Shown here: piece after piece, positions 1 through 64,000 of the stretch
Position numbering within the stretch: position 1 is the first letter of the stretch
Layout of the letters: each line of letters starts with the position of its first letter
From: Leucoraja erinacea
Taxonomy: Eukaryota
DNA: 64,000 nucleotides
NCBI RefSeq assembly: GCF_028641065.1
Contig: NW_026576619.1
Coordinates: 372,001 to 436,000, forward strand
Direction of reading: 5' to 3'
Notes under the pieces: generated by a model
The model's input: the letters and a program-made list of their open reading frames with translations, nothing else
What the model was told of the DNA's origin: nothing
The model's database searches: none
Made by a program: the position numbers and the translations under genes

Positions 1-67
1 TTTGAAATAAGCATAAAGTTGAACAAATAAAATTAAAGTAAGGAAATGAGAATCAAGTAATCTCACC

Positions 68-277
68 ACAGATGCTGGTTTATACCGAAGATAGACACAA
101 GGTTCTGGAGTAACCCAGCGGGTCAGGCAGCATCTCTGGGGAAAAATGAATAGGTGATGTTTTGGGTCGGAACTCTTCTGAAGATGGAGTGTGCAGGAAG
201 GAACTGCAGATTAAAGGATTGAAGAAGTGTCTGGAGAAGGATTCCAACCCAAAACATCACCTATTCCTTTTCTCCCA
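68..277. mobile_element. Penelope pLTR-derived element. Further copies or fragments near 3667-3779, 9855-9900, 10612-10705, 12225-12310, 16130-16213, 40072-40195, 55370-55488, 59968-60068, 61640-61805, 62915-62975
   Basis: Shared consensus gatagacacaaaatgctggagtaactcagcggg.caggcagcatctctggag. Confidence 0.75.
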
Positions 278-680
278 ACTATACTCAACCCCCTGACTGC
301 TGAAAGCAAGCGTCAAAAACCTCCTTCGCCGCCCTGACTACCTGTGCCACCACTTCAGGGAACTATGTACCTATCCCAGGGCCCTGTCACACAGGGTGGT
401 GTGTATATCGAACAAGCGCCAGGGACACCTGGCCACATGCAGGTAATTGACCAGGTGGACTAGGCCTGTGCGCAGCTCCACCAGATATAGGTCTTCATTC
501 TGGTGAATTTGCCCAATTATGGGAAGGTGCAGTGATAGTTGATGTGTAGAGTATGTATAGAGCTGCCTGTACTAGTAAGGTTTTGGACACAAGGTGGTCA
601 CACATTGGCTGCAAGAGCCGTGTTTGAATTCTGGCCAAGAATTTAATAAACCACCACTATCATAACTATCACGACTATCC

Positions 681-812
681 CGGCGGTCACGGTGGCGCAG
701 CGGTAGAGTTGCTGCCTCACAGCGAATGCAGTGCCGGGTGCTGTCTGTACCGAGTTTGTACGTTCTCCCCGTGACCTGCGTGGGTTTCTCCGAGATTTTC
801 GTTACCCACATC
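681..812 (+). mobile_element. tRNA-derived V-SINE (HE1-like). Other copies near 19630-19800 (-), 42555-42820 (+), 52650-52760 (-), 60380-60620 (-)
   Basis: A box ggtggcgcagcggtagag; V-domain-like gagtttgtacgttctccccgtgacctgcgtgggtttctcc. Confidence 0.75.
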
Positions 813-1260
813 CTCCATCTCCCGTAAATCACTGATCTCCACCACTCTATGGACCTACTTCCACACCCCCCCCATGTTCATTCTCCAGCCCAGCCCATCC
901 TACCCTCATACCCAGACTCGCTCCACCCCCTCTAGACACCTCATCGCCCCCCTCTGACCACCAGTGTCTCCACTCCGCCACACGTTGCCCGAACCACGGT
1001 CGCCCCATCTCCCCATAATCACTCCATCCTCATTCCGTCTCCTTACTCATCCAACCCTTCCGCGCCGCCTGCCCCTCCCCCTCCCTTTTTCATCACCCTC
1101 TCCAGTCTACCGAGCCCCACCCTCTCTACAGACCTCTATTCTCGGAGCTCCAACCCTGGCGAAACAACCTAACCCCTCCTCCCCTCTGCCGCCCCCCGCC
1201 CCCCCCCCCCCTCCTCTCTCCACCCCCACTACCCCCCCCCCCCGACAACTCCCGATAGAT
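812..1260. repeat. Irregular C-rich low-complexity tract
   Basis: C runs without a clean unit. Also poly-G 1496-1524 and poly-C 10554-10590. Confidence 0.75.
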
Positions 1261-1546
1261 AGCCCCCTCATGTCACCGACTGGCAGACCAGACCCTCTCT
1301 CCTTTGCTCCGCATGGGATGACCGTGGTGACTCCGGCATGTAAACTACAGGTGCCTCCTCGCCAGAAAGAGACGCTCGATTTAGACTGAAGCGCAAATCC
1401 CTAAATTAACAGCAGAGAACATTCGAGATTGAACATTTAAAATAGACCGTGAAGAAGCTTCGGACCCAGCTCCGATTATTTAAACCGCGGAGTGTGGGGG
1501 GGGGGGGGGGGGGGGGGGGGGGGGTGACATTTGTCCTTTGATTTAC

Positions 1547-1830
1547 CTTGGAGAGTGAATTAATTCTCGCTCCGGTGAAAATCGTATCGGGAGCAGTTAA
1601 CCCGCTGGGCCGGCGTTCCAGTTAGTGACAGTTCTCGGTACAGGTGAACTAGAGCACAGACTGGTCCGCTCTGGGCTGGGCTAAGCTGGGCTGGGCTAAG
1701 CTTGTCTGAGCTGCGTCCTTCACACCCGCCGGCGAAACGCTTTCTGCCGCAATGCAGCCGCCACTCGCTCACCGAGTCCCGTCTGAACTACTTGACGAGC
1801 CGCAGAGCAGCCGCGTGTGTTCCTCCGCCT
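1547..1830 (-). promoter_or_regulatory. CpG island with a minus-strand donor; candidate non-coding exon 1 of MLLT11
   Basis: CpG-rich 1270-1830; CAAG|gtaaat donor at 1547/1546. MLLT11 is head-to-head with CDC42SE1 in mammals (synteny inference only; no CDS in the window). Confidence 0.35.
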
Positions 1831-1837
1831 TTGTCCA

Positions 1838-2008
1838 GACCTCCCCCCTCATCTCCCCTATCCCTCACTCTCCTCTCCCCCACTCCTCCCACCTCTCCCC
1901 TCTCCCTCACTCTCCTCTCCCATCCCTCTCCTTCATCTCCCCCACCCCTATCTCCTCTCCCCCACCCCTATCTCCTCTCCCCCACACCTATCTCCTCTCC
2001 TCCTCCCT
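1838..2008. repeat. C/T-rich polypyrimidine repeat (ctcctctcccccacccctat-like units)
   Basis: Directly visible. Confidence 0.9.
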
Positions 2009-2461
2009 GATTCCTCGCTTGATACACCACAATCTCTGTTTTTCTGAAATGAATCCCAGTTTCAATCAGGGATTCTGCTACAGCCGGCGTTCCTTCAGTG
2101 ACAGCTCCCGGTAGAGGTGAACTGAAACACAGACTGCTCCGCTCTGCATGGAGTCCATGTCCACTTCCCGAGCTTCACAATGTTGATCCCACCATTATCA
2201 TTATATTATATGTTATCAGGCAACTGAATCATCCCGAGGGCAGTGCTGAGCTGCCTCTTGGGTGACTCGGACCTTGCTGGCTTTACCTTGCACTAAACGT
2301 TGTTCCCTCATCATATATCTATAGTCTGTAAATGGGTCGATTGCAATCAGTGTATTGTCTTTCTGATGACTGGTTAGCCAGCAACAAAAGTTTTTCACTG
2401 TACCTCGGTACACGTGACAAACTAAACGTAAAGTGAATTTACAACGCTCCTTGGCCTACAG

Positions 2462-2673
2462 CAAGGGTTCCCAACCTGGGGTAAATTTCGCCTACCCAGG
2501 GGGTAAATTTGTCGATTCTGGATTTGTACATATTTGTTCTCATTGACTGACTGTTTTTGGTTCTGGTATACCCGTATCTGTTCATCATTAGTTTTTCATT
2601 AATGTGAAATCACATTAATATGCTATTAAAGTTGCCAGGGGTAAACGGGACGAAAAAGGTTGGGAACCCCTTG
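2462..2673. mobile_element. Non-autonomous hAT (Charlie-like) MITE
   Basis: TIRs CAAGGGTTCCCAACCT / AGGTTGGGAACCCCTTG; subterminal GGGGTAAA repeats; degenerate 8-bp TSD gcctacag/gccttatg. Confidence 0.8.
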
Positions 2674-2974
2674 GCCTTATGTTTCAACAGAAAGGTTTTT
2701 ATCCCCCGTTTATATCAGTATACGACAGATTAGTTCCTTATTCTTATTTTGGAATATTCGTACATTTGTTGCCATATATTAATCATCATCTATATTGTAC
2801 CTCAATACAATAATAAAAAAAAATTACTTCTCAGTCTGCCAGTTAAAATGATGTCACATGAGTTGTGATGTAAGCCGCATAGGACAATGCAGCTGCTAAT
2901 GATGTCAGCATTGTTCAACTCAATGATTTCATTCAGTGATTTGTACACATGATTTGCACAAAATTGTAGGAGGA

Positions 2975-4048
2975 TTAGGCCCCTATCTGAGAAAGGACGT
3001 GCTGACTCTGGAGAGGGTCCAGAGGAGGTTTACAAGAATTATTCCAGGAATGAGTGGGTTAACATATGACGAGCGTTAGTCGGCACTGGGCCTGTAGTCG
3101 CTGGAGTTTGGAAGAATGAGAGGGGACCTCATTGAAACATGCAGAATAGTGAAAGGCCTGGATAGAGGGGATGTGGAGAGGGTGTTTCCACTAGTGGGAG
3201 AGTCTAGGACTTGAGGTCAAAGAATCAGAATGTAAAGGATGTTCCTTTAGGAAGGAGATGGGGAGGAATTTCTTTAGTCAGAGGGTGGCGAATCTGTGAA
3301 ATTCTTTGCCACAGACGGCTGTGGAGGCCAAGTCAGTGGATATTTTTAAGGCAGAGTTATATTCTTGATCAGTACAGGTGTCAGGGGTTATGGGTAGAAG
3401 GCAGGAGAATGGGGTTAGGAGGGAGAAATAGATCAGCCATGGGTGAATGATGGAGTAGACTTGATGGGCCTACTGGCTTAATTCTGCTCCTATCACATGA
3501 CATGATTGATTAGCAAGTTTACAGATGATACAAAAATTGGAATAGAGTTATATATAGGGAGTGAATAACCAAGTATCCAGCTGGAAGTAGATCAGTAGGA
3601 AATATGACAGAAAAATGGCAGTTGGAGTTTAATCCAGACAAATGGCAGATAGAAACAAAGATCCACAGATGCCGGTTTATACCAAAGATAGACACATAGT
3701 GCTGGAGCAACTTAGTGGGTCAGGCAGCATCGCTGGAAAAAAGGATGGGTGATGTTTTGGGTTGTGATCCTTCTTCAGATGTTGTACTTTGGGAGGTCAA
3801 ATGTAAGAGGAAATTATAAAGTAAATGTCCGGCCTCTGAAAGGCATTGATGTACAGAGGGATCTTGTGGTGCAAGTCCACAAGTCCCTTAAAGTGGTCAC
3901 ACAAGAGGATAGGTTGGTACAGAAGGTGTGCTACATGCTGGCCTTGATTTGGCAAGGTGCTGAGTATAAATATAAATGTTCTAAAACCTTGCTTAGGCCA
4001 TTTTTAGAGTATTGTGTGCAGTTCTGTTGACCGCTTTAAAGGACAGTG
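2975..4048 (+). mobile_element. CR1-type LINE 3' fragments
   Basis: Decayed RT-tail motifs (LERVQRRFTR, RRMRGDLIE, RPFLEYCVQF). Similar fragments near 9370-10440, 13200-13930, 17500-18200, 40750-41010, 48600-49070, 54085-54695, 59640-60160, 60640-61300, 63580-63790. Confidence 0.8.
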
Positions 4049-4922
4049 TCAGGGTGAGGATGAGTGTAGGGTGTTGGGGTGAGGGTGTGAGGTTGGGGTG
4101 TAGGTGTTGGGGTGAGGGTGTGAGGTGAGGGTGTCAGGGTGAGGGTGTAGGTGTTGGGGTGAGGGTGTGAGGTGAGGGTGTAGGTGTTGGGGTGAGGGTG
4201 TAGGGGTGAGGGTGTAGGTGTTGGGGTGAGGGTGTTGGGGTGAGGGTGTAGGTGTTGGGGTGAGGGGTGTAGGTGTTGGGGTGAGGGTGTGAGGTGTTGG
4301 GGTGAGGGTGTAGGTGTTGGGGTGAGGGTGTTGGGGTGAGGGTGTTGGGGTGAGAGTGTAGGTGTTGGGGTGAGGGTGTAGGTGTTGGGGTGTAGGTGTT
4401 GGGGTGAGGGTGTAGGTGTTGGGGTGAGGGTGTTGTTGGGGTGAGGGTGTTGGGGTGAGGGTGTAGGTGTTGGGGTGAGGGTGTAGGTGTTGGGGTGAGG
4501 GTGTTGGGGGTGAGCGTGTAGGTGTTGTTGGGTGAGCGTGTAGGTGTTGGGGTGAGGTGTTGGGGTGAGGGTGTAGGTGTTGGGGTGTAGGGGTGAGGGT
4601 GTTGGGGTGAGGGTGTGAGGTGTTGTTGGGGTGATGGTGTAGGTGTTGGGGTGAGGGTGTAGGTGTTGGGGTGAGCGTGTAGGTGTTGGGGTGTAGGTGT
4701 GAGGGTGTAGGTGTGAGGGTGTAGGTGGGAGGGTGTTGGGGTGAGGGAGTAGGTGTTGGGGTGAGGGTGTTGGTGTTGAGGTGAGGGTGTTGGGGTGAGG
4801 GTGTTGGGGTGAGGGTGTGGGTGTTGGGGTGAGAGTGTAGGTGTTGGGGTGAGGGTGTAGGTGTTGGGGTGAGGGTGTTGGGGTGAGGGTGTGGGTGTTG
4901 GGGTGTCAGGGTGAGGGTGTGA
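4046..4922. repeat. G/T-rich minisatellite, unit ~GGGGTGAGGGTGTAGGTGTT
   Basis: ~880 bp of degenerate 14-20-nt units; source of the spurious PTPSPQHP ORFs. Confidence 0.95.
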
Positions 4923-5023
4923 GTTGCAGAAAGGAACTGCAGATGCGAGTTTAGACCGAAGACAGACACAAAATGCTGGAGTAACAGTGGGACGGGCAAC
5001 ATCTCTGGAGCGAAATAATGGAT

Positions 5024-5051
5024 GACGTTTCGGGTTAAGACCCTTCTTCAG
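5024..5051 (-). ncRNA. Minimal hammerhead motif within the pLTR-derived element at 4930-5051
   Basis: Minus strand CTGAAGA A GGGT CTTA ACCC GAAAC GTC. Confidence 0.6.
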
Positions 5052-5149
5052 AGTGTCAGCTTGTCCCAAACCACTGAATGCAGCGTCTTGTCTTGTCTTG
5101 TCATGGAGGTATCTGTACAAAGGCTTGCCATTTATTCTGGTGCTAACGG

Positions 5150-6250
5150 CTTGTCCAAGGCCCACCTCTCCGGCGGCTGTGCGCTCGCTATACCCCGAGG
5201 TGGCGCTCTCTCTGTCTGAATCACTCGTGGGAAAGGGCGAGAGAGGCCGCACTGACTCTCTCTCTCCCACACTGGGCGAGGGTTAAGCCACACCTCACAG
5301 CGCAGGGCAGGGCAGGATCCGGCCGAGGAACAAGGAATGGCCTCTCTTCGTATTTGTTGATATTTCTGTTGAGACGACCTTGACTTTCAGCCGTTTGGAG
5401 CTGGAGCCGCCGGTGAAGGGTAAGTCAAGAGTAAAAGTTGAAATCCCCTTTCATTTCCTGTATCGAAACGCGAAGCCAAGTGTTCCTGTCGTCGGAACTC
5501 TTGTAGCGACTGGTTGAGTGGGACTGCCGGCGCCCAGACCTGCTTCTCCACACAGGCGAGTAGACGGAGGTGAACAAGAGAGGCAGGGACTGGAAAAAGT
5601 TTCCATCTTTGGTTAGGTTTTATGCGGGTTGGAGTCACTTCCTGAAGGGCCGTGGTTTTTACACACACGGGCTGTGGATTTGGCGGCGGCCGCACCATTT
5701 CTCTGTTTTATTTCGAAAATGAATTTTCACTGAAACCCGTGTGTGAGTCAGGGGGAGAGGGGGAGAGAGAGGGGGAGGGGGGCGTTGGGTTTCCCACGCC
5801 GAAGGCGACACACTGGCGAGCGGGCGGGCACTTCGCTTCCAGTGGAATGCGATTGAGCAAAGGTTGAAAGTGCCTGTCTTGTTGGTGCAATGGATGCCAC
5901 GGGCAGCGGCTGAGCAACGGCCGTGTTGTAAGACTAGTCTCGCTACCTCCCTCGCCACACTTCCTCTTTGCCCGCCCGTAGACTCTGGTTGGTTGGTTAC
6001 TCAATCTTGTCAACTTGGCTCCTCTGACCTGTTCTATCCCAGGCATTCGCGACTACCCCTGGGTCTATGTCCCCTTCCTTCCTTCGCAAGCGAAAGCAAC
6101 ACTTACATTTCTCTAGCGCCGTTCGCCACGCCAGGAAATCCCAACGCATTTTTTCCCAAAATTGAGTGCCTGTGAAATGGAAGCATTATTCCCCTGGGCC
6201 GCTCCCAGCAGTTCGCTTAGTTTACACACCGTCACCTTTATGTCGACGAG
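5150..6250 (+). promoter_or_regulatory. CDC42SE1: CpG island: probable CDC42SE1 promoter and non-coding exon 1 (donor after 5419)
   Basis: High CpG density relative to flanks; strong donor GAAGG|gtaagt at 5419/5420; ETS-like CACTTCC motifs. Confidence 0.65.
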
Positions 6251-6829
6251 TCTGGGTTTAACACAGTGCCGCCGACATTCTCTTCACAAGTAGAGCTCCA
6301 CAGGTTGAATCTGTTATTTCCGATGATGTGGGCAGTTTATTGTACATTTCATTGCCTCTCAGCGCTGGGTGTTCAGACATTTCTCTTTCACCAGACTGAT
6401 TTACATGTTCTCCAAGGACGTTCGAGAGCCAATTACCAACTTCAGTCACACAGCGCATAAACAGGCCCTTCAGCCCGACCTGTCCACGCCTACCAAGATG
6501 CCCACCGACACCAGTCCAACTACCTGCCATATCACCCTCAACGTTTCATAACCATGTATTTGTCCATGTGTCTCTTAAAAGTTGAAGTGCCTGCCTTATT
6601 TGGTGCTCCTGCTGTAACCGCAAACGTAGAAGTTTGAGGCTCCTGCAGACACGATTGCCAGCCAATAATGTAGAACCCAAAACGCCCAGTGCCTGTTCTT
6701 CCATCTGACATGCACAAGGTAAAACACACACACAATGTTCAGTTGTTCTAATGGTTTTGATCGGCCAAGCTAAAGTGTATCAATAGGTCAACTGGCAGTG
6801 AGGATTTCATCAGAATACAAACAAACGGG

Positions 6830-7068
6830 AGTAGGAAGGAACTGCAGATGCTGGTTTAAACCAAAGAGACAAAGATAGACACAAAATGTTGAAGTAACTC
6901 AGTGGGATAGACAGCATCTCTGGATAGGGATGGGTGACATTTTCGGTCGAGACCCTTCTTCAGACTTGAAGAATGTCTGAAGGGCCTCAACCCGAAACGT
7001 CACCCATTCCTTCAACCCAGAGATGATCCCTGTCCCACTGAGTTACTTCAAAATTTTGTGTCTATTTT
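6830..7068. mobile_element. Palindromic Penelope pLTR-derived element
   Basis: Inverted arms atagacacaaaat...gacccttcttcagac / gtctgaagggc...attttgtgtctat. Confidence 0.8.
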
Positions 7069-8537
7069 AGGCAGATCGAGTCCACACACAAGATTAGAAG
7101 TTGTTCAGCCAGAGCTGAAACACACGTCTCGCAATCTACATACAATGGTGTCTGTCTTGTTGCTTCTTGTGCGTGGTGGTGGAAACAGGGCCGCAACATG
7201 AATGCTCTTTCCTTAACCCCATCTTAGGAGCAGGTCAATTATCCACATTGAGAAATTCTCCAGCATTCAATAAGATCATGGCTTGCCTTCAATATGACTC
7301 TCCCACACTCTTGTTATTTAAATATCTATCAGATTTTGTCTTTAAAATATCCAGTGGTTCAGCCTCTGCAGCTGCCACAACTAAGCCTCTGAAATTAGGC
7401 CCACCCTAATTGTAGATGACCCCACAAGAGAAAATATCTTCTTGGCATCTACCCTGTCAATCTCACTTATTTTTTATGTTGCATAAAATCGCTACTCATT
7501 CCTCTAATCCCTCTAAGATTAACTTTAACATAGGGCTGGGTATGCAGTACTCCAGGTGTGAAGTCGCATCAACATTCCCCCACTTTTATACTCCATGCCC
7601 CTTGTAATAAAGACCTGCTGTACCTGATGCCCCCCCTCTGTGCATCAGGTAGGAGAACTCCCAGGTTACAGTATATTGTGGTCTCATTTCATTAGATTAA
7701 ATCTCATTAAATTGCTTTTTCATTCTTTCAAAATGGAGAATTGCAAATTACATTGAACTCCTTATCCCATGTGAGTTTTGAGGTAGAGATCAAAATTTAT
7801 TTCAAACCCTGAAAACTTGTTCCACCATTGCATTGTAAATATATTTTAAATAGAAGCAGAAGTAAACGGTTCAGTCCCTTGCGTCTGACTGACCATCCAA
7901 CGCGATCATGGCTGTTTGTCTAGTTCTGCATAACCCCATCCGCACTGAGTTCCTGAATCTCGCTCTCCCTATCATGAATACACACAGCGATCGAGTCTCT
8001 ATTGTCCTCTTGAGGAGAGAATTTAAAAGGTTTGCTCTCCACAGCGTAACAACATTTATTTGTTGTAAAGAGTGGATCCTTTATTTTGACAGTCTTGGCT
8101 GCAAGTTGTAGACAGTCTGCTCAGAGAAATGTTAACCCTGCATCTATCGATCAAGTCCTTCATTGACCTCGTATTCTTCAGGATGCTAGACTGGGATACT
8201 AGCTATCTGAAGACATTAGGCAAGCCTATAGGTTGTGGAAACATTCAGACGGTACCAGTGTAAGGCTGCAGTATAATCAGATTTCTCTCTCCTTGATTTA
8301 ATTTGTCCTTTAACCAGCAAACCAGTCTGACCTCTTTCCCTTTGGGTGTGGTATCAAAATTTATCGCCATCCACCAATAATGTCTCAAAGATCTTGGGTT
8401 TTTTTTGGCCTGGTCTAACATCTGTTCACCACTACAATTTGCTGGTGTGCCTCGACTGCTGTTGTGGGATCTTGCAATACAAACAAGCTGTCACGAATCC
8501 TGCATAACAAAAGTTACACACCTCTGAATTGTCTTTG

Positions 8538-8855
8538 GTAGACACAAGATCTGGAGAAACTCAGCGGGTGAGGCAGCATCTATGGAGAGAAGGAATAAGC
8601 AACTTTTCGGGCCGAGACCCTGCTTCAGACTGATGTCGAGGAGGGGGGGGGGGGGGGGGAGAGAGAGAGAGAAAGGAAGAGGCAGACAGTAGACTTCCTT
8701 TCTATCCCGCCCCCCGACATCAGTCTGAAGAAGGGTCTCGACCCAAAACGTTGCCTGTTCCTTCTCTCCTTAGATGCTGCCTCACCCGCTGAGTTTCTCC
8801 AGCATTTTGTGTCTACATTTGATTTTTCCAGCATCTGCAGTTCTTCCTTAAACAT
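8538..8855. mobile_element. Palindromic Penelope pLTR-derived element
   Basis: ~100-bp inverted arms around a purine-rich spacer; degenerate hammerhead core at 8725-8752. Confidence 0.82.
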
Positions 8856-8899
8856 TCAGAATTGGCCTTTGTTAGATGTAATGTGCTTTTGCACCTCCT

Positions 8900-9330
8900 A
8901 AGGATGTGACAACTGGCAGAAAGTGCAAAGACTTAGTGTCATCTAGTTGTCTCTGTGGATCCCACAAGCTTTGTAACAAATTGCAGTTATTGCTATGCTG
9001 TATGAATTACAGCAGGCAATCTGTGCATAGAAAACTCTTGCACAAAGCAATGTAAGCATAGACCAACTTTCGCACTGTTAGTGTTATTTGATTGATAAAT
9101 GTTGGCCCTGGGGACTGGGTGAACCTCCATCGCTTTGAAACAAAGAGCAGGAGATACTTTTACAGCTGGCTGAGCGAGTAGATGAAGCTTTTGTTTCAAG
9201 TTTTCTGTTATGGACGGTCCGTCCAAGAGTAGTGCATTGCTTCACCAACACTAGTCCTCTGGCACTGCTGAATTTATGCTTGAGTGACTGCAGTGGGCAT
9301 TGAACCCATGATTACTGACTCTTGGATGTG
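8900..9330 (-). mobile_element. Ancient Deu-domain SINE-like relic (also near 14740-15000 +, 46850-47200 -, 55500-55810 -)
   Basis: B-box-like gggttcaatgcc on minus and Deu-like aaatgttggcc..gg..gaac motif; highly diverged. Confidence 0.45.
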
Positions 9331-10552
9331 AAAGTAGCAGGTATGATTAGTAAGATGAACATTGATGTTGATAGAAACATAGACAAATAGGTGCAGGACT
9401 AGGCCATTTGGCCCTTTGAGCCAGCACCATCATTCAATATGATCATGGCTGATCATCTAAAATCAGTACTACGTTCCTGCTTTTTTCCCCCCATATCCCT
9501 TGCTTCCTTTAGCCCCAAGAGCTATATCTAACTCTCTCTTGAAAACATCCAGTGGATTGACCTTCACTGCCTTCTGTGGCAGAGAATTCCAGAGAGGAGG
9601 GTTCTTTTAAACTAAAGATTGATCAGCTGGTAAATTGTGCAGGGTAATTGCAGATGGAGCTTAATCCTGGTAAGTATGAGGTGATACATTTGGGGATTTG
9701 GGCAGGAGGGGGTAGGGTATATTTAATAAAGGTAGGAAATATACCATGAATGATTGGGAACTTGGGTGTATTGAGGAAGAAAGGGACCATGGTGTAGAAG
9801 TAAAGATCTCTGAACATAGCAGCACAGGGTTGTGACAAAGGCATACAGGATGCTGTCCATGTTCTCCAGATATGCTGCCTGACCTGCTGAGTTACTCTAG
9901 CACTTCACCTTTATGTAAACCACTATCTACAGTTCATTGTGTCTACACTTTATAAAACATTTATTAGGCCACAGATGGAATACTGTGTGGGATTGTGAAC
10001 ACCGCACCATAGGAAGGATGTGATTGGGGTAGGAGAGGGTGCAGACAGCATTCACATGGATGTTGCCTGGGATGGAATTTTCAGTTGCGAGGAGAGACTG
10101 AACTAGTCTGGACTTGTTTACCCTGGAGCAGAGGAGGTTAGAGGGAGACCAGTTAGAATAATGCAATATTATAAGAATTCTTCATAGGGTAGATTTCTTC
10201 CCCAAGTATATCCCAGAGATTTAAGATGACGAGTAGATTTGGAAGAGATCTTCTGGAGAAGAATTTCTTCACCCAGAGGTGGATGGAATCTGGAAAGCAT
10301 TCCTTGAGAAGGTGGTGGAAACGGGTACTCTCATCATTTAAGAAGCATCTGAATGAGCACTTGAATAGTTGCCAAGACATAATAGGCTACAGACTGTGCT
10401 GGTAAATGGGCTCAGGAACAGCTTCTAACTCTGGTATCAGACTGCTGAATGGTTAGAGTGTTCTGCTATTCCAAGATTCATCTGGCTGGGTCTCACTTCT
10501 CATCCTTGAGTATAACTGACTGTGCCAACATATCCTGAGGCTGTCACCTATC

Positions 10553-10590
<38 letters not shown>

Positions 10591-11871
10591 ACCTCCAACA
10601 TTAATGCATGGTGTGAAGAAAGGTCCCGACCTGAAACATTGTCTATCCTTTTTCTCCGGAGATGTTGCCTGACCCGCTGATTTACTCCAGCACTTTGTGT
10701 CTATCAGTGGCTACTGATCTGTTTCGATAGCATGCAAAGCAAAGCTTTTCACTGTACCTCGGTACACATTACAATAATAAACATAAACTATTTTTTTTAT
10801 CCTTCCTTCTCCAATGTGTAACAATATATTCTGCACTGTTTATTTTTCTCAGTTCGCACTGCCGATTGTACTTGTGTGCGGTTTGATTGTACTCGCTCGT
10901 ATATGGTATGATCTGACTAACAAAGACAACTTTTTCGCCATCTACATACACATGACAGTAATAAACCATAAGGCTAAAACTCTTTAATTTTGATAGCTTT
11001 CCAAACCCAAAATAATCTGGTTGTCACTAGTCTAGTTGTAAAAGCCCAATCAGATGTACGAGAGGAGTTTGGTCTCGGCATGCCTGGATTAATTTAAAAT
11101 TGGATCGTATACAAAGATTAAAATCCCTTCACAAATCAGTTGAAATTAACTTTGGTGGTCTCAGTAGTCCAGGAGATTCACTGCATGGGAGGAATATTAT
11201 CTTTCATCCCTTCTCTTCAAAAGAAGCACTGGAATTTGCATGACACTGGAAACATTGCACTTCTAGCAGTAAAACATTCTTGGTGTTTCACAGGTTCTTG
11301 TAAAATGTTTCATGTTTAGATCATCACTCGACTGGCATGCCTGCATTCTCAGAAGTTTAGCTGACTAGTCCAATGCTCGGTTGAGACTTGTTATCAAGAT
11401 TGGCTGATTAAATTAGAGGTCTTGACACAGGGGAAGGAAGGGTTCTGGTGTTCCACAAATCAATGCTTGGGAGAGAGGATGCCAGGTGAAGAAGGGAGAA
11501 AGAGTGATTTAATTCTGGGCTGCAATGAATTATCCATTTCTGTAAGAGCTAAATGTCTCTGGGCATTAGAGAGAATTCTTTGTTGTTTCCTACCCAGAAT
11601 TGATCCTGAAATTGAATTACTAATCGTCTTCTCCTCAAAGCAGGTTTCGATCCAGGTGTGAAGGGGAAATTTGATGTTCCAGGGAACTGCCTACCCTAAC
11701 GTTGACATTCACCAATTGTGGACTTCCGCCCACATTGAAAGCAGCCCCCCTTACTTCAGTGTGGGTAGAGGGGGGTGAACCTCGTGGTCAACCTCTGCCT
11801 CCTGGACCTATTTCTTGTGAGAAAAGATTCACTGGGTCATCTGATTTTGTTTGGGGGAATCTTTTGGCGAA

Positions 11872-11925
11872 ATGAGCGAATTTTGGTTGTGTTTTGGCTG
11901 TTCGGAAGTGGAGAAGGCCCAGCCG
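11872..11925 (+). CDS. CDC42SE1: CDC42 small effector, coding exon 1 (MSEFWLCFGCSEVEKAQP)
   Basis: ATG at 11872 with in-frame upstream stops (11776, 11818). MSEFW start typical of SPEC proteins. Donor CCG|gtaag, phase 0. Exon acceptor near 11640/11643. Confidence 0.9.
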
Positions 11926-14900
11926 GTAAGCCAAACATGAAAACATTGTTTTCTATTTATTTTATGGTATGATCTATAGACAAAGAGTCCATGAACATCC
12001 CAAAATAATTCTCCCAAACTGCTGGAAAAATATGAGATGATAAAATAACTTTATTTTAAAGTGTTTGAAGGATAATTATTTGCCCAGGTCACCAGGGAAT
12101 ATAACTCATGGACATTTTAATGGCCACCTAAGGGGCAGTTTCAGCTTGGGTCTGGGGTAAATGATGGAGAGGAACTTCCATTATCACTTGTTGAGTTTTT
12201 CCTGTCCTCACCTCTTCCAGCTTGGAGAACGGTCCCGACTGGGAAAAGTTACCTATCCATGTTCTCTGAGATGCTGTCTAATTCCCTGTGTCACTACAGC
12301 ACTTTGAGCCAGTGTGAGTGATGAGCTGAATGGAGAACTACCTATGTTACGGGGATTTCAATGCATTTGCCGCATAAAACAATAGGCTCTGCTAATACTC
12401 CATATGAATACTAAGCACTTAGTATCATCAGGGTGTGTGGGACTAGGTACCATGTGGATCTTTATCTCTAGGCAGAGCCCCCAGCAATAGACTCGGTGAT
12501 GATTGCAGGGTGGTGGGGGGGGGGGGGGATGAAATTAACCACAAATGAGCAGTGCCGGCGTATTACATATTACGTATTTTGAAGGCAAGCCTACAATTAA
12601 ACTGGGTGTTACTGGATCAGCTCCTGCCGCTGGGTGAAATAGCTTAGGGTGTGCGTCTTTTTGGGGTGGGGGGTGGGAGAGTGTTTGAGGTTTACATGAG
12701 ACTAAAATAATGGAAAGGGGTTTGTTTTCTGTAAGTGTGTAAACGGAAGACCAGGTGGCCTCTCTGGAGAGGGAAATGGTTCACATTCTAGTCTGGTTCC
12801 TATAAAGATAAGTTAGTAAACCGTCACATTGTAAGTTGCAGAGAAGGGTGTGGGGTGGAGATAGTAAAGGGAATGTCTGATTGGGATTGTCTGTGCCTGA
12901 GACCAAGACTGATTAAATTACACAATGGTGGTGTTGTCAGCTGAGAGGGGATAATAAAGACAGTTGTTCTGTCTGGAGGAGATACAAGTAGAAGAATATG
13001 AATGAGAACAAAAAGAGGGAAGGAAAACAATGCTGGCACTGAAAGATACTGGCACTGCAGTTGCTGGAAATCTTAAATAATGCAGATATACTTAAAATTC
13101 AGCATTTGTGGGGAGAGGGAGAGAGAACAATTACTGTTGGTGATTGTTCGATGATAACTGTCCAGACCTCAAATCAAAAAAGTTGTTTATCTGAGTTGGT
13201 TGAGTTTCATGTATAGTTGTAGAATCACACAATGAAACGTGCTCTTCGGACCAACTCATCCATGCCGACCAAGTTGTTTAAATCCTACTTGCCTGTGCCA
13301 TACCAATCCATGTATCTGTCCAAGTACTTTTATAAATGTTGTAACCACCTCAACCACTTCATTTGGCAGCATATTCCATGCACACACCACCCTCTGTGTG
13401 GAAAAAGTCATCTTTCATGTCCCTTCCAAATCTTATGCTTCCCACTAATTTGAATATGATCTGCAAAAGTTGCTAACCTTGCTACCTACATTCACATGCA
13501 AATCATTACCATTAATAATGAACAGCAGTGGTCCCAGCACTGATTCCCGTGGCACACAACTCTCTCCAATCCTCCAGTCTGAAAAACAATCCTATACCAC
13601 CACCTTCTGTCTCTGCCTTCAAGCCAGTGTTGTATCCAATTGGTTAGCTCACCATGGATCCCAAGTAATCTAACCTTCCAGACATGCCTACCATATTGTA
13701 CCCTGACAAAGGCCTTGCTAAATCCCATGTAGACAATGTCCTCATTAATCTTGTTAGTGAAAAAAACAATCAACTTTGTGAGATTATTTCCCTTGCGCAC
13801 TTCCATGCTCACTATCCCTAATCAGTTCTTGTCTTTCCAAACACATGTAGATCCTGCCTTTTCTGAATCCCCTCTAATAACCTGCTCACCAATGATGATG
13901 GGCTCATGTAGTTCCCAGGCCTTTCCATGAATATTTCATGGATAGAATTTCTTCCCGAGTTTTGAACTAAAGGACTGTACGTGAACAACTGTTTCACCTT
14001 GGTGTATTGATTGGGTCATTGGATGATGTGTAAGAAAGCAAGAAATGGGCAGGAGTTGGCTCTTCTGTGGTTGTACAGAGTGTGTAATAAGAAAGGAAGT
14101 GCATGTTGGTGGAGATAGACAGAATGAAGCAGGGAGCGGTGGAAGGTATGTTCCCTCTGCAATGCTGAAAGGCAAGTAGCATTACATTGTAGGAGGCGGG
14201 AGACACAGAGAATGATCCGTGGAAGATGCTTTTCAAAGGGTAACTGTGCTACATAACTCCTTCAATCGACGATGGGGTGATATGCAATCATGCCACTCCA
14301 ACTTCAGTGACACCTCACAGATACCTTTAATGCATTCCCTTTGTTCCCTTTATCATGTACCTGTCCACTGTGGATGGCTCCATTGTAATCATGTGTTGTC
14401 CTTCTGCTGACTGGTTAGCACGCAACAAAAGCTTTTCACTGTACCTCGCTACACATTACACTAAATTCAAGCTCATTGGAGTACTTGTTGTGCTTTCAGA
14501 AACTCCACAGGGAAGGAGAGTTCTGGAGGTTAAAATATCCCGAAGGGGTTAAATTATTGAAGAGATTCTTCCACCTTGAGAATCCACTTGATGCATTCAA
14601 GATTTATTTGGGGAAATAATGAAGGATTGAGGATGAACCTGTGCTCTCTATTTTCATTTCTTTATTTACTGAGGAATAGTATCTTTGGCACTGTTTTTGA
14701 TCTAAATCTTTGTCTGTGGCCTAAAAATAGTTAACCAGAATGTGAAATTTCATTCCATCTACGTACAAAATGCAGGCTGATGGGTCCCATGCTGGGCTCC
14801 ATTTGGGAAACCAAAACTCCACCAGGCCCCCTTGGATAGAAGTTGAATGTAGCATTTTGACGACTGCCCTAGTAACCCGGACCAATGTTTACCCTTGGTT

Positions 14901-15556
14901 GAGATAATTTAACAAACCATATGAACTAATCATTGCTATTTGTGGAAGATGATTATGCACAGCTGCGCTGTGTTTCCAATGCTATGAAATGCAACCACAG
15001 AATGTTTGGAGAACAATAAGTAACCTGAGTTAATATAATTATTACAATGCTGTGATATGGTCCAAGGTGTTCTTCAGGAATGAGCTACTAAAATATTCCA
15101 AACATTCACAACCTACTGCAGGAAGAAGTTTCTTATTCCCTAATCCTAAATGTCAATCCCTTGTTCCACACCAGAGGAAGATGTCTCTTGATATTTCCCA
15201 TCAACGACTCCAGGAAGGATCTTCTGGAACTCAGGGCCCAGGCAGATGAAGGACTATCAGCCATGATCACATTGAATGGCGGTGCTGGCTCGAAAGGCCA
15301 AATGGCCTACTCCTGCACCTATTGTCTAATAGTACCAACGGTGGAACAATGGAAAATGTGCGCGTGCAAGGACAGAATTAGAAATCAGGGGTTAAAGACT
15401 ATAGTTGGAGTAAAGGGTTGGAACTCGAGAAAGATACTGCAATAGGAACACACTCTTCTTAAATTGGTGAGGATTTAATTGAATACCAGTGAGTTGGGTT
15501 TCTGTAGATGGAAGTCATCGTGCAGTTCACTGTTAATCTGTGTTCATGTGTTGCAG

Positions 15557-15661
15557 AAAAAGCGGAAACGGATCGACAGAAGCATGATTGGTGAGCCCAT
15601 GAACTTTGTACATTTGACACACGTTGGTTCAGGAGATATGGCAAGCCAAGGATTTTCAAAG
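15557..15661 (+). CDS. CDC42SE1: CDC42 small effector, coding exon 2 (basic patch + CRIB: [35 protein letters not shown])
   Basis: ttgcag| acceptor, AAG|gtgaga donor, 105 nt, phase 0-0. CRIB motif I-G-E-P-x-N-F-x-H-x-x-H-V-G. [10 protein letters not shown] and adjacency to C1orf56/BNIPL favour SE1 over SE2. Confidence 0.93.
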
Positions 15662-18600
15662 GTGAGATGTGGTTCTGAAATGACATGACGTCCCCCGTTT
15701 CATAAATTGATGCTCACTGGATCAATTCATATGCACCAGATAACTTGACTGAAACGCATTCAAAGCCTTTAGAGAAATTTAATAAGAGTTACACTTCCCT
15801 TTAATTCACTGCAGTTCCAGTCCCAATCCAAATGAAATACAGGCTCACATCACCAGTGCAGTACTGAGCATGTGCTAATGTTGGACTTGCTGCGTGGTTT
15901 AAGTATCAAGGAATACGTAGTTTTTTATTTAGAGAAGCATGATTCAAATAAACTGTCAGCATGGTTCTATAAAAGGAAAATCATGTTTGACAAATACAAT
16001 AGAACTCTTGAGGATTTAACAAACAGAGTTAATAGATAGGGACCAGTAGATGCATTGCTTTGATTTCCAGAAAGCTTTAAATGAAGTGCCACATAAACAG
16101 TGGTTGTACACGATAACAGCTCATGGATAAACACACAGCTGGAGTAACTCAGCAAGTCAAGCAGCATCTCTGGAGAAAAGGAGTAGGTGACATTTCAGGC
16201 GAGAACTCTTCAGTTTGTGTTATTGGTGAAGCATGTTAATTTGAATTGAAGACATGAGAGATGGAGAACACCAGAACAGTTTGAAATAAGCGCAAAAGGA
16301 GGCCACCCTGAAGCCTGCCAGCCCTGCCACTCGATGTTATCATGGCTAATCAGGCCTGCTGTTTCAAAAGTTACAAATAATTCACAATCTATTACTATTA
16401 GTTGCCAATTTGCTTGTTTCACTGCATCATACTCAGTTGTTAAGTTGTAATTTCATTTTCCATTCCACAGACAAATTCTAAGCCTACCTTAAGAATCGAT
16501 GCATTGTCATTTGCCATTTTATTAAAAAAGATTGATAGATGTTCCCAAACCCCGCATTAATTGGCACAGTTGAGTTTCCCTGTGTCATACATCATATTAT
16601 CCCTCAACTTCGCAAACAGATTAAGTAGCAATTTATTTCTGATGTGTGAGCTTACAATGCCCCCAAACTACTACATTTCTACAAGGCTACACTTTAAATA
16701 TCCTACATTGTAACTGAAATCCATTGAGCAGCCTGACATCATGTATTAATGCAACCTCTATATCTTTGAAGTGATTGTCCCTAATTGTTCTGCTAGTGAT
16801 TGACATGTAGCAAGAATGAATCCATTATAATGAGCAAAGGCATCTACCAGCCAACCAATTAATACTCAATAATAGATGATGTATTTTCTGAACCTTAATT
16901 AAACCAGACAACTTTCTGCTTTGATACAATAACTGGTCTGCTTGAAGTTTGGGGTACTGTTAGACATTGTTAAGACAGATTGCAAAAGTTGAAATTTGGG
17001 GAGAGAGGTAGATTTAGATAAAATTGAGTGTTTACACAGCGAAATGGTAGTTGGAATGAAGAAACATTCAAAACTCATTATAATCTGCAGCAAGGGTTTG
17101 TGCATTCTGTGGTTGGAGTTGTTAAATTAAATTACATGACTAAATGTCAGATGAGGTTGGGACAGATTTGGAAATGATCAGTACACATGCTTTGGATTGA
17201 AGCTCCTTCCATGATGGGTGTGGCAATAGCCAGATACTGTCAGTTATATTGGCACATACACTGCTGCTCTTGACACATGGCTTGTAATGGCAGCCAGATG
17301 TAGGCTGGATGACGATAGAAGGGAGGAAGTTATGACATTTTTTAAAAGCCTTTGCATAGATAAAAGCAAGATTGTGTAATTTCATCAGAAATATACCTTA
17401 TCTGGTGCATGAAATTTGCATGAAGGAAAAGTTAATAGCTATTATTAACAATGTTATGCCAGTGATTTCCAGAGAGCATGGATAGATTTTGAGAGATGAG
17501 GCATCATGGTGTTTTAGGGTGAGATCCTCCTATTTATTGAGATGAGGCACTTTGATAAAGGGTGCATAAAATGTTATTGCAAATAATGAGAATTAATGTA
17601 CTGGTGTGGATAGAAGATTGAGTGAAACATGAGACATAAATAGATCTTGTTCTGATTGGCAATGTGCAATGCATTGTACCACAGGGACCAGTGTAGGCTG
17701 CCTCAACATTTTTCAGTTCATATCAATGATGAATACACTAAAGTTATGGTTTTCTAACTTCACTGGTGACACAAAAGTAGATGGGAAACCAAATTGTGAG
17801 AAGGTCTAAAGAGGCAACAGTGATTAGTGAAGATATAATGTGGAAATATTGGTAGAAAAATACAATGAAATGAGCTAAATCATAAGTAATTACAAAGGGA
17901 TCGTGGTATCCCAATACATAATTTACAAAACGTTAATATCTAGGTACAACAAATAATTAGCAGAGGTAACAATGTTGTTGCTTACTTGAGGATTTGGATG
18001 CTAAGGTGGGTGTGCCTGGGTGGGAGGTTTATGCTGAGTTATACTGGCTATTCTTGAGACTACATCCTCTATGTACAGTCCTTAGTTATGGAAAGATGCT
18101 CATGCATTGAAAGCAATTGTAAGGACCTGAGAAATGGGAACATCAGCAGCAGCAGGCTATCTGGTCCTTAGAGTCTGCTTTACTATTCATTTCAATCATT
18201 GCCATTTTCTCAGAAATGTTCGGAAATCAAGTTAAATATATTTGGAATGAATACATGATTGATCCTGCAGAGCCACCTGGGTTATAGAATTCTGAAAAAT
18301 GGACATGATATGCCAGCTGTCCTGCACAAAGTGTTGTACAATTGCAATAAGAATTTGTCATTCTTGTATTCAGCTCTCCTTGTACTTGTTACACCTGCAT
18401 ATTGGCCATTAACAACTTGTGTTCAGGCACACTGCCGCTTCTTATGGATGGTTGACAGGGAACGACAATCCATTTCTTGTCCATGGAAATAGCTGTTTGA
18501 GAGCACATAACATTGCCAAAGTGTTATCTGGTTGTCTAGTTTTTCAGTTGATGTAATTTTGTTATGTCCAATTTGGCTGCTGCTCATCCTTGCGACATAA

Positions 18601-18730
18601 CTGCATTTCCCTTGTTTGTGAATTGATTTGAAAGGTGCCAAATAAATGAGAGGTGCTTGTTGTGCTCTGATATTTGGTCCTGATGATGCAGGAGAATTTG
18701 TTTTCACTTTTATTTTATTTTTCTCTGCAG

Positions 18731-18808
18731 TCGGGATCTGTTCAGGAACGGATGAAGTCCAAAAGTGGACTAGTCACAAATTCTGCTACCGACACAAAAC
18801 GACCATAG
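18731..18808 (+). CDS. CDC42SE1: CDC42 small effector, last coding exon (SGSVQERMKSKSGLVTNSATDTKRP*)
   Basis: Long pyrimidine tract + tgcag| acceptor. VQERMKSK resembles SPEC1 VQEQMRSK. TAG at 18806-18808; the exon continues to a gtaagt donor after 18834. Confidence 0.88.
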   Translation, partial: SGSVQERMKSKSGLVTNSATDTKRP

Positions 18809-19229
18809 CAAAGTCCAAGGTGTCATTGCGGCAAGTAAGTCTAATGCTTAGACCTCAGAGCTTGGAGACAAACTGTTGGTCACAATATTCACTACAATTC
18901 AAAGGTACTGCATTTGCTGGCAACTGCTTTGGAAAGCATTGAAGGTGTATTGTGGAGAAAGTCTTGATGAAATATAAAATATATTAAACCTTTCAACTAG
19001 GGTAGAGTTATAGTTGAACTAACAGTCATAAACACAAGCCATGAAAATCAATGTTGAATATACAAGGCATACAATTGATTACCAAGCTAGAAAACCAGAT
19101 ACTGAGGTGAATATGAGTGGGAGAGTTAGAATATTGGAGGTACAAGATTCATTGAGGGAGGGATACTTGAGATCAGAGCTTCAATTAGGCACTTTCTAAT
19201 AGTGGCATAGATTCGTACAGTACAGAAAC

Positions 19230-19450
19230 AGAAGATAAACACAAAATGCTGGAGTAACTCAGCGGGACAGGCAGCGCCTTTGGAGAGAAGGAACGGGTGA
19301 CATTTCGGGTCGAGACCCATCTTCTGAAGAAGGGTATTAACCTGAAATGTCACCCATTCCTTCTCTCCAGCGATGTTGCCTGTCCTGCTGAGTTACTCCA
19401 GCTTTTTGTGTCTACAGTTGAAACCAGCAACTGCACTTCCTTCCTACACA
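19230..19450. mobile_element. Palindromic Penelope pLTR-derived element
   Basis: ~90-bp inverted arms joined at cttctgaagaag. Confidence 0.82.
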
Positions 19451-20147
19451 GCACAGAAACAGGCCGTTTGGCCCACCAAGTCCACGCTAACCATCACACT
19501 TGCCTTATACTAGTCCTTCTTATCCACTTTTGGCCCATGGTTTGCTTATTTTGTCAATTCAAATGTTTGTCTAGATGCTTAAGTGTTGAAAGAGTATCTT
19601 ATTTCCCCCCTCAGAAAGAGTGTATAGTTTTTTTAAAGTTTAGAAATACCCTGTACATCTTCGGACTGTGGGAGGAAACCGAAGCTCGGAGAAAACCCAC
19701 GCAGATCACGGGGAGACCGTACAAACTCCGTACAGACAAGCAGCTGTAGTCGGGATCGAACCCGGGTCTCTGACGCTGTAAGGCGGCAACTCCGTGCAGC
19801 CCTGGCTTTTACAGGGAAATTGTCAAGTATTATAACACGTTAAGTTAGGTTTGGAGTTGAGGCAGGTTATTTAAAAGGCCTTTGGACAGGTACAAGGATA
19901 AGAAAGGCTTAGAGGGATATGGGCCAAATACTGGCAAATGGAATAACCTTAGATGGGGCATCTTGGTTGGCATAGTCGAGCTGGGCTGAAGGGCCTTTTT
20001 CTGTGCTGTATGAGTCGATGTAATCCTCTGAATAGAAACTTGAGCTGTAGTTTTTGAGAGCTGCCTAATGTTAAAATTTGACTTGGACCTGAAGAGCTTT
20101 GATTAATGCAGTATTGAATATGTGGGCAGAGAAAATCATAAGGAGTT

Positions 20148-20639
20148 TTTCAAAGCTAAAAAATGGTAAATTCTTGAGTCACCTGATCTGAACCCAATAG
20201 AGCATTTTATATGCTGAAGAAAAAACTGAAGGGGACTAGCCCCAAAACAAGCATAAACTAAAGATGGCTACAATACAGGCCTAGCAGAGTATCACCAGAG
20301 TAGACACCCAGCAACTGGTGATGTCCATAAATCGCAGACTTCAAGCAGTCATTGCATGCAAAGGATATGCAACAAAATACTAAACATGACTACTTTCATT
20401 TACATTACATTGCTTGTGTCCCAAACATTATGGTGCCCTGAAATGGGGGGACTATGTATAAACACTCTTTGTAATTTCTACATGGTGAAACTAAAATGTA
20501 TATAAATGGCCTTTATTAAAATCTGACAATGTGCATTTTAACCACGTGATTTTTTTTTTCTATTACAAATCTCAAATTGTGGAGTAGAGGCAAATAAATA
20601 AATGATGGGTCTTTTTCCCAAACATTATTGAGGGCACTG
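20148..20639 (+). mobile_element. Tc1-like DNA transposon 3' fragment (IR/DR type)
   Basis: Decayed transposase end with SPDLNPIEH and RLQAVIACKGYATKY*; terminal ...GAGGGCACTG followed by TA; two TCCCAAACATTAT direct repeats. Confidence 0.85.
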
Positions 20640-21205
20640 TACATATTTGGATGTCAGATGTGGATAGATCCAACTGGTGGTAATGGCCACTTCCATGTTG
20701 ATAAATGCTCATGGATGAGCTAATGCAGAAATGATGGAATATGCATTGTTAGCATGCAGGCTGGTGTCCTGCTCCACGCGAGTCTCCATCCACCCCTGCA
20801 TCATCTCCTTATGAGTTTCCTCCCACCCTAGCCTCCTACTATCTACTCTCTCTCGTGTCCATGGGTCATAAGTTCTAGGAGCAGAATGAGGCCATTCTGC
20901 CCATCAAGTCTACTCTGCCTCATAGCTGATCTATCTCTCCCTCCTAACCCCATTCTACTGCCATCTCTCCGTAAAAGGTATTATGAAATATTTTTGCCTT
21001 AGCCCCTTGAGATGACTTCCACATATTCCACATACTTCTCTCTGGAGATGGAATTATCCCCAGAATGTCCAGTAAAATTTATGTTTATTAAATATATTGA
21101 TAGAAAATATCTCCAATATTGAAGTTTGTATATGTTGATCTGAGTTGAACTTGGTGCTGACATGCTAAAAGTCTAAATGGCTTTTTCCAATCATTAATTT
21201 TCCAG

Positions 21206-24200
21206 GTAATGACCTGCTAATGGATCGAGATGAACTTCCTTGACTGCTCCTAGAACTTATGACCTCTTACAAGAAGTTGCCTTCTGATGGTTTGGACTAA
21301 TTTATACTTGGGACATCTGTTCTTCATCCTGCTCAAGAAATCAGCACTGATGGTTCTTTGTCCTTTTGAACTTAAATGCTACAATTTTCTAAACAAGGAA
21401 GGGACATTGATCTGCTGAATCTCTTCGAATGCTTTCCAGAAATTTTCTAAATCTGTTTCTTTATATTTCTCCTTGGACTCCAGGTCATGTTGCTAGATAT
21501 GCTGTATATTGAAAGTGTAAAACAGTATTTTGTTGGATGATTTTTGCCTGAGGATGGAGAGAGTTTCTGCTGCTTAAAGTAAATACTAACTAAATTGGGA
21601 TAGTGGTATTGTTGGTGAAGTTGGGTGGGTGGGGGGGTACATTAGATCGGGGTTGATGACCTAGAAGCTTAAAAAATGTTTGAACCAATTTAATAATTGA
21701 CAACTTGCTTACATTTGGAAACTTCTGGAAATTTTCCCATTGGAAAAACAGATGGCTCCCAATGATATCCTCGTCACTCTGATGCAAATTCGACCAAATT
21801 AAGCAGAAGGATCTTGCTAACTGCAATTTCTCCACAGAGAAATTTCTCAAACTATCAGCTTTGCATTATGACTCCAGTATCTGTCACAAGTTCCTAATGG
21901 GGGAAAAAAAGCTAAGTGTTCCTTATATTTCTAGTTTTCAAGAGAACATCTACTGGTGCTTTTTGCATACAAGCACTTTGCGCTTTCAAAGCTGAGGTGG
22001 AGGGAGGAAGAAATATAGTTAGATTTTCAGCATTCAGATTTGCACTTTTCTGGTGGTGTGGAAAGCGCACCACAATCACATCTAGTTTCCATGACGGTCA
22101 GATTTATTGCAGAGCAAAGATGCTGATCTTGGCCAAAGTTAGCCTCGGGACATCTCCCTTCAGGATGAACGAGGAAGAAAGAAATCCAGTTCTGATTGCT
22201 ATGGAGGGGGGATGAAGTAAGAACTGCTTATCTACTAACGATCTTGAACAGTGAATGTCCTGATATGATAGCTTCTGTGTTGTCTTGCATGTAAAATGAT
22301 TGTTGGGTAAAAGTCACAAGTTGCAAGCATATGTGTTTTCAGTCAATCAATTTCACAGGGCATCAAACAATTCTCCACATGTGGTTGGACATTTTGGCAA
22401 GAGTGATTTGCATACATTTGTACAATAATGTCTAATGCAGATCAGCAATAGTTTTTTTTGCAACATGACCATATTTCCCTTTCCCATCTAATATAGCGCA
22501 CACCTGTGTATGTATTGCACAGTTACAATGCAGGCTTAGGCCAAAGACTATTGGTCAAACCATGGCACTTTCTGAAAACATGTTCATTATCCACTTTTCT
22601 CATCCATGATTAACTACAGGGCATTTTCTATTGGTTTACAAAGCATTTTTTCTCGCCTTATAGAACCTCCCAATTGATATTCTGCTAGTAATCCACCATT
22701 TTAGCAATGAATACATGGGAATTAATTTTAATAAGAAATATTTTGCATTATTTTCACATGAAATCCTCATGAACTGTTGTTTCCTTTGGTTCCAGTGCAG
22801 TTCCTATCAATCGGAGTTCTTGATTCATTTGTGCAATGCTTGACAAACTCTTTGATCTGTGTCTCACAGCCCAACAGGTTTGCAGAAACTGGGATAAACT
22901 GATTTAATAAATAGGATTTGCAATCAATTAAGCAGCCCAACTGATCCATCCTGATCGTTGTGCTCTTTATCAGTTTTTTTTCTCACCCTAATCTAATCAA
23001 TTTATTCTGTTGGCAATTTCTTCTATAATTCTTCCTCCTGCATTAATGAAAACTGTTTGCACATGCAAATTGCAGAGTAAGACTTTAAAGTCTTGAAACC
23101 CACATCCCACCACTCCACCATCATCTCTTTGTACCAGAGAGCAATGTTATTTTCCAGTAACAGCATTCCAATCAGTAACTTGGTTAGAACAGTCCTACAT
23201 TTCAAACCCAATGTGGCAGAAAACAATTTTAGCATTTACTGTATTGATGAAACTTGTTTAAAATGCATATGATTGTTGGATTATAAATTGGGATGCTTCA
23301 TTCTGTCAAGAACTATAGAACTGTATGTTAGGAATGTTTCCAAGACTAACTGAAGAACCTTCATTTCTGGTTCAATCTGACCTCAAATCATTACCAGTAC
23401 ATTTAAGGTGACCCTTATGTAATAGTCTTGTTTTTTTGTTACTGTCTCAATTAATGACACAAAATGGAGTATTGATTATGCAGCTTAAGTAGTAGCTAGC
23501 TAAATGTGCACCCCCACAGGACTGCTTTGCTACAGAATAGCTTCCCAAGTTATTTTAACCCTAGTACTGTAATCATGAATGTTGGATGTGTTCTGTTTCT
23601 GAACTATATGCTTACTCTCTTCCTCATACATTCTCATGGTGTTGAAAAATAGATTTGGCTTGTTTCCAGGTGAACATCAAACTCCAGGGTTATTTGTATC
23701 AAATTTATTAGGTCTAAAATGATGAAAAAATTACAGTTTGAGAAAATTAAATCTATCTCTGTGCCAGAACTAATTGATAGACAAATGAGCCGTGACCACA
23801 GTTAATGAGTTTGGCGATACCCAAAGATGTTGTGCGATTGATGGTTGTTCAACCACACATTTTATGATTAAACGAGTTTGCAAAATATCTCAATCTGTTC
23901 AAGATCACAAGATAAAGTTATTCAACCCATCTTGATCAATTGTGGAATCCAACCATCCTGTACATTAGGTCACAATATTTCCTGCTACTGGAGAAGGCCT
24001 TGCTATGCACTTACAAGTAAGCATATTGTATCACTATTCCTGCTATTATCAGGATCCCAGCCACCTGCTACTTTACTGGAATTGAAGTACAAAAACATGC
24101 TAGTTCTGTGCAGATGAGATTGAGTTGCCAATGTGGGGTTGGTCCTTTGAAATCTCCATTTTGCACTGCATGCTGAGTAGATTGGCTACTGTTGGTAATA

Positions 24201-26110
24201 AAGGCTGATTACTCTTTGGATAGACTCTGCCTTTGTCATATAGTGCTGAATGGTATCTGTGCAATTCGGCAAGGGTGAGTGCTGACTTTGTCCCTGATCT
24301 CTTTTCACTGGTGTACATGGAAAGAGCACGCTATTTGTATTTTTTTAATGTACATTTTGTAATATTTTGTTTCACCAAGTTTCTGGTTCCTGGCAGTTGA
24401 TCTTTCCAGGAATTGGGCTGCCCTCCTGTGGACACTCAGGCATGTGTTTTGCCCTAAGGAGGAGAGGGAGTTGGATTGAGCTAAACCAAGTCCTATTTCT
24501 CAATCACTGCCTCGCCCAAACACTCGTCAGGAATCATTGGATAATGATCAGAAAGACCAGTGATCTGACTCTCTTTTTGATTTTCCTTCAAGATGTGCCA
24601 AGTTAGCTCCCTTGCAATCATCCCTGACTGTTTTAACACAAACTGGAAATGTAACCTGGGTCAGTTACAGGCTATTTTTCTCCCAATGAATCACCAAGGA
24701 GAAGCTGTCCGCCTATTACTTAAATGGAAAACCTGGTCTACGCACTTCCTTATGCTGGGGAAACTGGCAGATACTCAAATAATGGGACAAAGTACTGAAG
24801 CTACCTAAACCAAACTGTTGGGAGGTGGGCTAGTTTGGACTATATTCTAATGATACTGGCTTTACTATTTTGACCAACTAAAACAATTATGTCACTTCTC
24901 AAAGTTTGTATGTTGTTGACAGCTGGGCTGCTCAAATTAAAAAACAAACAGCAAAATCATTTTTTGTGTACACTGACAAATAGCTGGGCTATTTCTTGTC
25001 TGTGACTAGTAGTCTAATTTCTTGGCCCAATCATCAATGATAAAGCATAAGATATCAATGATACATTTTTATATATATGGTAATTGCCTAAATACAAAGG
25101 TCTCTTTAGTTTAGAACTGCCAACGGGATTGAATTCTACACTGTTATTGCTGATGCTATATAGATAGCAGGGAAATCTGATTGGAAAAATTGCCTTTAAA
25201 AAGCTTGGCGTGTATGAAATAGCTGGTGTTCAACCGAATAATAGATTAATTACCGGATCACTTTAAGATGAAAGTGTAGAAAATGTCACTTGAAATAAAT
25301 GTTGATTATTTCTGAGCTTGCAAGTGGACTTGCTGTATTACACATTACAGTTTTAATCTTTCTTATTTAGCTGTAACTATATCACAACCTTTTTCTGTCC
25401 TATTGAATGTGATGTGGTGAAATTGCTTTTTGTAAATATTGCCACCATTGTATGAATGCAAGCCATATCTTGATACTCACTGATGGTCCACATTATCAGG
25501 AAATCTTTTCTCTCGGTGTTCTGTGAAATAAGATAAGGATGATTTTATAAAGTTCTTTCCAAAGGGTCTCTCTTTTGATTAATGCATTCTCAGAGGAATT
25601 TTCAGTTCATCTTAAACTTAGCCTTGTTCTCCTGATATTCAAGTAGATTTGCGTCACACTGGTTACAGGCTGACGAACAATGACCGATTTCGGCTCGGCA
25701 TTGCTAAATCCAATTGCAGTGTCTTCGCTGCTGTTTTGGTTAACATTAGCTTTGTAAATGCACACCACAAATGGTTCTGTGGATTTCACAGGATAATTCC
25801 CCTCCACATTGTTGTGGAATGATTTGTAACCACGTCAACAATAAGTGTAATGGGTTTAAGTATGGAAATTAAATGGGTAAGGCCGAAGGGGGCTCCTCGT
25901 GTTTTGCCAATGTGTCTAAAACTGACTCCTTGCTGCACTAATGCTGCACAGTGGCCATGGAACAAATAATTCCATCAGATGACAGCATATTACAGATTCT
26001 CTTTGTCTGCATGAGCTTTACACTTTAGGATGTCTCACACGTTATTCTTTTGGGTAACTCCGCTGCTTCTGTATGACAAACGGATTTTATTTGAGAAAAT
26101 ATAAATAATT
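21206..26110 (+). other. CDC42SE1: Probable terminal non-coding exon / ~5-kb 3' UTR of CDC42SE1
   Basis: ttttccag| acceptor at 21205, followed by an AT-rich stretch nearly free of recognisable TEs. The 3' end is uncertain. Confidence 0.5.
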
Positions 26111-27565
26111 TTCAATTATTTTACACAAACCAGCAGTAATCCTGTGCTCACAATTATAGGTTACAATTCCATTCTTCTTTTTGATGTGTTCCCACCCCTG
26201 CCCTTCCCTCTACGTGCTCTCAAACCATCTCAAGTTCTGTGCTTTCCTCTTCCCCACTACATCCTCACCCTTTATCTCACACCATTCCTCAACCTTTTAC
26301 TTATATATCCCTTCCTTGCATATTTCCATATCTCCCCCTATTCTTGACCCTCTTCCTCTTCTCTTCCCCCCCCCCCCCCCCCCCCCCCTCCTCCTACCCA
26401 CTGCCCCTTGTTGTGTTGTGGCTGCAGTGATTCTGAGCCAGAATGAAAAGGCTGATCATGTTCCAGTCATCCATTACCCTCAACAATGACATACATAAAA
26501 TGAGGGAGGTGAGAAATTTGTGCCAAAGAGGCAATAGAGACCATCACATCTAACAAATCATCATTTTCATTCCATAAAGGTTTCATTTTCAAATGGTGAC
26601 CAGAATAATGATCACAAACACAAAGTTAAGTTATATTGTGTTTAATTTATACAGATCGTGCAGAGAATCACTCTGTGATACACAGCAGTAAAATTCTGCA
26701 GAATATTTGTGGCAGTCCAAACCATTCTCTCTTTATTGATATTGAGGTTAGTTGCCCACTGCTCCTGTTGGGAAAATTGAGATAAGAAAAATAAAGCAAT
26801 GGCTCAAGCAGCATTTAAACTGGGGATCATCAACACTTTCTGAGCATATTAACCAAAATAACAAGAATAAGATTGCACAATTTTATCCCATGGTTTGTGA
26901 ATGCAAAGTACAGTATTAGAACCAGTGCATTACTATAAAGTTATCCTATTCAATTCCCCGTTTACCCCATGCTAGAGTCTCGATTATTTGTAATATTCAA
27001 TATGTCTGAACTTCAACACAATGTTGGTTACTTATTTAACAGTAGAGGGCATACTAGCTTGTTACACAATTATACATTTTCTCACAGCTTTGCGGCACAG
27101 TGTTTCTCTGGCATTTTTTCTTCGCAGTAAATAATCAGTTTCACAATATTCTTATTCATTTATTTTAAAAATCTTATTTGCCTTAAAGTTGGCAACTTAA
27201 CAGTTCACTGGTAACAAAATAACCGTAATAAATTATATCCCTATGGCAATATGCAATTTGAACAGATTTTCTGCATTCATAACAACTGTTACCAGGACCA
27301 GAATAAAACGCATGTTAATAAACAGAGGTAATAATTCCTGTGCTTCCTTTCAATTTTGCCTCGGTCCTAATTTCCACAAAGAAAGCTCATCACCATGTCC
27401 ACTTCCTCAGAAGTTTGAAAATATTTAGTATGTTGCTGAAGACTTTATCGAACTTCTAGGGGTAGGAAGCATACTGATTGATTGCATCACGCCCTGGTTC
27501 GGTAACTCAAACATCTACATATTTTATTTACGGTCAGCATTAATGATTATTCTTTTATTGTATTA

Positions 27566-29001
27566 TTGATTAGTGTACATTTGTGTTATTATATTAATGG
27601 GCCTTTAAAGCTGCAAAAAGTAAGAATGTAATTGTTCTGTTCCTCAAATTAAATCCTCTTGACTTCTTTCCCACAGGCCAAGGTCAGGGCCCTGATAACA
27701 GTGCTCCTCTGCAAAATGATCTTCAACCCCGTCCATCACCCATCTAGGTTCCCACTCTCCCCCCCCCCCTTGCAATCCTAACGCTCCCTTTCCACACACT
27801 GGGGCCCCAATTCCCATTGTGTTTTGTAATTTCTGCAATACACCATGTAGGTCTGGTCACAGACCTCTATTCTGAAAAATAATCTGCTATAATATGTGAC
27901 TAACAATGGAAGAATTCAGCAGATCAAGTAACTTTGATGGCGAACAAAGTTCAGGTTGTTGAGCTTTCAAGTAATAGAAGAATCATGCATGAAATATTCT
28001 TTTGGTCTACTGGCGGCCTACTAAGTATTTCCAGCTTTTTCACTCAATTATCATCTTTACTTCTCAGGCCCAACAGGCTTAGCAGAAGCAGAATAAGGGT
28101 AGCAGTGCAGCTTAAAAGTTTGTGTACAGGTAAGGAAGTGATTTTTTCAGGCCTGTCATCGTTAGCAGCAAATAACAGTCAGGCTTTAATGGAACAGTCA
28201 TTTTGTGAGGATCTGCATAGATTAGTTTAATATTATCACGACATCCCTGAGCTTGGCACCAGGAAGGCAACACGTCATCCTGAAGGTAGACACAAATGCT
28301 GGAGTAACTCAGCGGGTGAGGCAGCATCTATGGAGAGAAGTAATGGGTGACGTTTCGGTCTAGACCCTTCTTCAGACTGATGTCGGGGGGGGGTGGCAAG
28401 ACAAAGATAGAATGTAGGCAGAGACAGTAGGAGAACTGGGAAGGGGGAGGGGAAGGAGAGAAAGCAAAGGCTATCTGAAGTTAGAGAAGTCAACGTTCAT
28501 ACGGCTGGGGTGCAAACTACCCAAGCGAAATATTAGGTGCCGTTCCTCCAATTTGCACTAGGCCTCACTCTGACAATGGAGGAGGAGCCCAGGTCAGAAA
28601 GGTCAGACTGGGAATGGGAGGGGGAGTTAAAGTGCTGAGCAAACAAGAGATCAGGTAGGTTACGACGGACTGAGTGGAGGTGTTCAGCAAAATGATTGCT
28701 GAGCCTGCGCTTGGTCTCGCCAATGCAGGGAAGTTGACACCTGGAACAGCGGATACAGTAGATGAGATTGGAGGAGGCGAGGTGCAAGTGAACCTCTGTC
28801 TCACATGGAAAGACTGTTTGGGTCCTTGGATGGAGTCGAGGTAAAGGGACAGGTGTTGCATTTCCTGAGGTTGCAGGGGAAAGTACCCGGGGAGGGTACT
28901 TGATTATTGTACATTTGTGTTATTATATTAATGGGCCTTTAAAGCTGCAAAAAGTAAGAATGTAATAGTTCTGTTCCTCAACTTAAATCCTCTTGACTTC
29001 T
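27566..29001. repeat. 102-bp direct repeat pair (27566-27667 and 28900-29001)
   Basis: 3 mismatches in 102 nt by manual alignment. Confidence 0.9.
28287..28898 (-). mobile_element. Penelope-like element 3' fragment (GIY-YIG endonuclease + pLTR)
   Basis: SNLIYCIRCSRCQLPCIGETKRRL..FAEH..HFN motif, followed by a pLTR containing a hammerhead-like core at 28349-28375. Confidence 0.88.
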
Positions 29002-29004
29002 CTG

Positions 29005-29205
29005 GCAATGAAGGAGCCCAGACAAAGGTCTGCATGGGAAGGGGAATTTGAATGGTTAGCAACCAGGAGATCCAGCAAGCCTAGGCTGACCAAGTCAAAG
29101 TATTCAGCGAAACATTCTCCTTGTCTAAGCCTGGTCTTGCTGGTGTAAAGGAGGCCGCAGCAGGAGGATCGAATGCAGTAGATGTGGTTAGAGGAAGTGT
29201 ATAAG
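29005..29205 (-). mobile_element. Older, diverged Penelope GIY-YIG fragment
   Basis: Colinear nucleotide similarity to 28575-28790. Confidence 0.6.
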
Positions 29206-29358
29206 GTTTGGTCGAAATGTCCTTTAACTGAAAATTACCACTGTTGATAACCTCCATGTTGTACCCAACAACACATTGAAAACCATCCACATCAAATTCA
29301 GTTTTGAAACAGACTGCACATTTCACTTCTCACTCTGCAGGTGCCTTACCTCATTGAC

Positions 29359-30855
29359 TTAAGTCTCATCCTTTGTGTTTCTCTGTAGGAAAGTCTTGAT
29401 TTTATGATAGAGGGCCTGGACCCCCTTCTTCAATTTTTTCCAGTAATCTTTGGAGTCCATGACCTCCTGATAGGCAATGTCACTCAGCACACAGGTGTAC
29501 GGGTTTGAGTCCAAACACGTTACATTATTGAGATGGCACTGCTTGTCCAGTCTGCTGCAGTTACACACCTTGTAATTGCATGGTTTCCTTTGGAAATTGC
29601 TGGGCTGGTAGTCATTGGAATGCAGAGTGATGCCAGTCTTTGTGTCCATGATGCCCCGAATACGGGACATGCTGCTATTCAGACAGTTGCAGTACCAAGC
29701 GCTCCACCTAGCCCAGCTGTAGGAAGAGCTGTCCAGGGAGATCACAATAGTCTGTGGCTCAGGTGATTTTGTGATTTCTATATTTCCCCCCACCGTTTGG
29801 GTCACGTGTTTGTCAGGCACAATGCTAAATTTATGTTCCTCTATTTTGGCCACAACAATATTTTCAGTTATTTTACTTGGGGTGGTTGGGGTGGTGACTG
29901 TCACATTATCAGTATTTTCATTCCCCGCAGTGACCACACGCTCATCTAATGCATTTGTATCTGAATAATGTTTGGTTATGATTTCTCTGCCATTGGTTAA
30001 AATGACAGAGTTGTTACTGTTTTCAGACCTGGTAATCTTAATTTCTGACCTATTGCCGATTACGAGGGATGAAGCACTATCAGTATTGGTCCCATTTGAG
30101 GTGGCAACAATTATTTCATCGCCTTTATTTAAGATAATTGGAGTTAAACTGGAGTTTTCAGATTCCTTGGAGTTGGTGATGATGATCTCGGCCCCACCAC
30201 CACCACCGCCCAGCACGATGGGCATCGACGTATCATTGCCCCCTGTTTCTGAATGGGCAATGATGATCTCGTCGCCAACTCTTAGCACAATGGGCATCCT
30301 ACTCTCAGTCTCCGTCCCGTTTGAATTGATGATCACAATCTCTGCGCCACTATTCACTGGCACTGGGACATCAGTCTGGAGGGCTGCCATGTCATTCAGG
30401 GTCCCCGTCGCAATACGGGTGGAGTTAGAAAGAACAACATGGGCCGAGGCCTCAAGCAAGGTGTACTCAGAACTGCTAGGCTGGGTACTAGTGGGCTGGC
30501 GACCAGTGGAGTGGTTGCTGCTACTGCTGCTCGCTATGGCAACCACCACGGTAGCCTGGTCACTGGCCTCGATGATGGACACCATGGTCGAGGTGGCATT
30601 GGGCAGGGCGCTACCGTTCGAGGCAATAGCGGGCAGGGCGCTACCGTTCGAGGCAATGGCGGGCAGGGCGATGACGGGCTGGACGCCTGCGGCCTGGGTG
30701 CTGCCGGTGGTCGTGATAAGCAGCGACTGCGCACTGTTACTCGGCGCCTTCACCTCCTCAACCAGCTTCACCTTCGTCTGTTCCCGCACGGCAGTCAGCG
30801 TGGCCCCGAGCAGCATCGGCTGCACAAGCAACAAGACTAAGGTCGCTAGTCGCAT
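29359..30855 (-). CDS. C1orf56: C1orf56/MENT orthologue: 498-aa secreted protein with signal peptide, Ser/Thr-rich region and C-terminal TSP1-like Cys-rich domain
   Basis: Signal peptide MRLATLVLLLVQPMLLG. C-terminal WxxWxxWxCxC..MSR..KPCxYxxCxCxRL..C and a terminal W-K-K-L helix match the recalled MENT pattern. Position between BNIPL and CDC42SE1 as in human. Confidence 0.85.
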   Translation of the reverse strand: MRLATLVLLLVQPMLLGATLTAVREQTKVKLVEEVKAPSNSAQSLLITTTGSTQAAGVQPVIALPAIASNGSALPAIASNGSALPNATSTMVSIIEASDQATVVVAIASSSSSNHSTGRQPTSTQPSSSEYTLLEASAHVVLSNSTRIATGTLNDMAALQTDVPVPVNSGAEIVIINSNGTETESRMPIVLRVGDEIIIAHSETGGNDTSMPIVLGGGGGGAEIIITNSKESENSSLTPIILNKGDEIIVATSNGTNTDSASSLVIGNRSEIKITRSENSNNSVILTNGREIITKHYSDTNALDERVVTAGNENTDNVTVTTPTTPSKITENIVVAKIEEHKFSIVPDKHVTQTVGGNIEITKSPEPQTIVISLDSSSYSWARWSAWYCNCLNSSMSRIRGIMDTKTGITLHSNDYQPSNFQRKPCNYKVCNCSRLDKQCHLNNVTCLDSNPYTCVLSDIAYQEVMDSKDYWKKLKKGVQALYHKIKTFLQRNTKDET

Positions 30856-31160
30856 AGCTGTCGCTTGTGTCCTCAGGCGGTAAGACGTGGGTTGCACCGA
30901 CCATCATGGCGGCCATTAGCGGCAGCGACGGTTGCCGGCGGCGCGCGCGTATCCAAGGGCGCCCTTTCTGCCGTCACGTACCTCGTGCTCACACCCTGAC
31001 CAATCGCGCGGCTTCCCGCCCAAACACCGAGTTGTCCGCTCGCCAGCCCAACGCCGTCATCATTCTGGACAATCCCGACCTTACTCTTTTCAACAATTAC
31101 CGTCTACACGTTCTTAAAATATCGTCGGTTGTGTTTGATCTCTTCATGTGATGCGGTTAC
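30856..31160 (-). promoter_or_regulatory. C1orf56: CpG-island promoter / 5' UTR of C1orf56
   Basis: Dense CpGs, GCGCGCGC run, CCAAT box near 31000 and YY1-like ATGGCGGC near 30906, directly upstream of the ORF. Confidence 0.6.
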
Positions 31161-32502
31161 CTCTGGCCACAAAGGGTAAAGAAAGTACAATAATGCAAAG
31201 TATGGCCACTGTGAGAACTGGATCTTTGGTCAAGGTGACATGGCTACCTAGTGCTCAGGTGGCTGATGCCTTTGGAGTTTAAACCTCCAGTTTAAATTCT
31301 ATTTGGAATATTTTGGAGGACCAAGAACCAAGATGTGATCCTAGTCGCTAATCATAGTAACCTGCCACCTGCAAAGACTAATTCACCACCTGCACAAATA
31401 AAGAGAAACCCCATCATGGGAGTCAATGGGTTACAAATGCCAAGACAATGCCATGCTAGACTCTTGTGGAGGTGTAATTTCTTCAGCATGGTTATTCAAA
31501 AAGCTGCAAAAAACCAGGAGCCACCATCGTCATGTACAGAACTGCCAGGCAGTGGGATGGCTCAGATTGGCTTTTCCAACACCACATCCATCCTGTAGCT
31601 ACGGACTACAGAGGCTGCATCTCCAAATGATAGGGGCATCTAAAAGTTTCTGATCTTCCATCAAACAACTGGCTCAGGTAACTATTTATGCTGGCAGGAA
31701 AGTTGCAAAGCAGAGGATCCAGGTGAAAAAAAAACCCAAATAAAAGGCCAGGAGAGTGAAGAAGGATTTTATTGCTGATCCAGAATGGACTGTCTGAAAG
31801 TTAATTGATCAATGATTCAACTTTCAAACAGGAAATTGGATTTGTAAATCATGTGTGAAAGCAGAGTGCGAGTCATTCATAGGGCTGGCATATAGTGATT
31901 GAATGGTCTCCAGTGCTGTACGATTCAAATACATATTAAACATTCAGGGAGTGTGGCTATTGCTATCTCTAATTTAACAGGCAGTTTAAGAGTCCATCCC
32001 ACTTATGGGTCTGGAGTCGTGTCGTTTTGCAGTTCTGGAGGACAGGGTGGTGAAGAAGGCCTTTGGCATGCTTGCATTTGGATATCTACATGGATAAGGA
32101 TTTAGAGAGCCAAATGGGAGGACCCGAGGATACCAACTTGGTCCACATGGACAGTTTGGGCTGAAGGTCATGTTTCCATGTTATATAGTTCTATGACTCA
32201 AAGCTAGATGAGTTAAGGACATCAGATTTCCTTCCCTCATGGACGTTAGGGAACTTCGTGATCTTGTACTTCAATCCAATCGATTTATGCCTTCTGTATC
32301 CAGATTGAATGCCAGATTTAGTTAATTACTTGAATTTAACATCACCAGATGAGATTCAGAATTGTGTGTCTCTGGTTTAAAACATAACCGCCATGCTAAT
32401 GTGCCTATTTATATTATATTGGTATTAGAGCTAATTGAACTTCTCCAAACTGTTTCCACCTGCTACAATTTGTAAAATTTGTCCTTCAAAATGTCAAAGC
32501 CT

Positions 32503-34867
32503 AATATAGTCTATGTAATAATTTGAATTGAATTAAATGATGTCTTGCATTAATAGAACAGTTATGTGTATTCATCAAATACTTTTCCCATCTATCCTTC
32601 GAGATCTTTATCATTAGCTCTTGTTCCCAATCTTCCCTTAATGCTTCTGTTGAGGGTGATTCTCTATTTAATATATTATTATAAAAGTATGATATTAATT
32701 TTTGTGAATCAGCCTTAATATTCATTGCTTCTTCTAAAGGATCTAAAAATATAGTTTGAAATCTATGTGTATATTTCTTCATAAAGTCACATACCTGTAT
32801 ATATTTAAAATATTGATTATCCTTCAATTTAAATTTTAATTTTAATTGTTGAAATGATAACAGTTTGCCCACTTCATACATATCCCCTACTTTCCTAATC
32901 CCCAGTCTATCCCATTGTTGATATGTGTTGTCGATGAGAGAAGGTTTGAATGCGGGGTTGTTCAATAGTGGGGTTAGTACTGATAAATTATTTAATTTCA
33001 AGGATACTTTTATTTGTTTCCAAATTCTTATTATATTGTGAATAATTGGGTTCTTCTTATATATTATACTATTCAATTTTATCGGTGAGAGCAGGATCGT
33101 TCCTATATCGTGCGGATAGCACTCCTCTTTCTCCATTCTTATCCACTCCAACTGCTGAGTGGAACTATCCAGCCAGTATATTATGTTCTTAATATGTACT
33201 GCCCAGTAGTAATATATAAAGTTAGGTAATGATAAACCCCCAACTTCTTTAGATTTGCACAAATGCTTTCGTTGAATTCTATGTGTTCTGTAGTCCCATA
33301 TAAAATTAGTGATAGTGGAATCTAATTTTTTGAAAAAATATTTTGGAATATATATTGGGATCGCTTGAAACAAATATATTAATTGTGGTAAGAAAGTCAT
33401 TTTTATAGCGTTAATTCTACCTATCAATGAGAGTGGAAGCGTTTTCCAAAATTTAATCGTATCATTCAGTTTATTTAATAGTGGTATAAAATTGGCACTA
33501 AATAATGATTTGTGTTTTCTCGTAATTTGAATACCCAGGTACTTGAATTTTTCTGTTGCAATTTTGAAGGGGAATTTTAGTAAGTGTCTCAAATCCTGTG
33601 ATTTTAAAGACATAATTTCGCTTTTATTCCAATTTATTCTATATCCTGAAAAAGAGCCGAATTCCTCAATTAGTGTTAATAAGGTGGGTATACTCGTTTG
33701 TATATTAGTAATATATAAAAGGATACCATCAGCGTATAATTAAATTTTATTCTTTGAGTCCTTGCTGTTATATCCGTGAATATTCGGGTGATTTCTAATC
33801 CTTTCGGCCAGCGGTTCTATCATAAGGGCAAATAGCAATGGTGATAAGGCACACCCTTGCCTATTACCCCTTGATAAGTAAAATTTTGGAGATAGCGTAT
33901 TGTTAGTTAATATTCTTGCCGTAGGTCTATCATAAAGTAGTTTAATCCATCTAATAAAATTATCTCCCATATTAAATTTTCGGAGTACCTTGTATAAATA
34001 CTGCCATTCTACTTGATCAAATGCCTTCTCTGCATCCAACGTGACCACTGAGATATCTTCACGAGGTTGAATAAATTTTATCCAAACGTCTCTCCCAGAT
34101 GCGATAAATGTTTGTTTCAAAACGCTAATATAACACACTCATTTGTTGGATGTACAAAGTTGAATAAATTTTGGAGTGATATATTTGATATATTTACAAA
34201 GATTTTCAAGTCAAGAATAGAACCCAAAACGGAATGGATTATATTTGGAATAATAGGAGAAGATACCAATTTAAATAAAGATCAAAAGGTTTTTTTTAAT
34301 TATGGGTTAATAATTGGAAAGAAATTGATACTTAAATTTTGGAAAAATACAACCACACCAACTGTTAAAATGTGGATCAGGAATATGATGGACATAGCAC
34401 GCCTTGAAGAAATGAGACTCTGACTAATAGATAAATATGACCAATTCTTAAGGAGTTGGTCTCCTTTCATCGACTTTTTGGAATCATGTGATGCAGCGGT
34501 ACCGTAAAGATTGCTGATTTCAGTTCATGACGCGGATAGAGCTACATCTCCGAATACAGATTTGAAAAATTATCTTTTAAGGGGCCTTCTCTTCTATTTC
34601 TACTTTCCACTTTCTCTCTTCCTTTTTTTATTTTTTATATACACACTTCACGTTTTTCTACTCTCTACCATCTATTTTTCCACTTTTTCCCCTTTCTATT
34701 GTTTTCTTTTTCTTGTCCTGCTTACTTCCTTCTTATAACATAAAACTAGAGGTTGTACATAGAATGGATTACGGTATTACATAGTTGGCACCTAAAATTA
34801 GGTGCCACTGTACTGTTTTGTGCTGTATTAACTTCTAATAAAATAAAAAAAAAAAAAAAAAAAATAA
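32503..34867. mobile_element. 5'-truncated, 5'-inverted L1-clade LINE (ORF2 RT inverted 32503-34060; Cys-rich C-terminus, 3' UTR and poly(A) forward 34061-34867)
   Basis: LDAEKAFD, RQGCALSPLLF, YADG, FKYLGI and LIGRINAIKM on minus; CDKC..H..C on plus; AATAAA + poly(A); 15-bp TSD AAAATGTCAAAGCCT at 32488-32502 and 34868-34882. Confidence 0.95.
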
Positions 34868-35040
34868 AAAATGTCAAAGCCTTTCCTCTCATTACAACAA
34901 AAATCATTGCTCCTGAATTATAGAAATGTAAGGCACAGGAAGGCCCTAAATTTAGGGCACAGTCAGGCCATGTGACAACATACTCATCCAGGTACTTTTA
35001 AATATGTTCGAGATTTCTGCAGCCAGCATTGACAATGAGA

Positions 35041-35134
35041 AGGTACACAAAATTGCTGGAGAAACTCAGCGGGTGCAGCAGCATCTATGTAGCGAAGAAA
35101 ATAGGCGACGTTTCGGGCCGAAACCCTTCTTCAG
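35041..35134 (-). mobile_element. 94-bp Penelope pLTR-derived insertion with intact minimal hammerhead core
   Basis: 13-bp TSD ATTGACAATGAGA (35028-35040, 35135-35147). Minus strand reads CTGAAGA A GGGT TTCG GCCC GAAAC GTC. Confidence 0.85.
35107..35134 (-). ncRNA. Minimal type I hammerhead ribozyme motif (Penelope type)
   Basis: CUGANGA box, 4-bp stem II with UUCG loop, GAAA box, palindromic ACGU in place of stem III, GUC cleavage triplet. Confidence 0.65.
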
Positions 35135-38100
35135 ATTGACAATGAGATCTGTATTCTCATTCACCTCCGAGTAAAACAAATCTCTTCTACCCTTTCATCC
35201 TTCTACCAGTTAGCTTAAATCATGCTCCATCTGTACCATGAGAAATAGGAATTCATCTTTTCAATTAGTTTATTTATATATTGCAATTTATATTTTAGCC
35301 TTCTCTTTTCCAAAGAAAACACTGAGAATCCAGAATAAAAGGAGAAGCTACTGTAAATGCTGAGGTCAGGCAGCATCTGTGGAAAGAGAAATAAAGTTAA
35401 TGTTTCAGTTTTGAGACACGAGGAAAGAAAGAAAATGTGTTCAGTTTTGGTTACAGAGGAGAATGAGGTATGGATAGGACAAAGGGAATTTCTTTGATAA
35501 GGCAAGACCAAGTGGGTTAATGTTGCCATTAGTGTCAGATTATGCTGCTTCTATGTTACGTATTGCCAGCACTAGAATGTGATACCAGCTCAGACTGTAC
35601 TTATGGAGTGGAAAAATTGAACCAAAATCACAGATGGTGTCTAGTAGAAAATAGCCAGTGCATGTGGCAAAATATTGCATCAGAAGGCTCTCAGTTATCA
35701 GTAAGATCTTCACCCAAAACTCAATTTCATGGCCATTTCTCCATGTTTTTTTAATGCAAATGTCTCTACTTCTAACTCAGAAGCATGAATTTAATCTCAA
35801 ATTCACCCAAGCAAGATCACAGCTCGGTTCAAATCCTGCTGTATTCCGTACCAAATTCTTCAATGTTTGGTGACTCGCTCTTACATTCTGTCTGCATCAG
35901 AACTGGTTATTTTTACTAGTCACCCATCTGTGATTTTGGCTTATTTTTCTCTCTCTCCATTAGTACATGCACAACAATCCTGAATTGTCAGCACATAACG
36001 TAGACAAATCAGCATAATTTATCTCCAACTACCACACCAACCCCTATGGTCTGCGACAGATTTCCTTTTCTGCTGTTATTGGCCTCCCATCTTCTCCGAG
36101 CCTGAAACAAACTTATTTTCTCTCTTTCCAATTTCTAATAGTCTTGGATTTGAAATAATAACTGTTCCTTTTTCCCCATAGATGCTGCATGTCCTGCTGG
36201 CTGTTTCCAGTATTTCCTTCAGATTTCCAGCATTTGTAATTTCTATTGATCTACTGAGCATATCTAAAATCTCCTCATTACTAACCTTATGCAGTCCAGT
36301 CCAGTCTTTAGATTTTAGATATGCTCAGTATATTATTCCTATGTCATCTTGTAATTTGACATGTGCAATACTCTACCCATGCTTTCATACATCTCCAAGA
36401 AGATGCCTTGATAAATCTGGTTCTCCACAGATTATTTAATGGTTTCTGACGGTGGCAGAGAATTGAATGGTGCTGGAAAAAGGCAATGATATAAATCTGC
36501 GGTACTACAGTACTTTCATAAGTTCCAATTTATCATAACTAGCATAGAAAATAAGCATACAAGAAAAGACAACATTTGCAAAACTGAAATGTATCTTGAA
36601 CTCGATTGCCATTTATACAATAGTATTTTAATACTTCTCCTACAGGTGATATAAATATGAACATCTACAGTTATGGTCCAAACACAAACCTCCAGTGACT
36701 GGAGGAAAATTGAACAATTGAAACACACAAGCCCAGTTCATGACAATCCATGTGCAAAGGTCCAGCTAGCATGCAATAATGTGCCTTGTATTGTTTGACA
36801 AGTTTAGTCAGCCGCTTATTCCAAAATGTAACCCCAGCTCCTAGGTTGTTTCCTCCACTCAGCTCTATCAACATGAAAACCATCCTATTTCTGTCTCTGC
36901 ATTGCAGAAAGATCTGTGCACCAGGCACAGTCCCCGTCTATTTCCCACAAACTTATTCAAGCCAATTCCAACAAGACACAACCTCAATTCCAAATTGTGC
37001 AAGAACATCGTGCTCAGAACATAAACACGAAAATGTTCCAAAAAACACTGAAGCATAATGGCAGACAAGTAGAATTGTCTTGTATATTACAATACATTGG
37101 CACGAACAAATAAGACTTGTGGGAGCACAGTGGTACATTCACACAGAAGGATTGACACTCCAAATTTAAGAATCCTTAATTCCATCAAAATATTGAGAAT
37201 CTATCACCAACGGTTTTACAATGACAGTTCTTTCTAACTCAGTGCAGTGTTGAAGTGAAAAATGCCTCAATAACAAAAAATGGTTATTTTAAAATCACAA
37301 TGTACTCTAAATCTATTAGCTGGTAGTAGTGAAATAATTACACAATCAATAACCCTTGAATTGTATGCATGTTCCCATAGCTGAATACTTAAAAGTATAG
37401 AAAGGTTACGGTAGAGAATCTTGTATTTTTTACATTCCCCTGATATCTTCTTTTTATCAATCTATCCTCTTAACCTCTTTTCCTGGATTTGGGGAGTTAT
37501 GAAATGGATTTCAAGGGGTTTCCACCTACAGATTATGAGAGAGACAACTCAAGAGATGAGATGCAAGAACTCAAGATCGGAGAAGTAAACTAAGTCAGCT
37601 TCACATCAGCCACAATAACACTGAATGGTGTATCAAATTAGAGAGACTGAATTGAAACCTTCTCTGATTGTACAGGGGTTAGAGATTATCTTTTCTCTTT
37701 CTCATCAACCTTGCTCTTACTTGGATGGGTTTTTATTTCAACTTCCTGTTCACTTTTTTTTCTGTTCAAGAGGTGAGAAAATGGAATTTTCGAAAAGATT
37801 AGTATTTTAAAACAGATTTTTGTTTAAAATAAAACAGATAAGTACAAATATTATAAAATTCTCGTAGACATTCCATACCACATGTATGTATTAATGAGAC
37901 TCTTTCCTGAGGTTTATCATAAAAATATGGACGTTTTCCCTGTGTCGGCTAGAGGATTGACATGGGGCTCAATTCCAGTTTCTGCCAACACTAATGGCAT
38001 GAATACATTTGCCCTGGATCAATATACAGAGGCAAGATATTTTTGACTTACTGGAAGTGGGGTATTTTCTGAGAGTAAGCAGATAGCTTGTGTTCAACCT

Positions 38101-39104
38101 CTGACTCAAGGACTATACTAGAAATTGTAGAATTACCATTCAGTCAACAAACTAGTCATCTCTTTCAATCTCAAAACTGAAATTGCTTGTTGCAGTTATA
38201 ATTATTAGTGGTTCAAACCCAAAAAGAGGTACTTACAATTTGCCATTTAATGAAAACTATGGGTGTCAGAATTAGTTTAATTTGTGATGCATTTAAGAAA
38301 TGTGAAACCCACATGTAGTAGATTCTATTTCTTCTCCAATATGTTACAAAAAAAAGTAGCTTAACCAGTCTTCTGGCTTCATTTAGAATTAGAGCGGTTT
38401 TCTTTACTCTCCACTTAATAAGCAATCAACAAAATAGATAAAAGAACACGTGCATTCAATTAATTTGGGATCATACGAGAAAGAACCATCTCAAATATCT
38501 TACCAGAAGGCACACTCTGTGTGTTTATGCTGATATTGTTTGTATATTTGACCTTGGCTGTTGTTAATTGAAAATAGCAGGAGGTAATTGATATTGGCAT
38601 AACTATTGGCCATATCTGCTTCTTACACCCAATTCACCATTCTTCATGCCCATTCTCACACACCAATTCTCAGGATCTGTGCAAGTTTTTAATCCTCCCT
38701 TCACCCACTTTCCACAAATAAGCATTTTTCTGCAGGTAATTGCTGGTTGGTGGTGCAGAGTAAGAACCCAAGTCAATGTATTTCTTCCACAACCCCGAGG
38801 TGCCTTGTCTTACTATAACACCTTTGCAGAACACAGCTAGCACAGCAGGTATTAGAAATTGAACCCACCACCTTTGGTCTCCAGGCTTTATAAAATTATG
38901 ATGGTTATTCCAATGGTTATAGACCACTGTTAAGAGTGTGCTGGGAGGAAATTTACTTGAAAGAGTCCATATTCCCCAACACTATTCTTGATTTTTTTTT
39001 TTACATTGTTTGCTTACATGTGCTTATTATTCAAAAAGTATCTTTTCCACATTTGATATAAAGCAATCCAGTAGATTTCCACCAAAGACGAAAAATCAGA
39101 TTCT

Positions 39105-39141
39105 CTAGGTTTCTGAATTTCCATTTAACTCTTCATCCAGC
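39105..39141 (-). CDS. BNIPL: BNIPL last coding exon (LDEELNGNSET*)
   Basis: cttaacag| acceptor, correct phase, TAG at 39105-39107; short LD..L.G tail like BNIPL. Confidence 0.85.
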
Positions 39142-40577
39142 CTGTTAAGAAAGGAAAAGTTATAAATAAGAAGAAAAATTCAAGGTCATTGGGCTTTCTG
39201 TAGCATGACTATCAATGGCTCTAGTTCACTGCCATTAAATTGATCAATATCCACTATATCCAGCATACCCCATGGCAAAGAGAGAGTTTGATTTAGCTCT
39301 TAGGGCGAAAGGAATTAAGGGATATGGGGGGAAAAGCAGGAATGGGGTACGGATTTTAGATGATCAGCCATGTTCATATTGAATGGCCGGTGCTGGCTCG
39401 AAGTGCCAAATGGCCTACTCATGCACCTATGTTTCTATGCAATATTTAACAGACTTATTTCATCATGCTTAACCATTACATCATGCTTAACCATTACATA
39501 TTATTAATCCATTTTAGTCCAAAGATGGCACCCTCCATACCGGCGTTTCTAATGTGATTTATTTTTCCTCATCTGAATGTCCTCAACTGATGCCCCTGAT
39601 CCTCACTGTCCTGTTGTAATTCCTGCATGTCTGATCTTATTACTTCTGTTTCCCTCTCATAGCGATTTCCTTATCTTCAGCTTCCTTTTCGCTAGCTTTC
39701 CTATCCATTGGTTGAGCTTCTATCATTTCCAAAGGGAGTGTAATCTTGCCATCAAACCCTTTTCAGTATATCAAGGTGCTAATTCCTCCAACAACACCTT
39801 CAACAATTTTTCCCATCCCTCGCCATCTGCATGTGAAAACATAGAAGGCACACCCGTTTTTTTACCTCTTTTCCCAACATTAATCTTGTTAATATTCCAA
39901 GACATGCCATCCCAAGAGTGATCATAACCAACCAAAAAAAAGTGCCAGAAGATTGTAGGACTATTAACATGATATTATTGTTTAAAGAAAAGGAAAAAAT
40001 GAATGAAGTGATTACAAGAGAGAATAAAAATGGTATTAAAATAGTGTTTAAAAATACCCAGCTTGGTCACAGTGAAGGGTCACGACCTGAAGCATAACCG
40101 TGTTTTTCTCACTGAAGAATCTGCCTGACCTGCTGAGTATTTCCTGTATTTCTGTTTTTACCCCAGACTTTTCACAGCTGCAGTTCTTTTTTGATTTTCA
40201 TTTTATTGACTCCACTAAAACCCAAAATAGGTGGGATATCATAGAATGGGTGCAGCACAGCAGAGTCCATTCAGCCTTGAAAACTACACATCCATTTTCA
40301 GTAGCAACATGGCTTTCCATCCTGTATGTGATCCTTTAAATTTGGACATTCCCATTTCAATCAGTCTCACATTTTATTTCCTCCCACAACCTGGCATGTA
40401 CACAACAGACTGAATGTTTAAAACATTCTGTTTTCTATTTTTCAGTGAAAGTTGAACAGCAGCAACATTAATATTATTATTCTTTGCTCAATAACAATTC
40501 CAAATGGTTTCAGTATAATATTCAACTATGAACATCATTCTAAAATGAAATAGAATTATAATGTCAGTTGTACTTAC

Positions 40578-40676
40578 TCTTTTATGCATTCTGGGATATG
40601 TACATGTTGCATGGGAATTAACTTTGAAAGTTCTTGGAGGCTACTGACAAACCGAACTTTTCTACTAAACTTTGTA
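40578..40676 (-). CDS. BNIPL: BNIPL BCH exon (TKFSRKVRFVSSLQELSKLIPMQHVHIPECIKE)
   Basis: 99 nt, phase 2-2, gaacag|...|gtaagt. Confidence 0.93.
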
Positions 40677-42308
40677 CTGTTCAAGAAAGAGAAGTAACAG
40701 TGTGTTAGCACATAATAAGATCATGAGGCTCCCCATGTCCTCAACTATTCAATAAGATACAAGTTGATAGAAGTATATAAAATTAGAAGGTGCATACATA
40801 GGGTATATAGTCAGAACCCTTTTCTCTGGGTGGAAGTGTCCAACACCAGAGTGCATAGCTTTTAGGTAAGAGGGGGAAAGTTTAATGGAGATGTGCGGGG
40901 CACCTTTTTTTTTTTTTTTACAAATAGTGTGGTGGGGGCCTGGAATGTATTGCCAGTGGTGGTGGTGGCAGATATGAATAGTGCCATTTAAGAAGCTTTT
41001 AGATCGGCACATGAAGTTAGGTTGGCAGTTTGAGGATTTAGACCCAGACAGAATGAATGACCAGTGGATATATTTCCGTGGGTTGGAGGGGGACCCGAGG
41101 TCATTTTGCCTGGGACCTGGGAGTTTCTGTGACTTGGAGGGGGACCTGAAGGTTCTTTTGCACTTGCACTTATCCTTCTTGGTAAAATAGTTGTGGGAGA
41201 TGCTGTTGGAATGGCTAGGCAAGTAACTTGCACTTGGGATGGGATACCCGACATGTCATTTTTGCCTGAATGACTGGGAGTTTATGGAGCTTGGACTGGG
41301 ACCTGAGATGGTTCTTTTGCACTTGCACTTATCCTTCTTGGTAATGGAACCCATTATATTAGCTTTGAATTGTGAGTGAGAAAGGAACCCTGGTTACAGT
41401 AACTTTGGTAATGGTACAGGTGTTGGTGTGTAGAATGATGTTATTGCCTGGTTAATGTTGTTTAGTATGCTGTTCATTGTAAACTGATTTGTTGAGATGG
41501 TGTGCCATGTTGGATGGAGTGTTTGCCTTTTGCACCACTTTGGTTAGATGAGAGTGAAGAAGTGTAGTCCAGTGAATGAACTTGTGGACTCATGTAGGTT
41601 AGAGCACCAGTGGATTATAGACCTGACACTTGATGACCAGTGGACTATATTGTGAAAGGGGGACCAGAGGTGCACTTTGCAGATGGTAACCATGTGAGTT
41701 ATGGCCGAAGGTGCTTGAATGAATTGTAGTTATAGGTAAGTTGTGGAGTGTTGACCAAGTAAGGAAGCTGCTCTCTTTCCAATGCATAGTAGAATGTTAA
41801 TTAATGAAACACTCAGTGCACTTTTACAGATGTAAACACTGATGTTACGGCCGACATGCCAATAGTGAATGAATGTATGTTTAGGTTGGTTATGGAGTGT
41901 TCATCAAGTAAACTGCTTTGTCCGAGATGGTGTCCAGCTTCTGGAGTGTTGCTGCACCACTCATCCAGACAAAATGCAGAGTATCCATTATATTATTGAA
42001 TTGTAATTTGTAGATGGTAGAAAGACCTTGGGGTGTGAGGAAGTGAGTTACTTGCCACAGGATATCTGACTTCTGGCATGTTCATGTAACCATGGTAGTT
42101 ATGTAGCTGCTTCAATTGTATTTCTAGTCAATGGTGATCCCCAGAATGTTAATGATGGGGAACTCAATTATGATAATGCCTTTGAATGTCACTTTCAGAG
42201 GTTAGATGCTCTCTGGTTGAATATAGACATTTTTTGCTATGCAAATTAAACAATCCCATTGTTGACACCCTTGCAAAAAGAAAAAAAAAAGTAGAAGTAA
42301 GGTCTTAC

Positions 42309-42395
42309 CTTATAAATGGCCGGGTAATGGCTAATATCACCTTAATGAACCAGGATGGATGGACAACAATGAGAGATTTCAGGTTCTTACGTAAC
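42309..42395 (-). CDS. BNIPL: BNIPL BCH exon ([29 protein letters not shown])
   Basis: 87 nt, phase 2-2; LRKNLK and VHPSWF motifs. Confidence 0.95.
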
Positions 42396-43168
42396 CTTTT
42401 GGGGAAAATAAATAATTAGGGAATTATCAACCAATTCATAGTCAATAAAAATATCCGACCATTCATAACATTTAATCTTCCTTCGTTGAGATCTCATTCA
42501 ATCTTTTAAATATCAACCATTTTCTGATTAATGGTTAACCCCAATTCCACAGGTGCTACCTCACAGTGCTAGAGACCCGGGTTCGATCCTGACCTTGGGT
42601 GCTGTCTGTATGGGGTTTGCACATTTTGCCAGTGACCATTTGAGTTTCCTCCCACATCTCAAATTTGTGTAGATTTCTAGATTAATTGATCTCTGTAAAT
42701 TGTTCTTATGGTATAGAGACTGGATGCAAAAATGGAATTACATAGAAGTAGCGTAATTAGTCATCAAAAGTTAGCGTGGACTCGGGACATGGGCCTTGTT
42801 TTCATGCTGTATCTTTCAATTAATTAATTATAAACTTACAAATAAAATCAGAACAGCATACTACATTTGTACTGGTACAGGTAATAACAGGTACTGACAT
42901 TTTTCCACTTTTGGGTCACTGATTAATGATTATAGCCGAGTCTACCAAAGCCTTTAACCGGGTTCTCTACTATAAATTTATCTTTTGTTTTTTAATTCAG
43001 TCACAGGATGCAGTGTCATTGCAAAGTCAGCAATTACTTATCCTCTGTCTCCAAGTACATGGTGACGTTCCTGCTTCTCAAACCATGGAAATGTTTGCCC
43101 TGTACGCCCTTTTAGTTTTTTTTACTGCTCATATTATTCTTAAGCTAATGTTGTTCTAAAAAGCTTAC

Positions 43169-43300
43169 CTCCTGTCAATAGTCTGGTAACACTGCTTCAG
43201 CCAGCTGATTGATGGCACCCGGTTACGTGTCGTGGCACCATTTAGATACACAATAATATAATTTTCAGCCACCAGCAATTCCAGAGTTCCGATAACATAC
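43169..43300 (-). CDS. BNIPL: BNIPL BCH exon ([44 protein letters not shown])
   Basis: 132 nt, phase 2-2; highly conserved BCH sequence. Confidence 0.95.
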
Positions 43301-44220
43301 CTGTGGAGATACAACACTGGCATTACCTCCACAATGAATCTTTGTATTGAACAAGTCAGGGATGCCAAGGAACTAGAGATTTATTGTTTCCGATTTGCAA
43401 CATGAACGTTTGATGTTTATACATTTATTGATTTAAAGGAAAAGTGGTCTCTCTACTTGCCTCAGTAGTTTCTTCTGCACCAGGAAGAGAGGGTAAGAAA
43501 GGAAGGGAGATTTAAGCGAGTTGAAAAGACTTGAATGTAGAGGGAAACTGGTCCTGATGGTCCAGAAGAAGACAGAGGTCAGCCAAAATCTTACTGAAAG
43601 GCTTAAATGACACAAGGAGTTCAACAAGGCAGCAAAGTCTGGGGAATTTCTGTTGGTAATATAAATAATTTACATCTAGCCATAGAGGATCCAACTCGTA
43701 ATGTTAATATGCTCCTACTTGTCCTTCCACTGATTTACAGGAAAGCCCATTGCTGGCCAAACACAGCCACGCTGTAATCTTTGCTTTTTTTTCGCTCACA
43801 AGGAGCAATGGGGATTGTCTAAACCTTGCAGGAATATGGATAGAGAACGCAGAGCTCCAAAAGTGCCAGAGTAATGAGTTTCCAAAATAATGTAATGTAC
43901 ATAAATGCTTGGAGGATATTAAAAATCTTCCACAAATGTTAACTGTTGCATCCCAATAGCAAGTTTTAAATTTGAGATTACAGATTTATGTTAACCAAAA
44001 TGAACTAATGAATACAGGCAAAATAAGGCAGGTGTATGAGGTTAAGTCAAAGGTCAGCCATGATCTTACTATTAAAGCAGAGTTATCATTATCTATACAA
44101 GTGAGCACAAATTTTCCGTGTGCAAAACCATGCAATTGTGAACCAAACTACAGAAAAAGAATTAAAACTGAAGAAAAAAAATATATTTTAAAGATCCTGA
44201 TAATAGATTCTGGCCCTTAC

Positions 44221-44323
44221 CTAAAGAGATTTTCCATTACATTCTCATAGTCAGGACGACTGCTTTCAGGCAAATAGCAGGAAGAAAACAAAATGATTGC
44301 CGTTAGGTTCTCTCCAAAGCAAC
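44221..44323 (-). CDS. BNIPL: BNIPL BCH exon ([34 protein letters not shown])
   Basis: 103 nt, phase 1-2, ctttcag|...|gtaagg. Confidence 0.93.
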
Positions 44324-45546
44324 CTGAAAGAAAGAAAGGCTTTATCTATTTGCATACATCCCTCTCTTCTCCCTTTCCATCACTGGTGATGTAACTGGCA
44401 TCAGCTGAAGTACAGTGGGCAGTTCCAAGCAACACATTTTATAAAAGGTTAAAGAATGGAGAGGGTGGCAAGCTGACGATCAGAGGTTAGAGGAAACTAG
44501 AATCAAGGAAGGTGGGAAACCCAAGTTGAGATGGTGGAGTGGAAAATTACTGGGGATGGTGGGTTGGGGTGTGAAAGGAATGGGGACAGAATTCACAACT
44601 AACATGTGTGGATCATATGACTGCAACAACCTTGCCTCAATCTAACATTACCGTTCAGAGCTCCTAGAGCAGCAGTGAACGCTGTAATTTTACAATTTAT
44701 AAACATTATCTTTATATTCTTCAAAGCAATCATATGAAGTTGTATTTTCAGTAAAACTATGCACAACTGTTTTCCATTTAAACAGTTTCTGCTTTTGCAT
44801 GTTGCTGTGGCTCTGGATTTTATCCGTGTAAAGAGGTTGGAAATGTTAAGGCTCCTGAGGGTTGCAAAATGGTTTCAGGATGCTAAGAGATTTTGATGAA
44901 TTTTGCCACGGGTCAGAAACCATTTACTGTAGATTTAAAATGATTGGAAAAAGATCTGATGTGTTAGTCACAAAATTTTGCTAGAAAATATAAACATGCA
45001 GAATATGGAGGAGAAAAAAAAATGTGTAGGAAGGAACTGGTTTAAACCGAAAACATAAAATGCCTTCTACTGTTAGACTTTCAATAATTTAGGGGCTAGT
45101 GGAATTAAGGGATATGGGGAGAAGGCAGGCATGGGTTATTGATTTGGGACGATCCGCCATGATCACAATGAATGGCGGTGCTAGCTCGAAGGGCCGAATG
45201 GCCTCCTCCTGCACCCATTTTCTATGTTTCCAAACAGTGACCACCTAAAATGTTCAGACCCTCATGACTATACAGATAATAACCAGAGAATAAATAGGAT
45301 AGGGAAAATATTTAAAATAGCAAGAGCAGCTTGTTTATCCTCAGACCCTGGTTTCACCTTTCACTGATCTATTGCCTCAACCCCACCACTTTGCCCAATC
45401 ACATATCACTATCTTGTGAAAACATAGAATTAGATTAAAAATGTGATTTCTGCTCACTTCCGTAACGCAGCCTTCAGCCAAAGTTTAAAATGGTTTTCAA
45501 ATGATAAATAGATAAAATTAACCCATGTTAAAACCAGGAGATTCAC

Positions 45547-45720
45547 CTCCATGAGAAATTACTGCCTTGTATGGATCCACAACGGCCATGTCCACTCGAT
45601 ATTCCTGCTCCCCAATATGGAAGACCCTCCACAACTTGCCATCTTCCGTCTCTTCATCTGTCACGTGGCCCTGGAAACTATCTGTGTCAGATAATGAGCG
45701 AAACACCCGTGGCAGATCAT
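45547..45720 (-). CDS. BNIPL: BNIPL exon (DDLPR...WRVFHIGEQEYRVDMAVVDPYKAVISHGG)
   Basis: 174 nt, phase 1-1; start of the BCH/CRAL-TRIO region. Confidence 0.93.
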
Positions 45721-47507
45721 CTGGTCGGAGAGGAAACGATAACAACAACATTGAGTTAAAAAGATTTAGAAGATTTGTAGGGCTTGTCATTGTTTGACAA
45801 TGTGTGATCAAGTCTTTCTCGGCCCAAAATGTTACAAATACAACCACAATTTCTAACAACTTGAGCAAGTTTAAAGTACTTTTTTCCTTCTTTTGTATTA
45901 CCATTGCGATGCTGGCACAGCTAGAAATGTTTTTCTGATCCTTGGAGTTATTTCTGCCCTAGGTTCCACTGCTCTCTTTGACATGGCATTTTGACTATCC
46001 GTTTTGACTCACAGAAAAATCCTTCCAGTTTAATTATAAGCATCGATAATGTAGATGAAAATACTTATTAAAAGTGGTGAAAATACAGCCATTGTCAGTT
46101 CAAAATTAGAACTGTCACTCAGTAGTGGCATGTAAGAAATTTTGGATAGACAAATGGATATGCAGGGAGTGGAAGGATGTGGTTTATGTGCTGGCAGATA
46201 AGATCTGATGTTGGCATAATATTCAGCATAGACATTGTGGAACATAGGGCCTGTTCTATGTTCTTTTGGTTGAGATTTTCAGCATACACGTTTTGCGTTT
46301 TTTATTACTACTATACCAAGTGTATTCGAAGGAAAAAAGTTTTTTTTAAACTTACATAGTTACTTTAAAGTCAGAAAATAACTACTCTTAAAATAAGAAT
46401 CAAAATAAATTTCAGGTTTTACTAACATCACTTGGATAGCTAGAAATAATCAGTCATCACACACAGCATTTATTAATCAGTGAGGTGTGCATGAATATTA
46501 TTGATTGATCAGTGCAAGTTCATACACGCAAAAATGCATTTGATTGGTAGTGCATGCAAGAAATCAGTGTTTCACATTTAAAATAATTTAAATCACACTT
46601 AAAATAATTTAAATCACATTTAAAATAATAAATCAGTTCATAATCAACACATCTGAATCTGTATTAAACTGGCACAGTATCTTTATCCATTCTCAAAATA
46701 TATCAGAATGGGAAGTTTATACATGCATCTCACCAGTTTTTAATCCCCAAACACCACTCCTTTATTATCTCCATTGCACGCCCTACTTTGCTTTAATATC
46801 AAACTTCAGTTGGATGATGCTAGCTGATAATCACTTGCACTGTAGCTTGCGTACAACTGAGAAAGAAAGTACTGACATCTATTTAACACCTTCCACATTC
46901 TCGAGATGTCCCAAAATGCTTTATGGGCAATTAACTATTAAGAGAAGTATAGAAAACAACAATATTGACAAACTTCCACAAACTGCAAATGAAACAACTC
47001 ATTTTTGTGATGTCCATTTTGGGGATTTATGTTGGCTGAGCTTTAACAAAAATTATGAGATCCGTTTCCATGGATCATATCTTGATGGAGATTGATTCAC
47101 GTCTACAACATACTATGAAGCAAAAAATCTTCAATATTCCTTGCTTATTCATCATTATTACAAAACTGCAATTATTATCCCCAGTCTCACAGGTAAATGC
47201 ATGACCTAGCCCAATACTGGATTATATTGATTAGGAAGAACGTGAGGAATAAATCATATGGTCCCTTGAGCCTGCGCCACCATTCTTCATTATGGCTATC
47301 TTCTTCCTCAGTTCCACATTGTGCCTGGTTCCCAAATCCTTTGGTGCTCAGTAATTTGTCATTTGCGGTCTTTAATATACTCTGTGACTCTGCATACAGA
47401 GTTCTCTCGGCTAAAGAACTCCAAATGTGACCCTCATCACCTTAGGTTTTATTTAGAGAACATTATTAGGAATGGCATAAATAAAATAGACAGTCTGAAC
47501 TTATTAT

Positions 47508-47712
47508 GCAGGAAGGAACTGTAGATGCTGATTTAAACTGAAGATAGACACAAAAAGCTGCATCAGGGCAGGGCAGCATCTCTGGAGAGTAGGAATGGGT
47601 GACGTTTCCGGTCTGAAGAAGGGTCTCAACCCGAAACGCCACCTATTCCTTCTCTCCAGAGATGCTGCCTGTCCCATTGATTTACTCCAGCTTTTTGTGT
47701 CTATCTTCAGTC
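47508..47712. mobile_element. Palindromic Penelope pLTR-derived element
   Basis: Inverted arms; plus-strand core CTGAAGAAGGGTCTCAACCCGAAACGCC at 47613-47640. Confidence 0.8.
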
Positions 47713-48024
47713 TGAATTTATTCCCCAGCTTGGAAATGTTAACGATTAGAGGGCATAGCTTTAAGGTGAGAGGGTAAAAATATAAGTGCAGGGAAAGTTT
47801 TTTTTTTACACAAAGAAATGTGCACCCTTATTCAACAACCAGAGCTTACCTGTTAAGGACTGTTCCAGGACATGAACTAAAAATTTATCTTTGGCCACTA
47901 TGCCTACTACATCACTAAATAAGCTTAACAAACATCAGTGTGGGGAAGAGATAATGGTGAAAGCAGAAAACCATACAGAGATCATGATTACAAGAATTGA
48001 TTAGGCATTGATTGGTTCATTTAC

Positions 48025-48246
48025 CTTCCCATTCAAAATCATTACCATTCTCCGGCAACTCAAAGGATTCACTGTCTGAAGGAGTTTCTAAGTCATCTAC
48101 ATTTATATCGCAGGAATCCCCCTCCAATTCATCTGGTGTCCTCTCTTCAGAGCGTGTCACCTCCTCGTTACCTTCCAAGTTCAAACTGATTGCTGGTGCA
48201 AGGAGTCGTTTCTTGTTCCCATAGAGCTGTAGAGATTTTGGTGCCA
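48025..48246 (-). CDS. BNIPL: BNIPL exon (APKSLQLYGNKKRLLAPAISL...DDLETPSDSESFELPENGNDFEWE)
   Basis: 222 nt, phase 1-1, canonical splice sites. KRLxAP and LETPSDSE/FEWED motifs. Confidence 0.92.
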
Positions 48247-49953
48247 CTGAAGAGAAAATAAAATGAAGCAGTCTGAGCAAAGGATTAAAAAAAGTTATTC
48301 TTTTAAAAGAGATGTTGCGGTTTATTCCCCCTTAGAACAGAGGCATTCAAGAGAATGTTTGATAGGCACCAGGTTCAGGATTGATGATGAATAATTTTCA
48401 ATGGAAGACCATTAACCAGAAGAACAGATTGAGAGTGGGTAGCAAACAACTAAATGCAACCCCAAGTAAAATGTAATTATGTAATGAGTGTTTGGGATTT
48501 GGAATTTCCTGCCTGATAAAGCAAGGAAAACAGCTTCATCATGAGCATTCGAGAAGCAGTTGAATATATACTCCCAATGGAAAAACACTGTAGCAACATG
48601 TGTAAAAATGTAAAAATTAACCGTGTTTTAGAGGAGATTCATCAGGATGTTGCTTGAGATGGAATGTTTCAGTCATGAGGAGTGACTGGAGCAGTTGGGT
48701 CTGTTTGATCTCAAGCTGAGTGAGTTAAGAGGGGACATGATTGAGGTATATAAAATTATGAGTGTAATGGATATGGTAGACTACATCTTATCAAAGATGA
48801 TTCATACTGGGGGAAATAAATTTGTGGTAAGGGGCAAGAGTTTCATAGGCAATATGAGGGGTTCTTTTAAACCCAGTGAATAGAAAATACCTGGAAAGTT
48901 CTGCCAAAGAGGTGGCGGAAGCAGAATCCTATCAGCATTTAAAAGGCACTTGAATTGCCTCGGCGTTGAGGGTTATGAGCTGGAGTTGGTTGATGAGATT
49001 AATGTAGATGGGTGCCCATTGATCAGTGAGAACATAAAATGTTGAATGGCCTGTTTCAATGCTGTCTGACTCTTTGATGTTCTGAGAAATTCAAATTGTC
49101 AGCTCAGACAAGCCATTGCAGACTCATTAGGCTAACAACCTCCTTCTGAGTTATACTGTTTTATATGATCCTAACTTAGTCTTTATTGGGAAGTGGAACA
49201 TGCTTGCAAAAACCTACCGACATCAAGCAGACTCAGGGGTCACCTGAGTATTTGAAGCGGGGAGGGGTATTTGAAGAGGGTTAGTGAGGTTATTTAGGTT
49301 ATCACAACTTTCATGTTAGCTAACAATAAAAAAGCCCCATAAAATTAAGAGATCAGGAGAAATTTCTTGATATTTTATCCCCCAGACAGTAATCTAACAA
49401 TATTAACAGGCTGCACAAAATCCTGATTGCAATGAACAGCTCTTTAATCAAACATATATGGAACCATTCAGCACCAATGGGGTTTTTTAAAACCCAGAAA
49501 TGATGCATCTATCCTCCACTCATTTCCTTTGTTGAATAATCAATACTGTCTTTTTGCGCAACCTTTGGTGTATTTCTGATCATGAATTCTGTTTGCTGTA
49601 GTTCCCACAGACCTACTTAATATTCTTCCTAATTATTTAGAACACAATCAGAAAGAATAGAATAAGCATTCATCAATTGCCATTTTCGTATCATTTTATA
49701 TTATGTAAAATTACTTCTGCAGTTGCATTCCAGCTTAGGACCAAGTCAAAGCTACTGGTTTAGCAAAGGAACTACAGGTCTTTTAGATGGGAATAAGGCT
49801 GGGGAGATGAAATGAGATCAGGACTATAGGCCAAACAGCCTATTGAACCAAAGGCACAGTGGATGTATTTGTCTCATGGTCACATTCTTGCAACTGGGGA
49901 TTTTCTTGATTGAAAATTCCCAATTTAGGATTTCCCATTCCCATATTAATTAC

Positions 49954-50024
49954 CAGGTCTGTTGACTTCTGCATTGGCATTTAGATCATCCTCTATTAGG
50001 GCATCATTGTCTTCAGGAAGAGGT
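49954..50024 (-). CDS. BNIPL: BNIPL exon (PLPEDNDALIEDDLNANAEVNRP)
   Basis: 71 nt, phase 2-1, tttacag|...|gtaatt. PLPED follows FP[KR] as in the BNIP2 family. Confidence 0.85.
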
Positions 50025-51307
50025 CTGTAAATATAAAAATGAAGAGTCCCAAGTGGAAAGAACCAATTAAAGATAGCACACAAATTATGGCTGTTTGATC
50101 AATCATTCTACTAAAATGTCCTTGAGATTGAAACTGTGAAAAAGTTGGAGACTGAAAGAAGGTATCAATGGAATGGAAAGAAGGGCACAAATGTAGGATT
50201 GGGATCTGCAGAATCAATCTGCAGAAGTAAGATAATAGATTTGGGGATAGCAAACAATATGAGGAAAAAGGCAATGTGGGATACTGAGAAATGTATCAGA
50301 AGAATTGTCAGATGGAGAGATTTGGTTAGACGTGGTGTATTTGGTGCCAAACAAAATATTACATGAAGAAATTATATTGGAGTATGAGCAAAAAATAATA
50401 AATATTTTATCAGTTTTTATGAATGCAGAAAACTTACTGTGACTTTAGTAAATGAATAGCTCAAAAAAGACTAGCTTCAGTAAAACAAAATTCAAATTGG
50501 TGGAGTTAATAACTCCCCAGGTTCTTCTACTCTGCCTCACATCATGACCTTTACACTTCTTTTTATTCTGTACTTTCTCTAAAGATATAAAATTATATTC
50601 TGAACAGTTAGTTTTCTCTTTTGCACTAATTATTGTTCTCATGTTTTGTATCAGCCTGGATAGCATACAGGAACAGAAAGGAGAAAGAGGGAAGTCAAAA
50701 CCAATGAGTCTGACATCAGTAGTTGGAAAGCTGACATTTAAGAAACATTAAAATTAGGAGCATGAATCAGTCACTTGAACTCTCAGGCCCAATGCGCTAT
50801 TTAAAAAGATCATTTATGATCATTTCCACCCGCCCATGGCAACGTTTCACCCACTTGCTTATTAAACATTTGTCTACCGTTTGGTAGGACAAAATAGATG
50901 TGTTTTTTTGAAGGGTGGAAGACTGAAAGGTGTTGGTGTTTTGTACATGAATCACTGGAAGTGAAAATGCAGGTGCCTTGACGTTTACTGCAAGAGGATT
51001 AAATACTTAAGTGGGGCATTATATAGTGACCAGGTGAGATTACATGTGGAATATAGCGTACAGTTCTGGTCTACATATGCAGGGAGAACCATGCTGAAAC
51101 TCACTTGGTGTAAAAAAAATACTTCTCTCTATTTCTTCAACCAATTATGTAAATGTTTACCCCCTGTGTTTTGATCCTCTGTTAAGTGAAATGGGTTCTT
51201 CCTATCTACTACACCAGCTAAGTACCCATTCAATGCTTATGTATGGATTAAAAAATCCAGCCTTCAAGGTGCTCACAGAATATAAATATTTTTAATCAGC
51301 ATCTTAC

Positions 51308-51403
51308 TTTGGAAACTCCTCATCCTGCCACTCTTCTCGGAGTTCCATGTCCTCAATCTGTATCTCTGCAGAGTTTGGGGACTCCAACTGTTCCTTCTGC
51401 AGA
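51308..51403 (-). CDS. BNIPL: BNIPL exon (LQKEQ...DMELREEWQDEEFPK)
   Basis: 96 nt, phase 2-2, ttccag|...|gtaag. ELREEWQDEEFP is the BNIP2/BNIPL N-terminal WQD motif. Confidence 0.9.
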
Positions 51404-51778
51404 CTGGAAAAGTAAAGGTTTGCTGTGAGACAGAAGTTTGCTAACCCATAGATCAATGGAAGGGAGAGGAGTATATCAGCACCTCAAGTTTGATCTCTTT
51501 TGGCTAGACTACAAAATGACGAGTCACTAACAGGATTCTCACTGAGATTTGTTGTATGTTTGTACCTGCAATTTGCCACTATGTTGTCCCACCCCCTTGT
51601 TCCTATGAATTTTCACAATGTACTTCAAATAATTTCAAAGCTGTAACAACATAAAACAAACAGGAGTATTTTATTTAGTCACTTATGCCTGCTCCACCAT
51701 TCAGCGAGATCATGCTTTTACCTCTGCCAGTTTCCTGCACTAACACCTTATCCCTGAATTCACTAGCTAATCAAATAT

Positions 51779-52064
51779 GAAATGAAATGAAATGAAATGA
51801 TTGAAATGAAATGAAATGATTCAATTTATTGTCATTGTCAGTGTACAGTACAGAGACAACGAAATGCATTTTTAGCATCTCCCTTGAAAGGGAGACACAG
51901 GGCGTCGCGGTGTGCCCGCGCCTGCCGCCGTAACATTCCATTACAGGCAAAGGTGGGTGAAGTGTCTTGCCCAAGGACACAACGACAGTATGCACTGCAA
52001 GCGGGATTTGAACCGGCTACCTTCCGGTCGCCAGCCGAACTCTTAGCCCATTGTGCTATCTGTC
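51779..52064 (-). mobile_element. Young tRNA-derived SINE with CORE-like body and (TTTCA)n tail
   Basis: A box tagcacaatgg, B box ggttcaaatcc, body gtgtccttgggcaagacacttcaccc, 3' gacaatgacaataaa tail; CpGs retained; possible AAATAT TSD. Confidence 0.75.
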
Positions 52065-52769
52065 GAAATATCTACCAATCTCCCAACTTAAATTAACTCC
52101 ACAGCTGAGCCGCCACAGCCCTGTCAGGTAGAAAATTCTGAACTTTTATCATGTTCTGGGTAAAGACATTTCTTCCCATCTTGGTCCAGAACAACCTATC
52201 CTCATTTTGAGACACTGACTACTGATTCTACATATCTGAGCCAGGAGAAAAAAACAACTTTGCATTTATTATGTTAAGCACTGTAAAAATGTTGTACATT
52301 TCATTAAAATTCATTTAAGCTCAAGCCATTGCTGATCTAATATGCTGAAACCAACCTCGTTTCAAATCCTCCATCCCAGACATCATTGTAGTGAACCTTC
52401 ACCAATCCCCTTCTATTGGAAGGTAGACCAGGCATATACAGTCTATTTTAGATACAGTCTCAACATAGCCATATACAATTGGAGCAAGAAATTTGTACTT
52501 CTGTGTTAAATAGTCATCGAGAGCATGGAAACAGGCTCTTTGGCCCATCAAACACCCATTTACACAAAAAATATTTTATTCTTGCTACATTATCATCAAC
52601 TTTCTCTCTCAGCTGCACATCTTAGACATGTGGAGGGGGTGGGACTGGCCAGCACTCAGAGAAAACCCACGCAATCACAGAGAGCAAACTACACACAAAC
52701 AGCAACGGACGTCAGGTTTAAATCCGAGTTTCTGGACGCTGTGTGGCAGTAGTTCTACTAGCCATGACT

Positions 52770-53665
52770 GTTTAGCGGACATAGTACGAACTCCATCATC
52801 AAGTTCACCGACAACACCACTGTTGTTGGATGAATTACAGATGGTGATGAGTCAGAGTATAGGTGAGATCGATCGATTGACCAAATGGTGCCAGCACAAC
52901 AACTGATCGACCAATTGACCAAATGGTGCCAACACAACTGCACAAAAACCAAGTAACTGATTGTGGACTTTGGAAGAGGAAGGATGAGGATGCAAAATCC
53001 TGTTTATATCAATGGGACGATGGTGGAGAGGGTCAAAAATGTCAAATTCCTGGGTGTGCATATTTGCAAAGATCTTTCCTGGACCCAGCACACTGATGGA
53101 ATTATAAAGAAGGCACATCTGCGCCTCTACTTCCTGAGAAGATTACGGAAATCGGTATGTCGAAGAGCATTCTCATCATGGCCTGGTTCGGCAAACTGAA
53201 AGTCAAGGAGCGGAAAAGACTGCAAAAAGTTGTGACCACTGCCCAGTCCATCACCGGCTCTGACCTCCCCACCATCGATGGCATCTATCAAAGTCACTGC
53301 CTCAAAAAGGCAGCCAACAACATCAAAGACCCACACCATTCTGGCCACACACTCATTTCACCATTGCCATTGGGATGAAGGTACAGGAGCCCAAAAACTA
53401 ATGTCCCGGTTCAGGAACAGCTTCCCTACAGCCATCAGGCTATTAAACACTACAACCTCATATCATCTCTGACCTACAACAGACTATTATTATTATTATT
53501 GCACTATATTTGTTTATTTATTGAGTATTTGTGCATGTGTATATATACACTCACTGAACTTTTTTTCTCCTGTTATGTACTATATTTACATATTCTGTTG
53601 TGCTGCAACAAGTAAGAATTTCATTGTCCGATCTGGGACATACGACAATAAAACACTCTTGACTA
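52770..53665 (+). mobile_element. Rex1/Babar-like LINE 3' fragment
   Basis: PVYINGTMVERVKNVKFLGVHICKDLSW..HLRLYFLRRLRK; (TAT)n and aataaaacactcttgac tail. Confidence 0.75.
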
Positions 53666-53847
53666 TGCCACTGTGCCACCCAACCTACCAGACCTGTTTT
53701 GGACTCCACAAGAGAAATAGTTTCATTTTATGAGCATCTGTCACTAAAATCATATCAGGTGCCTGAAACGATTTGCACCATGAAAGGCCTAGTCCGACTT
53801 CCTGATTGTCAGGAAACAACCAGGAAATGATTCTAATAATGTTTTAC

Positions 53848-53903
53848 TCAGGTCGTTTTCCAGTTGCATCATGCTGGAGGGGAGATGGATGAAAATCACT
53901 CAT
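53848..53903 (-). CDS. BNIPL: Candidate first coding segment of BNIPL (MSDFHPSPLQHDATGKRPD...)
   Basis: Acceptor tgtctag| at 53914, ATG at 53903, GA|gtaaaa donor in phase 2 matching the next exon; gives a 358-aa product. Weak donor and no recognisable homology. Confidence 0.4.
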
Positions 53904-56335
53904 GAATGAAGTTCTAGACAGTAAAATGGTCAGAGTCAAATTGAGCAAGAAGATACCATTGTTATGTAGGCAAATGCAGCATTCAATACTGAGCAAGATA
54001 GATGACTGGATAATCTGTTTAATTGATTCTGATTGTGGGATGATTTTGGTCAAGTCTCTGGAGAAAACTCTCTTGAAGGAGCAGAGAGTCATACAGCACA
54101 GTAGCAGGCCCTTGGCTCAACTTGTCCCTGACAACCTGGATACTCCATCTACGCTAGTCCCAGTTACCCACGTTTGGCCATATCCCTCTAAACCTTTCCT
54201 TTCCATGTACCATCCAAATGTCTTTTAAATGTTCTTATAATACATGCCTCAATTACCTCCTCTGTAAGCTCGTTCCATTTACCTATCACTCTCTGTGTGG
54301 AAAATAAAATCCTCTCAGGTTCCTATTTAATTTTCTCCCTCTCACCTTAAACCCATGTTCTTTGCTTCTTGATTCCCTTACTCTGGGTAAAAGACAGCAT
54401 TCACCCTATATATTCCCCACATTATTTTATACACCTCTATAAGACCACCCCTCAGTCTCCAGCATTTCAAGGAAAGATTGTTGACACACTAGAGGCAGGA
54501 AACATGTTCCGATGTTAGAAGAGTCCAGAACCAGGGGCCACAGTTTAAGAATAAGGAGTACCCATTTAGAACAGAGCCAAGGAAACACTTTTACTCACTG
54601 AGAGTGGTGAGTCTGTGGAATTCTCTGCCTCAGAGGGCGGTGGAGGCAGGTTCTCTGGATGCTTTCAAGAGAGAGCTAGATTGGGTTCTTAAAAATCGGA
54701 CCGCCGTCCTGTATGGGTATGGCTGCCCAGCCTGCAGCAGTCCGTTTTTTCATCTCTTTTTAAAATTTTTAGTTGAGTTTTTATTTTTCGGAGTTCTAGT
54801 CTTTTTTATGTGGGGGTGGGGGTGGGGAGAAGGGGAAAACTGCTTCTCAGGGTCCCTACCTGGTTGGAGAGGCGGCTTTTCTCCGGGCTGCACCTTCTAC
54901 TAACCTCACCACAATAACCTCACTACAAGAACATTTCAACAAACAGATTGCATTGCATAAACATGTGTAAACCTGCACTAGACATCAGCATAAATCCTTT
55001 TTAACATTTGCAACTTGATTGATTATAGCACCAGTATCTGGAGCCTGAAATTACTTTTGGAGACACAAGTTTAATTTCCATCAAATGGGGAATTTAGAGC
55101 CAAGTGATTGCATAAATATAAGAAAAGGTAAGTATCAGTAATGGTGGTCATTAACCTATCATAAAATCCAGCTGGTTCCCTAATGTCCTTTACGGGAGGA
55201 TATTCCACCACAAGCCCAACACTGACACCCAACACCTAATACTCTAACGAGCCATTGCACATTGCAGTATTAAACTGAAGTTCATAGCATTTTACATTTA
55301 TGTTACAAACAAAGGCTTGCATTTATATAGCACCTCAGAACAGCAAGATCATTGAAGTACTTTTGAAGTTTGAAGAAGGGTCAAAACTTCAAACCTTCTC
55401 TCCAAAGATGCCGTCTGTCCCACTGAGGTAGTCCAGCATTTTGTGTCTATCTTTGGTTTAAACCAGCACCTGCAGTTAATTCCTACACAAGTATTTTTGA
55501 AGTGAAGTAATCATGGTATTACATGGAATGCAGTAGCCAATTTACACACAAAATTTTCCCTCAAGCATGAATGTAATTATGAGAAGGTCATCTGTTTTTA
55601 AGTGCTATTAATTGGAAGATTAACAAGCCAAGTTCTTTCAGGCCCAATAACTTCATTTGAGTTTACCATGCAAGGGAGTGCATCAAAGAATGCAGTACTC
55701 TCTCATTATAGAGTTGAGTATGGACTGGGATTACATACTCGAGTGTCTGGAGTGGAACTTGACCATACAAAATGTTGCCCGACATGTGAAAACTACATGA
55801 CTGAATTAAAGATTCAAAATTGTCCTTAGAAATGTTAACTACAAACAGTTCACTATCCATATATAGACTGGAAGAGAGTCAAACACAAGATTTTGTTTCT
55901 GAAGTGATTCATTACTGTGGTATGGATTTTCTGCAGAAGACAGGGATGTCTCTTGTTCTCTGCAGGACATGTTTTTGCACGTTACTATTCATCAATATGC
56001 TCTTGCAGAGGTTGCTCAGGATCTCAGGGAATGTCTACAATGAAACACGCACTAGACCTGTCCTAACAACACAAACCGTGAACTCCAGGAGTAGGAAGAG
56101 AAGGGAAACTATCTGAAGGATGAAATGTTAAATAAAAGAGTGAAATGACATGCAAAACGCAACAAGCAACGATTGCATTCGGCTTTTATTTTTTGAACGT
56201 CACTATGAAATGTAATTTGATGCCTAACTTACTACACCCCGGTGGCTCCACCAAAAAAAAACAAACCGGTCTGTCAAAAGTACAGAAGTTGTCATACATC
56301 CAAACACAACTCATGTAATTTTATATTGTACTTAC

Positions 56336-56520
56336 CGGGTTTAACTTCGATTACCTTCTTGTGTAATCAGTAGGCTTAATGGAGCACAAAATGCTTACTA
56401 TCTCGTCATGAACATAAAGGCAGCCTCACTATATGCTACAGAATAGACCACAGACTGTTTACATCATCGCATTTCACCTGGGCCCTATGAATGTACTCAG
56501 TCACACCCATCAACCTCAGT
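56336..56520 (-). other. Candidate non-coding upstream exon of BNIPL
   Basis: Strong donor CCG|gtaagt at 56336/56335 in TE-free sequence; 5' boundary unknown. Confidence 0.3.
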
Positions 56521-57794
56521 TACCTGGCAACCTAATACGCAATCCTCCTTTATCTGCCGCTGATGACACAGAATGAAAGGCAAAAGAAGCAACTACTCTT
56601 TCTCTGGCATCAACACCAATACAATTTTCACAGGGAGAATAAAGAGAAACTCTTTTCTTTGATGAAGGGACAGTGGGGTTGAAAAGAAAAAGGGGCAAAA
56701 ACCTAAAATTAGACATTTCAGGAATGACATTTCCTCACACAAAGCATATTGGAAAGTATGCAAGTCTCGACAGCCCAAAAAGCAATCAAGGCTGTAATTG
56801 TAAATTTCAATAAAGAAAAACAATAATTATTAAAACCACAAAATTCCTGAAACAATGTGGGTAGAGGGAATTCAGATATAGTTCAATCATAATATCATGG
56901 TGATCTTGTTGACTTTCTGAACAAGTTTCAAAAATTTCATACCTTAATCTTGTGTGAATGTAGCCTTTAGCTGCCCTGCGCAACGTCTTGTAGCTATTAC
57001 CCTTTGTCTTATTTTTTAGCTGCCTGATGGTGTCATCCATGTAACAAAAGAACAAGCTGGTCCCAATCCTGGCCTTCAAACAAGAGGCAGAGAAGTTTTA
57101 ATAGTGAAGAGGAACTTCAATTTTGCTGAGAGGTTAGAGATCATGTGATTCATGATTTTACAGTATAAAACATTAAAGAGAGGTTGAATAGAGATCAATA
57201 TTTTTAATCTAACACTAATAACTAATGTCTTATTTTTTGTACAGTCCTTTTCCTCTCACTGTCTTGCAGAATTTATGTGTAACTTATACAAGATAAGGAA
57301 GGAGGAGGGAGGATGTTGATGTAAGGAAATGAAAGGGATCAAAATAAACCAAAATTGAATATTATAACGGAGAATAAACCTATAAGAAAGTCCAAGAAGA
57401 ACATGATGGGAACAACAGGAATGCAAGAGCAATCCTCAAATGGTTAAATGGGAAGGCCTATTCCATAAAACAAACGCCGGTCTGGAAACTTAAAATAGAA
57501 TTGTTTCTCTCAATTGCAGATTGTAAACAAGGCTGCCTCCTGTACTTTGCTCAGTTCCATACAGGGAGCTTGTCTGCTCTTTAACTATTTGAAGACTGTG
57601 GGGATCTACGTTACGTTCTGATGTGAAACTTTCCGTAAGCATCTACCATAAACACATAAGGCTATGCATTCTAAATTTGCAAGACAAATGATTCATCATT
57701 GATGCAAATTCATTTATCTTTCTATTTCGCTCCCACTTGGACATTTTGCACATGCGAATACCTATCTTAATATTTCGCAATACTTCTTCAGAAT

Positions 57795-58430
57795 TTTCTT
57801 CTTCCTTGGCAATCCCTTGAGCCGAGGGTGACTTCTTCCATTCATTTAGTGGGGTTGGGGTAGTTAATGAGGACAACTAGTGGATAGTTGTAGAGGTGGT
57901 GTTCTCTTTCTACTGTTAATGCAAAGCTGTAGTGTGCTCTTGATACATGGCCTCAAGGTTCTTAATATCATTCGAAATGCTCCTCCATTTTCCATCGTAA
58001 GTACCAGAGGTTTCCAGAAATCAGTGATGTTGCATTAGTTCAAGGAGGATTTGAGCACCTACTTGAACCCTTTCTTCCGTCACCTTCTTCTCACGACAGA
58101 GCTCTGTTCTGGGAGGTTGGAGTGAGACATAATAATAACATTCCTTCCAAATGTTTCCGACTTGTTTTAATTAGGACCTCAGTGATGGCTGGCAACATTG
58201 GCCTGGGACAAGACATTGACATTGGTTCACTTATCCTTTCATGATTATGCATGGAGAACAATACCTCAAAGGCTGATGCACAGCACCCGTTTCCCCATCT
58301 TCATCATCATGGCACGATTGGCAAGTGTTCAGACATGATGCAAATCTAAAATATCTCCTCTCCACACTCACTTGCCATCCCACTCAGTCACGCACAATGG
58401 AATCCCATTTGGAATTTGGAGTTATATTAA
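57795..58430 (-). mobile_element. Old RTE-like LINE 3' relic
   Basis: (GAA)n-like tail and ttggcaatcccttgagccgagggtgacttcttcc end motif resembling RTE 3' ends. Confidence 0.4.
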
Positions 58431-61400
58431 AATGGTCAGGTCATTTTTAGCCAAGACTTACCGACTCACACAACCAATAGGACAGGAAATTTAAATAAGA
58501 CAAGGCATGACTCATTGGCACTCACTTTTTAACTTGCCAAGAGATTTGTTCAGTGATATAAAAGCAACAGAAACCACTGTACTCCAAAACAAGGACATTC
58601 CCCTCCTCAATGTTCCAAGAAATTGTGGTTCCCATTTGACTCCTGAGCATAATGTTTAAGTTTGCTTTTTTTAGTTTTTAGATATACCGCATGGAAACTA
58701 GATATGTAATCTGAAGGCTGAAGTATGAATTGGATACATGGTAGCTGGTGAATTTAAATTCAATTCAGTTCATTCAACTATTTGTAATTAAAAGGCTAGC
58801 AATCGTGAAACTACCACCTGCCGTTTTCATCCATCCTTTCAATGAATAGCAGTAGGCGTTGGTAATTTGGCTCATCAAAACTGACCGCCATTCAACGAGA
58901 TTGTGTTTGATCTGATGCTGGACTCTGCTTCAGCTTCCTCCTGTTTGTTCCCCAAAGCGCACAATTCCCAACTAAACCAATGACCTATCCCAGCCTTTAA
59001 TACATCTGTCTGGGATAGAGAATTTGAAAGATTCATGATCCCCAGAGCAGAAATTCCACCTTGTATTAAAAAGGCAATCCTTTATTTTAAAGCTATGCCC
59101 CATGACCTAGATTTCCAGATGAATTTCTACCCTATCAGAACCTTGCGTCTCCAAAGATTGCCTTTCATCCTTTTAAATGTAATGATATATCCTACCTGCT
59201 CCATCTTTGTGGATGTACATGCTCCTAAGTTTTTATAGCTGCTTTATATATTTTCTGTTGATGACGTCTTCTACAGTAGTGTTTCCGTTATGTCTTTCTT
59301 TCTCCTCAACTCAGGCTTCCCTCCTCCGTAGTTGACAGCACTCTCAACGACTACATTTTCCATAACTCTGCTCTCATCCTCTGTATTCCTATCCAGAGAA
59401 TGAATATGTCCCTTTTCATCTTACATCCCACCAGCTTCCAGATTCAATGGATCAATATATATCATTTCTGCTGCATTTGGAGTAAAATCTTCCTCGCACT
59501 CCCCTTTCTGAAAAGTCAGTTCACTTCTTGACATCTTGATTTACTCTTTCATCTCCCTCAGCATCTTCCTTTCAGATAATTCAGGGACCCAAGCCATGTT
59601 TGAAACATTTTCTAGAGTTTTTAAGAGATGTAATAATTAGATTAAATGGTGCATAAAGTATTGGTCACCAGACTACAGAGAGGATGTGGTGGTAGTGAGA
59701 GAATGAAGACAAGATTCACCAGGAATGGAGGACCAGTCAGATTTTATAAGCTGGGTTTATTCTCATTGGAATTTGGGAGGATGACGGGTGATCTTATAGG
59801 TCCATAAAATGGGGGCATTGTTTTCCCAATGCAGGGAGTCTAGAAATACAGCACACAAGATTAAAGGGGTTTAAGGTATGTGGGAAGAAATCTAAAGGAG
59901 ATCTGAGGGGCGTTGAATATCTGGAATGAGCTGTCAGAGGAGGTAATGGAGGCAGAAACAATTATAGGTCACCCATTCCTTCTCTCCAGAGATGCTGCTT
60001 GTCCCGCTGAGTTTCTCCAGCTTTTTGTGTCTATCTTTGGTTTAAATCAGCATTTGCAGTTCCTTCCAATACAATGTTTAAAAGGTGTTTTGACAAGTAC
60101 TTGTATAGGAAAGTGATAGAGAGATTCAGGCCTAAAGCAGACAGAGATTAGCATAGGTCAGCATCACGATCAGCTCCTGTCCTAGCACTTCTTTATACCC
60201 TCTACTCTTTCAGTCTATACCTCCATTTCCCTCCACAGCTGCCTGACTCACTGAGTTCCCCCAGCTGCTCTCCTTTTGCTACAGATTCCAACATCTGCAA
60301 TCTCTTGTGTCTCCATTGTACATCGTATTGGTTCACTCATTATTTGCTGCCGACCAAGTCTGGCCTGAGTCTGTGTCGACCAGCGATCACCCTGTACAGT
60401 AGCACTATCCTGCACATGCTAGGGACCATTCTTTTTTAACGAAAGCCAATTAACCTCCAAACCTGTACGTCTTTGGAATGTAGGAGGAAACTGATCCAGA
60501 GAAAACACTCGCAGTTATAGGGAGTACATAAAAACCCTGTACACACGGCACCCGTAATCAGGATCAAACCCAGGTCTCTGGTGCTGCAAGGCAGCAACTC
60601 TACTGTTGCGCCACTGTGCTGTGATTAGTCTAGGTGTCTGAATTATTAGTCTGGTAATTTATCCACTTTGGCAGCACCATACCCCAACTGATAAAACAAT
60701 GAATTAGGGAAGTTCATGGAATGTTGGCCTTTATTCTGTGGGATAAAAATAGGAACTTTGTTGATGGGAACACACACTTGGAGAACTATACATGGTTTTG
60801 GTCTCAGTGTTTGAGGAAGGGTGTGCTTGCAACAGAGGCAATGCAGAAAAATGTTTGCTAACTTGAATCTTGGGATGAAAGGTTTAATAAGAAGGTTAAG
60901 CCACCATGCAGAGGATTGCAGAAGAATGAGAGGTGATTGTTCTAAAACATGCACAATTCCAATGAGTATTGCCAGAGTGGATGCTGAGAGAACATGGTGG
61001 GGGGCATCAAGCATTGGGGTCAGTTTCATATTTTGAGACCACCTCTTTAAAATTATGCTTTTCTCTAAATGGGTATTGAATCTCAGAAATTGCCTACCCC
61101 AAGAGGGAGCAGTGGAAATAACATTATTGAACACATTCAAGGCAGAGGTTGAGACATTGAAACTACAAAGGGAGTCGGAGGTTGGAAAAGTATTGTTGTG
61201 GGTCAGATTAGACAAGCTTGGATCTTCCAAAAGGTGGATCACGTTATGTGTGTGGAAGCAGGAGAACGGTCAATTGGCCTGGTCCTGTTCCTCTTATGTT
61301 CACTGCATCCAGGTAAAATAGCGATTCGAGTTTAGAATCCCCACCTTTTTCTCGTTTAGTGTGGGGTTTGAGTGTTCACAGACGTGGTCTCTACATTGGA

Positions 61401-64000
61401 GAATCTGTGCAAATCCTTAAAAGCATCAGCGATTTTTACGTGAAATTAATTTCAGTGATTCATATAAAAATGGGCGTAAGGTTGTAACTTAAGTTAAGTG
61501 ATTATTGTAAGGAAGTTTACTGCGTGTATATTGGTTGGCATTATTTCCTGCGTCGCACAATGACGACTCAAGATAACTATTATATGAAAAGCGTTGAGGG
61601 ATCCAAGCGCCATAGAATGCAAAACAAACAAAGTTCAAGGCAAGGGAAGTCAGCGGGCCAAGCAGTATGAGTGGAGGGAAATGGACAGAACACGTTTCGG
61701 ATTGGACCCTTCTTCAGTCCGAAACGTCGTCTGAACAATTTCCTTTCACAGATGTTACATGACCTGTTGAGTCCCTCCAGCACTTTGTTCAAGATTCCAG
61801 CATTTAAACGTCTTAACGTCGTCAGAGAAATACAAACGTTTTTCTCTCGACTACACATGGAAAGCTGTTGTCGCCGAGGCAAATGACAGGTTACGTTCTC
61901 AGAGGCGAGGATGAAAACACTACTCAAACAGGCCATGGCCTTTCCAGAAACAGGGAGGCCCAGGAGCTACTCACTCCACGGAAACAAACATTGCTAAAAA
62001 AAACGGTCACCAACTATGTACAAAACAGTTATAAAATCTAAACATCAAACGGACCTTTAACAAAAATAATTTAAAGGCATGGAACATATTTAATAATTAG
62101 TACCTGGTCGAGTTGTCAGGCCAATAAAACGTTGGAGGGGAGGGGGGAGTGTTGACACACTCCTCCTGCCACCTGACGTGTCAATTTTAGCTCGAATTCC
62201 CTCGAAACTTGCTCATTTAAGCGGAGGAAAAAAAAACACCTTCCTTCGCACTCACCTCCCATTCTGTTCCGCTGTGTCTCCTTTCCCTTTATGTCGCTTG
62301 TCCTGTTTCTCTTCAGCGTTATTTACCACTAGCGGCGAATTCATGACATTTGTTACTAACTTATTTTGAAACAAACTTTGGATCGTTCGTGATCCGGGCT
62401 CGCCTGTTTCTCTGATTGCCTTATTTTTGCCAGCCCTGTTTCTCTTCCCCCCCACCCCACCTCTCCTCTTCCTCTTCCCCTTGCCCTCCCCCAGTGACGA
62501 AGGATCAGAATGAGAAACCACATTGTCAGCAGACACCCTTTTTACTCCGTCACTTCATTGAACAACGCGTTCAAAACATCGCTGACTGGGTCCTAGCGCC
62601 GTCGAGTTTGATCTGGACAGGAGGAGCCTGTCTGTAAATATTAATATATTCCCAGGACATCCCAATCTAAATTTCGATCAGTGTCATTTGGAGGGAAATG
62701 AAGAATTTTGGCATTAACGTGAAATTAATTATTTCAGTTATTCATATAAAAACGGGCGTAAGGTTGTAAGTTAATATTACGTTTGTCAACGCATTCGAAT
62801 GCTGTTTAAAAGCAGGTATCATCGTTTATTTTTCTCTTCTGCTGCCGTTTTCATGCCTTTATACCAATCATAACTTCATTGCACTGACCAGTTCTCATGC
62901 GTAGATTAGCAAGGTCCAGACCCGAAACATTGTCTTTTCATTCCCCTACCCAAACGCTGCCTGGCACGTTGTTCCAGTTTATTTCGCTATGGTTTGGCTG
63001 TTGTAGGCAAAGATCTTTGGTTATAGGTGTCGCGGCTGTGTCTGTTTCCTCGCGACAATCACACTTTTACTAGCTTTGTAATAAGGAGGGGCAGGGACTC
63101 TGGTTCTCCATTCAATAAACCAGAGAATTACCACCACAGATAGCAGTTCACATTCTGTTGTGTTGTCAGCACACTCCTACCAGTAGCCAAGTAAATGTGG
63201 AGGATACAAGCTGTTCTTTGTATAACCGTGATATAATCGCAGAATTGGCAGCGCAGGAAGTTAGCCACCCAAGCAACTCTGCCCTGTCGACCTCGCAGGA
63301 GCAGTCTAATTAGTCCATCGCTGCTCATTCCACCCAAAGTTGCAACTTTTCCATTTGAAATAAATGTTTCTATTGACTGGTTCCCCCGTAATTCAGCCTT
63401 TACAGTCCATATTATTACGTAACTGTGTTCAAAAGCACATTTTTCTTCTAGTGGTCCTTTGTCAAATATCTTAGGTCTTATCGTCCGGACACTAACCCCT
63501 CTGCCCCTGAGGAAACAGATCCCCATATACACCATCAATAATGTTCATGCTTCCTTTGTCTTTTACTTTAATATTAAAGGGAGTTGTGAATTTGTGGAAT
63601 TCACTGCCACAGAGGGCAGTGGAGGCCAAGTCACTGGATGGATTTAAGAGAGAGTTAGATAGAGCTCTAGGGGCTAGTGGAATCAAGGGATATGGGGAGA
63701 AGGCAGACACGGGTTATTGAATCAGCCATGATCACAATGAATGGCGGTGCTGGCCGAATGGCTTCCTCCTGCACATATTTTCTATGTTTCTAGAACAGTA
63801 GCAAATTCTCAGCCTGGACATGAAAGAAGTCCTTCATTAGAGTAATTCTGGTGACCAGACACACATTGAGACTCACGTATGTAGAGATTCCTGTCCCTGC
63901 TCCCTTTCTGTACTCTGTGACTGAAACTCTTCACCCTTAATCTCCAACAACATGGAGACCTGGTCAGGTGCACTGACCTCTGCCCCTGAGGATAGAATTG

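Follow-up and report, generated by a model that had tools for sequence, protein, structure and literature searches.

In endonuclease-bearing (EN+) Penelope-like elements, a C-X2-5-CxxC linker is described as common to the Neptune and Nematis types (PMC8557442). Circles were proposed as the template for copies longer than one unit in a model from 2014 (PMC4209133), and an internal promoter made up of an Inr and an RGACGTGY element is described for Penelope of D. virilis (PMC2377424). For an element of Anolis, the tail has been tied to two internal start sites of the reverse transcriptase (RT), protein-assisted folding of the ribozyme has been reported, and cleavage by the ribozyme is described as dispensable in vitro for this element, PAc (PMC11167929). 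Among the titles and abstracts searched, none dealt with the family considered here or described the hammerhead as a boundary for 5' ends; subscription papers, Repbase and supplements (e.g., the alignment figures of PMC4209133) may hold such descriptions. Here, a short insert in the genome of Leucoraja erinacea was analyzed together with its relatives. Taken by itself, the insert is an unremarkable remnant of a known class, a typical member of the short Penelope copies, and its parent type is already known. The new addition is that all 16 near-full-length copies that reach the hammerhead core pass through it, whereas most copies stop at its edge. This insertion contrast serves as a readout for the origin of Penelope pLTRs and partial tandems and for the role of the hammerhead.

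The window, that is, the whole stretch of 64,000 nucleotides that was analyzed, contains ATTGACAATGAGA at both 35028-35040 and 35135-35147, the two being separated by 94 bp (35041..35134, minus strand). As a control, a 13-bp repeat brackets 83 of 20,000 random 94-bp intervals of the window. Contigs of organisms C and D (one each) join 35027 to 35135, with 150 letters on either side, and skip 107 bp, corresponding to the insert and one copy of the target site duplication (TSD), while contigs of organism B enter the insert from both flanks. The 13-bp TSD claimed in the first-pass annotation is therefore real, with a single copy at the empty site in two related organisms, and in the empty-site comparison that it proposed, organism B carries the insert and organisms C and D lack it; a second sample of organism A gave no coverage of the site. 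Since the insert is absent from C and D, insertion took place later than the split from them. Such an absence, together with the retention of all six CpGs (6/6), agrees with the earlier view of a young copy; the insertion is real and fairly recent. At the 3' junction of the element (TSD copy 35028..35040), the first two minus-strand bases, TC, are the element's own continuation, and at the 5' junction (35135..35147) a 1-nt microhomology (T) is observed. Read on the minus strand, the insert begins CTGAAGA-A-GGGT-TTCG-GCCC-GAAAC-GTC, as had been noted; the claimed start exactly at CUGAAGA nevertheless carries an uncertainty of 1 nt, as the final T of the TSD is identical to the T that the element itself has upstream. 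The opposite end (35041..35047, minus) lies at an internal tail site of the element, the first of two preferred 3' sites at position ~94, and the optional tail of 35 nt, which extends to ~130, is absent.

The insert is a pLTR/5'UTR piece of a Penelope-like element of ~3,982 bp, which begins at the hammerhead core and ends at the first tail site, in agreement with the earlier assignment to a Penelope pLTR. It is 93% identical to L133:6469-6559, a segment located between the end of a GIY-YIG ORF and the start of the next ORF, and thus matches the pLTR of a ~4-kb unit with RT and GIY-YIG endonuclease. An internal 34-mer has 31,119 exact matches in the 2.19-Gb genome. Upstream of the core, long copies carry a pyrimidine-rich 3'UTR, then the GIY-YIG endonuclease, a C-X4-C-X2-C linker and the RT. 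L133 is a partial tandem with a period of 3,982 bp, in the order ORF end, 3'UTR, TCAGT, hammerhead, tail and ATG, the ATG being 164 nt after the core; like the 16 partial tandems found among the near-full-length copies, it shows the arrangement that gives a pLTR. The RT of L133 matches PF00078 with E 5.8e-07 (29.9 bits, above the cut-off of 29.6), and the 1,127-aa frame of L147 matches PF00078 (E 3.4e-4) and PF01541 (E 0.012), both below the curated cut-offs. A CX2-5CxxC linker is present ahead of GIY-YIG (CGRRRCNTC in P0001). A PDB sequence search with the element protein gave 0 matches. Judged from its sequence, the parent is an autonomous EN+ Penelope-like element of ~4 kb, with RT, GIY-YIG and a Neptune-type linker. 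Its predicted architecture is of the Neptune/Nematis type, the linker being common to both (PMC8557442); membership of the Neptune clade is putative.

Further related sequences surround the insert. Six additional related cores lie within the window, and a sister family, which differs in the sequence upstream of its core, has 12,888 matches genome-wide. Sister-family pLTR pieces are found at 5025, 6937, 19300 and 47613; the core edge is the starting point of two of them, and inverted partners accompany two. Two sister-family cores at 8602-8628 (minus) and 8725-8751 (plus) face apart, with 97 bp between them and a C-rich upstream stretch at each. At 35340-35415 (minus), 200 bp from the insert, a degenerate fragment represents a third pLTR family, which is older. 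Two other features were observed nearby. At 34600-34870, a T/C-rich repeat is followed by an A run (34841-34872), with high repeat depth in all four DNA runs, and is probably another retroelement end. At 36250-36332, an 83-bp hairpin with 23-bp arms gives weak matches to miRNA families (Rfam).

The minimal type I hammerhead recognized in the first-pass annotation can be followed box by box in the primary sequence, with the layout described in PMC4209133. The core box CUGAAGA (C3-A9) lies at 35128..35134, followed by an extra unpaired A and a putative stem II, GGGU/GCCC with a UUCG loop (35115..35127), and then by GAAAC-GUC, the second core box, with the self-complementary ACGU of the palindromic stem III region (35107..35114), all on the minus strand. 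The predicted cut falls between 35107 and 35106. In the sister family, stem II is GGGU/ACCC with a CUCG loop, a one-sided change from U-G to U-A. A hammerhead descriptor gave 129 matches in 797 kb, a DNA set enriched for the family by selection, compared with 0-1 in shuffles. Helix I comprises 2 bp in the full element; in the window copy a U-G wobble is followed by an A/C mismatch, and the helix is cut to one wobble pair because the TSD supplies the upstream bases. The computational checks of the fold were less favorable. The covariance-type search suggested in the earlier annotation did not recover the motif: the Rfam scan yielded 7 matches, all weak (E values up to 5), and none of them to a hammerhead. 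Folding prediction gave no hammerhead fold (z -0.95), with the core buried in other pairings in monomer and dimer, a stem II pair probability of 0.0 and a dimer in hammerhead geometry at -13.3 vs -32.8 kcal/mol. Protein-assisted folding may be compatible with this unfavorable prediction. A second cut at an NUC ahead of AGU was also considered and rejected, as the helix pairing fails by eye.

The ends of the copies were then tallied. From the first 100 listed matches of the 34-mer, 96 were used and 5 near-duplicates removed, leaving 91 copies. The 5' ends are not selected by the 34-mer, because it lies downstream of the predicted cut. Loci L001-L030, whose ends are selected by the query, were left out of the tallies, and one core-offset histogram was discarded, as its long class is inflated by loci that had been picked for their ORF. 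Relative to the first C of the core, 51 of the 91 5' ends fall at -5..+8, while 21 copies are longer and 19 are shorter. The stop rate per base is 0.074 at -5..+8, compared with 0.0016 at +9..+140 and 0.0033 beyond, and the boundary is 14 nt wide, not one base. Genome-wide, 11 upstream bases are kept in 8,360 of 25,688 core matches, and allowing for 2-4% divergence it can be estimated that ~53-61% of core copies end no more than 11 nt upstream. The sister family has its boundary at the same place (7 of 35 copies long, read by eye). At the other side, 3' ends gather at two sites 35 nt apart, near 94 in 50/91 copies and near 130 in 27/91, matching the pair of internal RT starts by which the tail of the Anolis element is defined (PMC11167929). 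TSDs of 8-15 bp were found in 32 of 154 short copies, and inverted partners in 25 of the 91 copies, the joints of which are often at near-palindromes around the core (by eye). Copy ends are thus non-random, with two 3' sites and more than half of the 5' ends in one 14-nt interval, and the random scatter named beforehand as a refutation was not found. The ribozyme cut itself was rejected as the source of the 5' ends, since the predicted cleavage site (-28) is the start of only 1/91 copies.

Longer copies behave differently. Forty matches to the part of the ORF between 250 and 500 nt from its start were followed towards the 5' end. Twenty-four of them break off ahead of the core, 9 within the 5'UTR and one exactly at the predicted cut. 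The other 16, which are mostly of a sister subfamily rather than of the window's own and include two matches that share one tandem (L367), extend as far as the core, and every one of them continues into the preceding unit with none stopping at -5..+8. Their preceding units break off at varying points, and the longest of these extensions amounts to nearly two units. The proportion stopping at the core, 0/16, can be compared with 6/14 for core-anchored copies of the same subfamily (p=0.005) and with 51/72 in the main tally (p=9e-8). The one near-full-length copy at the cut (L354/L377, C12 near 56.13 Mb) has a 5' end exactly equal to the predicted hammerhead cleavage product; as 1/40, such a start at the cut could be chance.

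The front 94 bases were probably written by the endonuclease and RT of the element itself, with run-off at the 5' end of a linear RNA. As part of the same explanation, the ribozyme would be a passenger in the short insert and would not define its ends. During the first step, RT probably starts internally, ~94 (or 130) bases into the linear RNA, and it would then run off the RNA 5' end just before the hammerhead core, giving the short inserts. The 5' boundary would correspond to the RNA 5' end, where transcription probably starts, at about UCAGU, from an internal promoter. Long copies would, in the simplest reading, arise from a second, continuous template, either a multimeric transcript or a circle whose ends were joined at the ribozyme cut; on such a template the 5' end of the linear RNA does not exist and RT would read through into the preceding unit. 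Instead of a circle, strand transfer or read-through of long tandems could play this part. A more specific form of this explanation, which we consider possible but tentative, has two RNA forms: a linear RNA that starts ~3 nt before the hammerhead and gives only 94/130-bp inserts, and a circle of ~4 kb that is copied by rolling circle. The circle would form through cleavage at the two pLTR hammerheads and be the source of the long and more-than-unit inserts. If true, it would provide genomic support for the 2014 circle model and a job for the ribozyme. The contrast also makes the idea of a circular template directly testable, since it predicts at which coordinates the RNA should start, the ribozyme should cut and the circle should be joined.

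Several observations bear on the putative RNA start. By eye, AAACGTYR lies 25-32 nt downstream of the A of TCAGT, and TCAGT with the downstream ACGT may resemble the Inr/DPE promoter of D. virilis (PMC2377424), a likeness only. A cap-derived extra G at AGTCTG was not seen: G precedes this motif in 873 of 2,742 cases (0.32, vs a background of 0.38). No near-full-length copy starts at AGU (0), a start that a linear template of unit length would give. ORF-start fragments extend past the boundary in ~4-5/18 cases, about as ordinary copies do (read by eye; a truncated reference gave an artefact pile at -8). RNA reads were taken from three runs of two studies, with 1-5% of each run covered; no RNA data set was listed as containing the window stretch. 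Between 68 and 94% of the placed reads continue into sequences that are unrelated, and coverage of the ORF start is minimal; the reads are mostly passenger transcription. In these portions of the three runs, no pile-up of molecule starts or ends was observed, and neither a circle joint nor a splice joint was found among the 15 of 117 joints examined.

A single template with a roadblock would be another source of the boundary. RT coming from the 3' pLTR would usually stall at the pyrimidine tract/CAG edge, at a bound protein, a 3' splice-site complex or a structure, and microhomology would join the product to the target. The pyrimidine tract and TCAG directly ahead of the core in all examined subfamilies are consistent with this, as are the intron of D. 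virilis that is described as ending at helix I (PMC4209133), the breadth of the boundary and the common microhomology, 2-5 nt at the 5' joint in 20 of the 32 TSD-bearing short copies. However, a polymerase roadblock should stop both kinds of copies, yet 0/16 long copies stop, which argues against it and in favor of two templates. Moreover, many short copies retain AG, CAG or TCAG and have no shared exon ahead of the core, which implies an unspliced template (a spliced one was rejected on these grounds), and no GT-AG joint into the core was present among the 15 of 117 joints. The roadblock is therefore regarded as unlikely.

Head-to-tail arrangements are also seen within the family. Among loci L243-L332, most of the 88 ORF-start fragments end at ORF +27..+180, head-to-tail ahead of the 5' end of another copy, suggesting that RT jumps back to the region immediately beyond its start sites, on their downstream side. 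Loci L295, L323, L283 and L281 likewise contain small arrays. L378:1976-4448 (C1 near 24.09 Mb; also L234) is a head-to-tail array of 14 units of 165-212 bp with 5'UTR and ORF start. Its units end near ORF +45; three of them begin at the edge of the core, nine begin 3-4 nt beyond the predicted cut and the others elsewhere, and the core is present in only 3/14 of them. It may be a retrozyme-like array or the result of repeated template jumps. Such jumps are common, often with joints at AGTCTG/CTGAAG, and they, with the several start points of the 14-unit array, would suit strong-stop synthesis with strand transfer, in which RT starts near the RNA 5' end, stops, and sometimes moves to the identical 3' pLTR, the short inserts being failed transfers. 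RT that comes to the 5' end for the second time should then fail as often as at the first, yet 16/16 copies pass, and we consider this route improbable.

The first-pass annotation had proposed independent movement of the unit, as a tiny retrozyme-like element, and this view was not upheld. A non-autonomous retrozyme- or SINE-like unit, with short genomic copies as the source of its transcripts and with mobilization in trans, would fit the abundance of short copies (more than half of the core-bearing copies), the putative internal promoter that each would carry, the one retrozyme-like tandem array (L234/L378) and a 2026 preprint that derives animal retrozymes from pLTRs (10.64898/2026.07.22.740005), but it is highly doubtful, as the cut is hardly ever a start, variant classes are common to short and long copies of the 91-copy set and so do not support a separate lineage, the variants of the window copy recur in long endonuclease-ORF copies (L004, L007, L010), this copy is single rather than tandem and has an incomplete helix I, same-strand pairs within 400 bp number 25 among the 372 cores in the examined DNA and are mostly unrelated neighbours, and the RNA downstream of the start sites that the Anolis protein is described as requiring is missing from short copies (PMC11167929).

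In comparison with known systems, metazoan non-LTR retrozymes, as described in PMC7229834 and 10.64898/2026.07.22.740005, are likewise short, non-coding and related to pLTRs, with a type I motif and a TSD longer than 4 bp. They are tandem repeats of 150-450 bp that are expressed as self-cut linear and circular monomers, whereas here a lone 94-bp piece has a minimal motif, with no sign of its own RNA in the portions (1-5%) of the three RNA runs. The metazoan pLTR hammerheads of PMC4209133 share CUGANGA, the extra nucleotide before stem II, the G-C closing pair, the palindromic stem III region and the occurrence mostly as single dispersed motifs; relative to them, the full element here would be limited, like that of D. 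virilis, to a stem II of 4 bp and a helix I of 2 bp, the latter reduced to one wobble pair in the window copy. PAc (Poseidon) of Anolis carolinensis resembles the present family in that two 3' sites define a tail and the ends are not set by cleavage, but its ORF starts in stem II, while here both 3' sites are in the 5'UTR ahead of the more distant ATG (PMC11167929). The EN+ elements with a Zn-finger linker (Neptune/Nematis; PMC8557442) also have a single ORF with RT, C-X4-C-X2-C plus GIY-YIG at the C-terminus, form partial tandems and carry TSDs of 8-15 bp; their optional 30-40 bp tail (35 nt here) and inverted 5'-truncated partner are both present. The stops described there are scattered, whereas here most fall within one 14-nt interval before the ribozyme.
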